NCBI GenBank assembly: GCA_951406725.2
Contig: OX597828.1
Location: forward strand, 66,278,001-66,342,000
Length of the DNA: 64,000 nucleotides
Direction: 5' to 3'
Source of the DNA: Octopus vulgaris
Taxonomy: Eukaryota
Shown here: piece by piece, positions 1-64,000 of the stretch
How the letters are laid out: each line of letters opens with the position of its first letter
Position numbering within the stretch: position 1 is the stretch's first letter
Program-made: the position numbers and the translations under genes
The notes under the pieces: model-generated
What the model was told of the DNA's origin: nothing
The model's database searches: none
What the model saw: the letters and a program-made list of their open reading frames with translations, nothing else

Positions 1-582
1 TTTCAAATCAGAGTTCAAAGTTTTCTTCACACGAAATACATTTGGAAAGTAATTCGTGAAAGTATGACGTATGTATTATCTCCGAGAGAAACAGAAAGCT
101 TGGTTGTTGTATACGTGTCTGTTTCGGAATCCGAAACTAAGTTGGAGCTGAGGAAATGTTAAAAAAACCACAATTTGGAAGAAAATAAAGTAGACTTTCG
201 GAAATAAAGAAATATAGAAATATTGGTGATTATCATAACCTAAAAATGTAAACAACAATTTTCGTAGACTTATGAATAAAAAGACCAGGAGATGTATGGA
301 ATTAATTTAACGAAAATGAAGGATTTTTTTTTTTTTTTTTAGAGAATAAGCAATCAGGAAAGTATGAACCTTATTTCGTCAACAATAAACTAAAAGCAGG
401 TGAGTACAGGTGTCAAAGAAGAAGAAAAAAAGGAGTCGGAATATAGAAATGCTGAAACTGTCACATGTGTGTTACATAAAACGAGTTGCCGGATATTGTA
501 TAATGTGGACTACAAAGAATTTTGCTTTTTTGAAATAAGAAGAGAATGATAGCTCCGTTAAATAAGGATGAGAATTATTCAC

Positions 583-659
583 CTGGCATTTTCTTCGGTA
601 ATTTCGATCCCTAATCTGGACAATTCTCCACAAAGCCAATCGACCACAGGAGCAGCCAT
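583..659 (-). CDS. TRIP4: First coding exon of a probable activating signal cointegrator 1 (TRIP4/ASC-1); gene continues left of the window
   Basis: Minus strand AAACATGGCTGCT... translates MAAPVVDWLCGELSRLGIEITEENA(S/R), then a phase-2 donor CCAG|GTGAAT. Resembles the TRIP4 N-terminus (W..L...G....EE..., normally followed by Y-[IV]-L-S). Assignment is from recalled similarity of 25 aa, not a search. Confidence 0.7.
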
Positions 660-720
660 GTTTAACAGACGTTATCTGCCCTTGACGACGCGCTCTTCTT
701 TGCGCAGAGGAAGCATAATG
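650..720 (-). promoter_or_regulatory. Probable core promoter/5'UTR of the TRIP4-like gene
   Basis: Local CpG-rich patch (GACGACGCGC, TGCGCA) in AT-rich DNA just upstream of the ATG. AACATGGC over the start codon resembles a YY1-type motif. Confidence 0.4.
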
Positions 721-1136
721 AGAATTTATGGTTGAACTTCAGCAATTTCGAAATTGGGGCTCAAGGAATTAAATTTCCATTCGGGAGGGATGGCCAACTA
801 AATCGACTTCAGTCCTTCGCTGGTTAATCGTAAAGGATGTAAAGGAAAAGTCAACCTCAGCGGGATTTGAATTCTGCATATGAAAAAACAAAACGAAACT
901 AAATGTCAATACATTTTGCCCTACTTTTCCTAATATTGCACAATTAGTTGTAACTTAGGCACTAAAAGTACAACGTTAAATACTATGTTATGAAGACACT
1001 TTCTTGTTGATCATATATCTCTCAATTGAAGATACGTTTTCTATTTTAACAAACGATCAAAAAAGGTTGAAAGTATGAGCCAACAAGGGAATCGTTATGC
1101 GGTCGCGATTGATTAATGATACTCAATGATAAAGTG

Positions 1137-1361
1137 AAGGCGGCGAGCTGGCAGAAACGTTAGCACGCCGGGCGAAATGCTTAGCGGTATTTCGTCTGCC
1201 GTTACGTTCGGAGTTCACATTCCGCCGAGGTTGACTTGGCCTTTCATCCTTTCGGGGTCGATTAAATAAGTACCAGTTACGCATTGGGGTCGATGTAATC
1301 GACTTAATCCCTTTGTTTGTCCCCTCTATGTTTAGCCCCTTGTGGGTAATAAAGAAACAGA
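1137..1361 (+). mobile_element. SINE family 1 (GGCGGCGAGCTGGCAGAA head, Nin-domain-like core, TTAGCCCCTTGTGGG...AAAGAAATAG tail)
   Basis: ~230 bp unit recurring at about 19256-20200, 22257-22637, 36500-36732, 38827-39060, 43730-43862, 45796-46026, 49398-49630 (TSD AGGTAAGAAACACA), 53062-53284 and 61567-61790. Pol III A/B-box-like motifs (TGGCAGAA, GAGTTCAAATTCC). Core GCCTTTCATCCTTTCGGGGTCGATAAA. Confidence 0.9.
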
Positions 1362-1597
1362 TACTCAGTAAAGTGGTTGCCATTTATGAATGCCTATAAA
1401 ATTTTCCTGGAAGATGTGCAAAATAGCTTTCATGTGATCTGAAAAAAGTTCAACCCAATGTCGAATTTCGTTGCGTAGCACCAAGTTAGTCCTTATTCAC
1501 AGACTTATGATCAAAAGGCGCAACGATTTCAAAAGCGAGTGTCTTCATATATTTAAAGAACATGAATAAATCAATAGGATCCGCGTTGGACTAGAAC

Positions 1598-1723
1598 CAG
1601 TGGTTCCCAAACTTTGGTCTGTGAACACGTTAAGCTGACAGATCTTTCAATAATCCTGGGGTCCGTGGGAAAATCCATTTAAATAAAAGGGGTCCTAGGT
1701 AGTGAAAAGGTTGGGAACTACTG
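1598..1723. mobile_element. hAT-Charlie-like MITE
   Basis: TIRs CAGTGGTTCCCAA / TTGGGAACTACTG. Flanks GACTAGAAC / GACTAGAC give a near 8-bp TSD with a CTAG core. Confidence 0.75.
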
Positions 1724-2631
1724 GACTAGACTCGTTTCGTCCGTGTACAGTTTTAACGAAGCTGAATCTGTCCTGTACAAGTTTATGCGAAAAGTGATAT
1801 TCTTTTTGTCATTTGATGACACCCTATCCCGCAGCAATTTGCTCGAGCAAAACAAACCTTGGTTTTTAGGAACATATATCTGCAGGACTAAAAAAAATTA
1901 AACTAAGCACTCTGGGGAAAATACAACAAAGATAGGCTTGGGTGTTCAGAGTAAGCGGAACGAAGATGTAACTGTTTAAGCCACTTATTAAATGTTAAAT
2001 GGAAATAGATTAACGTAAAGCGATCCTTCGGTATTGGTCTCCAGAGTGTCAGTATAAAAAAACGATGTCATTCACCTTCTGTTTCAGCCTCGCCTCTTTA
2101 CGTTATGAAAGAAGGTTGTATGGGTGAATGACGTCATCTACCAATACTGAATCACTGCCTAATTTAATATTCGGTTAAATCATTAAATCATTTCAAATTT
2201 ATTTTCATAATTTCTTAGGAATGTCTCTAGTTTTATTGTTATTGTTGTTTAGGGGTTGTTCTTGCTCAGGGAGACAACAGTGGATATAGAAAAGTGCCAC
2301 ATATTAACAGGGTTGCCACTTGTCCCTGTCTTATTCGACGCTGTCACAGAGTGCCAGCATCCTGGTTAGTTTGAAATTGTTTCCTGGTTTTTCAGAAATC
2401 TGGAAAAATTTAATTTGTCATGATTTTTATTCAAGTTTGTCAGAAAAGTTACTAGGTATTGATACTACTAATATTAATACCGACAGCATTATGAAAAATC
2501 ATGCATGCACTCTCAAGTAAAGAATGGCCGCAATACATGGCACAGCCAAAGATTTTGATAATGTCAATACATTCTAGGCTTCATGACAACCTTAAATATG
2601 CAACACCTCTAGCTTTCATCTTTTGAACATA

Positions 2632-3198
2632 TTGGGTTGTCCGAAAAGTTCATGCCGATTTTTAAAGGAAAGAAAAAGGTCAATAAATACTTGCCATTAC
2701 ACTTTTAATCAACCAAATATGAACCATTTTGTTGCACAATGCGGCTCCATCTTTCCTTTAACTTGAAAATACCCTCTTCCCAGAACTGAGGTGGTTTCAT
2801 GGCAAAGAAGATTTCATCAACGTATCTTTTTATGTCATCCAAGGAATTGAAATTTTTACCATTAAGACTATTCTGCAGAGACTTGAATAAGTGGAAATCT
2901 GAAGGAGCAATATCTGGTGAATATGGAGGGTGGGGCAACACATTGGAGCCGAGCTGCAGCAGTTTTTGTCTGGTTCCCAAAGCATCAAGTGCCGAAGATG
3001 AACTTTCTTATCTTCCATTTTAAAGGGTTACAGAATTAACACAGGTTATAGGAACATAAATCTTCTTCCACGAAAAGATAGCTTAAACTGTGCTCTAAAT
3101 GGAGGTGCAGTCAAATCCTATTTTATAGATTCAACCATGTTTTAAATAAGTCGAAAGGTAAGCTACTATAAATCGGCATGAAATTTCCGGAAACCCAA
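2632..3198 (-). mobile_element. Internally deleted mariner transposon
   Basis: TIRs TTGGGTTGTCCGAAAAGTTCATGCCGATTT / AAATCGGCATGAAATTTCCGGAAACCCAA flanked by TA. N-terminal MEDKKVHLRHLML is fused to C-terminal VLPHPPYSPDIAPSDFHLF (mariner YSPDLAP motif). Confidence 0.92.
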
Positions 3199-3464
3199 TA
3201 GAAATACTTGATAAAAATATATATATTAGCGACAAATGCAATATTAATACTGAGAGGTATAATACTTAAATATGGATGTTCTGTTAATGCAAACTATAAT
3301 GCAGTAGTTACCATGAGAGAAATTCTCATATTGGCTTTTGGTACAAATTGTGCTCCTGACGAGAGTGCATTGATGAGACCAAGGAAGGTTGAAATCACAT
3401 GATCTGGTGGCCTCAGTGATGGGGATCTGTCTCCTCATTGTGATATAAATTGTGCCTGGGGTAG

Positions 3465-3838
3465 CTGTTTGTTTGTTGAGCGAAGCAGTCTTCCTCCCAT
3501 TAGTGGGAGAAGTCCGAAACGTGGTCCTTTGCTATTCGTAAGACCCGCAGAAGAGAAAGCAGGTCAACTCCTGACACCGAGAGCATCCACGGATGGATGA
3601 ATGCGCATCCAGGCTCAGCGGTTGCGTAGGAAGTCGAGGACAAGAAACAGGAAGAAAGAGTGAGAGAAAGTTGGAGCGAAAGAGTACAACAGAAGTCGCC
3701 ACCACCCCCTGCCGGAGCCTCGTGGAGCTTTAGGCGTTTTTGCTCAATAAACACACACAATGCTCGGTCTGGGAATCGAAACCGCGATCCTCCAACCGCA
3801 AGTCCGCTGCCCTAACCATTGGGCCATTGCACCTCCAC
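3465..3838 (-). mobile_element. tRNA-derived SINE family 2 (GTGGAGG..AATGGCCCA head, (AAC)-rich tail)
   Basis: A box TGGCCCAATGG and B box GTTTCGATTCC. Copies at 21000-21390 (+), 25533-25920 (+), and a 3' part at 32245-32452 (+). Confidence 0.88.
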
Positions 3839-3879
3839 TGAGGTAGCAGTTTAGGCCAAGGGTGGTATAGAAGAGCTGT

Positions 3880-4700
3880 GGGCATTTATTGCAGGAGATG
3901 GGGTTTGGCTGGGAATGAGGAAGTTACTCTATGTCGTTGATGACTGATCTCAGCCTTTTGACATCTGTTATTTTCCATCTGGTCAGTTCCCTTGTTGATG
4001 AGATACCACCACTTTGGGCAGTCTTTGGCGATTGTCTCCCAGACATTTGTGTCAGTAGGGGGTAAGTGGTGGTGGAGACAGGGAATGTAGAGAAGTTGGT
4101 GAGTCATGAGGAGAGGTCAGCAAAAGAGACACAGCAAGGGGACAGAGAGTGAATTAACAAAGAAGCTGTGTGAAGTAAAGGTTTCAGTGAAAGAAAGGTT
4201 GAAGGGAGGGTGCCATAGAGTTTGGGAATGGGAACAGAGGGTGAGTACAGTGAGAGCATCCCATCCACCATCACCAATGCTTAAGTGTTCTCTTGCCAAG
4301 CTTGCACAGGAGTAGTGGTCACCTCTAGTACTGCATGTCACCAATCATTGCAATGTCATTTCTTTTGTGAGGTTCGGCATCTTGAGATTAGTTGTCATTA
4401 CTTTGTTCCACAACATCTTGAGTCTTTCTCTTGTCAGCATATATAAATGATGATAGGTGCATAAAATGTGTTTGCATATTTATGCACTAGTATCATCTAT
4501 AGGCATCACATGTTCATGCTAATGTAGTCTTCTCTCTTGCTTACTGCATCTGAGTCCTCTAATACCCAGCTTTTCTCTCAGTTCATTTGTACTCTATCAT
4601 TTCTGCACATTAACATTACACATTCAGTGAAGAATGCTCACTTCATTCGTTCCTAGTCCTTGCAAATCCCCTACATTCAATGCCCATACAAACATGTATA
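3880..4700 (-). mobile_element. Degenerate RTE-clade LINE fragments
   Basis: DTNVWETIAKDCPKWWYLINKG resembles an RTE C-terminus. 4330-4700 is a decayed version of the RTE 3' region seen intact near 42 kb. Confidence 0.45.
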
Positions 4701-4829
4701 AAACCAAATTTATCCTTCAAAAGCTCATCCCCACTTCTCTATTCCATCTCTATCTTTCCCCACCCTCTCCACCTCATCCTTCCCCTTCTTCATACCACAA
4801 TCACATGTACAAAAACTGGGGTGTCTAAT

Positions 4830-5340
4830 TCTTTTCTACTCTAGGCACAAGGTCCGAAATTTTTGGGGAGGCGGCTAGTCGATTAGATCGACCCTAGTTC
4901 GCAACTGGTACTTAAGTTATCAACCCCGAAAGGATGAAAGGCAAAGTTGATCTCGGCGGAATTTGAACTCAGGAGGAAGGGTATCTTTTTTTCTTCAGAA
5001 ATGTAAATAAACCTAATGACTTTCTTAAACGAATATATAATATGTGACAGGCACATTTTCATATGACGCAGCCAGCAAATGTTACGGCAGAAATTGTTTC
5101 CAACTCAATAGACGTCCTTGATTGGTTGAAATTGCTGAAATTAAACAACAAATATGTTACAACCTACAGAATTTTCTCAAGAAAGCCAAGAGAAAAAGAT
5201 GTTTTATAAATACATTCTACCAGTATACGAGGTTTAAAATTTTTTAGTTACATAGAAATTATTTTAAAAATCTACTGGTCAAAGTAAAAAGATCTAACAT
5301 TTCGCCTGGCGTGCTAACGTTTCTGCCAGCTCGCCACCTT
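4830..5340 (-). mobile_element. SINE family 1 variant (GCCTTGTGCC tail) interrupted by a Merlin-like MITE fragment (about 4975-5296)
   Basis: SINE body and head are separated by sequence matching the interior and one TIR of the 6225/9777 MITE. The same tail variant occurs at about 19065-19250, 24543-24750, 26390-26950, 32552-32770, 44995-45185, 61405-61566, 61827-62000 and 63125-63345. Confidence 0.75.
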
Positions 5341-5655
5341 ATTGGGGTGTCTAATTGCCACTCGAATGCCGATGTGCAGGACAATATCGAAGACTAATCT
5401 AAGGGATGTAACTCTGGTAGGCTTAAGAACTAGCCTTGATTAAAAACTTTTTTGTTTTAACTGTCTTTTTCATCCTTATGATTCATTCCACTATTTTTTT
5501 GCATCTCTGACAACTCATAAATCAGATGGAGATTTCAGACCTCCTTCAACAAAGCTGCCAACCTATACTCCTCCAATCAGCCATATATAACGATAGTTAA
5601 TTTACATTTTCACACTTCGAAAGTGTGAGTCTAAATTTAAAACGTTGTATGAATA

Positions 5656-6077
5656 TCACTCTATATATAAACGGCAGTTTGTCTGTCTGTGTGTCTGTCA
5701 GGTTGTACCCTCACCCTGACCACGGCTTTCAACCGATTCTGATGAAACTTGACACACACATAGCCCAATGTCATAATTCAAAACTAACGCAGCTAAAATG
5801 TTGAAAAGTTTCCCCAGTTCTGAAAAAAATCGATAAATTCGACATGGGGTCGAGAATCTAAGCTTTTTATAAGCAACACATTTTCTGTCTAGTGGACACA
5901 ACTCGACCTTTTTATCGCCCAAAGGGACAGCTAGGAACATCGTATACACAGAAGTATTCGAGTGAAGAGAAGACATTGCAACCTACACATTCGCCTTCGT
6001 TCCCTAGAGGGAAAGGACTAGATTGAGATTAGTCGTTGCCTACTAGGGGCTCTTACATACCCGGGCTATGCTGCTAG
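5656..6077 (+). mobile_element. Non-autonomous Helitron
   Basis: A|TC..CTATATATAAACGGCAG 5' end; CCCGGG..TGCTAG|T 3' end; no TSD. The 5' ~260 bp is nearly identical to 29722-30107. Confidence 0.85.
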
Positions 6078-6224
6078 TACTTAATATATGAATGCCTGTT
6101 TTTTTCCCTCAACTTTTGAAAACTTATTGGACAACTACATATGTATGTGTGTGTGTGCGCGCGCGTTTATTGTTGACTGTTGGAGAATAGAGCGCTCGGT
6201 ACCTTATTAGAGATTAGAAATATA

Positions 6225-6748
6225 GGATCTTTTCGGTTTGAACGGCAGTTTTTTCTAGCAGTGTCATATGAAATTGTCACTCATAATTATGGCCCTAGAA
6301 TCGATCTATTGCATTTCAATCTGTTTTAGGGTTAGGGGTGGGGGGGAAGGGTATCTTTTTTTCTTCACAAATGTAAATAAACTCAATCTGTTTCTTAAAC
6401 GAGGGACACATTCATACGGCACAGAATGTTTTCACTTCAATAGACGTCATTGATTGGTTGGAATTGCAGAAATTGAAGAAAAAACAACAACAAATATCTT
6501 ACAAACCACAGAATCTTCTCAATAAAGCCAAGAGAAAAAGATGCTTTATAAAGACATTCTACCAGTATACGAAGTTTAAAAGTGTTTAGTTACGTGGAAA
6601 TTATTTTAAAAAACTGCCGTTCAAACCGAAAAGATCCCTAACCCTAAAAGAGATTGAAATGCAATAGATCGATACTAGGGTCATAATTATGGGTGACAAT
6701 TTCATATGACATCGCTAGAAAAAGCTGCCCTTCAAACCGAAAAGATCC
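6225..6748. mobile_element. Merlin-like MITE with an extra inverted copy of its left end
   Basis: TIR GGATCTTTTCGGTTTGAACGGCAGTTTTTT at 6225. Inverse TIRs end at 6637 and again at 6748. Confidence 0.85.
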
Positions 6749-6901
6749 GAATAAACTCTTGTTTGATTAAAATAATTTTTTTTAACACGAGATATTTATG
6801 AAATACTCGTAAATCAAAGGGGAAAAACTCTGCATTTACTTAGAACTATCAGTTTTGATGCAATTTATCAAATTGTCGCTATCATTCTCCTATTTCCCTC
6901 T

Positions 6902-6944
<43 letters not shown>

Positions 6945-7381
6945 AAATAGATAGATAGGTAGAGAGAGAGTGAGATGGGGGATGTTACCAGTGCATTTCA
7001 ACTCTCTGTTTGCCTCTCAATATAATCACACTCACGCACGTATAGTGTGTGTGTGCATGCATATATAATGAGCAGAGTACAGCCAGCTGTCACTTGTGAG
7101 CAAGTATAGCCTGGTAACCTGTACTATACTTTTGCTAAGTGGCCTAGATGGGTGTAATTACTTAAAACGATAAGCAGTGTGGTGTGGAGTCAATCATGCT
7201 GGTGTCGGTTTGATAAAAGATTTCCCACCAAGGGGCAGCAGTAGTACTGTACCTCTATTATTGTCCAATGTTGAGGAATATAATTCTGGTTCTAAGTCTG
7301 TGTAACATAGTGATGAAGTGTGCAGAAATGAATACCCTCCTTCAAGATCTCAGAATGTTGACCAATCCAATAAATACTTTT

Positions 7382-7740
7382 ATCTCTAAATATATAAACA
7401 GCAAAATGTCTGTCTGTGTGTATGTGTGTGTATCCTTTATACAAATCCACAATTTTTCAGTTTGATGGCTTGCACTTTCTATGGTCATTCAAAACCGTCC
7501 AAGGGTGGTTGTGCACATCTTTACATTTCCCCAGTCACCCCGCAAAGCCATTAAAAAATCAATAGAATTGACTATTTTGTGAATTTTCTACCCGAAACCC
7601 AATCAAAATGCCTGAAACTTGATACGCCAATTGAATGCCAGCTAGCTGCATGTGATTGGTTGGAGATTTGGACAGTACTTGCGTGTATGTGCACACGCAC
7701 ACAACTGTATATGCATGCATATACAGATTATATTTTACTT
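7382..7740 (+). mobile_element. Probable Helitron 5' fragment (second family)
   Basis: A|TCTCTAAATATATAAACAGCAAAATGTCTGTCTG start parallels the Helitron at 5656. No CTAG end seen. Confidence 0.5.
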
Positions 7741-7907
7741 ATCTTTTTTACTTAGTCAAATTTTAATTTCTAAACCAGTCAAGAGACAAATTTCAATCAT
7801 GTTCTTGTGAATACTGCAATCCTTCCTCACTGTTCTCTATTTAACATGTCCAAATGTTACCAATAATAGTCAAAGTGTTTGAAAACTTTACTTGATATCA
7901 GATCTGC

Positions 7908-8072
7908 CAATACAGTTCTATATTTAAGAGATGAGGAATTATGTACATTATTTACATTCGACGGATATTTGTCCTCATCTTGTTTGTTGTTAACACAACG
8001 TTTCAGCTGATATACCCTCCAGCCTCCTTCAGGTGTCTTGGGGAAATTTCGAACCTGGGTTCTCATTCCTAA
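7908..8072 (-). mobile_element. Penelope-like terminal repeat fragment with minimal hammerhead motif (7993-8037)
   Basis: Minus strand ACAC-CTGAAGG-AGGCTG(GAGGGTATAT)CAGCT-GAAACGTT-GTGT: stem I, stem II and a palindromic ACGT stem III. Confidence 0.7.
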
Positions 8073-8454
8073 TGTGTTCACACTAATTCTAGAAACTGTA
8101 ACAGCTTGCCAAACAAGGCAAATTTCTTGAGAAACGGTTATAGCAATGATATCAGCACAATTTGATGCTTTACTTCCTTATTTCTGGTTAGAATCAATGG
8201 AGGATGAGGTTCAGTTTTTCTTTTGAGAACAAACAGCTCTCTCTTTCATTTAATTTCACACGACGATCATTCCAACAAAAAGATCTCTGATAAAAGCCAA
8301 TTTAAGGGTAAAAAAAAAACATATATAAATAAAAAAAACAACAACAACAAAGTCATTTAGATTTTCTGAATGAGGTGAAGAATAACAATCTATCAATATT
8401 TGATTCAGCTAAATTTAATACATGTAACATAAAGCCAAGTAACATTATATATAA

Positions 8455-8600
8455 TGTTTCTCTCCGTGTTTTTTCTGTGGAAGAGCGTAGGCTCGAAACA
8501 TTAAAGACGTTTTCAATTCCCGAGCGTTATACTAATACATCTGTTTATTTTCTACACCACCTGTCTCCGTCTTTTGTTTTTTCATGAATTCTCCCTATAT
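8455..8600 (+). mobile_element. Penelope-like terminal repeat with hammerhead-like motif, family B
   Basis: CTGTNGA-A-GAGC(RTAG)GCTC-GAAAC motif next to (TA)n. Further copies at 27710-27890 (+) and 30568-30735 (-). Confidence 0.65.
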
Positions 8601-8654
8601 ATATATATTATATACACACACATGCGAGTCGTCTAAGAGATCATAAGTCAGGGT

Positions 8655-9088
8655 GAAGATGCATTTAACGTCTGTTGGCCATGCTGGCATGGGTTGGATG
8701 ATGTGACCAGAGCTGGCAAGCTGCACCAAACTCGTCTGATTCAGCATGGTTTCTATGGCTAGATGCCCTTCCTAATGCCAACCAGTCTACAGAGTGTGCT
8801 GGGTGCTTTTATGTGGCATATATATATGAAGTCAGAATAAATGCCACTGAACACTTTATCAGGTGCAGTAATGATTCTACCAGCTCACCACCTTAATTTC
8901 AAGGAGTGGTTGGCGTTAGGAAGGGCCTACACTCACGGAGTGGTTGGCGTTAGGAGGGACATCCAGCTGTAGAAACATTGCCGGATCAGACTGGAGCCTG
9001 GTGCAGCCTCCTGGCTTCCCAGGCCCCGGTCGAACTGTCCAACCCATGCTAGCATGGAAAACGGACGTTAAACGATGATGATGGTGAT
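8655..9088. mobile_element. 5'-truncated RTE 3'UTR copies (CCATGCTAGCATGG...(GAT)n tail)
   Basis: Match the 3' end of the RTE at 41335. Further copies at about 13918-14065, 14312-14443, 21697-22080, 24805-25140, 30740-31085, 35820-36205, 38547-38812, 39655-39902, 43910-44270, 45350-45760, 53820-54135 and 55575-55770. Confidence 0.85.
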
Positions 9089-9099
9089 ATACATATATG

Positions 9100-9400
9100 T
9101 AAAGACCATGGTATTGCACCTAGAAAGTTCCCCTCGAGCATGGTTGTTTGAGGAAGACCAGCAGTTGTCCATACATACCAGTCTCCCCACTCCATGCCAC
9201 TGATGTTGCCCAAGGGAAAGACCAAGCCCGATACAACTTGGCTCCAGCGAGGTCGTAACTTATTTCTACTGTTGAGTGAACTGGAGCAATGTGAAGTAAA
9301 GTGTCTTGCTCAAGAACACAATACACAGTCCAGTCTGGGAATCAAACTCACAATCTCACAATTGTAAACCTAATACTAACCACTGAGCCATCTGCCTTCA
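9100..9400 (-). mobile_element. tRNA-derived SINE family 3 (diverged copy)
   Basis: Reverse-complement match to 31272-31603. Confidence 0.75.
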
Positions 9401-9776
9401 CACACACATTATATATATATCATATCCTACTGCCTAAAGGTTCTCCTGTAGTTCAACACCTGAAACAAAAACATTTTCAAAATGGAAAGTAGCACATCTA
9501 ATTCATTTGCTCATGCATTGATGTGCAAGTGCAGTTCACTCTAAATGCTCACCTTTCTATGAAGGCATTCCATATGTGACCATCCTGCATTTCTAAATGC
9601 ATTTCAACCAAAACAGTTTGGGTTTTTTTTAAGAGTCTTCTGTGATCGTTCTGCATTCCTAATGTGACCATCTCATCTTTTTTTAAAACCAATTTCTTCT
9701 GCATGCACCTTACTATCTTCAATATTGTTAAGTAATAATAATAATTAGCTTATTAAGCTATTAGATAGCAGTAACT

Positions 9777-10181
9777 GGATCTTTTTGGTTTGAACGGCAG
9801 TTTTTTCTAGCAGTGTCATATGAAATTGTCACCCATAATTATCACCCTAGTATTGATCTATTGCATTTCAATGTTTTAGGGTTGGGGGGGGGGGGGTATC
9901 TTTTTTTCTTCACAAATGTAAATATACCCAATCTGTTTCTTAAACGAGGGATATATTCATATGGCACAGAATGTTTTTGCCTCAATAGACGTCACTGATT
10001 GGTTGAAATTGCAGAAATTGAAGAAAAAAAACAACAAATATCTTGCAAACTATAGAATTTTCTCAATATAACCAAGAGAAAACGATGCTTTATAAACACA
10101 TTCTACCAGTATACGAAGTTTAAAAGTGTTTGGTTATGTGGAAATTATTTTAAAAAACTGCCGTTCAAACCGAAAAGATCC
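9777..10181. mobile_element. Merlin-like MITE
   Basis: Same 30-bp TIRs and interior as 6225-6637. Confidence 0.85.
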
Positions 10182-10864
10182 AACCCAACTATCTTTTATT
10201 ACTATTTATTTTAGAGGACACATTACATAATGTAGTCTGAAGTGCGTTATATCTGAAGAATATTAAAAAATGGGTCAGTCTGTCACAACATGTCATTGTT
10301 TAGCACCAGGTTGGCTCCAATGCAGTTGACTTATGACCCCCTGGCATTCTACCCATAACCATTCCTTCTTTTATTTTTCATGTTGTACTCTGCATTATAC
10401 TATACAATGGCTTCTTTCCAGTAAAAAAAAATATGGTAAGATGGGAAATGAAGAAGATTTTGGTTTAAAAAGAAGAGACGAGATAAGAGATAATCACGTA
10501 TAGATTGTGGCATGAATGTAGTTGTATGGCTCTTAAAATACATGGATCCATGAATTGAATACAGCAAATAGTTTAAAATAAAAATAGTTAAGATAACAAA
10601 TATAAATTACAAAACGTTTAATCGTGGAAGAAATACAAATTTTGACCCTTGAAAAAATCTTTCTAATCCATTTAAATTATTGTAATTTTTGAAAACTTTT
10701 GAGTTCCTCTTCCTTCAAGCTAACAATACTGGAATCACGTTAATTATAATCATGTCTTTAGAAGATACATTTAGCTGAGATTCTTATAAAAACAAATAAT
10801 AATTTCTCTGTTGAGATTACATATTTGAACTATTCCAACATAATATCAACACAATGCAATAAAT

Positions 10865-11389
10865 TCAATGCTGAAGTGTTTCTTTATCAAACATATATTC
10901 ACCGAGGCCTTCGCCCAACTGCTTCAATCTCGAAATGTAATCAGAGATTTTCTTGATGTTTTCAACCTGTTTTCCAAGGGCGATCTTCTTCAGGAACCCA
11001 ATCAGCTGAGGATCTCCGTTCTTTTTAGCGCACAAAACCAGCTTCAGAAATTGCTGGTTGATATTTTTCTCAACGACGAGCGAATATTCCATGGCCGAAG
11101 CACCAGAATCCCAAAACGAAGTCTCCGGTTCGTCGATATTCTGCAGGACAACGCGACCACCACGTTTGTTTTGGTACTCCATCAGTTTGTCTGCTTGATG
11201 GAGATGCTGACGGTTTAGCTGCTCGAAGAAGAGATGGAACCCCTTCAGAGCAACATCACTCCTGTCGTAATGTGCAGCCTGGCACTGGTTCACGTAGGCT
11301 GACTTGAGTAACACGTTGATGCATTCGTTCAAAGTCTCCTCGCAATTGCGATGAAAATTCTGTCGAGCAGACATTTTCCTCAGGTTCAT
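10865..11389 (-). CDS. Intronless divergent ferritin (174 aa), predicted ferroxidase-deficient
   Basis: Uninterrupted full-length ORF with ferritin motifs RQNFH, DRSDVALKGF, KLMEYQNKRGGRVVLQNI, EKNINQ, DPQL and GLGEYMFDKETL. No signal peptide. Confidence 0.93.
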   Translation of the reverse strand: MNLRKMSARQNFHRNCEETLNECINVLLKSAYVNQCQAAHYDRSDVALKGFHLFFEQLNRQHLHQADKLMEYQNKRGGRVVLQNIDEPETSFWDSGASAMEYSLVVEKNINQQFLKLVLCAKKNGDPQLIGFLKKIALGKQVENIKKISDYISRLKQLGEGLGEYMFDKETLQH

Positions 11390-11668
11390 GCTGTTTGATC
11401 ACGTGACCTACCCACATCCGGTGAAGGGGGTTCGGAGACTTCCTCAGAAATATCCTCCCCCCTATTTATTTATTTATTTATTTATTTATCTGTATTTACT
11501 GTACTTTAATATACGTAAACACGTGTTTATGCTTTTATTTATTTACGCAGCGACGATTCCAAAATATTGCCGTTAATTATCTGTTAAATATCAGTTTTAT
11601 TACTATTACCTAAATTTTAGGAATTTTTCAATGTTCAAGTATCTGTAATAACGATTGTTGAAGTCAGG

Positions 11669-11862
11669 GTACTTGGGCGATCCTTCGGTATAGGTATCGT
11701 GAGTACCGGAAGTGGCTTTGTTTACATTTCTGAACATAACAGAAACCCTTTTCTCCCACCCCTAACCTTAACCCTAACCCCCCCCCCACCATATATATAA
11801 AAAAAACAACACTTTCTTGAAATGTATCCGGTACTTCCGGTACCTATACCGAAGTTACGCCA
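11669..11862. mobile_element. MITE (GGCGATCCTTCGGTATAGGT TIR)
   Basis: Imperfect inverse ACCTATACCGAAGTTACGCC at about 11842-11861. Interior shares the CCCTAACC motif with the Merlin-like MITE. Confidence 0.55.
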
Positions 11863-11959
11863 CGGTGATCTCCTAATGTACCACAAAACACATTTTTTGT
11901 TCGGAAAAGGGGTAGGGTGGGGTAGAACTATCAGAAATCCCCCCCCCCGCCATTTTCAT

Positions 11960-13700
11960 GGGGAAAATTTTTTTGGCTAATGTTTACAATATTATTCGGA
12001 AACGAAAAAAAAATAGTACGACGGTTGTAAATAAAATGTGTATGAAACGAATATGAAAACAGAAACGCGCGTACAAAGCAATAGAGGTTGGGGTGGGGAG
12101 AGGACTTTCGGAAAATTCCCAAGATCCGAGTTTTTCCTTCATATCTTTTAGGAAAATAGGTTTTTTTTTTAATGAAATTTTGTATAAATACCTTTCATAT
12201 GGTATAGGTTACGATTATAAAGAAATTTGTGGGTAAAATCTTTTCCGAGGGAGTTTAATAATAATAATGAAATTATTGTATACAGTGCTCAGGTGCACCA
12301 CAACTTGTCAGAAAGTGCGTATAGAGTATATGCAGTAATGTACAAATGTCTGGAAAGCAAACAATGTATGAGTCAGATACATGCTTGTGTGTGTATGGAG
12401 GGGAGAAAGTCAGGTGTAGTGTTGGCGAATCTCAGGAAGCATGGAAGTTTTGAAGGATGCAGTGCTCCGACAACTAACAACTGATGCCGGCAGTTTGTTC
12501 CATGCTTCAGCAACTCTCAGCGTGAAAAAAATGTTTCCTAAAGTCATGGGAGCTGTGCTGTTTTCTGACTTTGTAAACATGTCCACGGGTGTTAGATGGG
12601 TGGAGTTTGAAAAGGTGCTCAGAGTTAATGTTTGTACGATGGTTGATAATTTTATGTGTGTCTGCCAAGTCAGCTTCCAGACGTCAGAGTTTCAATGTGT
12701 CCATGCCCAGGGAAGTAAGGCGTTCAGAATATGGCGAATGCCTGATGGAGGGTATTCTTTTGGTTGCACGTCGCTGGACGGCTTCCAGACGACTGATATC
12801 CTGGGCAAGATAGGGGTTCCAGACCGGTGATGCAAATTCCAGGTGAGGTCTTACCATAGCTATATAAAGCCGCAGATAGATAGTCGGAGAGCGGCTCACA
12901 AAGGATTTGGTGAGTAATGCCAAGACACCCTCAGCCTTCTTGACAATTTTAGCGATATGTTTTGTCAAACGCAAATCACTGTCGACAACAACACCCAGGT
13001 CACGTTCACATGGAAGACTTTTTGAGATTAGTGTTGTGGAGGGAGCAGATGGACGCTGGGTTTCTCCTCCCAAAATGCATGGTGGTACATTTGTCCACAG
13101 CCAGCTTGAGTTGCCAGTCCATGATCCACTGCTGCATTGTGTCCAGGTCTGCTTGCAATAGAGATCTATAGTGTACAGGATCTGACCTCTTTATTTCAAG
13201 GTACAGCTTGATGTCATCTGCATATTTCAGCACTGTGGCATTCTTTAAGTTGGCATCTATGTCATTAACATATGCAACAAATAAGAGGGGGCCAGGAACA
13301 GATCCCTGTGGTACACCAGATGTCATCTCATAAGGTGAAGAGTTCTGTGACAACCTCTTTTCGGCCGAAAATAAAGGACTTCAACCAGTTATAGAGTTCG
13401 TCTCGTCTAGAGTTGGGAGAGGACTTTCGAAAGATTCAGAAGGTCTGAATTTTTCGCCCATAACTTTGAGGAAAATGGATATCTTTTTAACAAAATTTTA
13501 TATAAATATCTTTCAAATGGCATACATTACAGTTATAACGAAATTTGTAGGAGAAATCCTTTCTGATCTTGTGAATTTTCCGAAAGTCCTCTCCCCACCC
13601 CGTTGCTTTGCGCGCATTTTTATTTTCATATTCGTTTCATACACATTTTTTTTTTTGTTTTCGCTTCTAGGTAATATTGTTATCATTAACCAATTTTTTT
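11960..13700. mobile_element. Long-TIR non-autonomous DNA element split by a CR1 insertion
   Basis: About 11965-12130 is the inverse of about 13565-13700 (GGGGAGAGGACTTTCGGAAAATT / AATTTTCCGAAAGTCCTCTCCCC). Confidence 0.65.
12256..13405 (-). mobile_element. 5'-truncated CR1-clade LINE (RT C-terminal part, frameshifted)
   Basis: SGVPQGSVPGPLLF, KYADDIKLY, ERDLGVVVD and VRPHLEFASPVWNP..LEAVQRRATK motifs. (ATT)n tail. Confidence 0.93.
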
Positions 13701-14988
13701 TGCTGTTTCTTAATATATGTCACAAAACACTTTAGTAAATTTTTATAAGTACACCCATCAAAATTTACTGAATAGTCTAAATGCTGATTGAACAGGATGG
13801 AGTAAAATTAGTGTCCCATCTTCCCAAAAGTTGTTTTGGACCAAAGGTAGAAATAGTAATTTTTCATTGTCAATTATTAAAACAAAATCAAGAAGATAAT
13901 GATAATCTTCTTTTCTTTCATCATCATCACCATCGTTTAACGTCTGCTTTCCATGCTAGTATGGGTTGGACGAATGACTGAGGGCTGGCAAACCAGATGG
14001 CTGCACCAGGCTTCAATCTTGATCTGGCAGAGTTTCTACAGCTGGATGCCCTTCTTAACGCCAACAATTATTATATTATAATAAAATATATAAAATATAT
14101 TATATTTTATACAAACAATAAGATCATCATCTTAATCTTTATTTCGTCCACAAACCCCACAGTCGGTTTTAATTCTTGTTTCTATAGTATGTATAGATGA
14201 TAAATTGGTGGAATTCTGGTTTAAGCACCCTGTATAACCCCTTATAACTTTTTTCATTTTTTGGAATTTTCAGAAAATTTTTGCAAATTTGTGTTCTACA
14301 CCCAGGAATTGAAGGGCATCCAGCTGTAGAAACACTGCCAGATCAGACTGGAGCCTGGTGCAGCCTCCTGCTTTCCAGACCCTGGTTGAACCGCTAACCC
14401 ATGCTAGCATGGAAAGCGGACGTTAAACGATGATGATGATGATATTGTACTTACGGTTTGCTGATGTAGATCATTGATGGTTTCTTTGGATTCTGGTGTG
14501 TTACTTAGATTGTCTTAAGCAAAGAAAACATGTACCTTCTTCACTAATTTGGCATTCATCAAAATATAATGGTCATACTTTCCCTAAGCATTTTACTTGG
14601 TCTTCTGAAATGAAAAATTCTGAAAAATACTTTTAACGAGACAACAGTAATCAAAGGAATTCTTTAATGAAATTACTTCAGGAAAATCCATGTACAGATT
14701 TAATACACAGTTTAAGTTCATCTGAGCTCAGTTCTTAATTCTTTACTGTTTATTTATAGGTCCTCCAAGCCATAACAGAGAAGTTTAAGACTGGCTGTCT
14801 ATGAGACCTTGTATGCTGATCAACTTGTTCTGATAGTCAAATCAGTAAAATAACTAAATGGAAAGCTCAAAACCAGAAAGTAGTGCCTAGAATCGTGAGG
14901 TCTAAAAGTAAATCAAGTGAAGACAAAAATCTAAGAAAGAAAAACACAGAACTCTTCTGCCATGTATGAAGTGGTCATGTTTGGAATG

Positions 14989-15207
14989 TAGTTGTCGGAG
15001 CACTGCATCCTTCAAAACTTCCATGCTTCCTGAGATTTGCCAACACTACACCTGATTTTCTCCCCTCCATACACCCGCAAGCATGTATCTGACTCATACA
15101 CTGTTTGCTTTCCAGACATTTGTACATTACTGCATATACTTTATACACACTTTTGACAAGTTGTGGTGCACCTGAGCACTGTATACAATAATTTCATTAT
15201 TATTATT
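14989..15207 (+). mobile_element. CR1 3'UTR fragment
   Basis: Reverse complement of 12256-12475, ending ATTATTATT. Confidence 0.88.
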
Positions 15208-16355
15208 TTTTATATAGAAATGGAATTGGTAGAAACTTCCTATGTAAGAAATGTACAAGAGACGGATGGCTGTAAGAACAGCTTTAAATGAATTTCTACA
15301 AATGCCTTGAAGGCTCCGTAGAAATAGGTTACTGATCCTATTAACAAGGTGACTTTATCACCAATATTCTGAAAGCATAGTAGCAGAACAGAGCAGAAGA
15401 TGTTTAGGGTGCTATTACATTGGCTGCCAATATAGACTCCTCTCTCTGAATGAAGAGCAGAATGTATGATGCTTGAATTCTTTTATGTGTCACTAGTACT
15501 GTCCACAACTATAATTTCCCTAAGCTTGACATGTCTTCTCAAGCACAACAAATCGCCAACAGTCTTGATCACTTGTCGAGACTCAACATACAAAGTTCAA
15601 GTAGCTTCTGTTTCTGGACGGGACACAGGGCCATCAGAAGTTAAGTCGAAAAGTAAAACTGATGCACATTACTGTATCTGTATTAGAAAATATAAAACTG
15701 ATGAACCAATATGTAAAATTAATTTAGCCACTGTGATTTATAAACATGTGATACCATCAAAGTAAATGGAATGCTGGATTTGTTTGTTAAATTTGAAAGG
15801 AATCAATAATTGTTGTTTTTTTTAGTGGATTTTACAAAAAAAAATGTCCAACACATACTATTCGAATGGAGAAATGGACATTAATAAATTAATAAAAAGG
15901 AATGAATAACTTTCTCATTTCTAAATAACAATCACTATAGTTAAATGAGATGAACAACAGTCTGCATGGGCACCAAATACTTATTGTAAAAGGGCAAAAA
16001 TTGTAGACAAATGGTACGAGGAGAAGAAATATATGAGTAGAAATCTTTCCTTGAAAGAATACCCGAAAAATACCACCGAACAGGAAAGAAACGAAAATGA
16101 TTTCTTCTAGAGAGAAATTCTAATTAAAACAACCTAGAAATTTAGGGTGACTGCCGAGTTATCTCCCATGTATAATGAAGAAACGTTTTTTTTTAGACAA
16201 TAAGAAAATAGAGCAATTATGGGGTTATGTAAAAAAAATAGTGATAAATAGGTTGATTATATGCAAATGTGCTGTTGAGCAATTTCTTTTAATGTTTATT
16301 CTGTATTCGTAATTATATAAGGTAAATAAATCTTGGATCAGTAAGTAGTAAGACA

Positions 16356-16725
16356 GGATCTTTTCGCTTTGACCGGCAGATTTTTAAAATAATTTTTTTG
16401 TAACTAAACACTTTTAAACTTCGTATACTGGTAGAATGTGTTTATAAAACATCTTTTTCTCTTGACTTTCTTGAGAAAATTCTGTAGTTTGTAAGATATT
16501 TGGTCTGCTGTTGACAGACTTCGGCAGATATTATTTTCACCTCAGTAGACGTCATTGGTTGGTTGAAATTGCAGAAATTGAAGAAAATATCTTACAAACT
16601 ACAGGATTTTCTCATTAAAGCCAAGAGAAAAAGATGTTTTATAAACACATTCTACCAGTATACAAAGTTTAAAAGTGTTACGTGGAAATTATTTCAAAAA
16701 TCTGCCGGTGAAACCGAAAAGATCC
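16356..16725. mobile_element. Merlin-like MITE with 8-bp TSD
   Basis: GGATC...GATCC termini. TSD GTAAGACA at 16348-16355 and 16726-16733. Confidence 0.9.
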
Positions 16726-18059
16726 GTAAGACATGACAAGAAAAATAACAAATTGGAAATTTGGCCAAAATAAAATCATGATTTCTTAAACTTCCATTGT
16801 AATATCAGATGGGTTGAACGCTGCCATACACTTTCAAAGACAGCTTTATAATTGTTTAATCCCTTATAAATCAGACGAAAGAGGAAAAGATTAATAAAAA
16901 TGTTTACGCCAAAAGAATTTAGAAATTGTCAGAGACGTAAATAATTCGTTTTTAACTGTCTGTTTCATTGGAACATATCGCAACATATCAATTCTCGCCT
17001 TCTTTCCCCTTGAACCTTAGATCAGCACCTTGTCATCTCCTTCGCTAACCCCTGGCTGACTCTTTGAATTTGCAGGTAACTGAGTTTATTCATAGCAAGT
17101 CAAGGGGATGCTGTTAGTCTTCAGTCGGGTGATCTTTCTCGTTGAGCATATGTAATAACCAGTTCCAGATTCATTTCAAAGAAGTAACACAAAATTTTTT
17201 GATAAAAAGTGAAGAGATCACTATAACAGACGAAAGTGATCGCTATAACAGACGATAGAGATCGCCATAACAGATGGTAGTGATGATGAAGCTGACATAA
17301 GCCAAGACATACTTTGTCAAACAGATTTGGCTCACGAAAATGCTTGTTTCACCCCGCTAAAACCTGAATTTAACAAAGTTTTAAATAACGTAAGAAAAAT
17401 TTCAAAACTTTTTTCGTAAATCTCCTACAAAAAATGAAATTTTGCAAGATTTTGTACGAGCGACCTTTGATAACAGAGAATATAAACTTATACTGGATTG
17501 CAATTCCATATGATTGAGAGATTTTTTAAAACTGAAAAGCTGCATTCCAAATGCTCTACGAGCAGAACTTTCCACAGATGCCGTCGTTGATGAAGAATTG
17601 AAATCTCTCAATTTACTATATGAAATTCTGCATTCAGTAGAAATTATTTTGAAGGCTATTTGCGCTGATGATATGGGTTTACTGAAATTTTTATTGAATA
17701 AACTTAATATCGTCGGCAACCCTTTGGCTCTAAATCTTCGTGAAAGACTTATGCATAGATATAATAAGAGAAGAAATGTCGAAATCTTGGCTCTCTTGAG
17801 GTATTTACATAACCCAAGGAAATTTAAAGGTGAGTCAATTTTTTAACGAAACAACATTTAAGGAAGTATGCTGAATAAACATATAGGAGATTATTTCCTG
17901 AACATGACGCAGAGAACACAACAGAATTATACAAAGAAAATGAAATAGGAGGGAACCTAAAAACAAGTGTTGCTGTTGTCCCATCTACTTATGAAGGTAA
18001 TGGACTAATTCGTGAATACACAAGCGCAATGAAAGAAATGAATGAAGAGCCCAAGATGG

Positions 18060-18230
18060 GGATCTTTTCGGTTTTGAAGCCAGGAGAACAGATCTTTCTA
18101 CTTAACTAAATAATTTGAAACTTCGTGTGCTAATACAGTGTCTCAAAACAAGACACAAGTTAGAACTAGTTTATTTGAGAAAATTCTATTTTATGACTTT
18201 AATCGTAGATTTTCAAAACCGAAAAGATCC
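18060..18230. mobile_element. Short Merlin-like MITE with 8-bp TSD
   Basis: GGATCTTTTCGGTTTTGAA TIRs. TSD CAAGATGG at 18052-18059 and 18231-18238. Confidence 0.9.
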
Positions 18231-18269
18231 CAAGATGGTAACAGATGGATTTGAAATCTCTAAAGAATT

Positions 18270-18634
18270 CGGGTACCATTTAAGAAGAGTGATCCCGGTG
18301 CGCGCACTCGCGTATTTGCGGTAGCTAGTCGTGACTAGTCGATCCTATAACGACTACCTAGCAAAGTAAATAAAACACAAAATGAATAATTTTTTTAGGA
18401 TCTTTTTGGTTTGACATTCTACCAGTTTACGAAGTTTAAAATTTTTTAATTACCTAGAAATTATGTTAAAAACTGCCGTTCAAACCGAAAAGATCCTTTT
18501 TTTTACACAAAGTAAATAATTTTTTTAAAACAAAGTAAATAAAACACAAAAACACAAAGGATCGACTAGTCACGACTAGCTAGCGCGGATGCGCGAGTGC
18601 GCGCACCGGGACCACTCTTCTTAAGTAGTACCCG
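18270..18634. mobile_element. MITE with ~75-bp GC-rich TIRs, containing a 99-bp Merlin-like MITE (18398-18496)
   Basis: CGGGTAC..AAGAAGAGTG..CCCGGTGCGCGCACTCGCG..TAGCTAGTCGTGACTAGTCGATCCT and its inverse. Confidence 0.85.
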
Positions 18635-19255
18635 CAAAAACCGGTTTTGAGAATTACTTATACTTGAACTCGGTTTTGGGAATTATCGTTTTTTTGCGAG
18701 CCCTAGTGTAGACACACCAAGAACTTCCAGTTGGTATTTGTTATTAAGCGAAGTTGAGAATGAAACATTTTGATATAAATGTATTTACCAAGAGTAATTA
18801 GTAGCTTAGATTAAGTGAGAGGATTTGAATGGAGCATTAAAAATTCACTTACAGATCTTGCTCACCACCATCATATCTTTATTTCGGTCAACTGAAAAGG
18901 CAGAAGAAATGGGAATCTTATGTGAATATCATTTTGTAATAATTGCTTAAATTTTAAAACAACTTCAGAAAATATAAATTCTTTTATGAAACCTTAAATT
19001 CTTTGAAATCATCAACGAATTTCAGCAACAAGTTATAAAATCGAAAGAATCGTTTGTACACCGGACGAAATGTTTAGAGGCATCTCGTCCGTCTTTACGT
19101 TCTGAGTTCAAATTTCGTCGATGGCGAGTTTACCTTTCCTCCTTTCGGAGTCGATAAAATAAATACCAGTTGACTACTGGTGTCGATTTAATCGACTTAC
19201 TCCTCCCATGAAATGGCTGGCCTTATGCCAAAATTAAAAAAGGATTATAATTATA

Positions 19256-20200
19256 TATTTCTTTATTGCCCACAAAGGGCTAAACATAGAGGGGACAAAC
19301 AAGGACAGAAAAAGAGATTCAATCGATTACATCGACACCAGTGCGTAACTGGTACTTAATTTATCGACTCCTAAAGGATGAAGGGCAAAGTCGACCTCGG
19401 CAGAATTTGAACTCAGAACGTAGCAGCAGACGAAATACCTAGTTCTTTATTACCCACAAGGGGCTAAACACAGAGAGGACAAACAAACGGATTAAGTCGA
19501 TTACATCGACCCCCGTGCGTAACTGGTACTTATTTAATCGACCCCGAAAGGATGAAAGGCAAAGTCGACCTCGGCAGAATTTGAACTCAGAACGTAACGA
19601 CAGACGAAATACCCATTTCTTTACTACCCACAAGGGGCTAAACACAGAGGGGACAAACAAATGGATTAAGTTGATTGCATCGACCCCAGTGCGTAACTGG
19701 TACTTAATTATTGACCCCGAAAGGATGAAAGGCAAAGTCGACCTCGGCGGAATTTGAACCCAGAACGTAACGGCAGACGAAATACCCATTTCTTTACTAT
19801 CCACAAGGGGCTAAACACAGAGGGGACAAACAAGGACAGACAAATGGATTAAGTTGATTACATCGACCCCAGTGCGTAACTGGTACTTAATTATTGACCC
19901 CGAAAGGATGAAAGGCAAAGTCGACCTCGGCGGAATTTGAACCCAGAACGTAATGGCAGACGAAATACCCATTTCTTTACTACCCACAAGGGGCTAAACA
20001 CAGAAGGGACAAACAAGGACAGACAAAGGGATTAAGTTGATTACACCGACCCCAGTGCGTAACTGGTACTTAATTATTGACCCCGAAAGGATGAAAGGCA
20101 AAGTCGACCTCGGCGGAATGTGAACTCAGAACGTAACGGCAGACGAAATACCGCTAAGCATTTCGCCTGGCGCGCTAACGTGTCTGCCAGCTCGCCGCCT
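19256..20200 (-). repeat. Tandem pentamer of SINE family 1 (one head, five bodies)
   Basis: Units of about 173-183 bp with junctions at 19438/9, 19612/3, 19785/6 and 19968/9. Confidence 0.92.
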
Positions 20201-20251
20201 CATATTATCATTATGCAAAGTTTTCCTTCGGTAGTTTTATGTGAATTTTTG

Positions 20252-20648
20252 GGGGTACTTTTTGGTTATCTCACCCCATTAAAAAAATTGGGCTACCTCC
20301 CCACTAAAAAATTGAGTTTATGTGGTGACAAGAGATTGGATTAAAAAGGGTTAGATCCTTTTGATTCAGTGCTTAAACACATTGTTGACATTTGGCCTCC
20401 TCAATAGGCATGGTAGGATTTGTTTCGAAAATGTTAATTATATTCAATAAGATAATTAATTTTTTCAGTTTTCTTGTTTATTAATTTTTTCAGTTTTCAT
20501 GTTTATTGATTTTTCATTTTTTTTGTTTTATTGAAGGATAAACAATTTTTTTAGGTGAGGGAGATAACCAAAAGTTCCGATATTTTTCTTAAAACGGAGG
20601 GAGTTGATCCAATTTTTTAATGGGGGTGAGATAACCAAAGAGTACCCC
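20252..20648. mobile_element. MITE with ~40-bp TIRs
   Basis: GGGGTACTTTTTGGTTATCTCACCCCATTAAAAAAATTGG / CCAATTTTTTAATGGGGGTGAGATAACCAAAGAGTACCCC. Confidence 0.8.
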
Positions 20649-22435
20649 TTTTTGTTGACACTGTCTCACACTAATTTCCATGTATTGCGTATATTAATTA
20701 ATCATTTAAAGTAGTAAGTGTATCCGAGTTGTTTCCCTTGCACCATGCTTATTAAAACAAGCGCTTTATATGTCTTAACCTAATTTATTTGCTCCAGTTC
20801 TTATGAAGTTGCAAACGAGAAAACGTCTACGTGGTCGATCGATCTATTAAAAATAACAGCTAAATTTCCATCACATCATACTTACTGTCATAAACAGGGA
20901 AAGCACTTTCCATAATGATATGGTATTTGATAAATAAAAAGATTAAGATGTCTTTGCTCTATAGTTCTGATCTGCTGCTAAACAACAGCAGCATCAGCAG
21001 GAGACGCAATAGCCCAGTAGTTAGGGCAGCGGACTCGCGGTCAGAGGATCGCGGTTTCGATTCCCAGACCGAGCATTGTGTGTGTTTTTTGAGCGAAAAC
21101 ACCTAAAGCGCCAGGGGGTGGTGGCGACCCCTCTTGTACACTTACACCCCAACTTTCTCTCACTCTTTCTTCCTGTTTCTTGTCCCCGACTTCCTACGCA
21201 ACTGCTGAGCCTGGATGTGCATTCATCCATCCGCCGATGCTCTCGGTGTCGGGGGTTGACCTGCTTTCTCTTCTGCGGGTCTTACGAATAGCAAAGGACC
21301 ACGTTTCGGACTTCTCCCATCTTGCGAGCTCTGGGACGAAGACCGCTTCGCTCAACACCAACAGCAGCTACAACATCAATAACAACCAGCAAGTCGCCCA
21401 ATTTCGGGATGATGTCAGGCAGGAAATATATCTAGTTTTTTCCTTATCTTCAATATATTTTGATTCTGATATTTCTAATAATCCTTCTGCTATACAGCTC
21501 AATTTGTGATTTACTTCAGACATACATTACACATCCTTCCCTTATAATTAAGAGACAGAAAGACTGCAGGGTGGCAGGAGCAGCAGAGTCCAGGAATAAA
21601 TTAATTTTAATATTTTAATTTTATCCCTCTACAGTCTAAGTTCAGTTTTGTTTTTCGCATTCTTAGGATTGATAAAATTATAATTTCTAACATAGATATC
21701 ATCATCGTCATCGTTTAATGCTAGCATGGGTTGGACGATTTTGATTGAAGGCTGGCGAACCAGATGGCTGCACCAGGCTTCAATCTTGATCTGGCAGAAT
21801 TTCTGCAGCTGGATGCCCTTCCTAACACCAACCACTCCGAGAGTGAAGTGAGTGCTTTTACGTGCCACCGGCACGGGGCCAGTCAGGCGGCACTGGCAAC
21901 AACCTCGCTCGAATCTTTTGCACATGCCACCAGCACCGGTCCTAGTAAGGCAATGCTGGTAACAATCACGCTCGAATGGTGTCTTTTACGTGCTACCGGC
22001 ACAGAGGCCAGATAGCCGCTCTGGCAACGATCACTCTTGGATGGTGCTCTTAATACCTCACTAGCATGGGGCTCGATTGCCAGTTGAGAGGGAATAGTAC
22101 TTAACTGATACTTTAATTTATTTACAGATTATTTTATTTTATTTACAGATTCATATAAACAACATACAGAGGTTATAAGTTTTCGAGTTTTCAGCAAATT
22201 GAGGTTGATTTCAATGTAGGTTTGATTCCCAGTCAAGCTAGATCATTTCACTTACCTATTTCTTTATTGCCCACAAGGGGCTAAACATAGAGGGGACAAA
22301 CAAGAACAGACAAACGGATTAAGTCAATTACATCGACCTCAGTGTGTCACTGGTACTTAATTTATCGACCCTGGAAGGATGAAAGGTAAAGTCGACCTCG
22401 GCGGAATTTGAACTCAGAACGTAGCGACAGATGAA

Positions 22436-22574
22436 CCGTGACTGGCTCGCTATCTCCAGTGAACTGGTGCAGGACTGTCATGCGTGGGCTGCCATGGTTC
22501 GAGATGCCTCGAGGGTGGTAGAAGAAGCTGACTCAACCTGCCCAGGGTGAATGTTGCCACAAGTACAAGTAAGT
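22436..22574 (+). mobile_element. Short LINE 3' end (RTE-like, (CAAGTA)n tail) inserted into a SINE
   Basis: RDWLAISSELVQDCHAWAAMVRDA..STCPG* then CAAGTACAAGTAAGT. TSD ACAGATGAA / ACAGACGAA. Confidence 0.75.
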
Positions 22575-23539
22575 ACAGACGAAATACTAGTAAGCATTTT
22601 GCCCGGCGTACTAACATTTCTGCCAGCTCGCCGCCTTCTTTGGGCAGCAAACTTCTTACCTCAGAACCACACTTGTACCTATTTCTCTTTAAACTAGGAA
22701 ATTTACATCATAGAAAAGGGTAAAATTAATTTAAGGCATTCAGCTAACATTTGCAAATCAGGAGCTTGTAATATAATGGTGTTCTCTGAATTACTTATGC
22801 TTAAGAAGAAATCTTGTAGCTACAAAATGTTTCAATCTTTATATAGGACTCCCTCCCCAAACAAAAAATTATATTCATCATCTGTAAGTATGTGCATTTG
22901 TTTCCATGTGATTATGAAGTGGAAATGTCTAGAATACAGAAATATTTTGGCAGGAAATTTTAAGATTGCTGTGATAATGTGGAGCAGGTGTGGTTATTGC
23001 AACGCCAATACAATACAGATATAAATAAAGGTGTGTGCATATGTATATGTTTACAAATATTTATGTAACCACATACGTGTCTCTAGCAGACAAGTTTGAT
23101 ATGTTTAGTACATACATACGAACATACATACACACATATACATATATACATGCATACACACACATACATATGCACATGCACACACAAACATAGGCATACA
23201 TACATACACACACATAGATACATATGCACACACAGAGGCATGCATGCATAATACATACATACATGCATGCATGTTGGTCCAACCAATGTCAGCATGGTAA
23301 AATATGTTAAATGAATGTCAAACAGATGAATATATGCAGCTAGCAGGGAGGTAGACATGTCTGAATGAACACCACTACATCTCCAAGCACATATCATCTC
23401 TAACAAATTTTAATTTTGTGTTTTTAGTGAATTAGTGATGGCTAATGGTGAATCCATTTCAACAACTGAAGGCTCCATTGGTTCAAATCCTGGCTACACC
23501 CATGTAAAAATGTAATTATATAGTTATTAAAGCTTAGAA

Positions 23540-23975
23540 GGAATTACAACTGTGCTTCGTGGTCTGCTACCACAACAGCTCCTTTATAGGATCCAGTTAG
23601 CTCAAGACATCATCAGGAGGAACCACGTCCGGTTTCGGCCCCTACTCCTCTACTGTTTTGACGTGGCGGGGCCCCCACTTTCGGAGGTGCCTTCAGCTCT
23701 GGTGTTGGGTGCATGTCTTCTTTCTTCTGTTCCCTGGCTTCTTCGATATATCGTCGGCGAGTGTCAGCCGGTGACTGGCTGACTTGTAAAATATTTCCCT
23801 TTAAATACTTGCCACTAGGCTCCAGCAGGCAGCCCCAGCAAGTTGTCACATGACACTGTCTCACCTTAACTGACTAGTGAAGGCGCGTAGTCTTAGCCCA
23901 TGCATTCTCTAACCGACCGTCACCTGTCAGTCAGCGAAGCTGATTCAGTGTCAGCTTGTCTCACCTAGTGATGTT
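23540..23975 (-). repeat. Unclassified GC-rich interspersed repeat (second copy 52025-52290, opposite strand)
   Basis: About 260 bp shared between the two copies. Confidence 0.8.
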
Positions 23976-26303
23976 ATTTCCCTATTGCTTATATATCCAT
24001 AAACATCTACATAATTGTGCATCTTTACCATCATTCTTTCCATCTGACATATCCAATCACCAACAGATGTGTTCACCAATGTTCTTATTCCATTTGTTTG
24101 CTTCACCAATTTGATTACCTTACTATTTTCTCTAGTTTCTTATAATCCTTTGAGAAGTTAAAATGTTTTATAAATAATTGCTAGACGAAACAATAATAAA
24201 CAGTTTTGTTTTTCAAAATTTTTCCATTTTAGCAGCAAGTTATTGAAATATGTAGACAGTACAAATTCTCTTTGGTATGCTATTATATTGACTGAGATAT
24301 TGGTTTATGAAAAATGAAATCTGTTGTAGAAAAAGCAAAGCAAAATATCAAATATAAAATGTTCACACACAGAATAAATACACAGACACACACAGTCTCT
24401 TAAAGTTATTGCTAACTATAATAGCATAAGCTATTGCTGTCTATACTATGCTGTCATAAGCATAAATGTGAACCTCGTATGTAGAGAATAAATCTTTCTA
24501 TTTTCAGTTATTCAAATTTTGATTGATATTAGATGAAATATCAAGGTGGTGAGCTGGCAGAATCATTAGCATGCCAGGCAAAATGTTTAGAAGCATATCA
24601 TTTGTCTTTACATTCTGAGTTCAAACTCTGTTAAGGTTGAATTTGCCTTTCATCTTTTTGGGGTCAATAAAATACGTACTAGGTGAATGCTGGGGTCGAT
24701 GTAATTAACTTATTCCTTACCCTGAACTGTGCCAAAATTCGAAATCAATTTATGGTGAAATATTTTTTCTGATTATATAATTATATTAGTGTGGCTATAC
24801 ATCTTCTTCATCATCATAGTTTAACGTCCGCTTTCCATGCTAGCATGGGTTGGACGATTTTGACTGAGGGCTGGTGAACTAGATGGCTGCACCAGGCCCC
24901 AATCTTGATCTGGCAGTGTTTCTACAGCTGGATGCCCTTCCTAACGCCAACCACTCCAAGAGTGTAGTGGGTGCTTTTTACGTGCCACCGGCACAGGGTC
25001 CAGTCAGGCAGTACTGGCAATGACCTCGCTCGAATCGTCTTACACATGCCACTGGCACAGGTGCCAGTAAGGCGACGTTGGTAATGATCACGCTCGAAAG
25101 GTGCCCTTTTACGTGCCACCAGCACAGAAGCCAGTTGGCTATGCGTTATCGTGTTTGTAATGTCTTTACAGAAAAATGAATAAATCAATATTATTATTTG
25201 ATATGCTTATATTATGTGCATATGTGTGAGTGTGTGTGTTGTGCCACACAGTAGTATCTGTTGATTATTATTTCCATTATGGACACAGTAGGTCTGAATG
25301 GCCGCAAAGTTCATCTCGCAATCATAAGGTTCTGGGATTGGTCCCACAAGCATAGCTTCTTTTACCACAACTTCAGGTTGATCTAACCTCAATGATTGAA
25401 ATTAGGTTGAAGAAAACTATGCAGAAACCTATCAGAGGGATTGTACTTAATCACACAATGTGTCATTCTAATTCTGCATAGACATAAGAACTATTAATAT
25501 GGGACACATGTCAGTGGAATGCACAACCACTAGTGGAGGCACAATGGCCCAATGGTTAGGGCAGCGGACTCACGATCAGAAGATCACGGTTTCGATTCCC
25601 AGGCTGGACGTTGTGTGTGTTTATTGAGCGAAAACACCTAAAGCTCCACGAGGCTCTGGCAGGGGGTGGTGACGACCCCTGTTGTACTCTTTCGCTCCAA
25701 CTTTCTCTCACTCTTTTTTCCTGTTTCTTGTCCCCGACTTCCTACGCAACCGCTGACCCTGGATGTGCATTCAGCCATCCGTCGATGCTCTCGGTGTCGG
25801 GGGTTGACCTGCCTTCTCTTCTGCGGGTCTTACGAATAGCAAAGGACCACGTTTCGGACTTCTCCCACTACAGGACAAAGACCGCTTCGCTCAACAGTAA
25901 CAGCAACAGCAACACAACCACTGATACACTCATATGAAGCAAGAAGTTCAAATGACTGATTGCTCATCGATGAAATTAATATAGATCCATTAACTTATTG
26001 ATTTTTACTGTATGGTTACGTGATAATGCTCTGTTATGTCTTGTCTTATTGATCACTACAATAATAGTAATATTAGCTCCTAAAATGGCCACAAGGTCTA
26101 AAATTTAGTATGAAGTGGGAGATGGGGTGGGTAAGCTGATTATCATTCCTTCTGAACACAAAATGGTACATCATTTTATTGACCCTGGAAGGATGAAAGG
26201 CAAAGCTGACCTCAGTGGGACTTAAAATCAGAATGTTAAGCGCTTGAATAAATACTGCCAGACATTCTGTCCGATGCCTTGATGTCTCTATCAATCCATT
26301 GTC

Positions 26304-26352
<49 letters not shown>

Positions 26353-26972
26353 CAACAATTATAATGATGATGATGATGATGACAAAAATGATGGTTTCAA
26401 GTTTTGGCACAAGGCCAGCAAGTTTGGGTGAGTGGGTGAGTTGATTACATCAACTCCAGTGTTCCACTGGTACTTATTTTATCAACCCCGAATGGATGAA
26501 AGACACAGTTGGCCTTCGCTGAATTTGAACTCAGGAGGAGGGGATTAAGTTGATTACACCGATCCCAGTGCATAACTGGTACTTATTTAATTGACCCCCA
26601 AAAGGATGAAAAGCAAATTCAATCTCAGCAGTATTTGAACTCAGAATGTAAAGATGGACAAAATGCTACAAAGCATTTTGGCTGGTGTGCTAATGATTCT
26701 GCCAGCTCACCACCTTAGTAATAATGATAATAATCCTTTCTACTAAAGGCACAAGGTTTGAAATTTTGTGGGAGGGGCTAGTTGATTATATTGACCGTAG
26801 TACATAACTAATACTTTCTTCATCGACTTCAAAAGGATAAAAAGCAAAGCTGACCTCAGCAGATAGAACTTGAACTTAGAATGTAAAGATGGACAAAACG
26901 CTGCTAAGCATTTTGTTGATGTGCTAACAATTTTGCCAGCTCAATGCCTTAATAATGACAATAATAATAATA

Positions 26973-27020
<48 letters not shown>

Positions 27021-27661
27021 GAGCAAAGGGATTATATGTCTATGTAACTTTTACTCAACCAAAGTTGTTTTAAAAGTCTAGAATAAGTATAAAAATCTTT
27101 GAAATTCCAATATATTTTCATGAAGATGTGGCTTTAATCATCATGTTTTATTTACTGCTATTAACTACACAGCCATTAACAGAATGAATTTTAATTCACT
27201 ACAAGTTTCCATCTTTGAATTGATTATTCCTGGCGCAATTCAACATGTGGTTCTTGCAGTCACAAAGAATGCATCTAGAGATAATCCTTTTTTGCAATAT
27301 TCATCTACTTAAGTTATGCATATTAATTATGTATGTAATTTTATCAATAATATATACTGATCTTAGTTATTAATTATAAAATTTATTGGAATTCTTCATG
27401 TTTATAAATTTGTTGTCTTTGCGCTGCTTTTCCTTAATGCCTTTGCTAACAAATCTACAAGTCATTAATAACTACTTTAGCACATAAATCAGAATTTCAA
27501 ATATATTGATAAACAGTCAGAAATAAAATATGTATTGATCTTATGGACTTTTTCAGTTATTTTTTCAAGTTTGGGAGAGTAACTGTACATATTACACATG
27601 CAACTTTATTGATAACATTCTCTGATCTTACTATCAGTTATAGAATTTATTATAAGAATAA

Positions 27662-27711
<50 letters not shown>

Positions 27712-27887
27712 TCGTTAGCCACTACACACATTTTTTTTGTCTCCTTGTTTTTTTCCTGTGTCCCTTTCTGTAGAAGAGCGTAGGCTCGAAACGTAAAAGA
27801 CTTGTTCAATTCCTGAGAATTATACTAATACATCTATTTGTTTTGTACACCACCTGTCTTCGTCTTTTGTTTTTTTTCGTAAACTCT

Positions 27888-27929
<42 letters not shown>

Positions 27930-27931
<2 letters not shown>

Positions 27932-28530
27932 TGTTGTGTCTGGGGAGAATCATTCTCTTTTAGTGCCTTATAATTTAACACACTCACCGGAAAAAATTTC
28001 CACTTATTTCCTTTTTTATTTTTCTAAAATTTTCGTTGCGTCTTGCAACATTTTCAATAGTTGTTGATTCTCTACAACTATTGAAAAGGTTGCTTGAAAC
28101 GATCATACTGCATTACCTCTGGATATCCTTGTTGCTAATTTTGATTTTAATCACCTTATTTTGAAATTGTATGGATAATACTGTACTACATTCTGGTGCC
28201 TTAACTTAAGTACCTAATTCATCAGAATCTAAATTTTTGCTATGTATATATATATATATACATACATATATATATTATATATATACGTGTGTATATGTAC
28301 GAATATATATATATATAGATTCAGATGAATATGGTACTTAAGTCAAAGGCACCAGAATTTGGTATGGTATTATCCATATAAATCAAATGGGGTGATTATA
28401 ATCAAAATAAGCAACTGAGATATCCAAGGTAGAGTGGTACAATTGTTTCATGCTACTTCATTTGTTTAATAAAATGAAGTAGCATGAAACAATTGTACTA
28501 CTCTACCTTGGATGTACTTGTTGCTTGTTT
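27930..28530. mobile_element. Cluster of inverted Penelope-like terminal repeats in (TA)n
   Basis: Hairpin 28045-28093; inverted pair about 28095-28230 / 28316-28450; hairpin 28425-28512; hammerhead-like motif 28024-28060 (-). Confidence 0.6.
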
Positions 28531-29377
28531 TAAGTATATATATATATATATATAGATAAACATTATCAGTCACACATATGTAGTGTATGTGTTTTGTTTA
28601 TACACCAAATTTGTCGTGGGATAGCGTCCAAAGCTCCATACATGAAGCTGAGTGTTAAAGAACACCAAATGTTCTTTAACACTTGGCGTTATGTCAAGAG
28701 CTTTCCTTGGGTGCTATGTGTTGTCCAGAACACATACAACATCTCCTTTAAGATGGGCGTGATTTGGGGAAAATTTGGTTGCTATTAATATTAGGTCAAG
28801 CAATCAGATTAGCAGCTCCAATGTTAGTTTGTGCTTTGTTACCATTGAATATAACCTATGACCAAAATATTCCAGCAACAATAATCTAAATTAATTTTTT
28901 CTGATGTCCCAAACTACAAATCCAGTTTATTTGTTTAGATGGTAGGGATTAATTTGAGGGAAATTTGGTTGTTATCTATTGCAGGTTGAATTACTGCTTC
29001 GAGGCTCTCTCAGTGGCTGTGTTTGTTGTTGTTGATGTGTTAAGTCTATCACTGAATTGAGTGCTTGTCTAATTTAAGGAATGTTAGCTCTCCCCTAAAC
29101 AACATCTGGTCTTTATTTCATGGGAAACATAGAATCATTTTAAAATGTTTAACAGCTGGAATTAATGAATATTTAAGAATGTCTTGATTGTTCTGACAAC
29201 ATTGTATACTTCCACTTCATATAAGATTATAAGTCAGACAATTTATTAATTAGCTGGTTGATCATGTGTTCATAGGTTTACTCAGGCAGAGTTGGTCAGG
29301 ACTGTTGTAATACCTTAAACCCAACAGAGGAAACTTATTGACAACAAATAAATGTAGGATTATGAGAGAGAGAAAGG

Positions 29378-29408
<31 letters not shown>

Positions 29409-29575
29409 TATGAGCAAAATTTGATATATGTAAAACAAGGTGTAGACTGGTGTGTGGTAAGAAGTATGCTTCATACCACATGGTTCCAGGTTCAGCCCCA
29501 CTGTGTGGCAATGTGGGCAAGTGTCTTTAATTATCACCTTGTGAATGGATTTGGTGGATGGAAACTCAAAGAAGC

Positions 29576-29610
<35 letters not shown>

Positions 29611-29613
<3 letters not shown>

Positions 29614-30393
29614 AAGAAAAAGAAAATGGAGATTGGGAAGTGAATAATTGTTTATTATTAACAACAAATTAATCATCATCCCTTACAGCTGTTTCAATTA
29701 ATACTTAGTAAATATTTAATACTAGCAGTATCGCCCGGCGTTGCTCGGGTTTGTAAGGGAAATAACTATAAAGCATTTTTAGAGAGTTATAGCCAAAAAA
29801 TAGCAAAAAAATGGGGAAAAAAATGATGGTGAATTTTTTTTTGATAGTGAAAAAGGTCGAGTTGCGTCCCCTAGACCATCTGTGGTTTGTGTTTCTGATT
29901 GTCGACCCCATGTCGAATTTATCGATCTTTTTCAGAACTGGGGGAACTTTTCAAAATTTTCGCTGCGTTAGTTTTGAATTATGACATTGGGCTATGTGTG
30001 TGTCAAGTTTCATCAGAATCGGTTGAAAGCCGTGGTCAGGGTGAGGGTACAACCAAACAGACACACAGAAACACACACAGACAAACTGCCGTTTATATAG
30101 AGAGAGATTAAATTTATATGACCTGAGCATAATATCTTCTGAGGGGAAAAAATATACCCTTGGATGTTTTATATTTGTTTATGGATTCATTCTGCTATAA
30201 TGAATCCATAAACACCTATAAAACATCCAAGGGTATATTTTTTCTTTCCAAAGATATTATGCTCAGGTCATATAAATTTAATATTTAATATTTACTAAGT
30301 ATTAATTGAAACAGCTGTAAGGGATGATGATTAATTTGTTGTTAATAATAATCAATTAACTCCTCAATCTCCATTTTCTCTATCTTCTTTTAT
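29611..30393. repeat. Fold-back element (~200-bp arms, centre about 30195), probably inverted Penelope-like termini
   Basis: 29611-29721 plus 30108-30191 is the reverse complement of about 30199-30393. Flanked by (TA)n. Confidence 0.85.
29722..30107 (-). mobile_element. Non-autonomous Helitron
   Basis: 5' TC; 3' CCCGAGCAACGCCGGG hairpin then CTAG; inserted at A|T with no TSD. Confidence 0.9.
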
Positions 30394-30528
30394 ATGAATA
30401 TAAACTATATGTTTTTATATATATATACCTATTATTTTAAGGAAATCAATTCCACCAAAATACTAGGTATTGAACCAGTATTTCCTTGGATGAAACCATC
30501 CCTTCATGAGGTTAACACAACCTCTAAT

Positions 30529-30572
<44 letters not shown>

Positions 30573-31085
30573 TTACAGAAGACAGGTGTATAAACAACAA
30601 GCAGGTGTATTAGTCTGACACTCAGGAAGGTGAGAAAGTCTTTTATGTTTCGAGCCTATGCTCTTCAACAGAAAGGAACATAAGAAAATAAACAGAGAGA
30701 GAATAAAAAGACTTGTGGAGTTAGCGGTCAATAATGATATATCATCATCATCATCATTTAAACTCTTTTTTCCATGTTAGCATGGGCCAGACAGTTTGAC
30801 TGGAGGTGGTGAGGGCAGGGACTGCACTAGGCTGCATTGTCTGTTCTGGCATGGTTTCTATGGCTGGATGCCCCTTCTAATGTCAACCACTCCATAGAGC
30901 GGCACCTGCATCAGTGCTTTTTATGTGGCACCAGCACTGATATCAATTCTGCAGTGGCAGGTGGATTTTCTTGAGTGCAACAGTGCACCAGATATCTTGG
31001 TCCTTAGTCATCTCCTTCATTAAACTTAGTGTCTTGAGATCAGCCTTCAATACTTCATCTCATGTCTTCTTGTGTCTCCCTCTTC

Positions 31086-31086
31086 C

Positions 31087-31149
<63 letters not shown>

Positions 31150-31188
31150 CATACATACATACATATACATACATATATACATACATAC

Positions 31189-31275
<87 letters not shown>

Positions 31276-31613
31276 CTCAGTGGTTAGAGCGTCAAGCTTA
31301 CGAACGTAAGGTTGTGAGCTCGAATCCCGGCCCGGGCTGCGTGTTGTGTTCCTGAGCAAGGCACTTTATTTCACGTTGCTCCAGTTCACTCAGCTGTAGA
31401 AATGAGTTGCGACGTCACTGGTGCCAAGCTGTATCGACCTTTGTCTTTCCCTTGGATAACACTGGTGGCGTGGAGAGTGGAGGCTGGTATGCATGGGCGA
31501 CTGCTGGTCTTCCATAAACAAACTTGCCCGGACCTGTGTCTAGGAGGGTAACTTTCTAGGTGCAATCCCATGGTCATTCATGACCGAAGGGGGTCTTTAC
31601 CCCTTATATATAT

Positions 31614-31694
<81 letters not shown>

Positions 31695-31840
31695 CAGATA
31701 TATATATATACATACATATATATATATACATACACACATATATATATATACATACATATATACATACATACATATATATATATACATACAGATATATATA
31801 TATACATACATATATACATACATATATATATACATATATA

Positions 31841-31918
<78 letters not shown>

Positions 31919-31933
31919 TATATATATATATAT
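31086..31933. repeat. Compound (TA)/(CA)/(TACA) microsatellite hosting a SINE
   Basis: Simple repeat visible directly. Confidence 0.95.
31272..31603 (+). mobile_element. tRNA-derived SINE family 3
   Basis: A box TGGCTCAGTGG, B box GCTCGAATCC, central GTGTTCCTGAGCAAGGCACTT domain. Inserted in (TA)n. Confidence 0.85.
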
Positions 31934-34900
31934 AGGGAGCTCCTGTGTGCTCCATTAACTTTCTAAACTTAGTAAACAAATCCGTCTCCAAATCACACCC
32001 AACTACCTTAAAAAAGAACACATATAGAATGATGTTGTTACTAATTAGGTTATTTCTGGCCGAAGCTTGAATACCTTTGATCATAGATCCTGCCTTGTTT
32101 GAGTCTGGCCTGGGGTTAAATGAAAGCAGCGGTAACTACTGAATAATTCTTTAAAAAGACAACAAACAATATTAACAGCAGGAAAAGGAATTGCGTGAAC
32201 AAGGAATTGAGTAACAACCATAACAACAACAGCAGCAGCAACATCCCCGACTTCCTACGCGACCGCTGAGCCTGGATGCGCATTCATCCATCCGTCGATG
32301 CTCTCGGTGTCGGGGGGTTGATCTGCTTTCTCTTCTGCGGGTCTTACGAATAGCAAAGGACCATGTTTCGGACTTCTCCCACTCTGGGACGAAGACCGCT
32401 TCGCTCAACAAACAAACAAACAAGGCAGCAGCAGCAGCAACAACAACAACAAGGAATATACACGCAAACCTGAACAGCTGCAAATGAAATCATTACAACA
32501 ACAACAATATCATAGAAACAAGTTATGCAACAACAATATTGCATAACAGTATGGTAAGTGAGCTGGCAGAATAATTTGCATGCTGGGCAAAATACTTAAG
32601 TGTTATTTTGTCCGTCATTATGTTCTGAGTTCAAATTCTGCTGAGGTCACCTTTAGCTTTCATCCTTTCAAGGTCAATAAAATAAATAACAGTAGAACGT
32701 TGGGATCGATGTGATCAACTTATCTCCCCCCCAAAAAAAATTGCTGGCCTTGTGGCAAACTTTGAAATATTTATATTTGACTACCACAACAATAACATAA
32801 TAATAATAATAATAATAATAACAACAATATCAACAAATAATTTTAACAAAAATAACCATTGCAAACAAAACCATCAACAATGAAAATACCATCAGTAGCA
32901 ACAACAATAACAATCACAATAACAACAAATGAAAATTAAAAAAAAAGAACATTACTAATAAAAACAAATTCCAGGTTTAGAAAATCTAAATGTAGCTTAA
33001 ATAAAGACTGAATCAAATATTACAAATAATAGTTATTTCTGTATCAGATCTTACCGCTGGAATCCAAAACAATTTTGATGAACTCATTCCTAATGTAGGA
33101 CCAAAGCAGCTAGAATGTGTTTGGGAATCCTTAAACCATGCAAAAGTTTTCCATTTGAAAGAGCAGCCATGTTAGAGATCATTTATATAAAAAAATTTAA
33201 TAATTTTTTTTACAGTATGGGACACAGCTTTGAGTGTCTGATAGTTTAATCTTGTATATATGGATGTCAAATTTATATTAAGTGGAATGGATCTTTATAT
33301 TTCTTCTGGTCTATGTGAGATGCTTGACTCTGCTGATTCATAATATTTTCTTATATTGATCGAAATCCATATGTAGATTATTATGGTTTTGTTCTGTGGC
33401 CTAATTGCTCCTAATGGATGGCCTTAGAGGCAATTAGCAATGGGTGGAAGATAAATCTAAAGGCTCAGACTTCAGTTACATAAGAAAATGCCAGGAACAA
33501 ACAAGTAACATGCTCTGGTAGATTATGGAATTCTCTAGAGTTCTGTATTGTTTATGGATGGGCGGTTACAAGCATCGATGTTTGACTCACAATTTAACAC
33601 AAACTGACAGGTATTAAGTAAACTATACATCAATAACGTTTACATTGACATCATGATGATGATGATGATGATGAGAATGACCTAATAGAAATATCTGTTT
33701 TTGTAAAGCCAATCCTTTTCTGTGTCCAGACTTGTATAATTATTGCCACATGCATAGGAAAAAATAAAGCAATAGAATGTCACACCCAGATTTATTTTAT
33801 TCTAGTTGTGTGTTGTGTGTGAATGTCACCAATAAGCTTCCCTGTTTCACAATTGATTCACTACTTACATAAACACAACATTCTTGTGATTCAAGTTCTT
33901 TTTTGTAATTGTTAAAAGGTGGATGGCTGAATTGTTTGTGCTGTGTGAAGTGTTTAGCAACAATTCTATATTCTGTTTCAAATCCTGACAAAGTCAACCT
34001 TAATTTCCATCCTTTAGGGATTGATAAAAATCAATACTGAGGCAGATTTTATCAAATATGGTCCTCCTCCTCAAAATGTTGGCCCCAGTTGGAAGTTATT
34101 TTATAAAAACAGTTCAAGCTGATCTGACTGTAATAATGTTCAACACAATCTATTTGAGTGTATGATTATAGCGATCATTGACTAACACTCCCACTAGGTG
34201 GACATTACAAAGTTGTCTACTACTACTACTACTACTACTATTACTACTACTACCACCACCACCACCACCACTACTATGACAACAGTACCACCACCATGAC
34301 GACGACGACAACCACCACCACTATTACCACTACTATTACCACCGCCGCTGCCACCACTACCACCACCACCACCACCATGACACCATGACAATGACGACAC
34401 AACAACGATGATGATAACGATGACGACGACGACCACCACCACCACTCCAATTAATACCAACCAAATTTTCACAATTTCTGTCTTATGCACTATACATTTA
34501 TATAACATAACGTAGTGTCATTTTAAAATAGTTACTATTATACACTATAATAATTTCCAAATTCAACACATTTTAGTAGCTCTATAAATAAAGTCACCCT
34601 TTTTCAATACAAAAACTTAATTCGATTTAGACTTGTGCATTTTAAAACTGATTAAACAAGAATCATTTTGAAATTTTGTATTAAGCTTTAGTGATCAAAT
34701 CTTTCTTAACCAGTCATGGTTGGCTAATTGCAAAATTTGTAAGCATAAAGTATTTCGGTGTTTTTGTATAAAAGTAAAGGTACAATTAAAAAAAAATGAA
34801 AATCTATACTAACACTGTCTTTCTGAGTCAATCATTTTCAAAGCCTGCTGTTGTTGTTATTGAATTGCTTCACAGGCAGCCAATCAAACAGATGATATAA

Positions 34901-35137
34901 TTGATAATAAGTCCCTTATATGCCCAGATTATAGAGATATAAAATGTACTTCTTATCATTCTGGGTCAAATTTCATTGTTAGCTTCACGTTTATAACTAC
35001 TTCACAATGAAGGAAATTAAGTGGTTTGAGTTAGGTCAGGCAAAGCTTTTAGCTTATTGGAAGAAGTTTTAGCTTGAACAATTGATGCAGATATTTCAGT
35101 TGGAATACAATTCTGCCAACTAGCTGCCTTAGAAGTA

Positions 35138-36296
35138 CAGTGACCCCTCGTTTATCACGGTAGATTGGTTCCGAGACCAGCCGCAATAACTGAATTTCAG
35201 CGAAGTAGGGACACCATATTTACAGTACTTATTTAACGTGTATTTGGACTTTTAAAACCCTCCCTGTACTGTTAACAACCCACCCATTACAGTAGTCTAT
35301 TAATAACAAGGACAACTGTTAAGCAATAACACTTTAGATTGAAAAAAATAAAGATTGTTACTGAACTCAACACGAAAGAAGTTGAAGTAAAATTTGAATG
35401 ATGATGGTGATGAATTTGCTGCACAGTAGAAATGATGATGGTGAAGTTGATGGCAGTGCCCTTTCTTGGGACACCTCTTCCACTTCTTCCGAAGGTGCAG
35501 CCGTAGTAGTAGCAGCAGGAACTGGCTCTTTTTTGCGAGGCTGCAAAAACATTGTGATAGGAAGTTGGTGCCGCTGCTTCTTTTTCCGTTCAAAGAGCAT
35601 CTTGTAGGGATTCATGACTTCGTTGACCTTGTTGCAAAATTGCACAGAACAAACCATATCGTTGTCCCATTGCTGTGACCCTTCTTTCAATTCTTTAGCC
35701 AGGTTGCAGAGCTTGGCCAGCCGTTCCTAAGTCAAGCCAGTTTGGTCAACAACTTCTTCTGTTTCTTGCTGCGTTTCTTCTTCTTCTTTGGATTTAATGA
35801 AAAATTTTAGGTGTTCATATATCATCATCATCATCATCATCATCATCGTTTAATGTCCGTTTTTCCATGCTAGCATGGCTTGGACGGTTCGACCGGGGTC
35901 TGGGAAGCCAGAAGGCTGCACTAGGCTCCAGTCTGATCTGGCAGTGTTCCTACAGCTGGATGCCCTTCCTAACACCAACCACTCTGTGAGTGTAGTGGGT
36001 GCTTTCTACGTGCCACCAGCACAGGGGCCAGGTGAAGCTGGCAACGGCCATGATCAGTCGGTGCTTTTTATGTGCCACCGGCACGGAGGCCAGTAGAGGC
36101 GGCACTGGCAACGGCCACGATTGGATGGTGCTTTTTACATACCACCGGCACAGGGATCACAACTACAATTTCCATTGATTTTTGATGTTGATGTACTTGA
36201 CTCAAGAAATCCACGAAGTCGTGAATCCACGAAGTCGTGAATCCACGAAGTCGTGAATCCGCGACAGTTGAACCGCAAGGTAGCGAGGGATCACAG
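35138..36296 (-). mobile_element. Tigger/pogo-like transposon remnant
   Basis: TA-CAGTGACCCCTCG ... CGAGGGATCACAG-TA termini. Tigger-type C-terminus KKKQRHQLPITMF. Contains an RTE 3' end and a triplicated 16-bp AATCCACGAAGTCGTG. Confidence 0.8.
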
Positions 36297-36785
36297 TATA
36301 ACTAATTTATTACAATAATTTTTAACAACTATATCTTATATGGACCCCTGCACCCCAAGAGCCATGTGGGCCCCCTCCATCAAGAAACATTGGTCTCAAG
36401 GATCACTTGTACACACACACACACACACAATTTTATTTTAAGAGTTATTAATGTCTTCTGAATGGAAAGTAGTTGTTGAAAATTATAGGGAAACTCATCA
36501 GGCGGCGACCTGACAGAAATGTTAGCATGCCGGCCAAAATGCTTTGTGGTATTTCATCTGCTGCTACGTTCTGAGTTCAAATTCCGCTAAGGTCGACTTT
36601 GCCTTTCATCTTTTCGGGGTCGATAAATTAAGTACCAGTTATGCACTGGGGTCAATATAATTGACTTAATCCGTTTGTCTGTCCTTGTTTGTCCCCTCTG
36701 TGTTTAGCCCCTTGTGGGTAGTAAAGAAATAGAGAAGCTCATTATGTGTATCTGTACTTTTGTGGGTGTTTGTATGTGTTGTTAT

Positions 36786-37001
36786 GAGAGGGTACTGAAA
36801 AGTTCCTGGCTTTAAGGGTATCGTGTAAGGCCTGGTTGGAGGCCCAACATTCCGAGTTCTTTTACAGGGTTTACAAAAACTGAAGGACCATGGCAATAAG
36901 TGTGTGACTCTGAGAGGTGAAAATGTTGGATAAAAGTCATAATTAACTGATCCTCCTCTATTTTTCTTTTACCCAAAGCCAGGAACTTTTCAGCACCCTC
37001 A
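36786..37001. mobile_element. Mariner-like MITE
   Basis: GAGGGTACTGAAAAGTTCCTGGCTTT / AAAGCCAGGAACTTTTCAGCACCCTC. Confidence 0.75.
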
Positions 37002-37002
37002 T

Positions 37003-38275
37003 TGTGTGGGTTTTTATGCGTGTTTGTGTGTGTATGTGTTTGTTTGTGTGTGTGTGTATTTGTTTGTTTGTGTATGTATGTTTGTTTCTGAGTGTGTGTG
37101 TGCGTGTGTGTTTATATGTGTATTTGTGTGTATGTGTTTGTGCATGTGTCTGTATGCGAGTGTGTGTGTGTGTGTGTGTGCATGTGTGTGTGTTCATGTG
37201 TGTTCTTCTGAGTGTGTGTGTATTTGTATGAATATGTGTTTGTCAGTTTGTGCATGTATGTTTGTGTGAGCGCATTTGTGTATACATGTGTTTGTATTTA
37301 TGTGTGTATTTGTGTGTGTTCATGTGTGCATGTGTGTGTGTGCATGCATGCTTGTGTGAATGCTGTCCTCTATTTTTCCCCTCACAGCCACTCACTCCTA
37401 AGTATTCATAGGAAGCATTAACCACATCAATCTCATTGTCTCAGGAGACCAACTAACACCACAGGTACAACCCCCTTCCCCCACACCAATCCAATATAAA
37501 AATTAACAAAAAAAAAAAAAAAATTAACCATCTCATTTTCTTTATTCTGAGTTCAATAAAGCCTATTGATTACTCTTTTGAAATAAACAAACAAAAAAAC
37601 ACATTAGTGAAAGCAATCCTTTGATTCTCAAAAGTTAGTAATTTCACTTAACCAGACCATATCTGCTTTAGTTTTTCTCTCAAGCATCAACAATAAAGAG
37701 ACATCACACCCAGGGAATGAAAATATTTCATTGAGACGGTTTCCTTTGACAGGTTTCCATGTGTCTCTGTTGAAAACTAAGAACTGACTGACAGTCTGGC
37801 TCTGTTATCAGAATGGCTATTTCTCAAAGGGATATTGACCTATCTTTCACAATTACTCAGAGATCTGATTGTCTGTGATGTGTGTGTGTGTATATATAAT
37901 GTAATTTATGTATGTATGTATGTATGTATGTATGTATGTACGTATGTATGTATGTATGTATGTATGATCATACACATGTATCTATATATGCTTGTACAAA
38001 TGTATGTATGTACATATGTATGTATGTCTGAATGTATGTATGTATGTATGCATATATGTATGTATGCATGCATGCATATATGCATGTATGTATGCATACA
38101 TGTATGTATGCATGCTGCTTACCTGCATGTATATATGTATGTCTGTCTGTTTGTGTCTGATTGTAAGTCTGTCTGTCTGTCTATATGTATGCATGCATGT
38201 ATGTATGTATGTATGTATGTATGTATGTATGTATGTATGTATGTATGTATGTATGTATGTGTGTATATGTATTTG
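37003..38275. repeat. Degenerate (GT)n (37003-37360) and (TATG)n (37907-38275) microsatellites
   Basis: Simple repeats visible directly. Confidence 0.9.
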
Positions 38276-39226
38276 TGCATAGCATAAATCACAATGTATT
38301 TCGTACACATTGTTCTCAGCACAATCACCAGACCTACCACCACCACCACTAACCCCCCCCCCCCCCATCATCATCATCTTTTGATTTAAGATAGTTTCTT
38401 TTTTCTTTCTCTTATGTTTTTAATTGTTGGTTCTGTTTTGCTAATGCATCTTTTGTTTGTTTATTTGAAAGAAATCAATCAATAATAATCTATTGAAGTT
38501 AGAATGAAAATAGAAAACATGATTGGGTGATGTTCATGCCATTCTTAATCATCATCATTTAACGTCCGCTTTCCATGCTAGCATGGGTTGGACGATTTTG
38601 ACTGAGAGCTGGCAAACCAGATGGCTGCACCAGGCTCCAATCTTGATTTGGCAGAGTTTCTACAGCTGGATGCCCTTCCTAACACCAACCACTCTGAGAG
38701 TGTAGTGGGTGCTTTTTACGTGCTACCGGAACAGGGGCCAGTCAGGCGGTACTGGCAATGACCTCGCTCAAATCCTTTTACACATACCACCAGCACAGGT
38801 GCCAGTAAGGCGATTAATTATGTTGAAGGGCAGTGAGCTGGCAGAAACGATAGCACGCCGGGCGAAATGCTTAGTGGTATTTCGTCTGCTGTTACGTTCT
38901 GAGTTCAAATTCTGCCGAGGTCGACTTTGCCTTTCATCCTTTCAGCATCGATAAATTAAGGACCAGTTACGCACTGGGGTCGATGTAATCGACTTAATCC
39001 GTTTGTCTGTCCTTGTTCATCCCCTCTGTGTTTAGCCCCTTGTGAGTAGTAAAGAAATAGGTATTAATGATGTAAATGAAGTGAAATGGTTACCACTAGG
39101 AATAAAAAACAGGGGTTTATTTTCATCTTGCTAATTTTTTGCAATTGCTTACTATACTTATAAATGAACTGTACCTTCATCCTGTTCATGTTTCACCACT
39201 ATTCTGGGGTTCACTTTTGCTTTTAA

Positions 39227-39436
39227 CCATTTAGCACTTAATCTGGCCATATCTGGCCCAAATATTCTATCCATTTTATGTTCAATCTGGCCAGATCTGA
39301 CTTCTCACACTTACCCTATAATGCCATTCTAAAACCAAACAATCACATCATTGAAATCTCAAAGCTTTGGGGGACAATACCTAGTTAATTCAAAACAAGG
39401 TATTACATTTGACAGAATAATCTGAATGTCAAAGGG
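39227..39436. mobile_element. piggyBac-like MITE
   Basis: TTAA-CCATTT ... AAAGGG-TTAA. Confidence 0.6.
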
Positions 39437-40079
39437 TTAACAACAGTGTTTAATCTTCAAGTGTGTATTAATAGAAGTGGGGGATCAAATATGTTAATTT
39501 TATGCCCACTTCTATAGCTTTCCCTCATTAAATTTATACCGTTCCTTGCTAGTGGATTTGGGACTATTTCCTACTTTATTACTACATACAAAATACAGCA
39601 ATTATACATCTGAAATTTTGAATAATTACTATATATAAAATTTTGGACTAACAAGGGCACCATTCGAGTGTGATTGTTACCAACGTCGCTTCACTGGCAC
39701 CTGTGCTGGTCCTCCGGTGGCACGTAGAAAGCACCCACTACACTCAGGAAGTGGTTGGCGTTAGGAAGGGCATCCAGCTGTGGAAACTCTGCCAGATCAA
39801 GATTGGAGCCTGGTGCAGCCATCTGGTTCGCCAGCCCTCAGTCAAAATTGTCCAACCCATGCTAGCATGGAAAGCGGATGTTAAATGATGATGATGATGA
39901 TCAACTCAATCATTGAAATATGCTGCAATCCTCAAAAAACAATCCTTTCCAAATTCCAAGAAGCCATAGAGCCAGAGCTAAACTCCAATTTCTGTAACAT
40001 TTACCTTATGAAATATAAGATGCTAAGTGGCTTTTTCCATTGAAGAATCGAACTCAAAATTGCAAGTTACAGAAACACT

Positions 40080-40476
40080 TTTTTTTTACTTGTTTCAGTC
40101 ATTTGACTGCGGCCATGCTGGAGCACCGCCTTTAGTCCAAACCCCAGGACTTATTCTTTGTAAGCCTAGTACTTATTCTATCGGTCTCTTTTGCTGAACC
40201 GCTAAGTTACAGGGATGTAAACACACCAGCATCGGTTGTCAAGCGATGTTGGGCGGACAAACACAGACACACAAACATACACACATACATATATATATAC
40301 ATACATATATACGACAGGCTTCTTTCAGTTTCCGTCTACCAAATCCACTCACAAGGCTTTGGTTGGCCCAAGGCTATAGTAGAAGACACTTGCCCAAGGT
40401 GCCACGCAGTAGGACTGAACCCGGAACCATGTAGTTGGTAAGCAAGCTGCTTACCACACAGCCACTCCTACGCCTA
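40080..40476 (-). mobile_element. tRNA-derived SINE family 4 (CORE-like CACCTTGGGCAAGTGTCTT, internal microsatellite)
   Basis: Head TGGCTGTGTGGTAAG..GGTTCAGTCC, tail GACTGAAACAAGTAAAA. Copies at about 29440-29585, 45186-45345, 46085-46300, 47270-47630, 48060-48555, 57860-58570, 59668-60040 and 62520-62890. Confidence 0.88.
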
Positions 40477-41124
40477 TACTTAGCAATACCACATTGTTTA
40501 CTATCCTTTACTTCAGATAAACCAATAAAGCACACCAACTTTCAGTGTCTAGAGCTTGGAGGACAGGGCTGCTGAGAGTTCTGTGTCTTGGCAACAAGCA
40601 CCGTGTAGAATGGTGACAAAATACGAACCATTGATTATTAGGCTGGTAATCTTTGTTTCAGCCGTTAACTCTCTTATTAATTACTAAACATCATTTTCAA
40701 ATGATTCTTTCAGCTAAAATGTCAATGAAGAATTAGGTGAAGACTACAGATATCTAATTAGGTTGCTTCCTAGCTCTACTTGTTCAAAGGCAACATTTGT
40801 GGGCTTCTGTCAGATCGCAGTTTCATGAGTTCAAACTTTATGAACTTAGGGTCAGCATATAAATCACCCTTTGTGTTTAACTTCAAAGAATTACTTTGAA
40901 ATGGTTCTCAATATTTCCACTCCAGTTATTCTGCTATCAAAAGTTCCTTGCAACAGAACAACTTGTAAACTTGTAACCTAAATTATTTTTGACTTCTTGT
41001 CCCTGTGATTAAAAGCTAACTTCATTAAATGTTGTAATGTAATAAAAACAATGAATACACATCAAACACACCTAACATATAATAATAATAATAATAATAA
41101 TGATGATGATAATAATAGTAATTA

Positions 41125-41334
41125 ATTCTCGTTTATTGGCCACAAGGGCTAACAAAAATCAAATAAAACATGTAAGGACAAAATACAGGACGAAAAAGGG
41201 TTTGTCTATTTGAAAAGTCTGTGTAAAAATGTAAGATAACAACAAAAATATAACAAGTAAAAACTCCCAATAGGGGGAGGCGCTTCGAAAGGTTACTCGT
41301 GGAAAAATCCATAAAATCCATGGGAGCCTGGTCA
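41125..41334 (-). mobile_element. Probable LINE 3'UTR fragment sharing its tail with SINE family 1
   Basis: Ends TTAGCCCTTGTGGCCAATAAACG plus (ATT)n, versus the SINE tail TTAGCCCCTTGTGGGYAATAAAG. Confidence 0.5.
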
Positions 41335-43682
41335 ATCATCATCATCATCATCATCGTCATCGTCGTTTAGCGTCCGTTTTCCATGCTAGCATGGGTTGGA
41401 CGGTTCTACTGGGGTCTGTGAAGCCAGAAGGCTTCATCAGGCCCAGTCAAATCTGGCGGTGTTTCTACGGCTGGATGCCCTTCCTAACGCCAACCACTCC
41501 GTGAGTGTAGTGGGTGCTTTTTACGTGCCACCCGCACAGGTGCCAGACAGAGCTGGCAAACGGCCACGAACGGATGGTGCATTTTATGTGCCACCGGCAC
41601 AAGGGCCAGGCGAGGCTAGCAACGGACACGAAACGGGGCGGTGCTGGCAACGGTCGCGAAACGGAAGGTTCTCTTACATGCCACCGGCACTGGTAACACA
41701 TCTGCAATTTCCATTGATCGATTTCCATTCTGATCCTCACTTGCCTCAACGGGTCTTCACAAGTAGAGTTTCGACATGCCACCGGCACTGGTAACACATC
41801 TGCAATTTCCATTGATTGATTTCGATTCTGATCCTCACTTGCCTCAACAGGTCTTCACAAGTAGAGTTTTGTGTCCCAAGAAGGGAAGGTATGCATACGT
41901 AGGCTGGCTCCATCCCAAGTAGAAGGCCACGGGTTATGGACTCACTTGTCCTGCTGGGTCTTCTCGCGCACAGCATACTTCCAGAGGACTCGGTCTCTAG
42001 TCATTTCCTCAGTGAGACCTAAAGTTCGAAGGTCGTGCTTCACCACCTCGTCCCAGGTTTTCCTGGGTCTGCCTCTTCCACAGGTTCCCTCAACCGCTAG
42101 GGTGTGGCACTTTTTCACACAACTATCTTCATCCATTCTCGCCACATGACCATACCAGCGCAATCGTCTCTCTTGCACACCACAACTGATGCTTCTTAGG
42201 TCCAGCTTTTCTCTCAAGGTACTTACACTCTGTCGATTATGAACACTGACATTACACATCCATCGGAGCATACTGGCTTCATTTCTTGCGAGCTTACTCA
42301 TATCCTCAGCAGTCACGGCCCATGTTTCACTGCCATGTAGCATGGCTGTTCGTACACACGCATCATACAGTCTGCCTTTCACTCTGTGCGAGAGGCCTTT
42401 TGTCACCAGCAGAGGTAAGAGCTCTCTGAACTTTGCCCAAGCTATTCTTACTCTAGCAGTTACACTTTCAGCACACCCACCCCCGCTGCTGACTTGGTCA
42501 CCTAGGTAACGGAAACTATCAACTATTTCTAGTTTTTCTCCCTGGAAAGTGACGGAAGTTGGTCTCAGAGCATTTTCAGTGTTTATTGTTCCTGAGCATC
42601 TGCCACATACAAAAACCATCTTCCTAGTTAGCCTTCCTTTGACATTGCTGCACCTCTTATGTGTCCATAGCTTACACTTGGTGCATCTTATAGAGTTTCT
42701 ACCTACACCTTTTCTACAGATCGAGCAGGGCCATCTACCTGAAGGCGTTTGTGATTTGTCTACCTTCCTACTGATTACGACTTTGGTTTTAGCTAGATTG
42801 ACTCTGAGGCCCTTCGATTCTAATCCTTGTTTCCACACCTGAAACTTCTCCTCCAGTTCTGATAGCGACTCAGCAATTAGAGCAAGGTCATCAGCATAGA
42901 GGAGCTCCCAAGGGCATCCTGTCTTGAATTCCTCCGTTATTGCCTGGAGGACTATGATAAATAGGAGGGGGCTGAGTACTGAGCCTTGGTGGACCCCTAC
43001 CTCTACCCGGAATTCTTCACTGTACTCGTTTCCAACCCTCACCCTACTAGCAGCGTCCCTATACATGGCCCGCACAGCTCTCACTAACCATTCATCTATC
43101 CCTAGTTTTCTCATTGACCACCAGATAAGGGATCGGGGGACCCTGTCGAAGGCTTTCTCCATGTCAACAAAAGCCAGGTACAGGGGCTTATCTTTGGCTA
43201 GGTATTTCTCCTGCAGCTGCCTTACCAGGAATATAGCATCAGTAGTACTTTTCCCTGGCACAAACCCAAACTGCATCTCATCTAAACTAACTCTCTCTCT
43301 AATTAGTTGGGCTATGACCCTCTCCGTAACCTTCATCACCTGATCCAACAGCTTGATACCTCTGTAGTTATTTGTATCTAGGGCGTCACCTTTACCTTTG
43401 TAGCAGTTGACTATTATGCTGCTACACCAGTCATTGGGTATGACTCCTTTGTGTATCACCTGATTAACTATATGGGTGACTAGGCTATAGCCGACACTAC
43501 CAGACATTTTGAGCATCTCTGCAGTGATTCCTGATGGGCCTGGGGCTTTTCCTGTCTTCATGCCTTAGCTACCACGGAACTATCAACTCGGATAGCTGGT
43601 CCCTCTGTTGGGTCAACATTCGGCAGACTCTCTTTATCCCATTCATTTTCATTATTCAGCAAACTTTCATAGTGGCATCTCC

Positions 43683-43683
<1 letters not shown>
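41335..43683 (-). mobile_element. 5'-truncated RTE-clade LINE, young
   Basis: RT ORF 41942-43561 plus an upstream frameshifted piece (HYESLLNNENEWDKESLP). About 600 bp 3'UTR with internal repeats and a (GAT)n tail. Confidence 0.95.
41942..43561 (-). CDS. RTE reverse transcriptase (partial ORF, no endonuclease) with an inserted PHD-like Zn finger
   Basis: KAPGP, NYRGIKLL, QFGF, FVDMEKAFDRV, GVHQGSVLSPLLF, YADD, FRYLG, RLRWYGHV and GRGRPRKTW motifs; 539 codons without a stop. Confidence 0.95.
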   Translation of the reverse strand: MKTGKAPGPSGITAEMLKMSGSVGYSLVTHIVNQVIHKGVIPNDWCSSIIVNCYKGKGDALDTNNYRGIKLLDQVMKVTERVIAQLIRERVSLDEMQFGFVPGKSTTDAIFLVRQLQEKYLAKDKPLYLAFVDMEKAFDRVPRSLIWWSMRKLGIDEWLVRAVRAMYRDAASRVRVGNEYSEEFRVEVGVHQGSVLSPLLFIIVLQAITEEFKTGCPWELLYADDLALIAESLSELEEKFQVWKQGLESKGLRVNLAKTKVVISRKVDKSQTPSGRWPCSICRKGVGRNSIRCTKCKLWTHKRCSNVKGRLTRKMVFVCGRCSGTINTENALRPTSVTFQGEKLEIVDSFRYLGDQVSSGGGCAESVTARVRIAWAKFRELLPLLVTKGLSHRVKGRLYDACVRTAMLHGSETWAVTAEDMSKLARNEASMLRWMCNVSVHNRQSVSTLREKLDLRSISCGVQERRLRWYGHVARMDEDSCVKKCHTLAVEGTCGRGRPRKTWDEVVKHDLRTLGLTEEMTRDRVLWKYAVREKTQQDK

Positions 43684-43715
<32 letters not shown>

Positions 43716-44284
43716 AATAATAATTTTTTTTTTGCCTTTCATCCTTATAGGGTCGATAAATTAAGTATCAGTTACACACTGGAGTCGATGTAATCGACTT
43801 AATCCGTTTGTCTGTCCTTGTTTGTCCACTCTGTTTTTAGCCCCTTGTGGGTAGTAAAGAAAAAACAAATAATAATAATAATTTTGTTATCAAGCTTGGC
43901 TTGTTATAATCATTGTTTAATGTCCATTTTCCATTCTGGCATGGGTGGGACAGTTTGACAGGAGCTGACCAGGTGGGGAGCTATACAGCCTCCAATTGTC
44001 TGTAGTGGCATGGTTTCTATGGCTGGATGCCCTTCCAGAATATCAGCCACTTTACAAAGTGTGCTGAGTGCTTTTTACATGCCCCCAGCATGGGTACATT
44101 TATGCTGCCCCAAGTGCATGTTATGTGGCACCGGCACCTGCAATGGACAAAGCCTGTATGTATGGAAGACAGCGATTTTACATAGCTTGACATGTCATTT
44201 CAAGTACAGCAAATTTCCACAACTCCCAGTCCCCTGTCATTTAATCCTTATGAGAGCTCAAAATCTCTTGTAGAAGCGTCATCC

Positions 44285-44583
44285 AACCAAAGTACAAATA
44301 TATGGGAAACTACCACCTGTACCATCTCTTGTGAAAGGTAGAAGAGTCCAGTTTGCTGGACATTGTTGTAGAGCTGAAAACGAGGTAATTTCTACTCTTC
44401 TCCTCTGGAAGCCATCTGCTTGTGATACCAGAGGGCGCACACTCTCCTACCCTGATGTAATCTCCAGGGATACAGGCATCCAGCAACAGGACCTCCATAA
44501 TGCTATGATGGACCGTGAAGTCTGGCCTAACATAGTAAATTCCATTGTCTCGACCACAGTGGAATAATGATGATGATGATGAA
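44285..44583 (+). mobile_element. 3' end of a second RTE-like LINE family (second copy 48710-49110, minus)
   Basis: RRVQFAGHCCRAENE..LLLWKP..AMMDREVW plus (GAT)n. The second copy also shows TDFADDIAL. Confidence 0.8.
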
Positions 44584-44589
44584 GATCCT

Positions 44590-44945
44590 TTCTCACCACT
44601 TCGTCCTACATCTTCCTGGGCCTACCCCTTCCACAGGTTCCCCTTCCACAGGTTCCACAGCTTGGCACTTCTTTATGCAGCTGTCCTCATCCATATGCAT
44701 CACTTGACCAAACCAGCGCAGCCTTCTCTCTTGCACACAACATCTGATGATGCCTCTTGTATCCAATTTTCCTCTTAAATTATTTACACTCTGTCGTGTG
44801 TGCACACACTGATATTACCTCTATCCAGCAGAGCATGCTAGCTTTATTTCTTTCATGCCTTTGCAAGTCTTTTGTAGTCAAAGTTCATGTTTCATTACTA
44901 TGTAGCATAGATGTATGTATACAGGTATCATACAATCTGCCTTTC
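44590..44945 (-). mobile_element. Older RTE C-terminal fragment
   Basis: VQERRLRWFGQVMHMDEDSCIKKC, homologous to the 42 kb ORF end. Confidence 0.8.
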
Positions 44946-46071
44946 AAGAAGAAGAAAAAGAAGAAGAACAACAACAAGAACTACAACAGCAATAATGGTT
45001 TCAAATTTTGGCACAAGGCCAGCAATTTTAGGGGAGGGGGCTAGTCAATTGCATCAACTCCAATGTTCAACTGGTATTTATTTTGTCAACCTCAAAAGAT
45101 GAGAAGCAAAATCAAAGTCAGTGGAATTGGAACTCACAATGTAAAGCTGGAAGCATCCAGTGCGCTAATGATTCTGCCAGCTTGCAGGCATGGCTATGTG
45201 GTAAGAAGTTTTCTTTCCAACCACATGGTTCTGGGTTCTGTCACACTGCACAGAACCTTGGGCAAATGTCTTCAACTAGAGCTTCAGGACAACCAAAGCG
45301 TTGTGAGTGGATTTGGTAGCCAGAAACTGAAAGAAGCCTATCATATCATCATTGTCATCATCATCATCATGATTTAACACCTGTTCTCCATGCTAGCATG
45401 GGTTGGATGGTTTGACAAGAGCTGGCAAGCCAGAGCACTGCACCAAGCTCTATTTTCTGTTTTGACATGGTTGCCATGGCTGGATGCCCTTCCTAATGCC
45501 AAACACTTTACGGAGTTTGCTGTGTGCTTTTTTCATGGCACCAGCACTGATGGGGTCACCAAGTAACTTACAAGACAAGACAAAGTCCCCTCGACAGATG
45601 GGGAGTAGTATTGAGGGAGTATTTGTGTCAGTTGACGAGAGGTTAAAGGAATAATAGAGGGTTTGAGATAGGTGTCTTACTGTAGAGGAAATACAAGGAT
45701 ACGCCAATTGGAGAAGAAAAGAGACAAGGAGACTTAAAGAGAAAGATAGAGAGGGAGTGAGTGGGAGAAATGGTGGTGGATATATGTCAGGACATGGGCG
45801 GCGAGCTGGCAGAAATGTTAGCACACCGGGCGAAATGCTTAGCAGTATTTCGTCTGTCATTATGTTCTGAGTTCAAATTCCGCCGAGGTCAACTTTGCCT
45901 TTCATCTTTTCGGGGTCGATAAATAAAGTACCAGTTTCGCACTTGGGTTGATGTAATCGACTTAATCCCTTTGTCTGTCCTTGTTTGTCTCCTCTATGTT
46001 TAGCCCCTTGTGGGCAGTAATGAAATATATATATGTCAGGACATACCCTCAAGGCACAGTTAGAGGGGGAG

Positions 46072-46106
<35 letters not shown>

Positions 46107-46423
46107 CTTTGTGTTTGTGGTTGTCACCCACCACTACTTGACAACTGGTGTTTGTTTATGTCCCTGTAATGTAGTAGTTTGATAAAAAGACTGATAGATT
46201 AAGGACTTTAAAAGAAGTACTGGTGTCGATTTGTTCTATTGAACTGTGGTCCCAGCATGGCTGTACTCTAATGACTGAAACAAGTAAAAAAAAATGATAA
46301 AAGAGTAAAGCAAGATAGCTATGGGTGGACTGGATTTGATCGGGTATCTGGTTGATCGAGATTGATCTGGAGCTTAAAAACACAACAGTATCAGTAGCAA
46401 CACCAACAACAGTAACGATGACG

Positions 46424-46456
<33 letters not shown>

Positions 46457-48241
46457 ACAACAACAACAACAACAGCAATACCAACAACAGCAGCAGGCAA
46501 CAGATAAACACTTTGAGACTGGATTATTTTAGATGACACTAATTGTTTCCAGCAGTCAGTGACCCCTAGTAAATACATCCTCCATGTTTAGGAGTAGAAT
46601 TCAAACAATCTTTTGCGGAATTATACAGCTTCTTTGAAGTCCTTTCTGATTAAATAGGGAACTTTACTACTATTCCATGCAGATATTAAAACGAGATGTG
46701 CACAGACACAGCAGTATTCTTTTCAGTTAGTTCCATTGTCTTTCTTTAATGGATATCTCTTTGCTCTTCCTTTTTAAGCTATCTGCTTAGTGTTTATTAT
46801 AGCTGCAGGCAATTCAATCGGCAGCTTTAATAGATTGAATAAGATGTTTACCTGAAGTATTCTGAGTTAGATCTATAGAGAACATCCAGATATTAGATCT
46901 ACTTCTAACTATATTAAATGTCGAACTGGCTGATATGAGACTTTACTAAAAATTGCCATTTCTTTGATGATTAAAAACACAAGTTTATTCTTAAAATTTA
47001 CAAGATACAAGCATAGTTGTTTGGTTAAAAAGTTTGCTTTGCAGCCATGTGATTCTGAGTTCACGACCATCCCTATTTTATTCAGAAAAGTAATGGCAGT
47101 CATTTAGTTACAAATTGACTTCATTTTCCAACAGACATTAGTTGCTGCATAAATGTATATTGTTATTGGATAAAATAAAAAAAAAAGACTGCCGAACAAC
47201 AAAATCTGTGCTTTTATCTGAGAGACATACGAGTCATAATTACAAAAATCTAAGTATTTTTACTTACCTTTTATCTTTTACTTGTTTCAGTCATTAGACA
47301 GCAGCCATGCTGGGGCTCCACTCTGAAGAATTTTTACTTGAATGAATTTCCAGCAATCTCTTTTGCAGAAATGCTAAATTATGGGGACATAAACAAACCT
47401 GTACTAGTTGTCAAACGGTGGTAGGGGACGAACCCCGATACAAAGACATCCAAGCATAAATGTATATGTATGACAGTCTTCTTTCAGTTCCCGTCTACCA
47501 AATCCACTCACAAGGCTTTGGTTGGCCCAAGACTATAGTAGAAGACACTTGCCCATGGTGCCACACAGTAGGACTGAACCCAGAACCATGTGGTTGGGAA
47601 GCAAGCTTCTCACCACACAGCTATGCCTTTACCTTTGTATATTGTTTAAGTATTTTTCTTCCCTTTTATGTATGTTTATGTCAGCATTCACCGGTCCTTA
47701 ATCTTAAGTGCATAAATGTGTCAACATAGATAGGACCCTAATATTTTCTGTTTGTTTACTTTGTGAAAATTGTAAATTCACTTCTTTATTATTGAAATCC
47801 ACAAACATTTGATATTTCCTTAATTTCAATTTTCTTAGGTCATTATTTTGTTTCGCTGTCAATAATTTCAGCAAAATCTCCTTCAAATCACATCCTATTA
47901 CATTTTTAAAAAGTGATGTTATACCGGATAAGTAGGACATATTTGTTCTATTTGTTTATATAAAAAGAGGGATGGTTATGGGGCAATTTTCTTTAATTAT
48001 AAGTCAGCTCAGTAAATGTTGGAGATAAAAATACCATTATGTTAACATGTGTATGTATATGTGAGTGGGTTTGATAGACATAAACTGAAAGAAGTCCATT
48101 GTGTGTGTGTGTGTGTGTGTATTGATATCTTTGTGTGTGTGTGTTAGTTTCCTACAGCCACTTGACAACTGGTGTTGACTTGTTTATATCCTAACTTAGT
48201 GGTTTGGCAAAAGAGACCAATAGAATAAGTACCAGGCTTAA

Positions 48242-48463
48242 CCCTTTTGATACCAACCCGGCTGAAACCAGCTCTGGCTCTTTAGTATAAATGTCTTGTT
48301 TCCATAAGTTTTGAATTCAAATCTTCCACCAAACCTTAGTCACAATTTATGTTCCTAACGCTAGCTTAATTATAACGATGTTATTTTATTAAATTCTTTG
48401 TTATATTGAAAGTAATTTGAAGAAACACAGAGCATCTCAAAATAAATACAGTTAACAAAAGGG
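48242..48463. mobile_element. piggyBac-like MITE nested in SINE family 4
   Basis: TTAA-CCCTTTTG ... CAAAAGGG-TTAA. Confidence 0.8.
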
Positions 48464-49659
48464 TTAAACGTAAGTATTGGAGTCGATTTCTTCAACTAAA
48501 TCTTTCAAGGTGATGCCCCAGTATGGCCACAATCTAGTGACTGAAACAAGTAAATGATTGTGAAGATTGGACAGAGACTTGGAAAAAAGATTGTATAAGA
48601 TTGTTTAGACACTCATGGAAAATGATTCTCCATCAGTTTCTCTAACCTCAGTTTCCCTGTCCCCACATGTAGGTTATTAAGTACACTGGGGACCTGATAA
48701 ATAAAGCTGTCATCATCATCATCATTGTTCGACTGTGGTCGAGACAGTGGAATTTACTATGTTACGCCAGACTTCACGGTCCATCATAGCATTACGGAGG
48801 TCCTGTCATTGGATACCTGTATCCCTGGAGATTACATCAGGATAGGAGAGTGTGTGCCCTCTGGTATCGCAAGCAGATGGCTTCCAGAGAAGAGTAGAAA
48901 TTACCTTGTTTTCAGCTCCACAACAATGTCCAGCAAACTGGACTCTTCTACCTTTCACAACAGATGATACAAGGTGTTCAAGAGATTGTAAAAGAGACTG
49001 GGCATTGGAGAGAGAATCACTGATAAGAGCGATGTCATCAGCAAAGTCAGTGTCTGTTAAGTGTTCAGCTGGGTGTCTGGAACTTCTTCTAGGTTTTATT
49101 TCAAAGCTGTTAATGTTAGGAGTAACATCTCATCAGAATTAATTATTTGCTACAAAACAATAAATTATTACACCAACTGTATAAATAGAACTGAAACCTT
49201 GTATGTGTAATATCAAGTACTTGTTACTTAACTATTACCAAGTAATCCTACCCCAAATTGCAGTAATGACATAGTCAAGTTATTAATTTCAAATCTGCTT
49301 GTATCAATGTTGGTCTCATGAAAGATAAGTCTGGTATGATAGTCAAGATTTTAGAAAGGTGCGTAATGCAGGCTGATACTTTAAAGGTAAGAAACACAGG
49401 CGGTGAGCTGGCAGAAACGCTAGCACGCTGGGTGAAATGCTTAGCGGTATTTTGTCTGCCGTTACGTTCTGAGTTCAAATTCCGCTGAGGTCGACTTTGC
49501 CTTTCATCCTTTCGGGGTCGATAAATTAAGCCCCAGTTATGCACTGGGGTCGATGTAATCGACTTAATAACTATGTCTGTCCTTGTTTGTCCCCTCTATG
49601 TTTAGCCCTTTGTGGGTAATAAAGAAATAGGTAAGAAACACATTCATTTACAGAAGTAA

Positions 49660-51033
49660 GAATGGTGCAGACAAGAAATGGAGAGAGATCTAGAGTTCCA
49701 TACCACAAGAGGGTGCTAGAGTTCTATGACAGAAGTTATGTAATCATTTGCAACACAAACACTGGAAGGTTAGCAGCCATCCAACTGCTGATCTACCTGG
49801 TGAGAGGGTATTAGGTTCATTTTGTTGTTACTGTAAAACAAGACAAGTAGGTAACTCTGAAAACTAAATTCCTCCTCCATAACAAGCAAGTAACTATTGT
49901 TATAGGAGATTGGTGAATGACTTTAGATTGAGGATCAGACAAATTTGAATGGAGAAGTAAGAGATGAAAGTTTGGAAGTTGAAAGATTTCTCAAGGTGAG
50001 AAGAGAGAGGAGATAAAGAAGCATTAGTTGAGGGAGAAGCAGGTATTCTAGAGGTTCTTATGAGCATATTCACAGTAAGCCACTTAGTTGTGAGTCAGAC
50101 AGTACCTCAGGCAAGAAACAGGTGACATAGTTGTGGAAAAGAACAGAGGATAGACCTGTAAGATAAGATAAACCTACAAGGAGTGTCAAAAGGACAGGCA
50201 AGGGTTAAGAAGTAAGACTCAATTATAAGACTTAATTAGCAAAGAGGAAAGATGAGAGTTGAAGATTTGCTAATATTCTGTACTGTATTGATGAAAGTGT
50301 TTTAAAGTTCAAGTCATTGCCTTCATATTGTTCTTATTATGTTAAACTGTCGTATGTCCAAATTTGGCCAAATGCATTTTTTTCAATATTATTTTTGCTT
50401 GCAATAGCCAGTTCTTTTGGTCAAACTATCGTATCTCCAGTTGCTTCAAATGCCAAAGTATCAAAAATCGTCAAAGTATAGTACAAGAATTTTGCTATGG
50501 AATGGTGAAACTATTTTTTGCATTTTCTGAAAAAAGCAAAATTTAGGACTTATGACATTTTTGCATAATAGCGATGAATTATTAACCAGGATGTTACTGG
50601 GGACAAGTGCGTTTGAATTAGAATGGCATGTGAACCAGGATGTCATGGCAATAAATATATCTGAACAACCAGGATATCAGTGACACAAGGACACTTATTG
50701 CTGTGAATAGAATAAAATGTAGAAATGTACTATGAAAGGTTGTTAAAAATGAAATACGAGTGTAATTCTTTCTTATTGCCATCACCATTCTTATACATGG
50801 ATACATATAAACATGCATACATACACACATACATGTACACACACTAGCATAACTAGGGGAGGGCGGTAGGGGCGGTTCACCTTGGGTGGCACTTCTGGGT
50901 CTGCTGTAGGCAATATGTGGGTTTTTTTGTGGGGTCTGGGGGTGGAAAATGAAAGGGCTGCCCTGGGTGGCACACACTCTAGCTACGCTAGTGTGTACAT
51001 AGGTGCATACATATATACATACACACATACATG

Positions 51034-51075
<42 letters not shown>

Positions 51076-51429
51076 TACATACATACTCATACTCAGACAT
51101 ACATACATACTAAAAACATATTCTACTGAAGAAGAATATTTGGGCCAGATATAATCAGTTTAAATGCTATAAGGGTTAAAGGTTATTTTCAAGTCTCTGT
51201 TGTGAAATCAATGTAGGTTTGGTGTAAGGTGCCAAGATTACTGGTAAATGATGTTTGGTTACAGAAGGATATGTAAAAATGGTGGATGGTGTCTTTTGTG
51301 CAAGAGTGGGCATTGTCAGATGTGCTGGCTAGCAGCAGGTGATTGAGATAAAGAAGTAAGAGCGTGGGTAACAAAACTGAACCTTGGAGCATACTTGAGT
51401 TGATAAAGTGTGGAAGAGTAAGAGAGAGA

Positions 51430-51490
<61 letters not shown>

Positions 51491-52620
51491 AGAGAGAGAG
51501 AGAGAGAGAGAGAGAGCACTATTAGCAGAGCCATGATAGTGTAACTTGATAGAAAGCTATTCTTCGCAGAAATGATAAATGAATGAAGCCAGTTGGTGGG
51601 CAATTTAAAGAGGAGATTTGCAAGCCAGACATGGCCTTGCTAAGGTCAGTAGCAAGTATTGCTTTTACCAAATTCCTCAAGTGGTGAGTGACATAGGAGA
51701 GTAGGTCTCCAGTAGATTTGACTTTATGGAATTTTTATTAGTAGTTGTTAAGAACAAGATTCAATGTGTTGAGGAATGTCATTGTAAATATGTGTCCATT
51801 GCCTTTCAGTTAATGGAGGTGAGTGAGATAGGATAAAAGTTGGTAGGGCCAAAGGAGTTATTCTTGAAAAAATGGAGCGTAAATTTCTGTTTCGAAAATT
51901 AGGATAAATCCTTATAGAGAATGAGTCCAATTGAAAAGCATCAGAATCTAGCTTTGAGGTACATTGTTTGAGGATGATAAAAACAGCTTTGAAGTAACAG
52001 GAAGCACTTTCATACTTGGCCTATATTTAAAGGGAAAAATTTGACAAGTCAGTCAGTCACCGGCTGACAATACATCATCAAAGAGGCCAGGGAACAGAAG
52101 AAAGAAGATGTGCACCCAACACCAGAGCTGAAGACACCTCCAAAAGGGTAGGGGTGCCTGCCACGTCAAAACGGTAGAGGAGTAGGGGCTGAAACCAGAC
52201 GTGGTTCCTCCTGATGATGTCTTGAGCTAACTGGATCCTATAAAGGAGCTGTTGTGGTAGCAGACCACAAAACACGGTTGTAATTCCTCCCTGGTGTGTC
52301 TGGTGGGATAGAAAAGGACAGATCTGGAATAGATTTACCAAGTGAGTGTAGTTTGGAATTGGTTGTTGAGTGGGCAGTGAAAGTGGAACTTTATTGGCAT
52401 ACAGCTTACAGAATCATTAGGATTGAGAAATGGAGGCAAAAAAAAAAATGACCCCAGAAAATTTATGGAGGTTCTTTTGGTAAGAAACCAGAAGGATCAA
52501 CTACAGTTGCGGGGCAGGAAGCGGTTGAAAGTTATAGCATGTATGACAGCATCCTTCATGTTTTGGAGAGTGTCTTGTAAGAATTGCAGTGGTGGGTAAA
52601 TGCTAAACAATCTCCAAACA
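49660..52620 (-). mobile_element. Highly decayed non-LTR retrotransposon RT (CR1/Jockey-group-like) with later insertions
   Basis: LQGSVLLPTLLLLYLNHLL (51330-51390), FHKVKSTGDLLSYVTH (about 51700) and an NYRP-like ILSHSP region. Many stops. Confidence 0.55.
50842..50993. mobile_element. Small hAT-like MITE
   Basis: TIR CACTAGCATAACTAG / CTAGCTACGCTAGTG. 8-bp TSD TGTACACA / TGTACATA. Confidence 0.7.
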
Positions 52621-52984
52621 TTATAGGCTTTTTTTTTAGTCACTTACGTGTCTCTATGGCTATAATAAAAAATGTGTGTGTGTGTGTATGTGTGTATGTG
52701 TGCACTTGTACTTGTCTGTATGCAGAATAGTAGAAATATATTCAGATCACCAGTCAATTGGAAACTTATCAGAACCAGTCTGAACTGATGATAAAATTTC
52801 TATCAGTTAAGAGAATAACCAAGCTGTCTAATCCTAGCAGCATGATTTAGTAACAAACAGCAACTATGAATAGGAATGGACATGTCTTACTAAAAAATCC
52901 ATAACAATGACCTAGAACTTCAGCAACTGCTGTAATAGTATAATTTATTACATGACACTTTTTATGGAATAAATAATAAAAATT

Positions 52985-53002
52985 ATGATAATAATAATAA
53001 TG

Positions 53003-53062
<60 letters not shown>

Positions 53063-53282
53063 TATTTCTTTATTACCCACAAGGGGCTAAATATACAGGG
53101 GACAGACAAAGGTATTAAGTCGATTACATCGACCTCAGTACGTAACTGGTACTTAATTTATCGACCCCGAAAGGATGAAAGGCAAAGTCGACCTCGGCGA
53201 ATTTGAACTCAGAACGTAATGGCAGACGAAATACCGCAAAGCATCTTGCCCAATGTGCTAACATTTCTGCCAGCTCACTGCC

Positions 53283-53344
<62 letters not shown>

Positions 53345-53371
53345 TATAATAATAATTATAATTATAATAAT

Positions 53372-53412
<41 letters not shown>
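52985..53412. repeat. (AAT)n microsatellites flanking a SINE
   Basis: Simple repeat visible directly. Confidence 0.95.
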
Positions 53413-53413
<1 letters not shown>

Positions 53414-55226
53414 CACCACCATCTGGATAAGAGAGGGATTTAGTGGAGCAGGAGATTTTGGTTAATTTCTACTTTCGTCCCTTCCCCCACTGCCTAACAT
53501 GCAGTCTCCATTTATTCTTAAATCATTTCTATAACATCATTATTTTTCATTTTTTTTATTTATTGTTTACTCAAGAAGAGAAGCTAGCATCCATGACGCT
53601 TCACTTTCTGACAGGGGCCTCTGAAGCTGATAGGAGGAAAGGAGAAAATTATTTCCAAGCTAGAAATCTCACTAAAATGCTTGCAACAAAGTGAGCTCTG
53701 CTATAGACATTCAAAGACCAGTTGGTCGTGTGGAACTGGATGATTGATAGTTCTAATATTCTGAAACATGAACCGGACACCCATATTGCGTCACCTTATT
53801 GAACCCTTATATCATGTAATATCATCATCATCATCGTTTAACGTCTGCTTTCCATGCTAGCATGGGTTGGACGGTTTGACTGTGGGCTGGCGAACTAGAT
53901 AGCTGCACCAGGCTCCAGTCTTGATCTTGGCAGAGTTTCTACAGCTGGATGCCCTTCTTAACGCCAACCACTCCGAGAGTGTAGTGGGTGCTTTTACGTG
54001 CCACTGGCACGGGGGCCAGTCAGGCGGTACTGGCAACGACTTCGCTTTAATTTTTTACACATGCCAATGGCACAGGTGCCAGTAAGGCAATGCTGGTAAC
54101 GATCCTGCTCGAATGGTGCCTCCTACATGCCACCGGCATGTAGGAGGCACCATGTGAGCGTGTTATATTTCTGCTGCTTTTAAATAAAGTATATATATAT
54201 ATATATACTCTCACATATGCATATATATGCTGGGTTGATGTGATTCACTATCCCCCCACTACTTCCAATTTCTGCTCTAGGACTTGTGTGTAAAACCCTG
54301 TTTCTCAATGTATTTTTACTAATGAAATCCTTACAGTAACCAATCTTTCAACTTTTCTGTTCCAAATGGATTGCAACAGATGTTATTCTTCTCGAAGTCA
54401 ACAGGGGATAACTTTGTAAACAATTAAATAACCATTAAACAACATTTTGAAAGGAAGGGTTTTCTCTTCTAAATTTTTCTGCAGTTATTTTTCTTTCTTT
54501 AAGCAGTTTGCTAGTTTACTCAATAAGTATCTAAACACCATGACAGTGTTTAGCTACACCTGCTCAATATGTACCTAAACATCAAAACTCTTTAGATACA
54601 TGCTGAGACACTAAAGAGTGTAGGATGTCAAGTACAATTTTCACCTTGAATTTCTTTTCTCTTTCCTAAGTCACAACAGCTGGTAATTTTTATTTTCTTA
54701 TTGCTCCTTTTTTTGTTTGCTTCTCTCCAAGGGACCATTCTGTTTGACAACCTATATTCTCCGTTTATCATTTTATATACAGAGGTTATATTTGACCTCT
54801 TGATAATAGTTGTAAGATTCTCACCTGCGGAAGGCAAATAAATAGTTATATTTAGCAAATCAAAGTGGAAGTAGAGTGGCTATTAAACATCTGTGAGATG
54901 TAAAATAACAAATTTTTTTAGGTTCTTTTATAACATTTGGTTTTACATTATGCTTTATTTCAAGAGTTCTTTTAGTGCTTTTCTTGTTTTTCATGAATCT
55001 AACATTTGTTTCATTTCATACATTCCACCGACTTTTAACATCTTTCGCTTAAAATATCACATAATATTTACCTTCTGTTTCTTCGGATGGTGTAGTTGTT
55101 GTTGCTTATACTTTCTTCTGCTGAAAGAGGAACTATTCCTCTAGTTCTGGAATTATGACCCCCTTCAAAAGAACTTGTATCAGTGGATCCTTCATAATCT
55201 TCTTGACTTTTCTTTCTGGCACACAC

Positions 55227-55267
<41 letters not shown>

Positions 55268-55424
55268 TGTTGATAACAATCTCACATATTTGCAACCGGG
55301 ATGAATGAGTAAGTAACATTTTTAGGAATATTGCAACTGCTTGGAGTTAGAAAAGTAGTACAAAGATGCAAGTACTTACAAATCACTAGTGGTGGTCTAT
55401 TGTGGCTCTTGAAACCGGAAATGC

Positions 55425-55590
55425 TGAAGAAGAAGAAGAAGAAGAAGAAGAAGAAGAAGAAGAAGAAGAAGAAGAAGAAGAAGAAGGAGAAGAAGAAGAG
55501 CAGCAACAACAACAACAACAGCAGCAGCAACAGCAGAAGCAACGTCATCACCACCACCACCACTACCACCACCACCATCATCATCATCAT
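55425..55590. repeat. Compound (GAA)(CAA/CAG)(CAC)(CAT) microsatellite
   Basis: Continuous with the tail of an RTE 3' fragment. Confidence 0.95.
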
Positions 55591-57130
55591 TTAACGCCTG
55601 TTTTCTATGCTGGCATGGGTTGGATGGTTTGACTAGAGCTGGTTAGGCCAGGGGCTGCACCAGGCTCCATTGTCTGTTCTGGCATTGGTTTCTATAACTG
55701 GATGCCCTTCCTAATGCCAACCACTCCACAAAGTGGGCTGGGTGCTTTTTATGTGGCACCAACACCAGTAAAATGTAGTAAAATATGGGTGGGTTTGGTT
55801 ATTCCAGTGACGGCATAAACATCAGAAATAAATACAGTAAGGTTAAACATGTTGATAAGGCAAAATATTAGGGGTTAGCTAACACTATTACCTGGTGGAG
55901 GAAGCAAAGGAGACAAATATGAATGTCTATTTATAAAGTTACTTAGTATCCCCAGGGGAAATATAGATTTTACTAATAGCTTGTTAGCAATCTAGTAACT
56001 AACTTGCTATATAGTAATGTTCATAAAAAACATTAAATGACTCTGGGAAATATTATTATTTGATAATTTAATGATAAAGGAATGCATTTAACCCAACTGT
56101 GGTGCTTCAAGAACCCTTTGTAATTAAAGTATGGCTGAATAATTAAGAAGTTAGCTTCACAATCATGAGGTCCCAAGTTTGAACTCATTATACAGCATCT
56201 TGAGCGAATGCTTTCTTCATAAAGACCTTTACATGAGATCAGCCAAACCTTGTCAGTGAAATGGGAGAAATAAAAACTGCATTAAAACCCTTCAGGTTTT
56301 ATTGTCCACGTGGGCAAAGTTACCGGGTTTATTACACCTTGCATTATGTTGTTTTGGCTGGCTCTTTGAATTATCTGCAAAATTATTCTGATGCAATTTG
56401 TACTCAGTTTGTCTGTTTAGTTGCAATCAAGTTTTAAGTTGATTAAAGGCCACAGAAAAGAGATTCATCCCATGATGGAATGCATAGGAAGTGTATCCAA
56501 GACTTCAGGATCACAAAGGGAACTGAGATACTCAGCCATACTGGCATCCATATTTTTATTGTAAAGGACTGCTGCTCAACCTTTAGGCACCCCTTTATAG
56601 CATTTATATATCTACATATTATTTGAAAATAAGGTCTATCCTTTTTGTAAGTATTGATACAAAATAGATTAGACTAACAGTGGTGCTACAAGATGAATCA
56701 AATAATTTTAACACTACAACATTGCTAGTTTAGCAATTGTAACACTACAAGATGTCCCTAGTTAGAAATTGGAGCATTACAAAAAGTATCAAATACTTGG
56801 CATTTTTTCAATATAAAACGACAAAATCAAAACATTTCACTTTGGGTATTTCCGTGGAAGCAAATGACTGTTCGATTCTGTTTTCTGCTTGGAAATTTGC
56901 GGATTTTACCTACACACCTGAAACAGGTAAGAACAAATATGCAAATATTTTTTTTCCTTCAAGTTTAAAACGAGACATTGCTGGTATAATTTCATTATAT
57001 TTATTTATACTCCACAACCTACAAAATGTTTTGATTTTGTCGAGTTATATCGAAAGAATGGCAAATACTTTTTACACCATATGTTCCTAGTTTAGCAACT
57101 GTAACACATCAAAATGCACCTGGTTTAGCA

Positions 57131-57422
57131 GGTCATTGTAGAGATGTGTATTTGAAATAACTATAGCTGGTTGTTGAGATAATGTAGAAAATATGTAAAT
57201 GAAAATAAAGTTTATTTGGCAGCTGAAAGATTACTGAATCTTTTGATACCCCATATGTCAAAATCAACAACCCAGTTTTCAAATGCGTAAGGAATATACG
57301 CACACACGCATGCATGCACACATACACACACAATAGGCTTCTTTTAGTTTCCATCAACCAAATTAACCCACAAGGTTTTGGTAGGTCTGGGGCTATGGTA
57401 GAAGACATTTACCCAATGTGCT
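57131..57422 (+). repeat. ~290-bp near-identical local duplicate of 60551-60834
   Basis: Unique sequence and the adjacent SINE piece are copied together. Confidence 0.93.
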
Positions 57423-58153
57423 GCATGATGTTCCTAGTTAGAAATTGTAACTCTCCCAAATGCTCCTAGTTTAGTAAGTGTAACATCATAAAGATGTTTT
57501 TGGTTTAGTGAATGCATTTTTGTAATACATCAACTTCAATGCCAGACACTGACATAATTTAGGAAATGGTTACTCTCAATGATCAACACACAGATAACAT
57601 TACAAAAAATGCCATAGGAATCCTAAATTCTCCCTCTATTTTTAGCATTCTTTGGTTTGGTTATAATACAAATTCTTTTATCACAGGATTTAAAGTAAAA
57701 TAGAACAAATTTTTATCCTCACCCAAATGTGTAAACAGTAGAAATTTCTATTTCAGGAAATATAAAACCCATTTTGAGGAAAAAAAGTTGCAAAGTTTTC
57801 ACTTTATTCAGTCCAATATGAATAGTTTGCCAGAATCCTAGTAAAGTACTGAAAAGTTCTTTTATCTTTTGCTTGTTTCAGTCATTAGACTGAGGCCATG
57901 CTGGGGCACCACCTTGAAGAATTTTAAGTTGAATGAATCAACCCCCTGTATTCATTTTATTGTTAAACCTGATGCTTATTCCATCAGTCATTTTTGCTGA
58001 ACTGCTAAGTTATGGGGTCATAAACACACCAATACCAGTTGTCAAGTGGTGGTGGGGGACAAACACAAGCACAAAGACACACACACACACAAATATGATG
58101 GTTTTCCATCTATCAAATCCACTCACAAGGATTTGATCATCCCAAACCTATAG

Positions 58154-58468
58154 TGTGGAGGCACATGGCCTAGTGGTTAGAGCAGCGGACTCACGGTCGA
58201 GGGATCGCGGGTTCAAATCTCAGACCGGACGATGTGTGTTTATGAGCGAAACACCTAAGCTCCACGCGGCTCCAGCAGAAGGTAATGGCGAACTACTGCT
58301 GACTCTTTTGCCACAACGTTCTCTCACTCTTTCCTCCTACATCTTGCAGCTCACCTGTGACGGACCGGCGTCCCGTCCAGATGGGGAACCTATACGCCAA
58401 GAAACTGGGAAACCGGCCCTTATGAGCCAGGCATGGCTCGAGAAGGAACAAACAACAACAACAGCAAA
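58154..58468 (+). mobile_element. SINE with family 2 head and a different 3' module, nested in a family 4 SINE
   Basis: TGGCCTAGTGG / GTTCAAATCT boxes; (AAC)n tail; TSD CTATAGT. Confidence 0.85.
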
Positions 58469-59229
58469 AAGCTATAGTAGAAGACACTTGCCCCTTAGGT
58501 GCTATACAGTGGTACTGAACCCGGAACCATGTGGTTGGGAAGTAAGCTTCTTACCAAACAGTCATACCTATTACCAAATAAAGCCAGATATTAAAGAAAT
58601 ATGTTATATGTAAGTATGGTTAAGTATATATGTGCAAAAGCATGTGGGTATGTGTGTGCATGTGCGTGAGTGTGCGTGCGTGCGTGAGTGTGCATGCACA
58701 CACACACATTTGTACAATTGACAATATGCTGCTGCCTGTCTTATATTCTACAAACTTAGACATGCATCAATAAAAGGGTTTCCTTTTAAAACCTTACAGG
58801 ATCAATAGTGATTGAATTCGAATAATACAATGTGATGGAGTATTTTTCCCCAGAGATAATTTACTAAGTCCATAATGTTTCAGTGATGGAAACGGGATGG
58901 GATATGCAGAGGAATGGTATTCCTCTATTTTTCAGTTCATAGAGGAAGGAGGCTTATAGTGAGTGAACAAACCTTGCCTGCTTCCTTTCTAACTTGAGCC
59001 ACGTGGACCTTAGCATACTCCAAATTCCAAAAACGCCTTTCTATCACTCATATAGCTGCTTCACATTTTTGCAGTGAAAGTTTTCACGGGTGTATTTTTT
59101 TCCATTTCTTTGGAATTAATGAAATAATTACTAGTAATACTGTGTGAATGGGGGCAGGGAGGGTGTGCAGATGAAACAATTATATCTACATCATAATGAA
59201 ACTGGTGTTATACTTAATTAAAAGATATC

Positions 59230-59287
<58 letters not shown>

Positions 59288-62200
59288 ATTATTATTATTA
59301 TTATCCATTCGTCATTTATCCTGATGTAAATGTAATTATGAAATTCTTAATTAAGGATGAAGCCTTTAGCATGGAGAATTAAAGAGAATAGCTCACAGAC
59401 AGAATACACTGCCTGTCGTAAGATATGAACTCACAACCTATGAACTTGTTTCTCCATTCAGACCTTACACCTTAAATATTTATTTATATCTAAAGAAATG
59501 TCACCTAAAGGAAATTAATTAGACATAGTTACTGAGAAACTGGAACAGGGCCATATTAATAGATCTATGATAGAGTTACACTAACACATATACACTCACA
59601 CTATACACCAAAATAAAACCAGAGTCACATATTTGTAGCAATATTATTATATAAATATAAATTACACATGGGAGTGTGGTAAGAAGTTTGCTACCAACCA
59701 TATGGTTTGGAGTTCAGTCCCACTGTGTGCCACCTTGTGTGTCACCTGTGTGTCTCCTGCTATAGCCCTAGGTCAACCAAAGCCTTGTTAGTGGATTTGA
59801 TAGACAAAAACTGAAAGAAGCTCATTGTGTGTGTGTGTGTGTGCATGTGAGTGTGTGTGTTTTGTGCCTGTGTGGGTGTGTGTGTTTATATCCCCATAAC
59901 TTAGCAGTTTGGCAAAAGAGATCGCTAGAATAAGTACCAGGCTTAAAAAGAGAAAAAGTACTGGAGTTGATTCATTCAAGTTCTTCAAGGTGGTGCCCCA
60001 GCATGGGCGCAGTCTCACGACTGAAACAAGTAAAAACTAAAAGGTAAATATATTTACAGTAATATTCACTAACTGAACGTAACTGTGCAAATAGAACAAC
60101 TTCTGAAAGATATAAAACTGGTATAGGTATTTAACTAGAATTACATTGGTATCACCATCATCAACACTGCTACTGCAATCGCCACTTCCCCTCCTTCTCC
60201 TCTCCTTCCCTCATCACTGCCACCACCACCACACTCTCTCTCTCTCTCACACACACACACACATACATTATTTTTCATATACATGTGCATACATCTTATT
60301 TGTATATATGTGTGCATGTGTATGCGCATGTGAGAGAGAGAGAGAGAGAGAGAGAATGAGTGACTCACACAAACTCCCTTTTATATATATAGATGATAAG
60401 CAACTTTTTTTTTATCATAATACAGAAGTGACTTATTTGGAGACACATTACTTTCCTTATTCGCACGCATCTTCACTCTTGTAATTCGACACTTTGTAAT
60501 TTTAGTTCAAATTGAAAGTGTGAAACTATTTTCACTTTCTAATGGAACCTGGTCATTGTAGAGATGTGTATTTGAAATAACTATAGCTGGTTGTTGAGAT
60601 AATGTAGAAAATATGTAAATGAAAATAAAGTTTATTTGGCAGCTGAAAGATTACTGAATCTTTTGATACCCCATATGTCAAAATCAACAACCCAGTTTTC
60701 AAATGCATAAGGAATATACGCGCACACACACACACACACACACAATAGGCTTCTTTCAGTTTCCATCAACCAAATTAACCCACAAGGTTTTGGTAGGTCT
60801 GGGGCTATGGTAGAAGACATTTACCCAATGTGCTACACAGTGAGACCAAACCTGGAACACATGCTGCACACACATGCACATATATATATACACACATGCA
60901 CATATATATACGCACATGTATATACATACACACATGTATATACATACACACACACACATGCATATATGTGTATGACAAGCTTCCATACAATTTCCACCTA
61001 ATTTCACTGACAAGATATTAATTAATATAAGATTATAATAGTAGATACTTAACCAAGGAACCATACAGTTGTATGGAACCTGGAACCATCTCAACACATC
61101 CATACCTGTATCAATATATATATGCGATAATTAATATATGATTATAATCATATAGAAAAGATAGATAATTATCTATTTCTTCTCTAGAACTTTTATTTAG
61201 ACTAAATCTTACCAGTTTGTTTGCAGTGAGCCAAGTTCATAAAATATTCCATTTCATTTAATCATCTGATGATCTTGTGAAGATCGTTACTATTACATAG
61301 ACTTTACTTCAGCCCAAACACTGAACTAAGAAGTTGTGTCCGTGTAAGAAGACATCAATTATTTAGTTGAATACTTTCTATTGTAAAGGAGAGGTGTTAA
61401 AATATTGGTTTCGAATTTTGGCACAGGGCCAGAAATTTCAGGAATGGGGGTGGGGGCAGCTAGGCAATTACATCAACTGGTACTTATTTTATCAACCGTG
61501 AAAGGATGAAAGGTAAAGTCAATCTTGGCAGAATTTGAACACAGAACGTAAAGACAGATGAAATACCTATTTCTTTACTACCCACAAGGGGCTAAACACA
61601 GATGGGACGAACAAGGACAGACAAACGGATTGAGTCAATTATATCGACCTCAGTGTGTAACTCGTACTTATTTAATCGACCCCGAAAAGATGATAGGCAA
61701 AGTCGACCTCGGCGGAATTTGAACTCAGAACGTAGTGGCAGACGAATTACCGCTAAGCATTTCACCTGGCGTGCTAACGATTCTGCCAGACAAAATACCA
61801 TGAAGTATTTTACCTAGTGAACTGATTTGGTTTCAATTTTTGGCACAAAGCCAACAATTTAGGGGGAGGGGCTATGTTGATTGTATTGATCTCAGTGGTC
61901 AACTGGTACTTAGTTTATTGACCCTGAAAAGATGAAAGTTGGCCTTGGCAGAATTTGAACTCAGAACATAAAGACAGATGAAATGCTGCTAAGCATTTTA
62001 GTGGTCTTAAGATATTAATATTTAAAATATACTTGAGGAATTTGGGAGTTGAGGAATGTATATTGACCAATGAAAACTTTATTTGTAATAAATAGAAAAG
62101 GCAGAGCTGTGTGTACAAGCCAATAAAGTTCAGAGGAAATTTGGCTGTGTAACAAAGTGATTAAGTTGGACTGTTGAGGTGATGTATGAAGAGACCATTC

Positions 62201-63399
62201 CTGTAGAAAAAAAATAATAATATATTTAAGTTGAAGAAGAAAACCAGAAGATAAAATCTAAGTTTTCATCTAATAAAACTGTAATCTTAATGAATTATTA
62301 GAAAGAGATGTTTTTGTTATTTGTTGTTGTTTCTTTGCATCTTGTGTTGAAGACAAAGGAGTATCATTTATCTTTCCCTGCCCAGTATTTTATCAATGTA
62401 TCGTTTTACAGCTTTTCTGTTCTGGTAAAAATAGTTGATTAGATCTGTGGTTCTCAACCTTTTACAGTTTAGAACCTAATAAATGTTTTACAGCTTTTTC
62501 TCTCCCATTCTGTCTTTTATTTATTACTTGTTTCAGTCACTGGTCTGCAGCCATGCTGGGGCACCAGTTTGAAGGGTTTTTTAGAGGAACAAACTGACCC
62601 TAGTACTTGCTTTTAGATCTGGTACTTATTCAATTGGTCCCTTTTGTTGAACTGCTAAGTTATGGGGAGGTAAACAAATCAACACCAATTGTCAAGCAGT
62701 GGTGGTGGTGGCAGGGAACACACACACACACACATGGTGGCTTTCCAGACAGTTTCCTCCAACCAAATTCATTCACAAGGCATTGGTCAGCTTGGAGCTA
62801 TAGTTGAAGACACTTGCCCATAGTACATGCAGAGGGTTTGAACCCGAAACCATGTGGTTACAAAGTAAGTTTCTTCTTAACCACACATACATTTCTTTTT
62901 TGCAGAAAAAACATGGATTCCCAACAGATTATGGAAATTACTGAAGGTATGAGCTTATATAACAAAATTACATTGTACTTTGGTACATCAGTCCAGTCAA
63001 GTTTACATTCTCTGATAACATGTTTTCATCCTGATGAACATTCTGTTTTGAAAATGTGTTTAAAACATAACTATTGTAACTGATTTAAACATTATAATAC
63101 CTGGTTTAAATATTATAGTTCTAAGAAGGTGGTGAGTTAGTAGAAGCATTAGCATGCTGGGCAAAATGCTTAATGGCATTTCATCCGTCTTTATGTTCTG
63201 AGTTCAAATTCCACCAAGGTTAATCTTGCCTCTCATCCTTCTGGGGTTGACAAAATGAGTACCAGTTGAGCACTGTGGTCGATATAATCGACTTAATCCC
63301 TCCCTAGAACTTGCTGGCCTTGTGCCAAAATTTGAAACCAATATTATAGTTTTAAGAGAAATTAAAACTCCTCTAAATATCCCGTGCCCTCTTTAGTGC

Positions 63400-63758
63400 A
63401 GTGTTGATATGCATCACCCTCATTCCAAAAGCTGAAGCAGTTGTATGGGGAACACTGCCCCACCCACCATATTTGCTGGACATTGCCCCATCTGATCATT
63501 ATTTATTCCATAGTCTTCAAAATCATTTGGATGGAAAAAGTATGAATTCTGTAGATGAGATCAGAACAATACTGGAGGATTATTTTTTGTCATGGACAGG
63601 TAAATTTGGAAAGAGGTGCCTTGTAAGTCGACAGATGGAAGAGCATTGTATAAAATGAAGGAGAGTGTATTTTAGATTTAAAAAAAGAACTTTGTTTATC
63701 TTAATTTTGAAAAAATAAAAGTATAAAAGAAACTGCATTATTTATGGGATGACCCAAT
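63400..63758 (+). mobile_element. Mariner transposase 3' remnant with right TIR
   Basis: TLPHPPYLLDIAPSDHYLFHSLQNHL. Ends ...GGGATGACCCAA-TA. Confidence 0.85.
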
Positions 63759-64000
63759 ATTTTACCTGTTTATTTTCCCAAGTTACAAAATGATTTTAAT
63801 TACATTTCCACAAGACATTTTTATAACTTACAAATACAGGTAGCTGCATGATAATCATAGAATTTCATATCGACACTAACAAATTCTTGAGTTGTGGAGG
63901 GGTTTATAGCGAGTGGAAAAGGGATGTATTCTACATTGTCCCTTTTTCTTTTATATCCTCTTTAGTTTAGGTCATTTTCAGAAAAACATTACTACCTGAA

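Follow-up and report, generated by a model that had tools for sequence, protein, structure and literature searches.

A conserved, intronless octopod ferritin with a basic iron path and a probable lack of ferroxidase activity

Ferroxidase-dead ferritins are an already described and frequent class among invertebrates. In the passages of Adameyko et al. (2021, PMC8395497) that concern them, atypical ferritins without a signal peptide, e.g., HdF2 of a sponge, also lack an IRE, share about 41% identity with human H ferritin, and carry many ferroxidase and channel replacements. Within the 533 ferritins of that study, the atypical class comprises 18% of the non-insect invertebrate ferritins and is usually IRE-less; the ferroxidase-less HdF2 was found there in native complexes with ordinary subunits. 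Mammalian FTHL17, a ferritin-derived gene, is likewise devoid of ferroxidase activity, and the changes of its centre, as given in the relevant part of PMC7760355, are limited to E62K and E61D. Moreover, artemin of Artemia is a ferritin homologue without ferroxidase, nucleation, and channel residues (PMC9742257). Its 229 amino acids include a C-terminal extension and about ten thiols, and its channel is uncharged.

The gene described here is most readily compared with mollusc soma (H-type) ferritins, including three paralogues in the same genome, which have the same length and fold and align with its product without gaps; unlike the octopus gene, these paralogues contain three introns, intact iron residues and, in two of three cases, an IRE-like hairpin. 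Vertebrate L-chains share the ferritin fold with the octopus protein, which lacks the catalytic residues as they do; their pore is acidic, whereas that of the octopus protein is basic. In addition, the inner helix-B carboxylates that serve nucleation are retained in L chains (PMC12022971, in part) but absent from the octopus protein (Q57, R60, Q61, and H64; Q, R, E, and K in Argonauta). The protein fits the definition of an atypical invertebrate ferritin as worded in PMC8395497, where the O. bimaculoides orthologue may already be classed as such; the first-pass annotation of this DNA had left the class unmentioned. The reported E134A exchange of HdF2 is neutral, whereas the octopus path is basic. 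Compared with FTHL17, five of the seven ligands as well as the channel are changed. The two genes belong to different phyla, and the likeness is one of analogy only. Artemin differs from the octopus protein, which is of ordinary length and has a basic channel: neither an extension of 45-50 residues nor a high cysteine content was found in its 169-174 amino acids, which include four Cys, three of them common to Argonauta. Distinctive here is the basic reversal of the iron path, conserved across orthologues, whereas the loss of ferroxidase residues itself is already known.

The gene is located on contig C15 (OX597828.1), in a stretch of 64,000 nucleotides of Octopus vulgaris DNA, hereafter the window, at the following position:

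10865 to 11389, minus strand: intronless ferritin ORF of 174 codons, defined by ORF translation, Pfam, and alignment

The first-pass description of a full-length, intronless ORF without frameshift holds, as the 174 codons contain no internal stop. A second ATG at 11372-11374 (minus strand) would give 169 amino acids; the Argonauta and Logan records begin at the corresponding codon. The ORF matches Pfam Ferritin (E 2.8e-22; 79.6 bits against a cut-off of 24.5), and this score and a five-helix model place it in the animal maxi-ferritin (PF00210) fold. The AlphaFold2 model (pLDDT 88.5) comprises helices A-E and superimposes on solved ferritins with a TM of about 0.93-0.96, at 40-42% identity to human H structures; the alignment to worm and bivalve ferritin structures is free of gaps. 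The numbering of the protein equals that of the human H-chain up to about residue 158: both proteins have the RQN motif at residues 9-11, and alignment with 5jkk, a human H variant, is gap-free up to the DE loop. By inspection, the N-terminus is hydrophilic. In the databases the orthologues are named 'soma ferritin(-like)'. Literature searches by accession and by topic, the latter judged by title among the papers listed, revealed no paper on this gene, and the ferritin passages of PMC10142993, PMC6635378, PMC7850002, PMC9839350, PMC13193013, and two bioRxiv argonaut papers do not name it.

The three other ferritin genes found in the genome, one on contig C7 and two on C22, consist of four exons each, interrupted behind codons 37, 86, and 128. 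Their ferroxidase and channel residues are intact and their pI is 4.9-5.3. Exon 2 of one paralogue matches a protein labelled O. vulgaris with 100% identity, in agreement with an Octopus genome. In the window gene, the corresponding region is uninterrupted:

11005 to 11279, minus strand: continuous coding span over the three paralogue intron positions, from comparison with the paralogues

The octopus protein is 40-46% identical to these paralogues and differs from them at 54-60% of positions. The first-pass annotation had inferred that the gene is retroposed. In this respect, the absence of introns, the separate locus, and the three intron-bearing paralogues agree with the claim, whereas the parent was not placed by trees. 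Retroposition is the likely origin as judged from the gene structures, because all three introns are missing at the new locus and the paralogues lie on other contigs. The stem branch of the octopod clade is long (1.4-1.9 changes per site) and unplaced in three trees, and AU tests rejected none of the three candidate parents (p 0.09, 0.105, and 0.31). One of the C22 genes, C22b, had been guessed as parent from shared short motifs; this is unsupported, its AU p of 0.09 being the lowest of the three. No direct repeat of note flanks the ORF, and at such age its loss is expected. Two observations concern the paralogues themselves. The C7 ferritin (G000:C7:96509571-96528100; L011, L008) has His instead of Glu at position 140 and falls into a ferritin lineage distinct from that of the C22 genes. 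Intron 1 of the other C22 gene, C22a, contains a short duplicate of sequence from the last exon, which includes a stop, at L010:6729-6788 (minus strand).

The orthologues identified are those of O. bimaculoides (XP_014786113, 95% identity), of a Logan contig (93%), and of Argonauta hians (GAB1605196, 76%); below them, the best matches are ordinary ferritins of about 50% identity. No further orthologue was revealed when 793 candidates were searched with a profile, nor when 1.84 billion representatives were searched with an HMM, where relatives of more than 50% identity are hidden behind one representative. The clade appears octopod-only so far, although squid or cirrate members may be hidden in this way. 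Octopus and Argonauta represent two families whose divergence dates back tens of millions of years; the literature passages searched gave no date for this split. The pattern of orthologues identifies the gene as an old, conserved octopod gene that has been kept in two families.

A young pseudogene, the alternative considered in the first-pass annotation, fails against these data: at about 55% protein divergence the gene contains neither indels nor stops, and its orthologues are intact. No indel is present over positions 9-170 relative to five ordinary ferritins. Fourfold-degenerate sites match the paralogues at 9/24, 8/24, and 11/28 positions, i.e., synonymous sites are near-saturated, and when neutral substitution was simulated up to the distance of the paralogues, the frame stayed open in 22 and 27 of 3000 runs, with indels uncounted. 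All three of the listed coding differences are synonymous, with 21-28% expected for each. Constraint since the split of Octopus and Argonauta (12/71 versus 26/86, p=0.06; p 0.055-0.089 by neutral simulation) is borderline when taken alone, and an earlier version of this test (6/57 versus 26/86, p=0.007) was discarded as its choice of columns was biased. The protein has diverged about twice as fast as the paralogues (76% versus 86% and 88% identity to Argonauta). Taken together, the ORF almost certainly represents a functional gene.

The replacements at the iron-handling positions include the following:

11309 to 11311, minus strand: Leu27, replacing the ferroxidase residue Glu27; common to Argonauta
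11288 to 11290, minus strand: Asn34, replacing Tyr34; common to Argonauta
11195 to 11209, minus strand: residues 61-65, QHLHQ replacing EEREH; EHVKQ in Argonauta, with His62 and Gln65 common to both

All substitutions named in the first-pass annotation proved correct (L27, N34, Q61, H62, H64, Q65, K140, G131, and K134, with E107 and Q141 kept), and further changes along the iron path were added here, namely H118V, E116K, K122, K123, K135, K147, and R60. Thus, two of the seven residues of the ferroxidase set (E27, Y34, E61, E62, H65, E107, and Q141) are kept in the Octopus protein and three of seven in Argonauta. G131, K134, and K140 are present in all four orthologues, so that the acidic three-fold channel formed by D131 and E134 as well as the transit residue E140 are absent. 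Altogether 10 of 12 iron-handling positions are changed in the Octopus protein. Nine of these 12 are lost in both Octopus and Argonauta, compared with 17/71 other positions conserved in the family (Fisher p=0.001), and the losses are aimed at iron residues beyond chance. In line with the earlier description as neither H-like nor L-like, the protein has neither the H-type set of ferroxidase and channel residues nor the L-type nucleation residues.

By analogy with characterized ferritins, the protein very probably lacks ferroxidase activity. Ferroxidase activity and fast Fe2+ entry are both very unlikely, because in vertebrate ferritins a single change at D131, E134, E140, or E62 is enough to impair or abolish the uptake or the oxidation of iron: in the passages reporting these variants, D131N abolished rapid Fe2+ uptake by human H ferritin (PMC13088775), D131A/E134A/E140A impaired uptake by FtMt (PMC12022971), and E62K alone was enough to abolish ferroxidase activity (PMC7760355). 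Among distant representatives (148, of which five were dropped for gaps), 58/143 lack five or more of the 12 iron residues. None of these 143 shares more than two of the seven derived states of the octopus clade, and this comparison points to an origin independent of the other atypical ferritins.

The new basic residues are concentrated in one segment:

10949 to 11044, minus strand: residues 116-147, from the end of helix C into the first part of helix D, corresponding to three-fold pore and inner face; net charge +6

This segment holds K116, V118, K122, K123, G131, K134, K135, K140, and K147. Its net charge is +6, +5, +6, and +6 in the four orthologues versus -5.7 +/- 1.1, with a maximum of -2, in 201 ordinary ferritins, a set that leans to conserved ferritins because it was drawn from database matches of 160-185 amino acids. 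Seven of 11 new K/R fall within this fifth of the chain (p=0.002, the segment having been chosen after inspecting the substitutions), and all seven are basic in Argonauta, compared with one of the four outside the segment. Among 139 distant representatives, a single one reaches +5 in residues 116-147, namely P0332, an unrelated ferritin that carries K131/K134 and keeps the ferroxidase residues intact. Outside this segment, the octopod chain exceeds ordinary ferritins in acidity (-5 and -6 versus -2.6), and E18, E22, E71, E87, D94, and E101 are new acidic residues common to Octopus and Argonauta. Residues 131, 134, 135, and 140 line the pore and cavity of human ferritin according to the passages concerned in PMC13088775 and PMC12022971; we infer the same for the remaining positions of the segment.

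An excess of basic over acidic residues in the whole protein, as noted in the first-pass annotation (24 K+R versus 21 D+E), applies to the 174-residue reading, but two basic residues precede Met6, and from there the count is 22 versus 21; for the Argonauta orthologue it is 19 versus 19. The whole protein is therefore neutral rather than basic, and its distinctive trait is the local reversal. That cytosolic ferritins are acidic was confirmed, as all 201 ordinary ferritins have a net charge of -2 or lower (mean -9.2).

The gene is probably transcribed. At least 80% of its sequence words were found in 14 runs of 8 studies, which are guessed to be RNA; for this analysis 22 runs were examined, none of them on record as RNA and with coded tissues. 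Two runs from the same studies contained next to none of these words, which proves nothing. In four mapped runs, likewise guessed to be RNA, three single contigs of 752-1124 nt span the ORF, and unique stretches nearby had zero depth in two mapped runs. The contigs delimit two flanking regions:

10615 to 10864, minus strand: probable 3′-UTR, with contigs of three studies ending at 10615, 10632, and 10636
11390 to 11739, minus strand: upstream region, with one contig reaching 11739

The probable 3′-UTR contains one ATTAAA at 10617-10622. In contrast to the paralogues on C22, no sign of an IRE was found at the window gene, i.e., no loop hexamer in 11300-12100 and no Rfam IRE match in L001; an IRE might lie in a distant untranslated exon. 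The IRE-like hairpins upstream of both C22 genes rest on pattern search and inspection, as the Rfam scan covered sequence other than the first exons of the paralogues; for the C7 gene, no such hairpin was found in 400 bases upstream. Just upstream of the first ATG of the window gene, an E-box (TCACGTGA) is located at 11399-11406. This single 8-mer, which may be due to chance, resembles the CLEAR/M-box, a binding site for factors of the MiT/TFE or USF type, and could be part of a promoter acquired by the retrocopy. Among the rows listed for an ink proteome supplement, which was searched with two motifs, this protein is absent, whereas two ordinary paralogues are present.

Concerning the neighborhood, the first coding exon of TRIP4 (ASC-1) is located at window positions 583-659 on the same (minus) strand, about 10 kb downstream of the ferritin gene, and later TRIP4 exons at L020:4434-4781 and at L021:8692-8931 and 6248-6679 (minus strand) provide a useful synteny marker. 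Nesting of the ferritin gene in a host gene was unsupported: the scan covered 149 of the 189 long frames in 114 kb and yielded nothing but exons of TRIP4 and parts of retroelements, so that a host gene with short exons may have been missed, and since TRIP4 begins at about window position 659, the ferritin gene is located outside it, 10 kb upstream. Upstream of the ferritin gene, a 35-nt inverted repeat (11676-11710 and 11827-11861; 83% complementary, 116 nt apart) resembles a small transposon remnant. In addition, the window contains a broken non-LTR retroelement reverse transcriptase fragment (12684-13380, minus strand) and a 539-amino-acid reverse transcriptase ORF with a PHD-like finger, which is a piece of a non-LTR retroelement (41942-43561, minus strand).

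What might such a protein do? We tentatively propose that it acts as a non-catalytic subunit in cages shared with ordinary ferritin subunits. Lysine-lined pores would block the passage of Fe2+, and the subunit would thereby serve as a brake on iron traffic; Lys134 and Lys135 could pair with Glu134 and Asp131 of the paralogues in a mixed pore, and, with no IRE found, the subunit would be translated independently of iron. The native complexes of HdF2 described above provide a precedent for such mixing, as does the human D131I/E134F variant, which is reported in part of PMC3179174 to co-assemble with wild type ferritin. We favour this brake over the alternatives below but regard it as possible rather than probable, and the conserved charge of +6 may mean something else, because neutralisation of the pore alone would suffice for a brake.

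The full reversal instead of a neutralisation, kept in both genera, would be expected if the protein formed its own cage with inverted polarity, i.e., with basic pores and inner face and an acidic outside, and admitted, bound, or stored anions (for example phosphate, polyphosphate, or nucleic acid) in place of any iron chemistry. The more acidic remainder of the chain is consistent with this polarity. Moreover, K71E is accompanied by D44S/C at the predicted two-fold contact, where residue 71 lies near 42; an acid at 71 would face Asp44 of the paralogues, which hints at self-pairing. A self-dimer was also predicted: the three-copy model scored 0.73 versus 0.00 for the best control, with only the two-fold interface confident, although one of the three runs gave 0.01. 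Contact agreement among the runs is at least 0%, and the partner pLDDT is at least 88. For microbes, the score mark was reached by 21/30 solved one-chain pairs and 0/23 single chains, and for animals by 7/16; the pass may reflect a memory of solved ferritins. However, the six lysines at one axis (three K134 and three K135) may destabilise a pure cage, and one literature search revealed no precedent. An anion-storing cage is therefore rather unlikely in our judgement.

Alternatively, metal handling may have been abandoned altogether in favour of a role as scaffold, chaperone, or nuclear protein. The precedents are artemin, a chaperone without ferroxidase, nucleation, and channel residues (PMC9742257, in part), and FTHL17, which the passages in PMC7760355 describe as of intronless type, ferroxidase-less, and partly nuclear; the long stem branch agrees with such a departure. 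On the other hand, the octopus protein has no artemin-like C-terminal extension and four Cys only, and the clustering of the new lysines on the iron path would be left unexplained, which makes this role unlikely as well.

The first-pass annotation had proposed that the new His cluster in QHLHQ binds Cu or Zn. This did not withstand comparison with Argonauta, where His62 is the sole shared His and His64 is replaced by Lys, and the idea is weak because the cluster is unconserved. His62 itself is present in all four orthologues and is found at the former site B along with the retained E107 and Q141, so that one weak metal site might exist; octopuses use copper haemocyanin, which was counted in favour of this reading. 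However, with their i,i+2 spacing on helix B, His62 and His64 would face different sides and give no chelation, and a pore of +6 would repel Cu2+ and Zn2+ too, so that binding of these metals is improbable. Finally, a decaying or relaxed retrocopy without function would fit the faster evolution, the borderline constraint after the split, and the missing peptide among the rows listed of one proteome, but is very improbable for a gene that is intact and free of indels in four lineages, with a neutral survival under 1%, exclusively synonymous differences among the three listed, and losses targeted at iron residues.

Ferroxidase-dead ferritins have evolved repeatedly in animals, and few of them have an established role; the octopus gene provides a clean, small, and testable case. 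As part of mixed cages, its product would represent an inhibitory subunit that throttles iron storage without IRE regulation; as the sole subunit of a cage, it would give rise to a natural ferritin nanocage that favours, or is selective for, anions.
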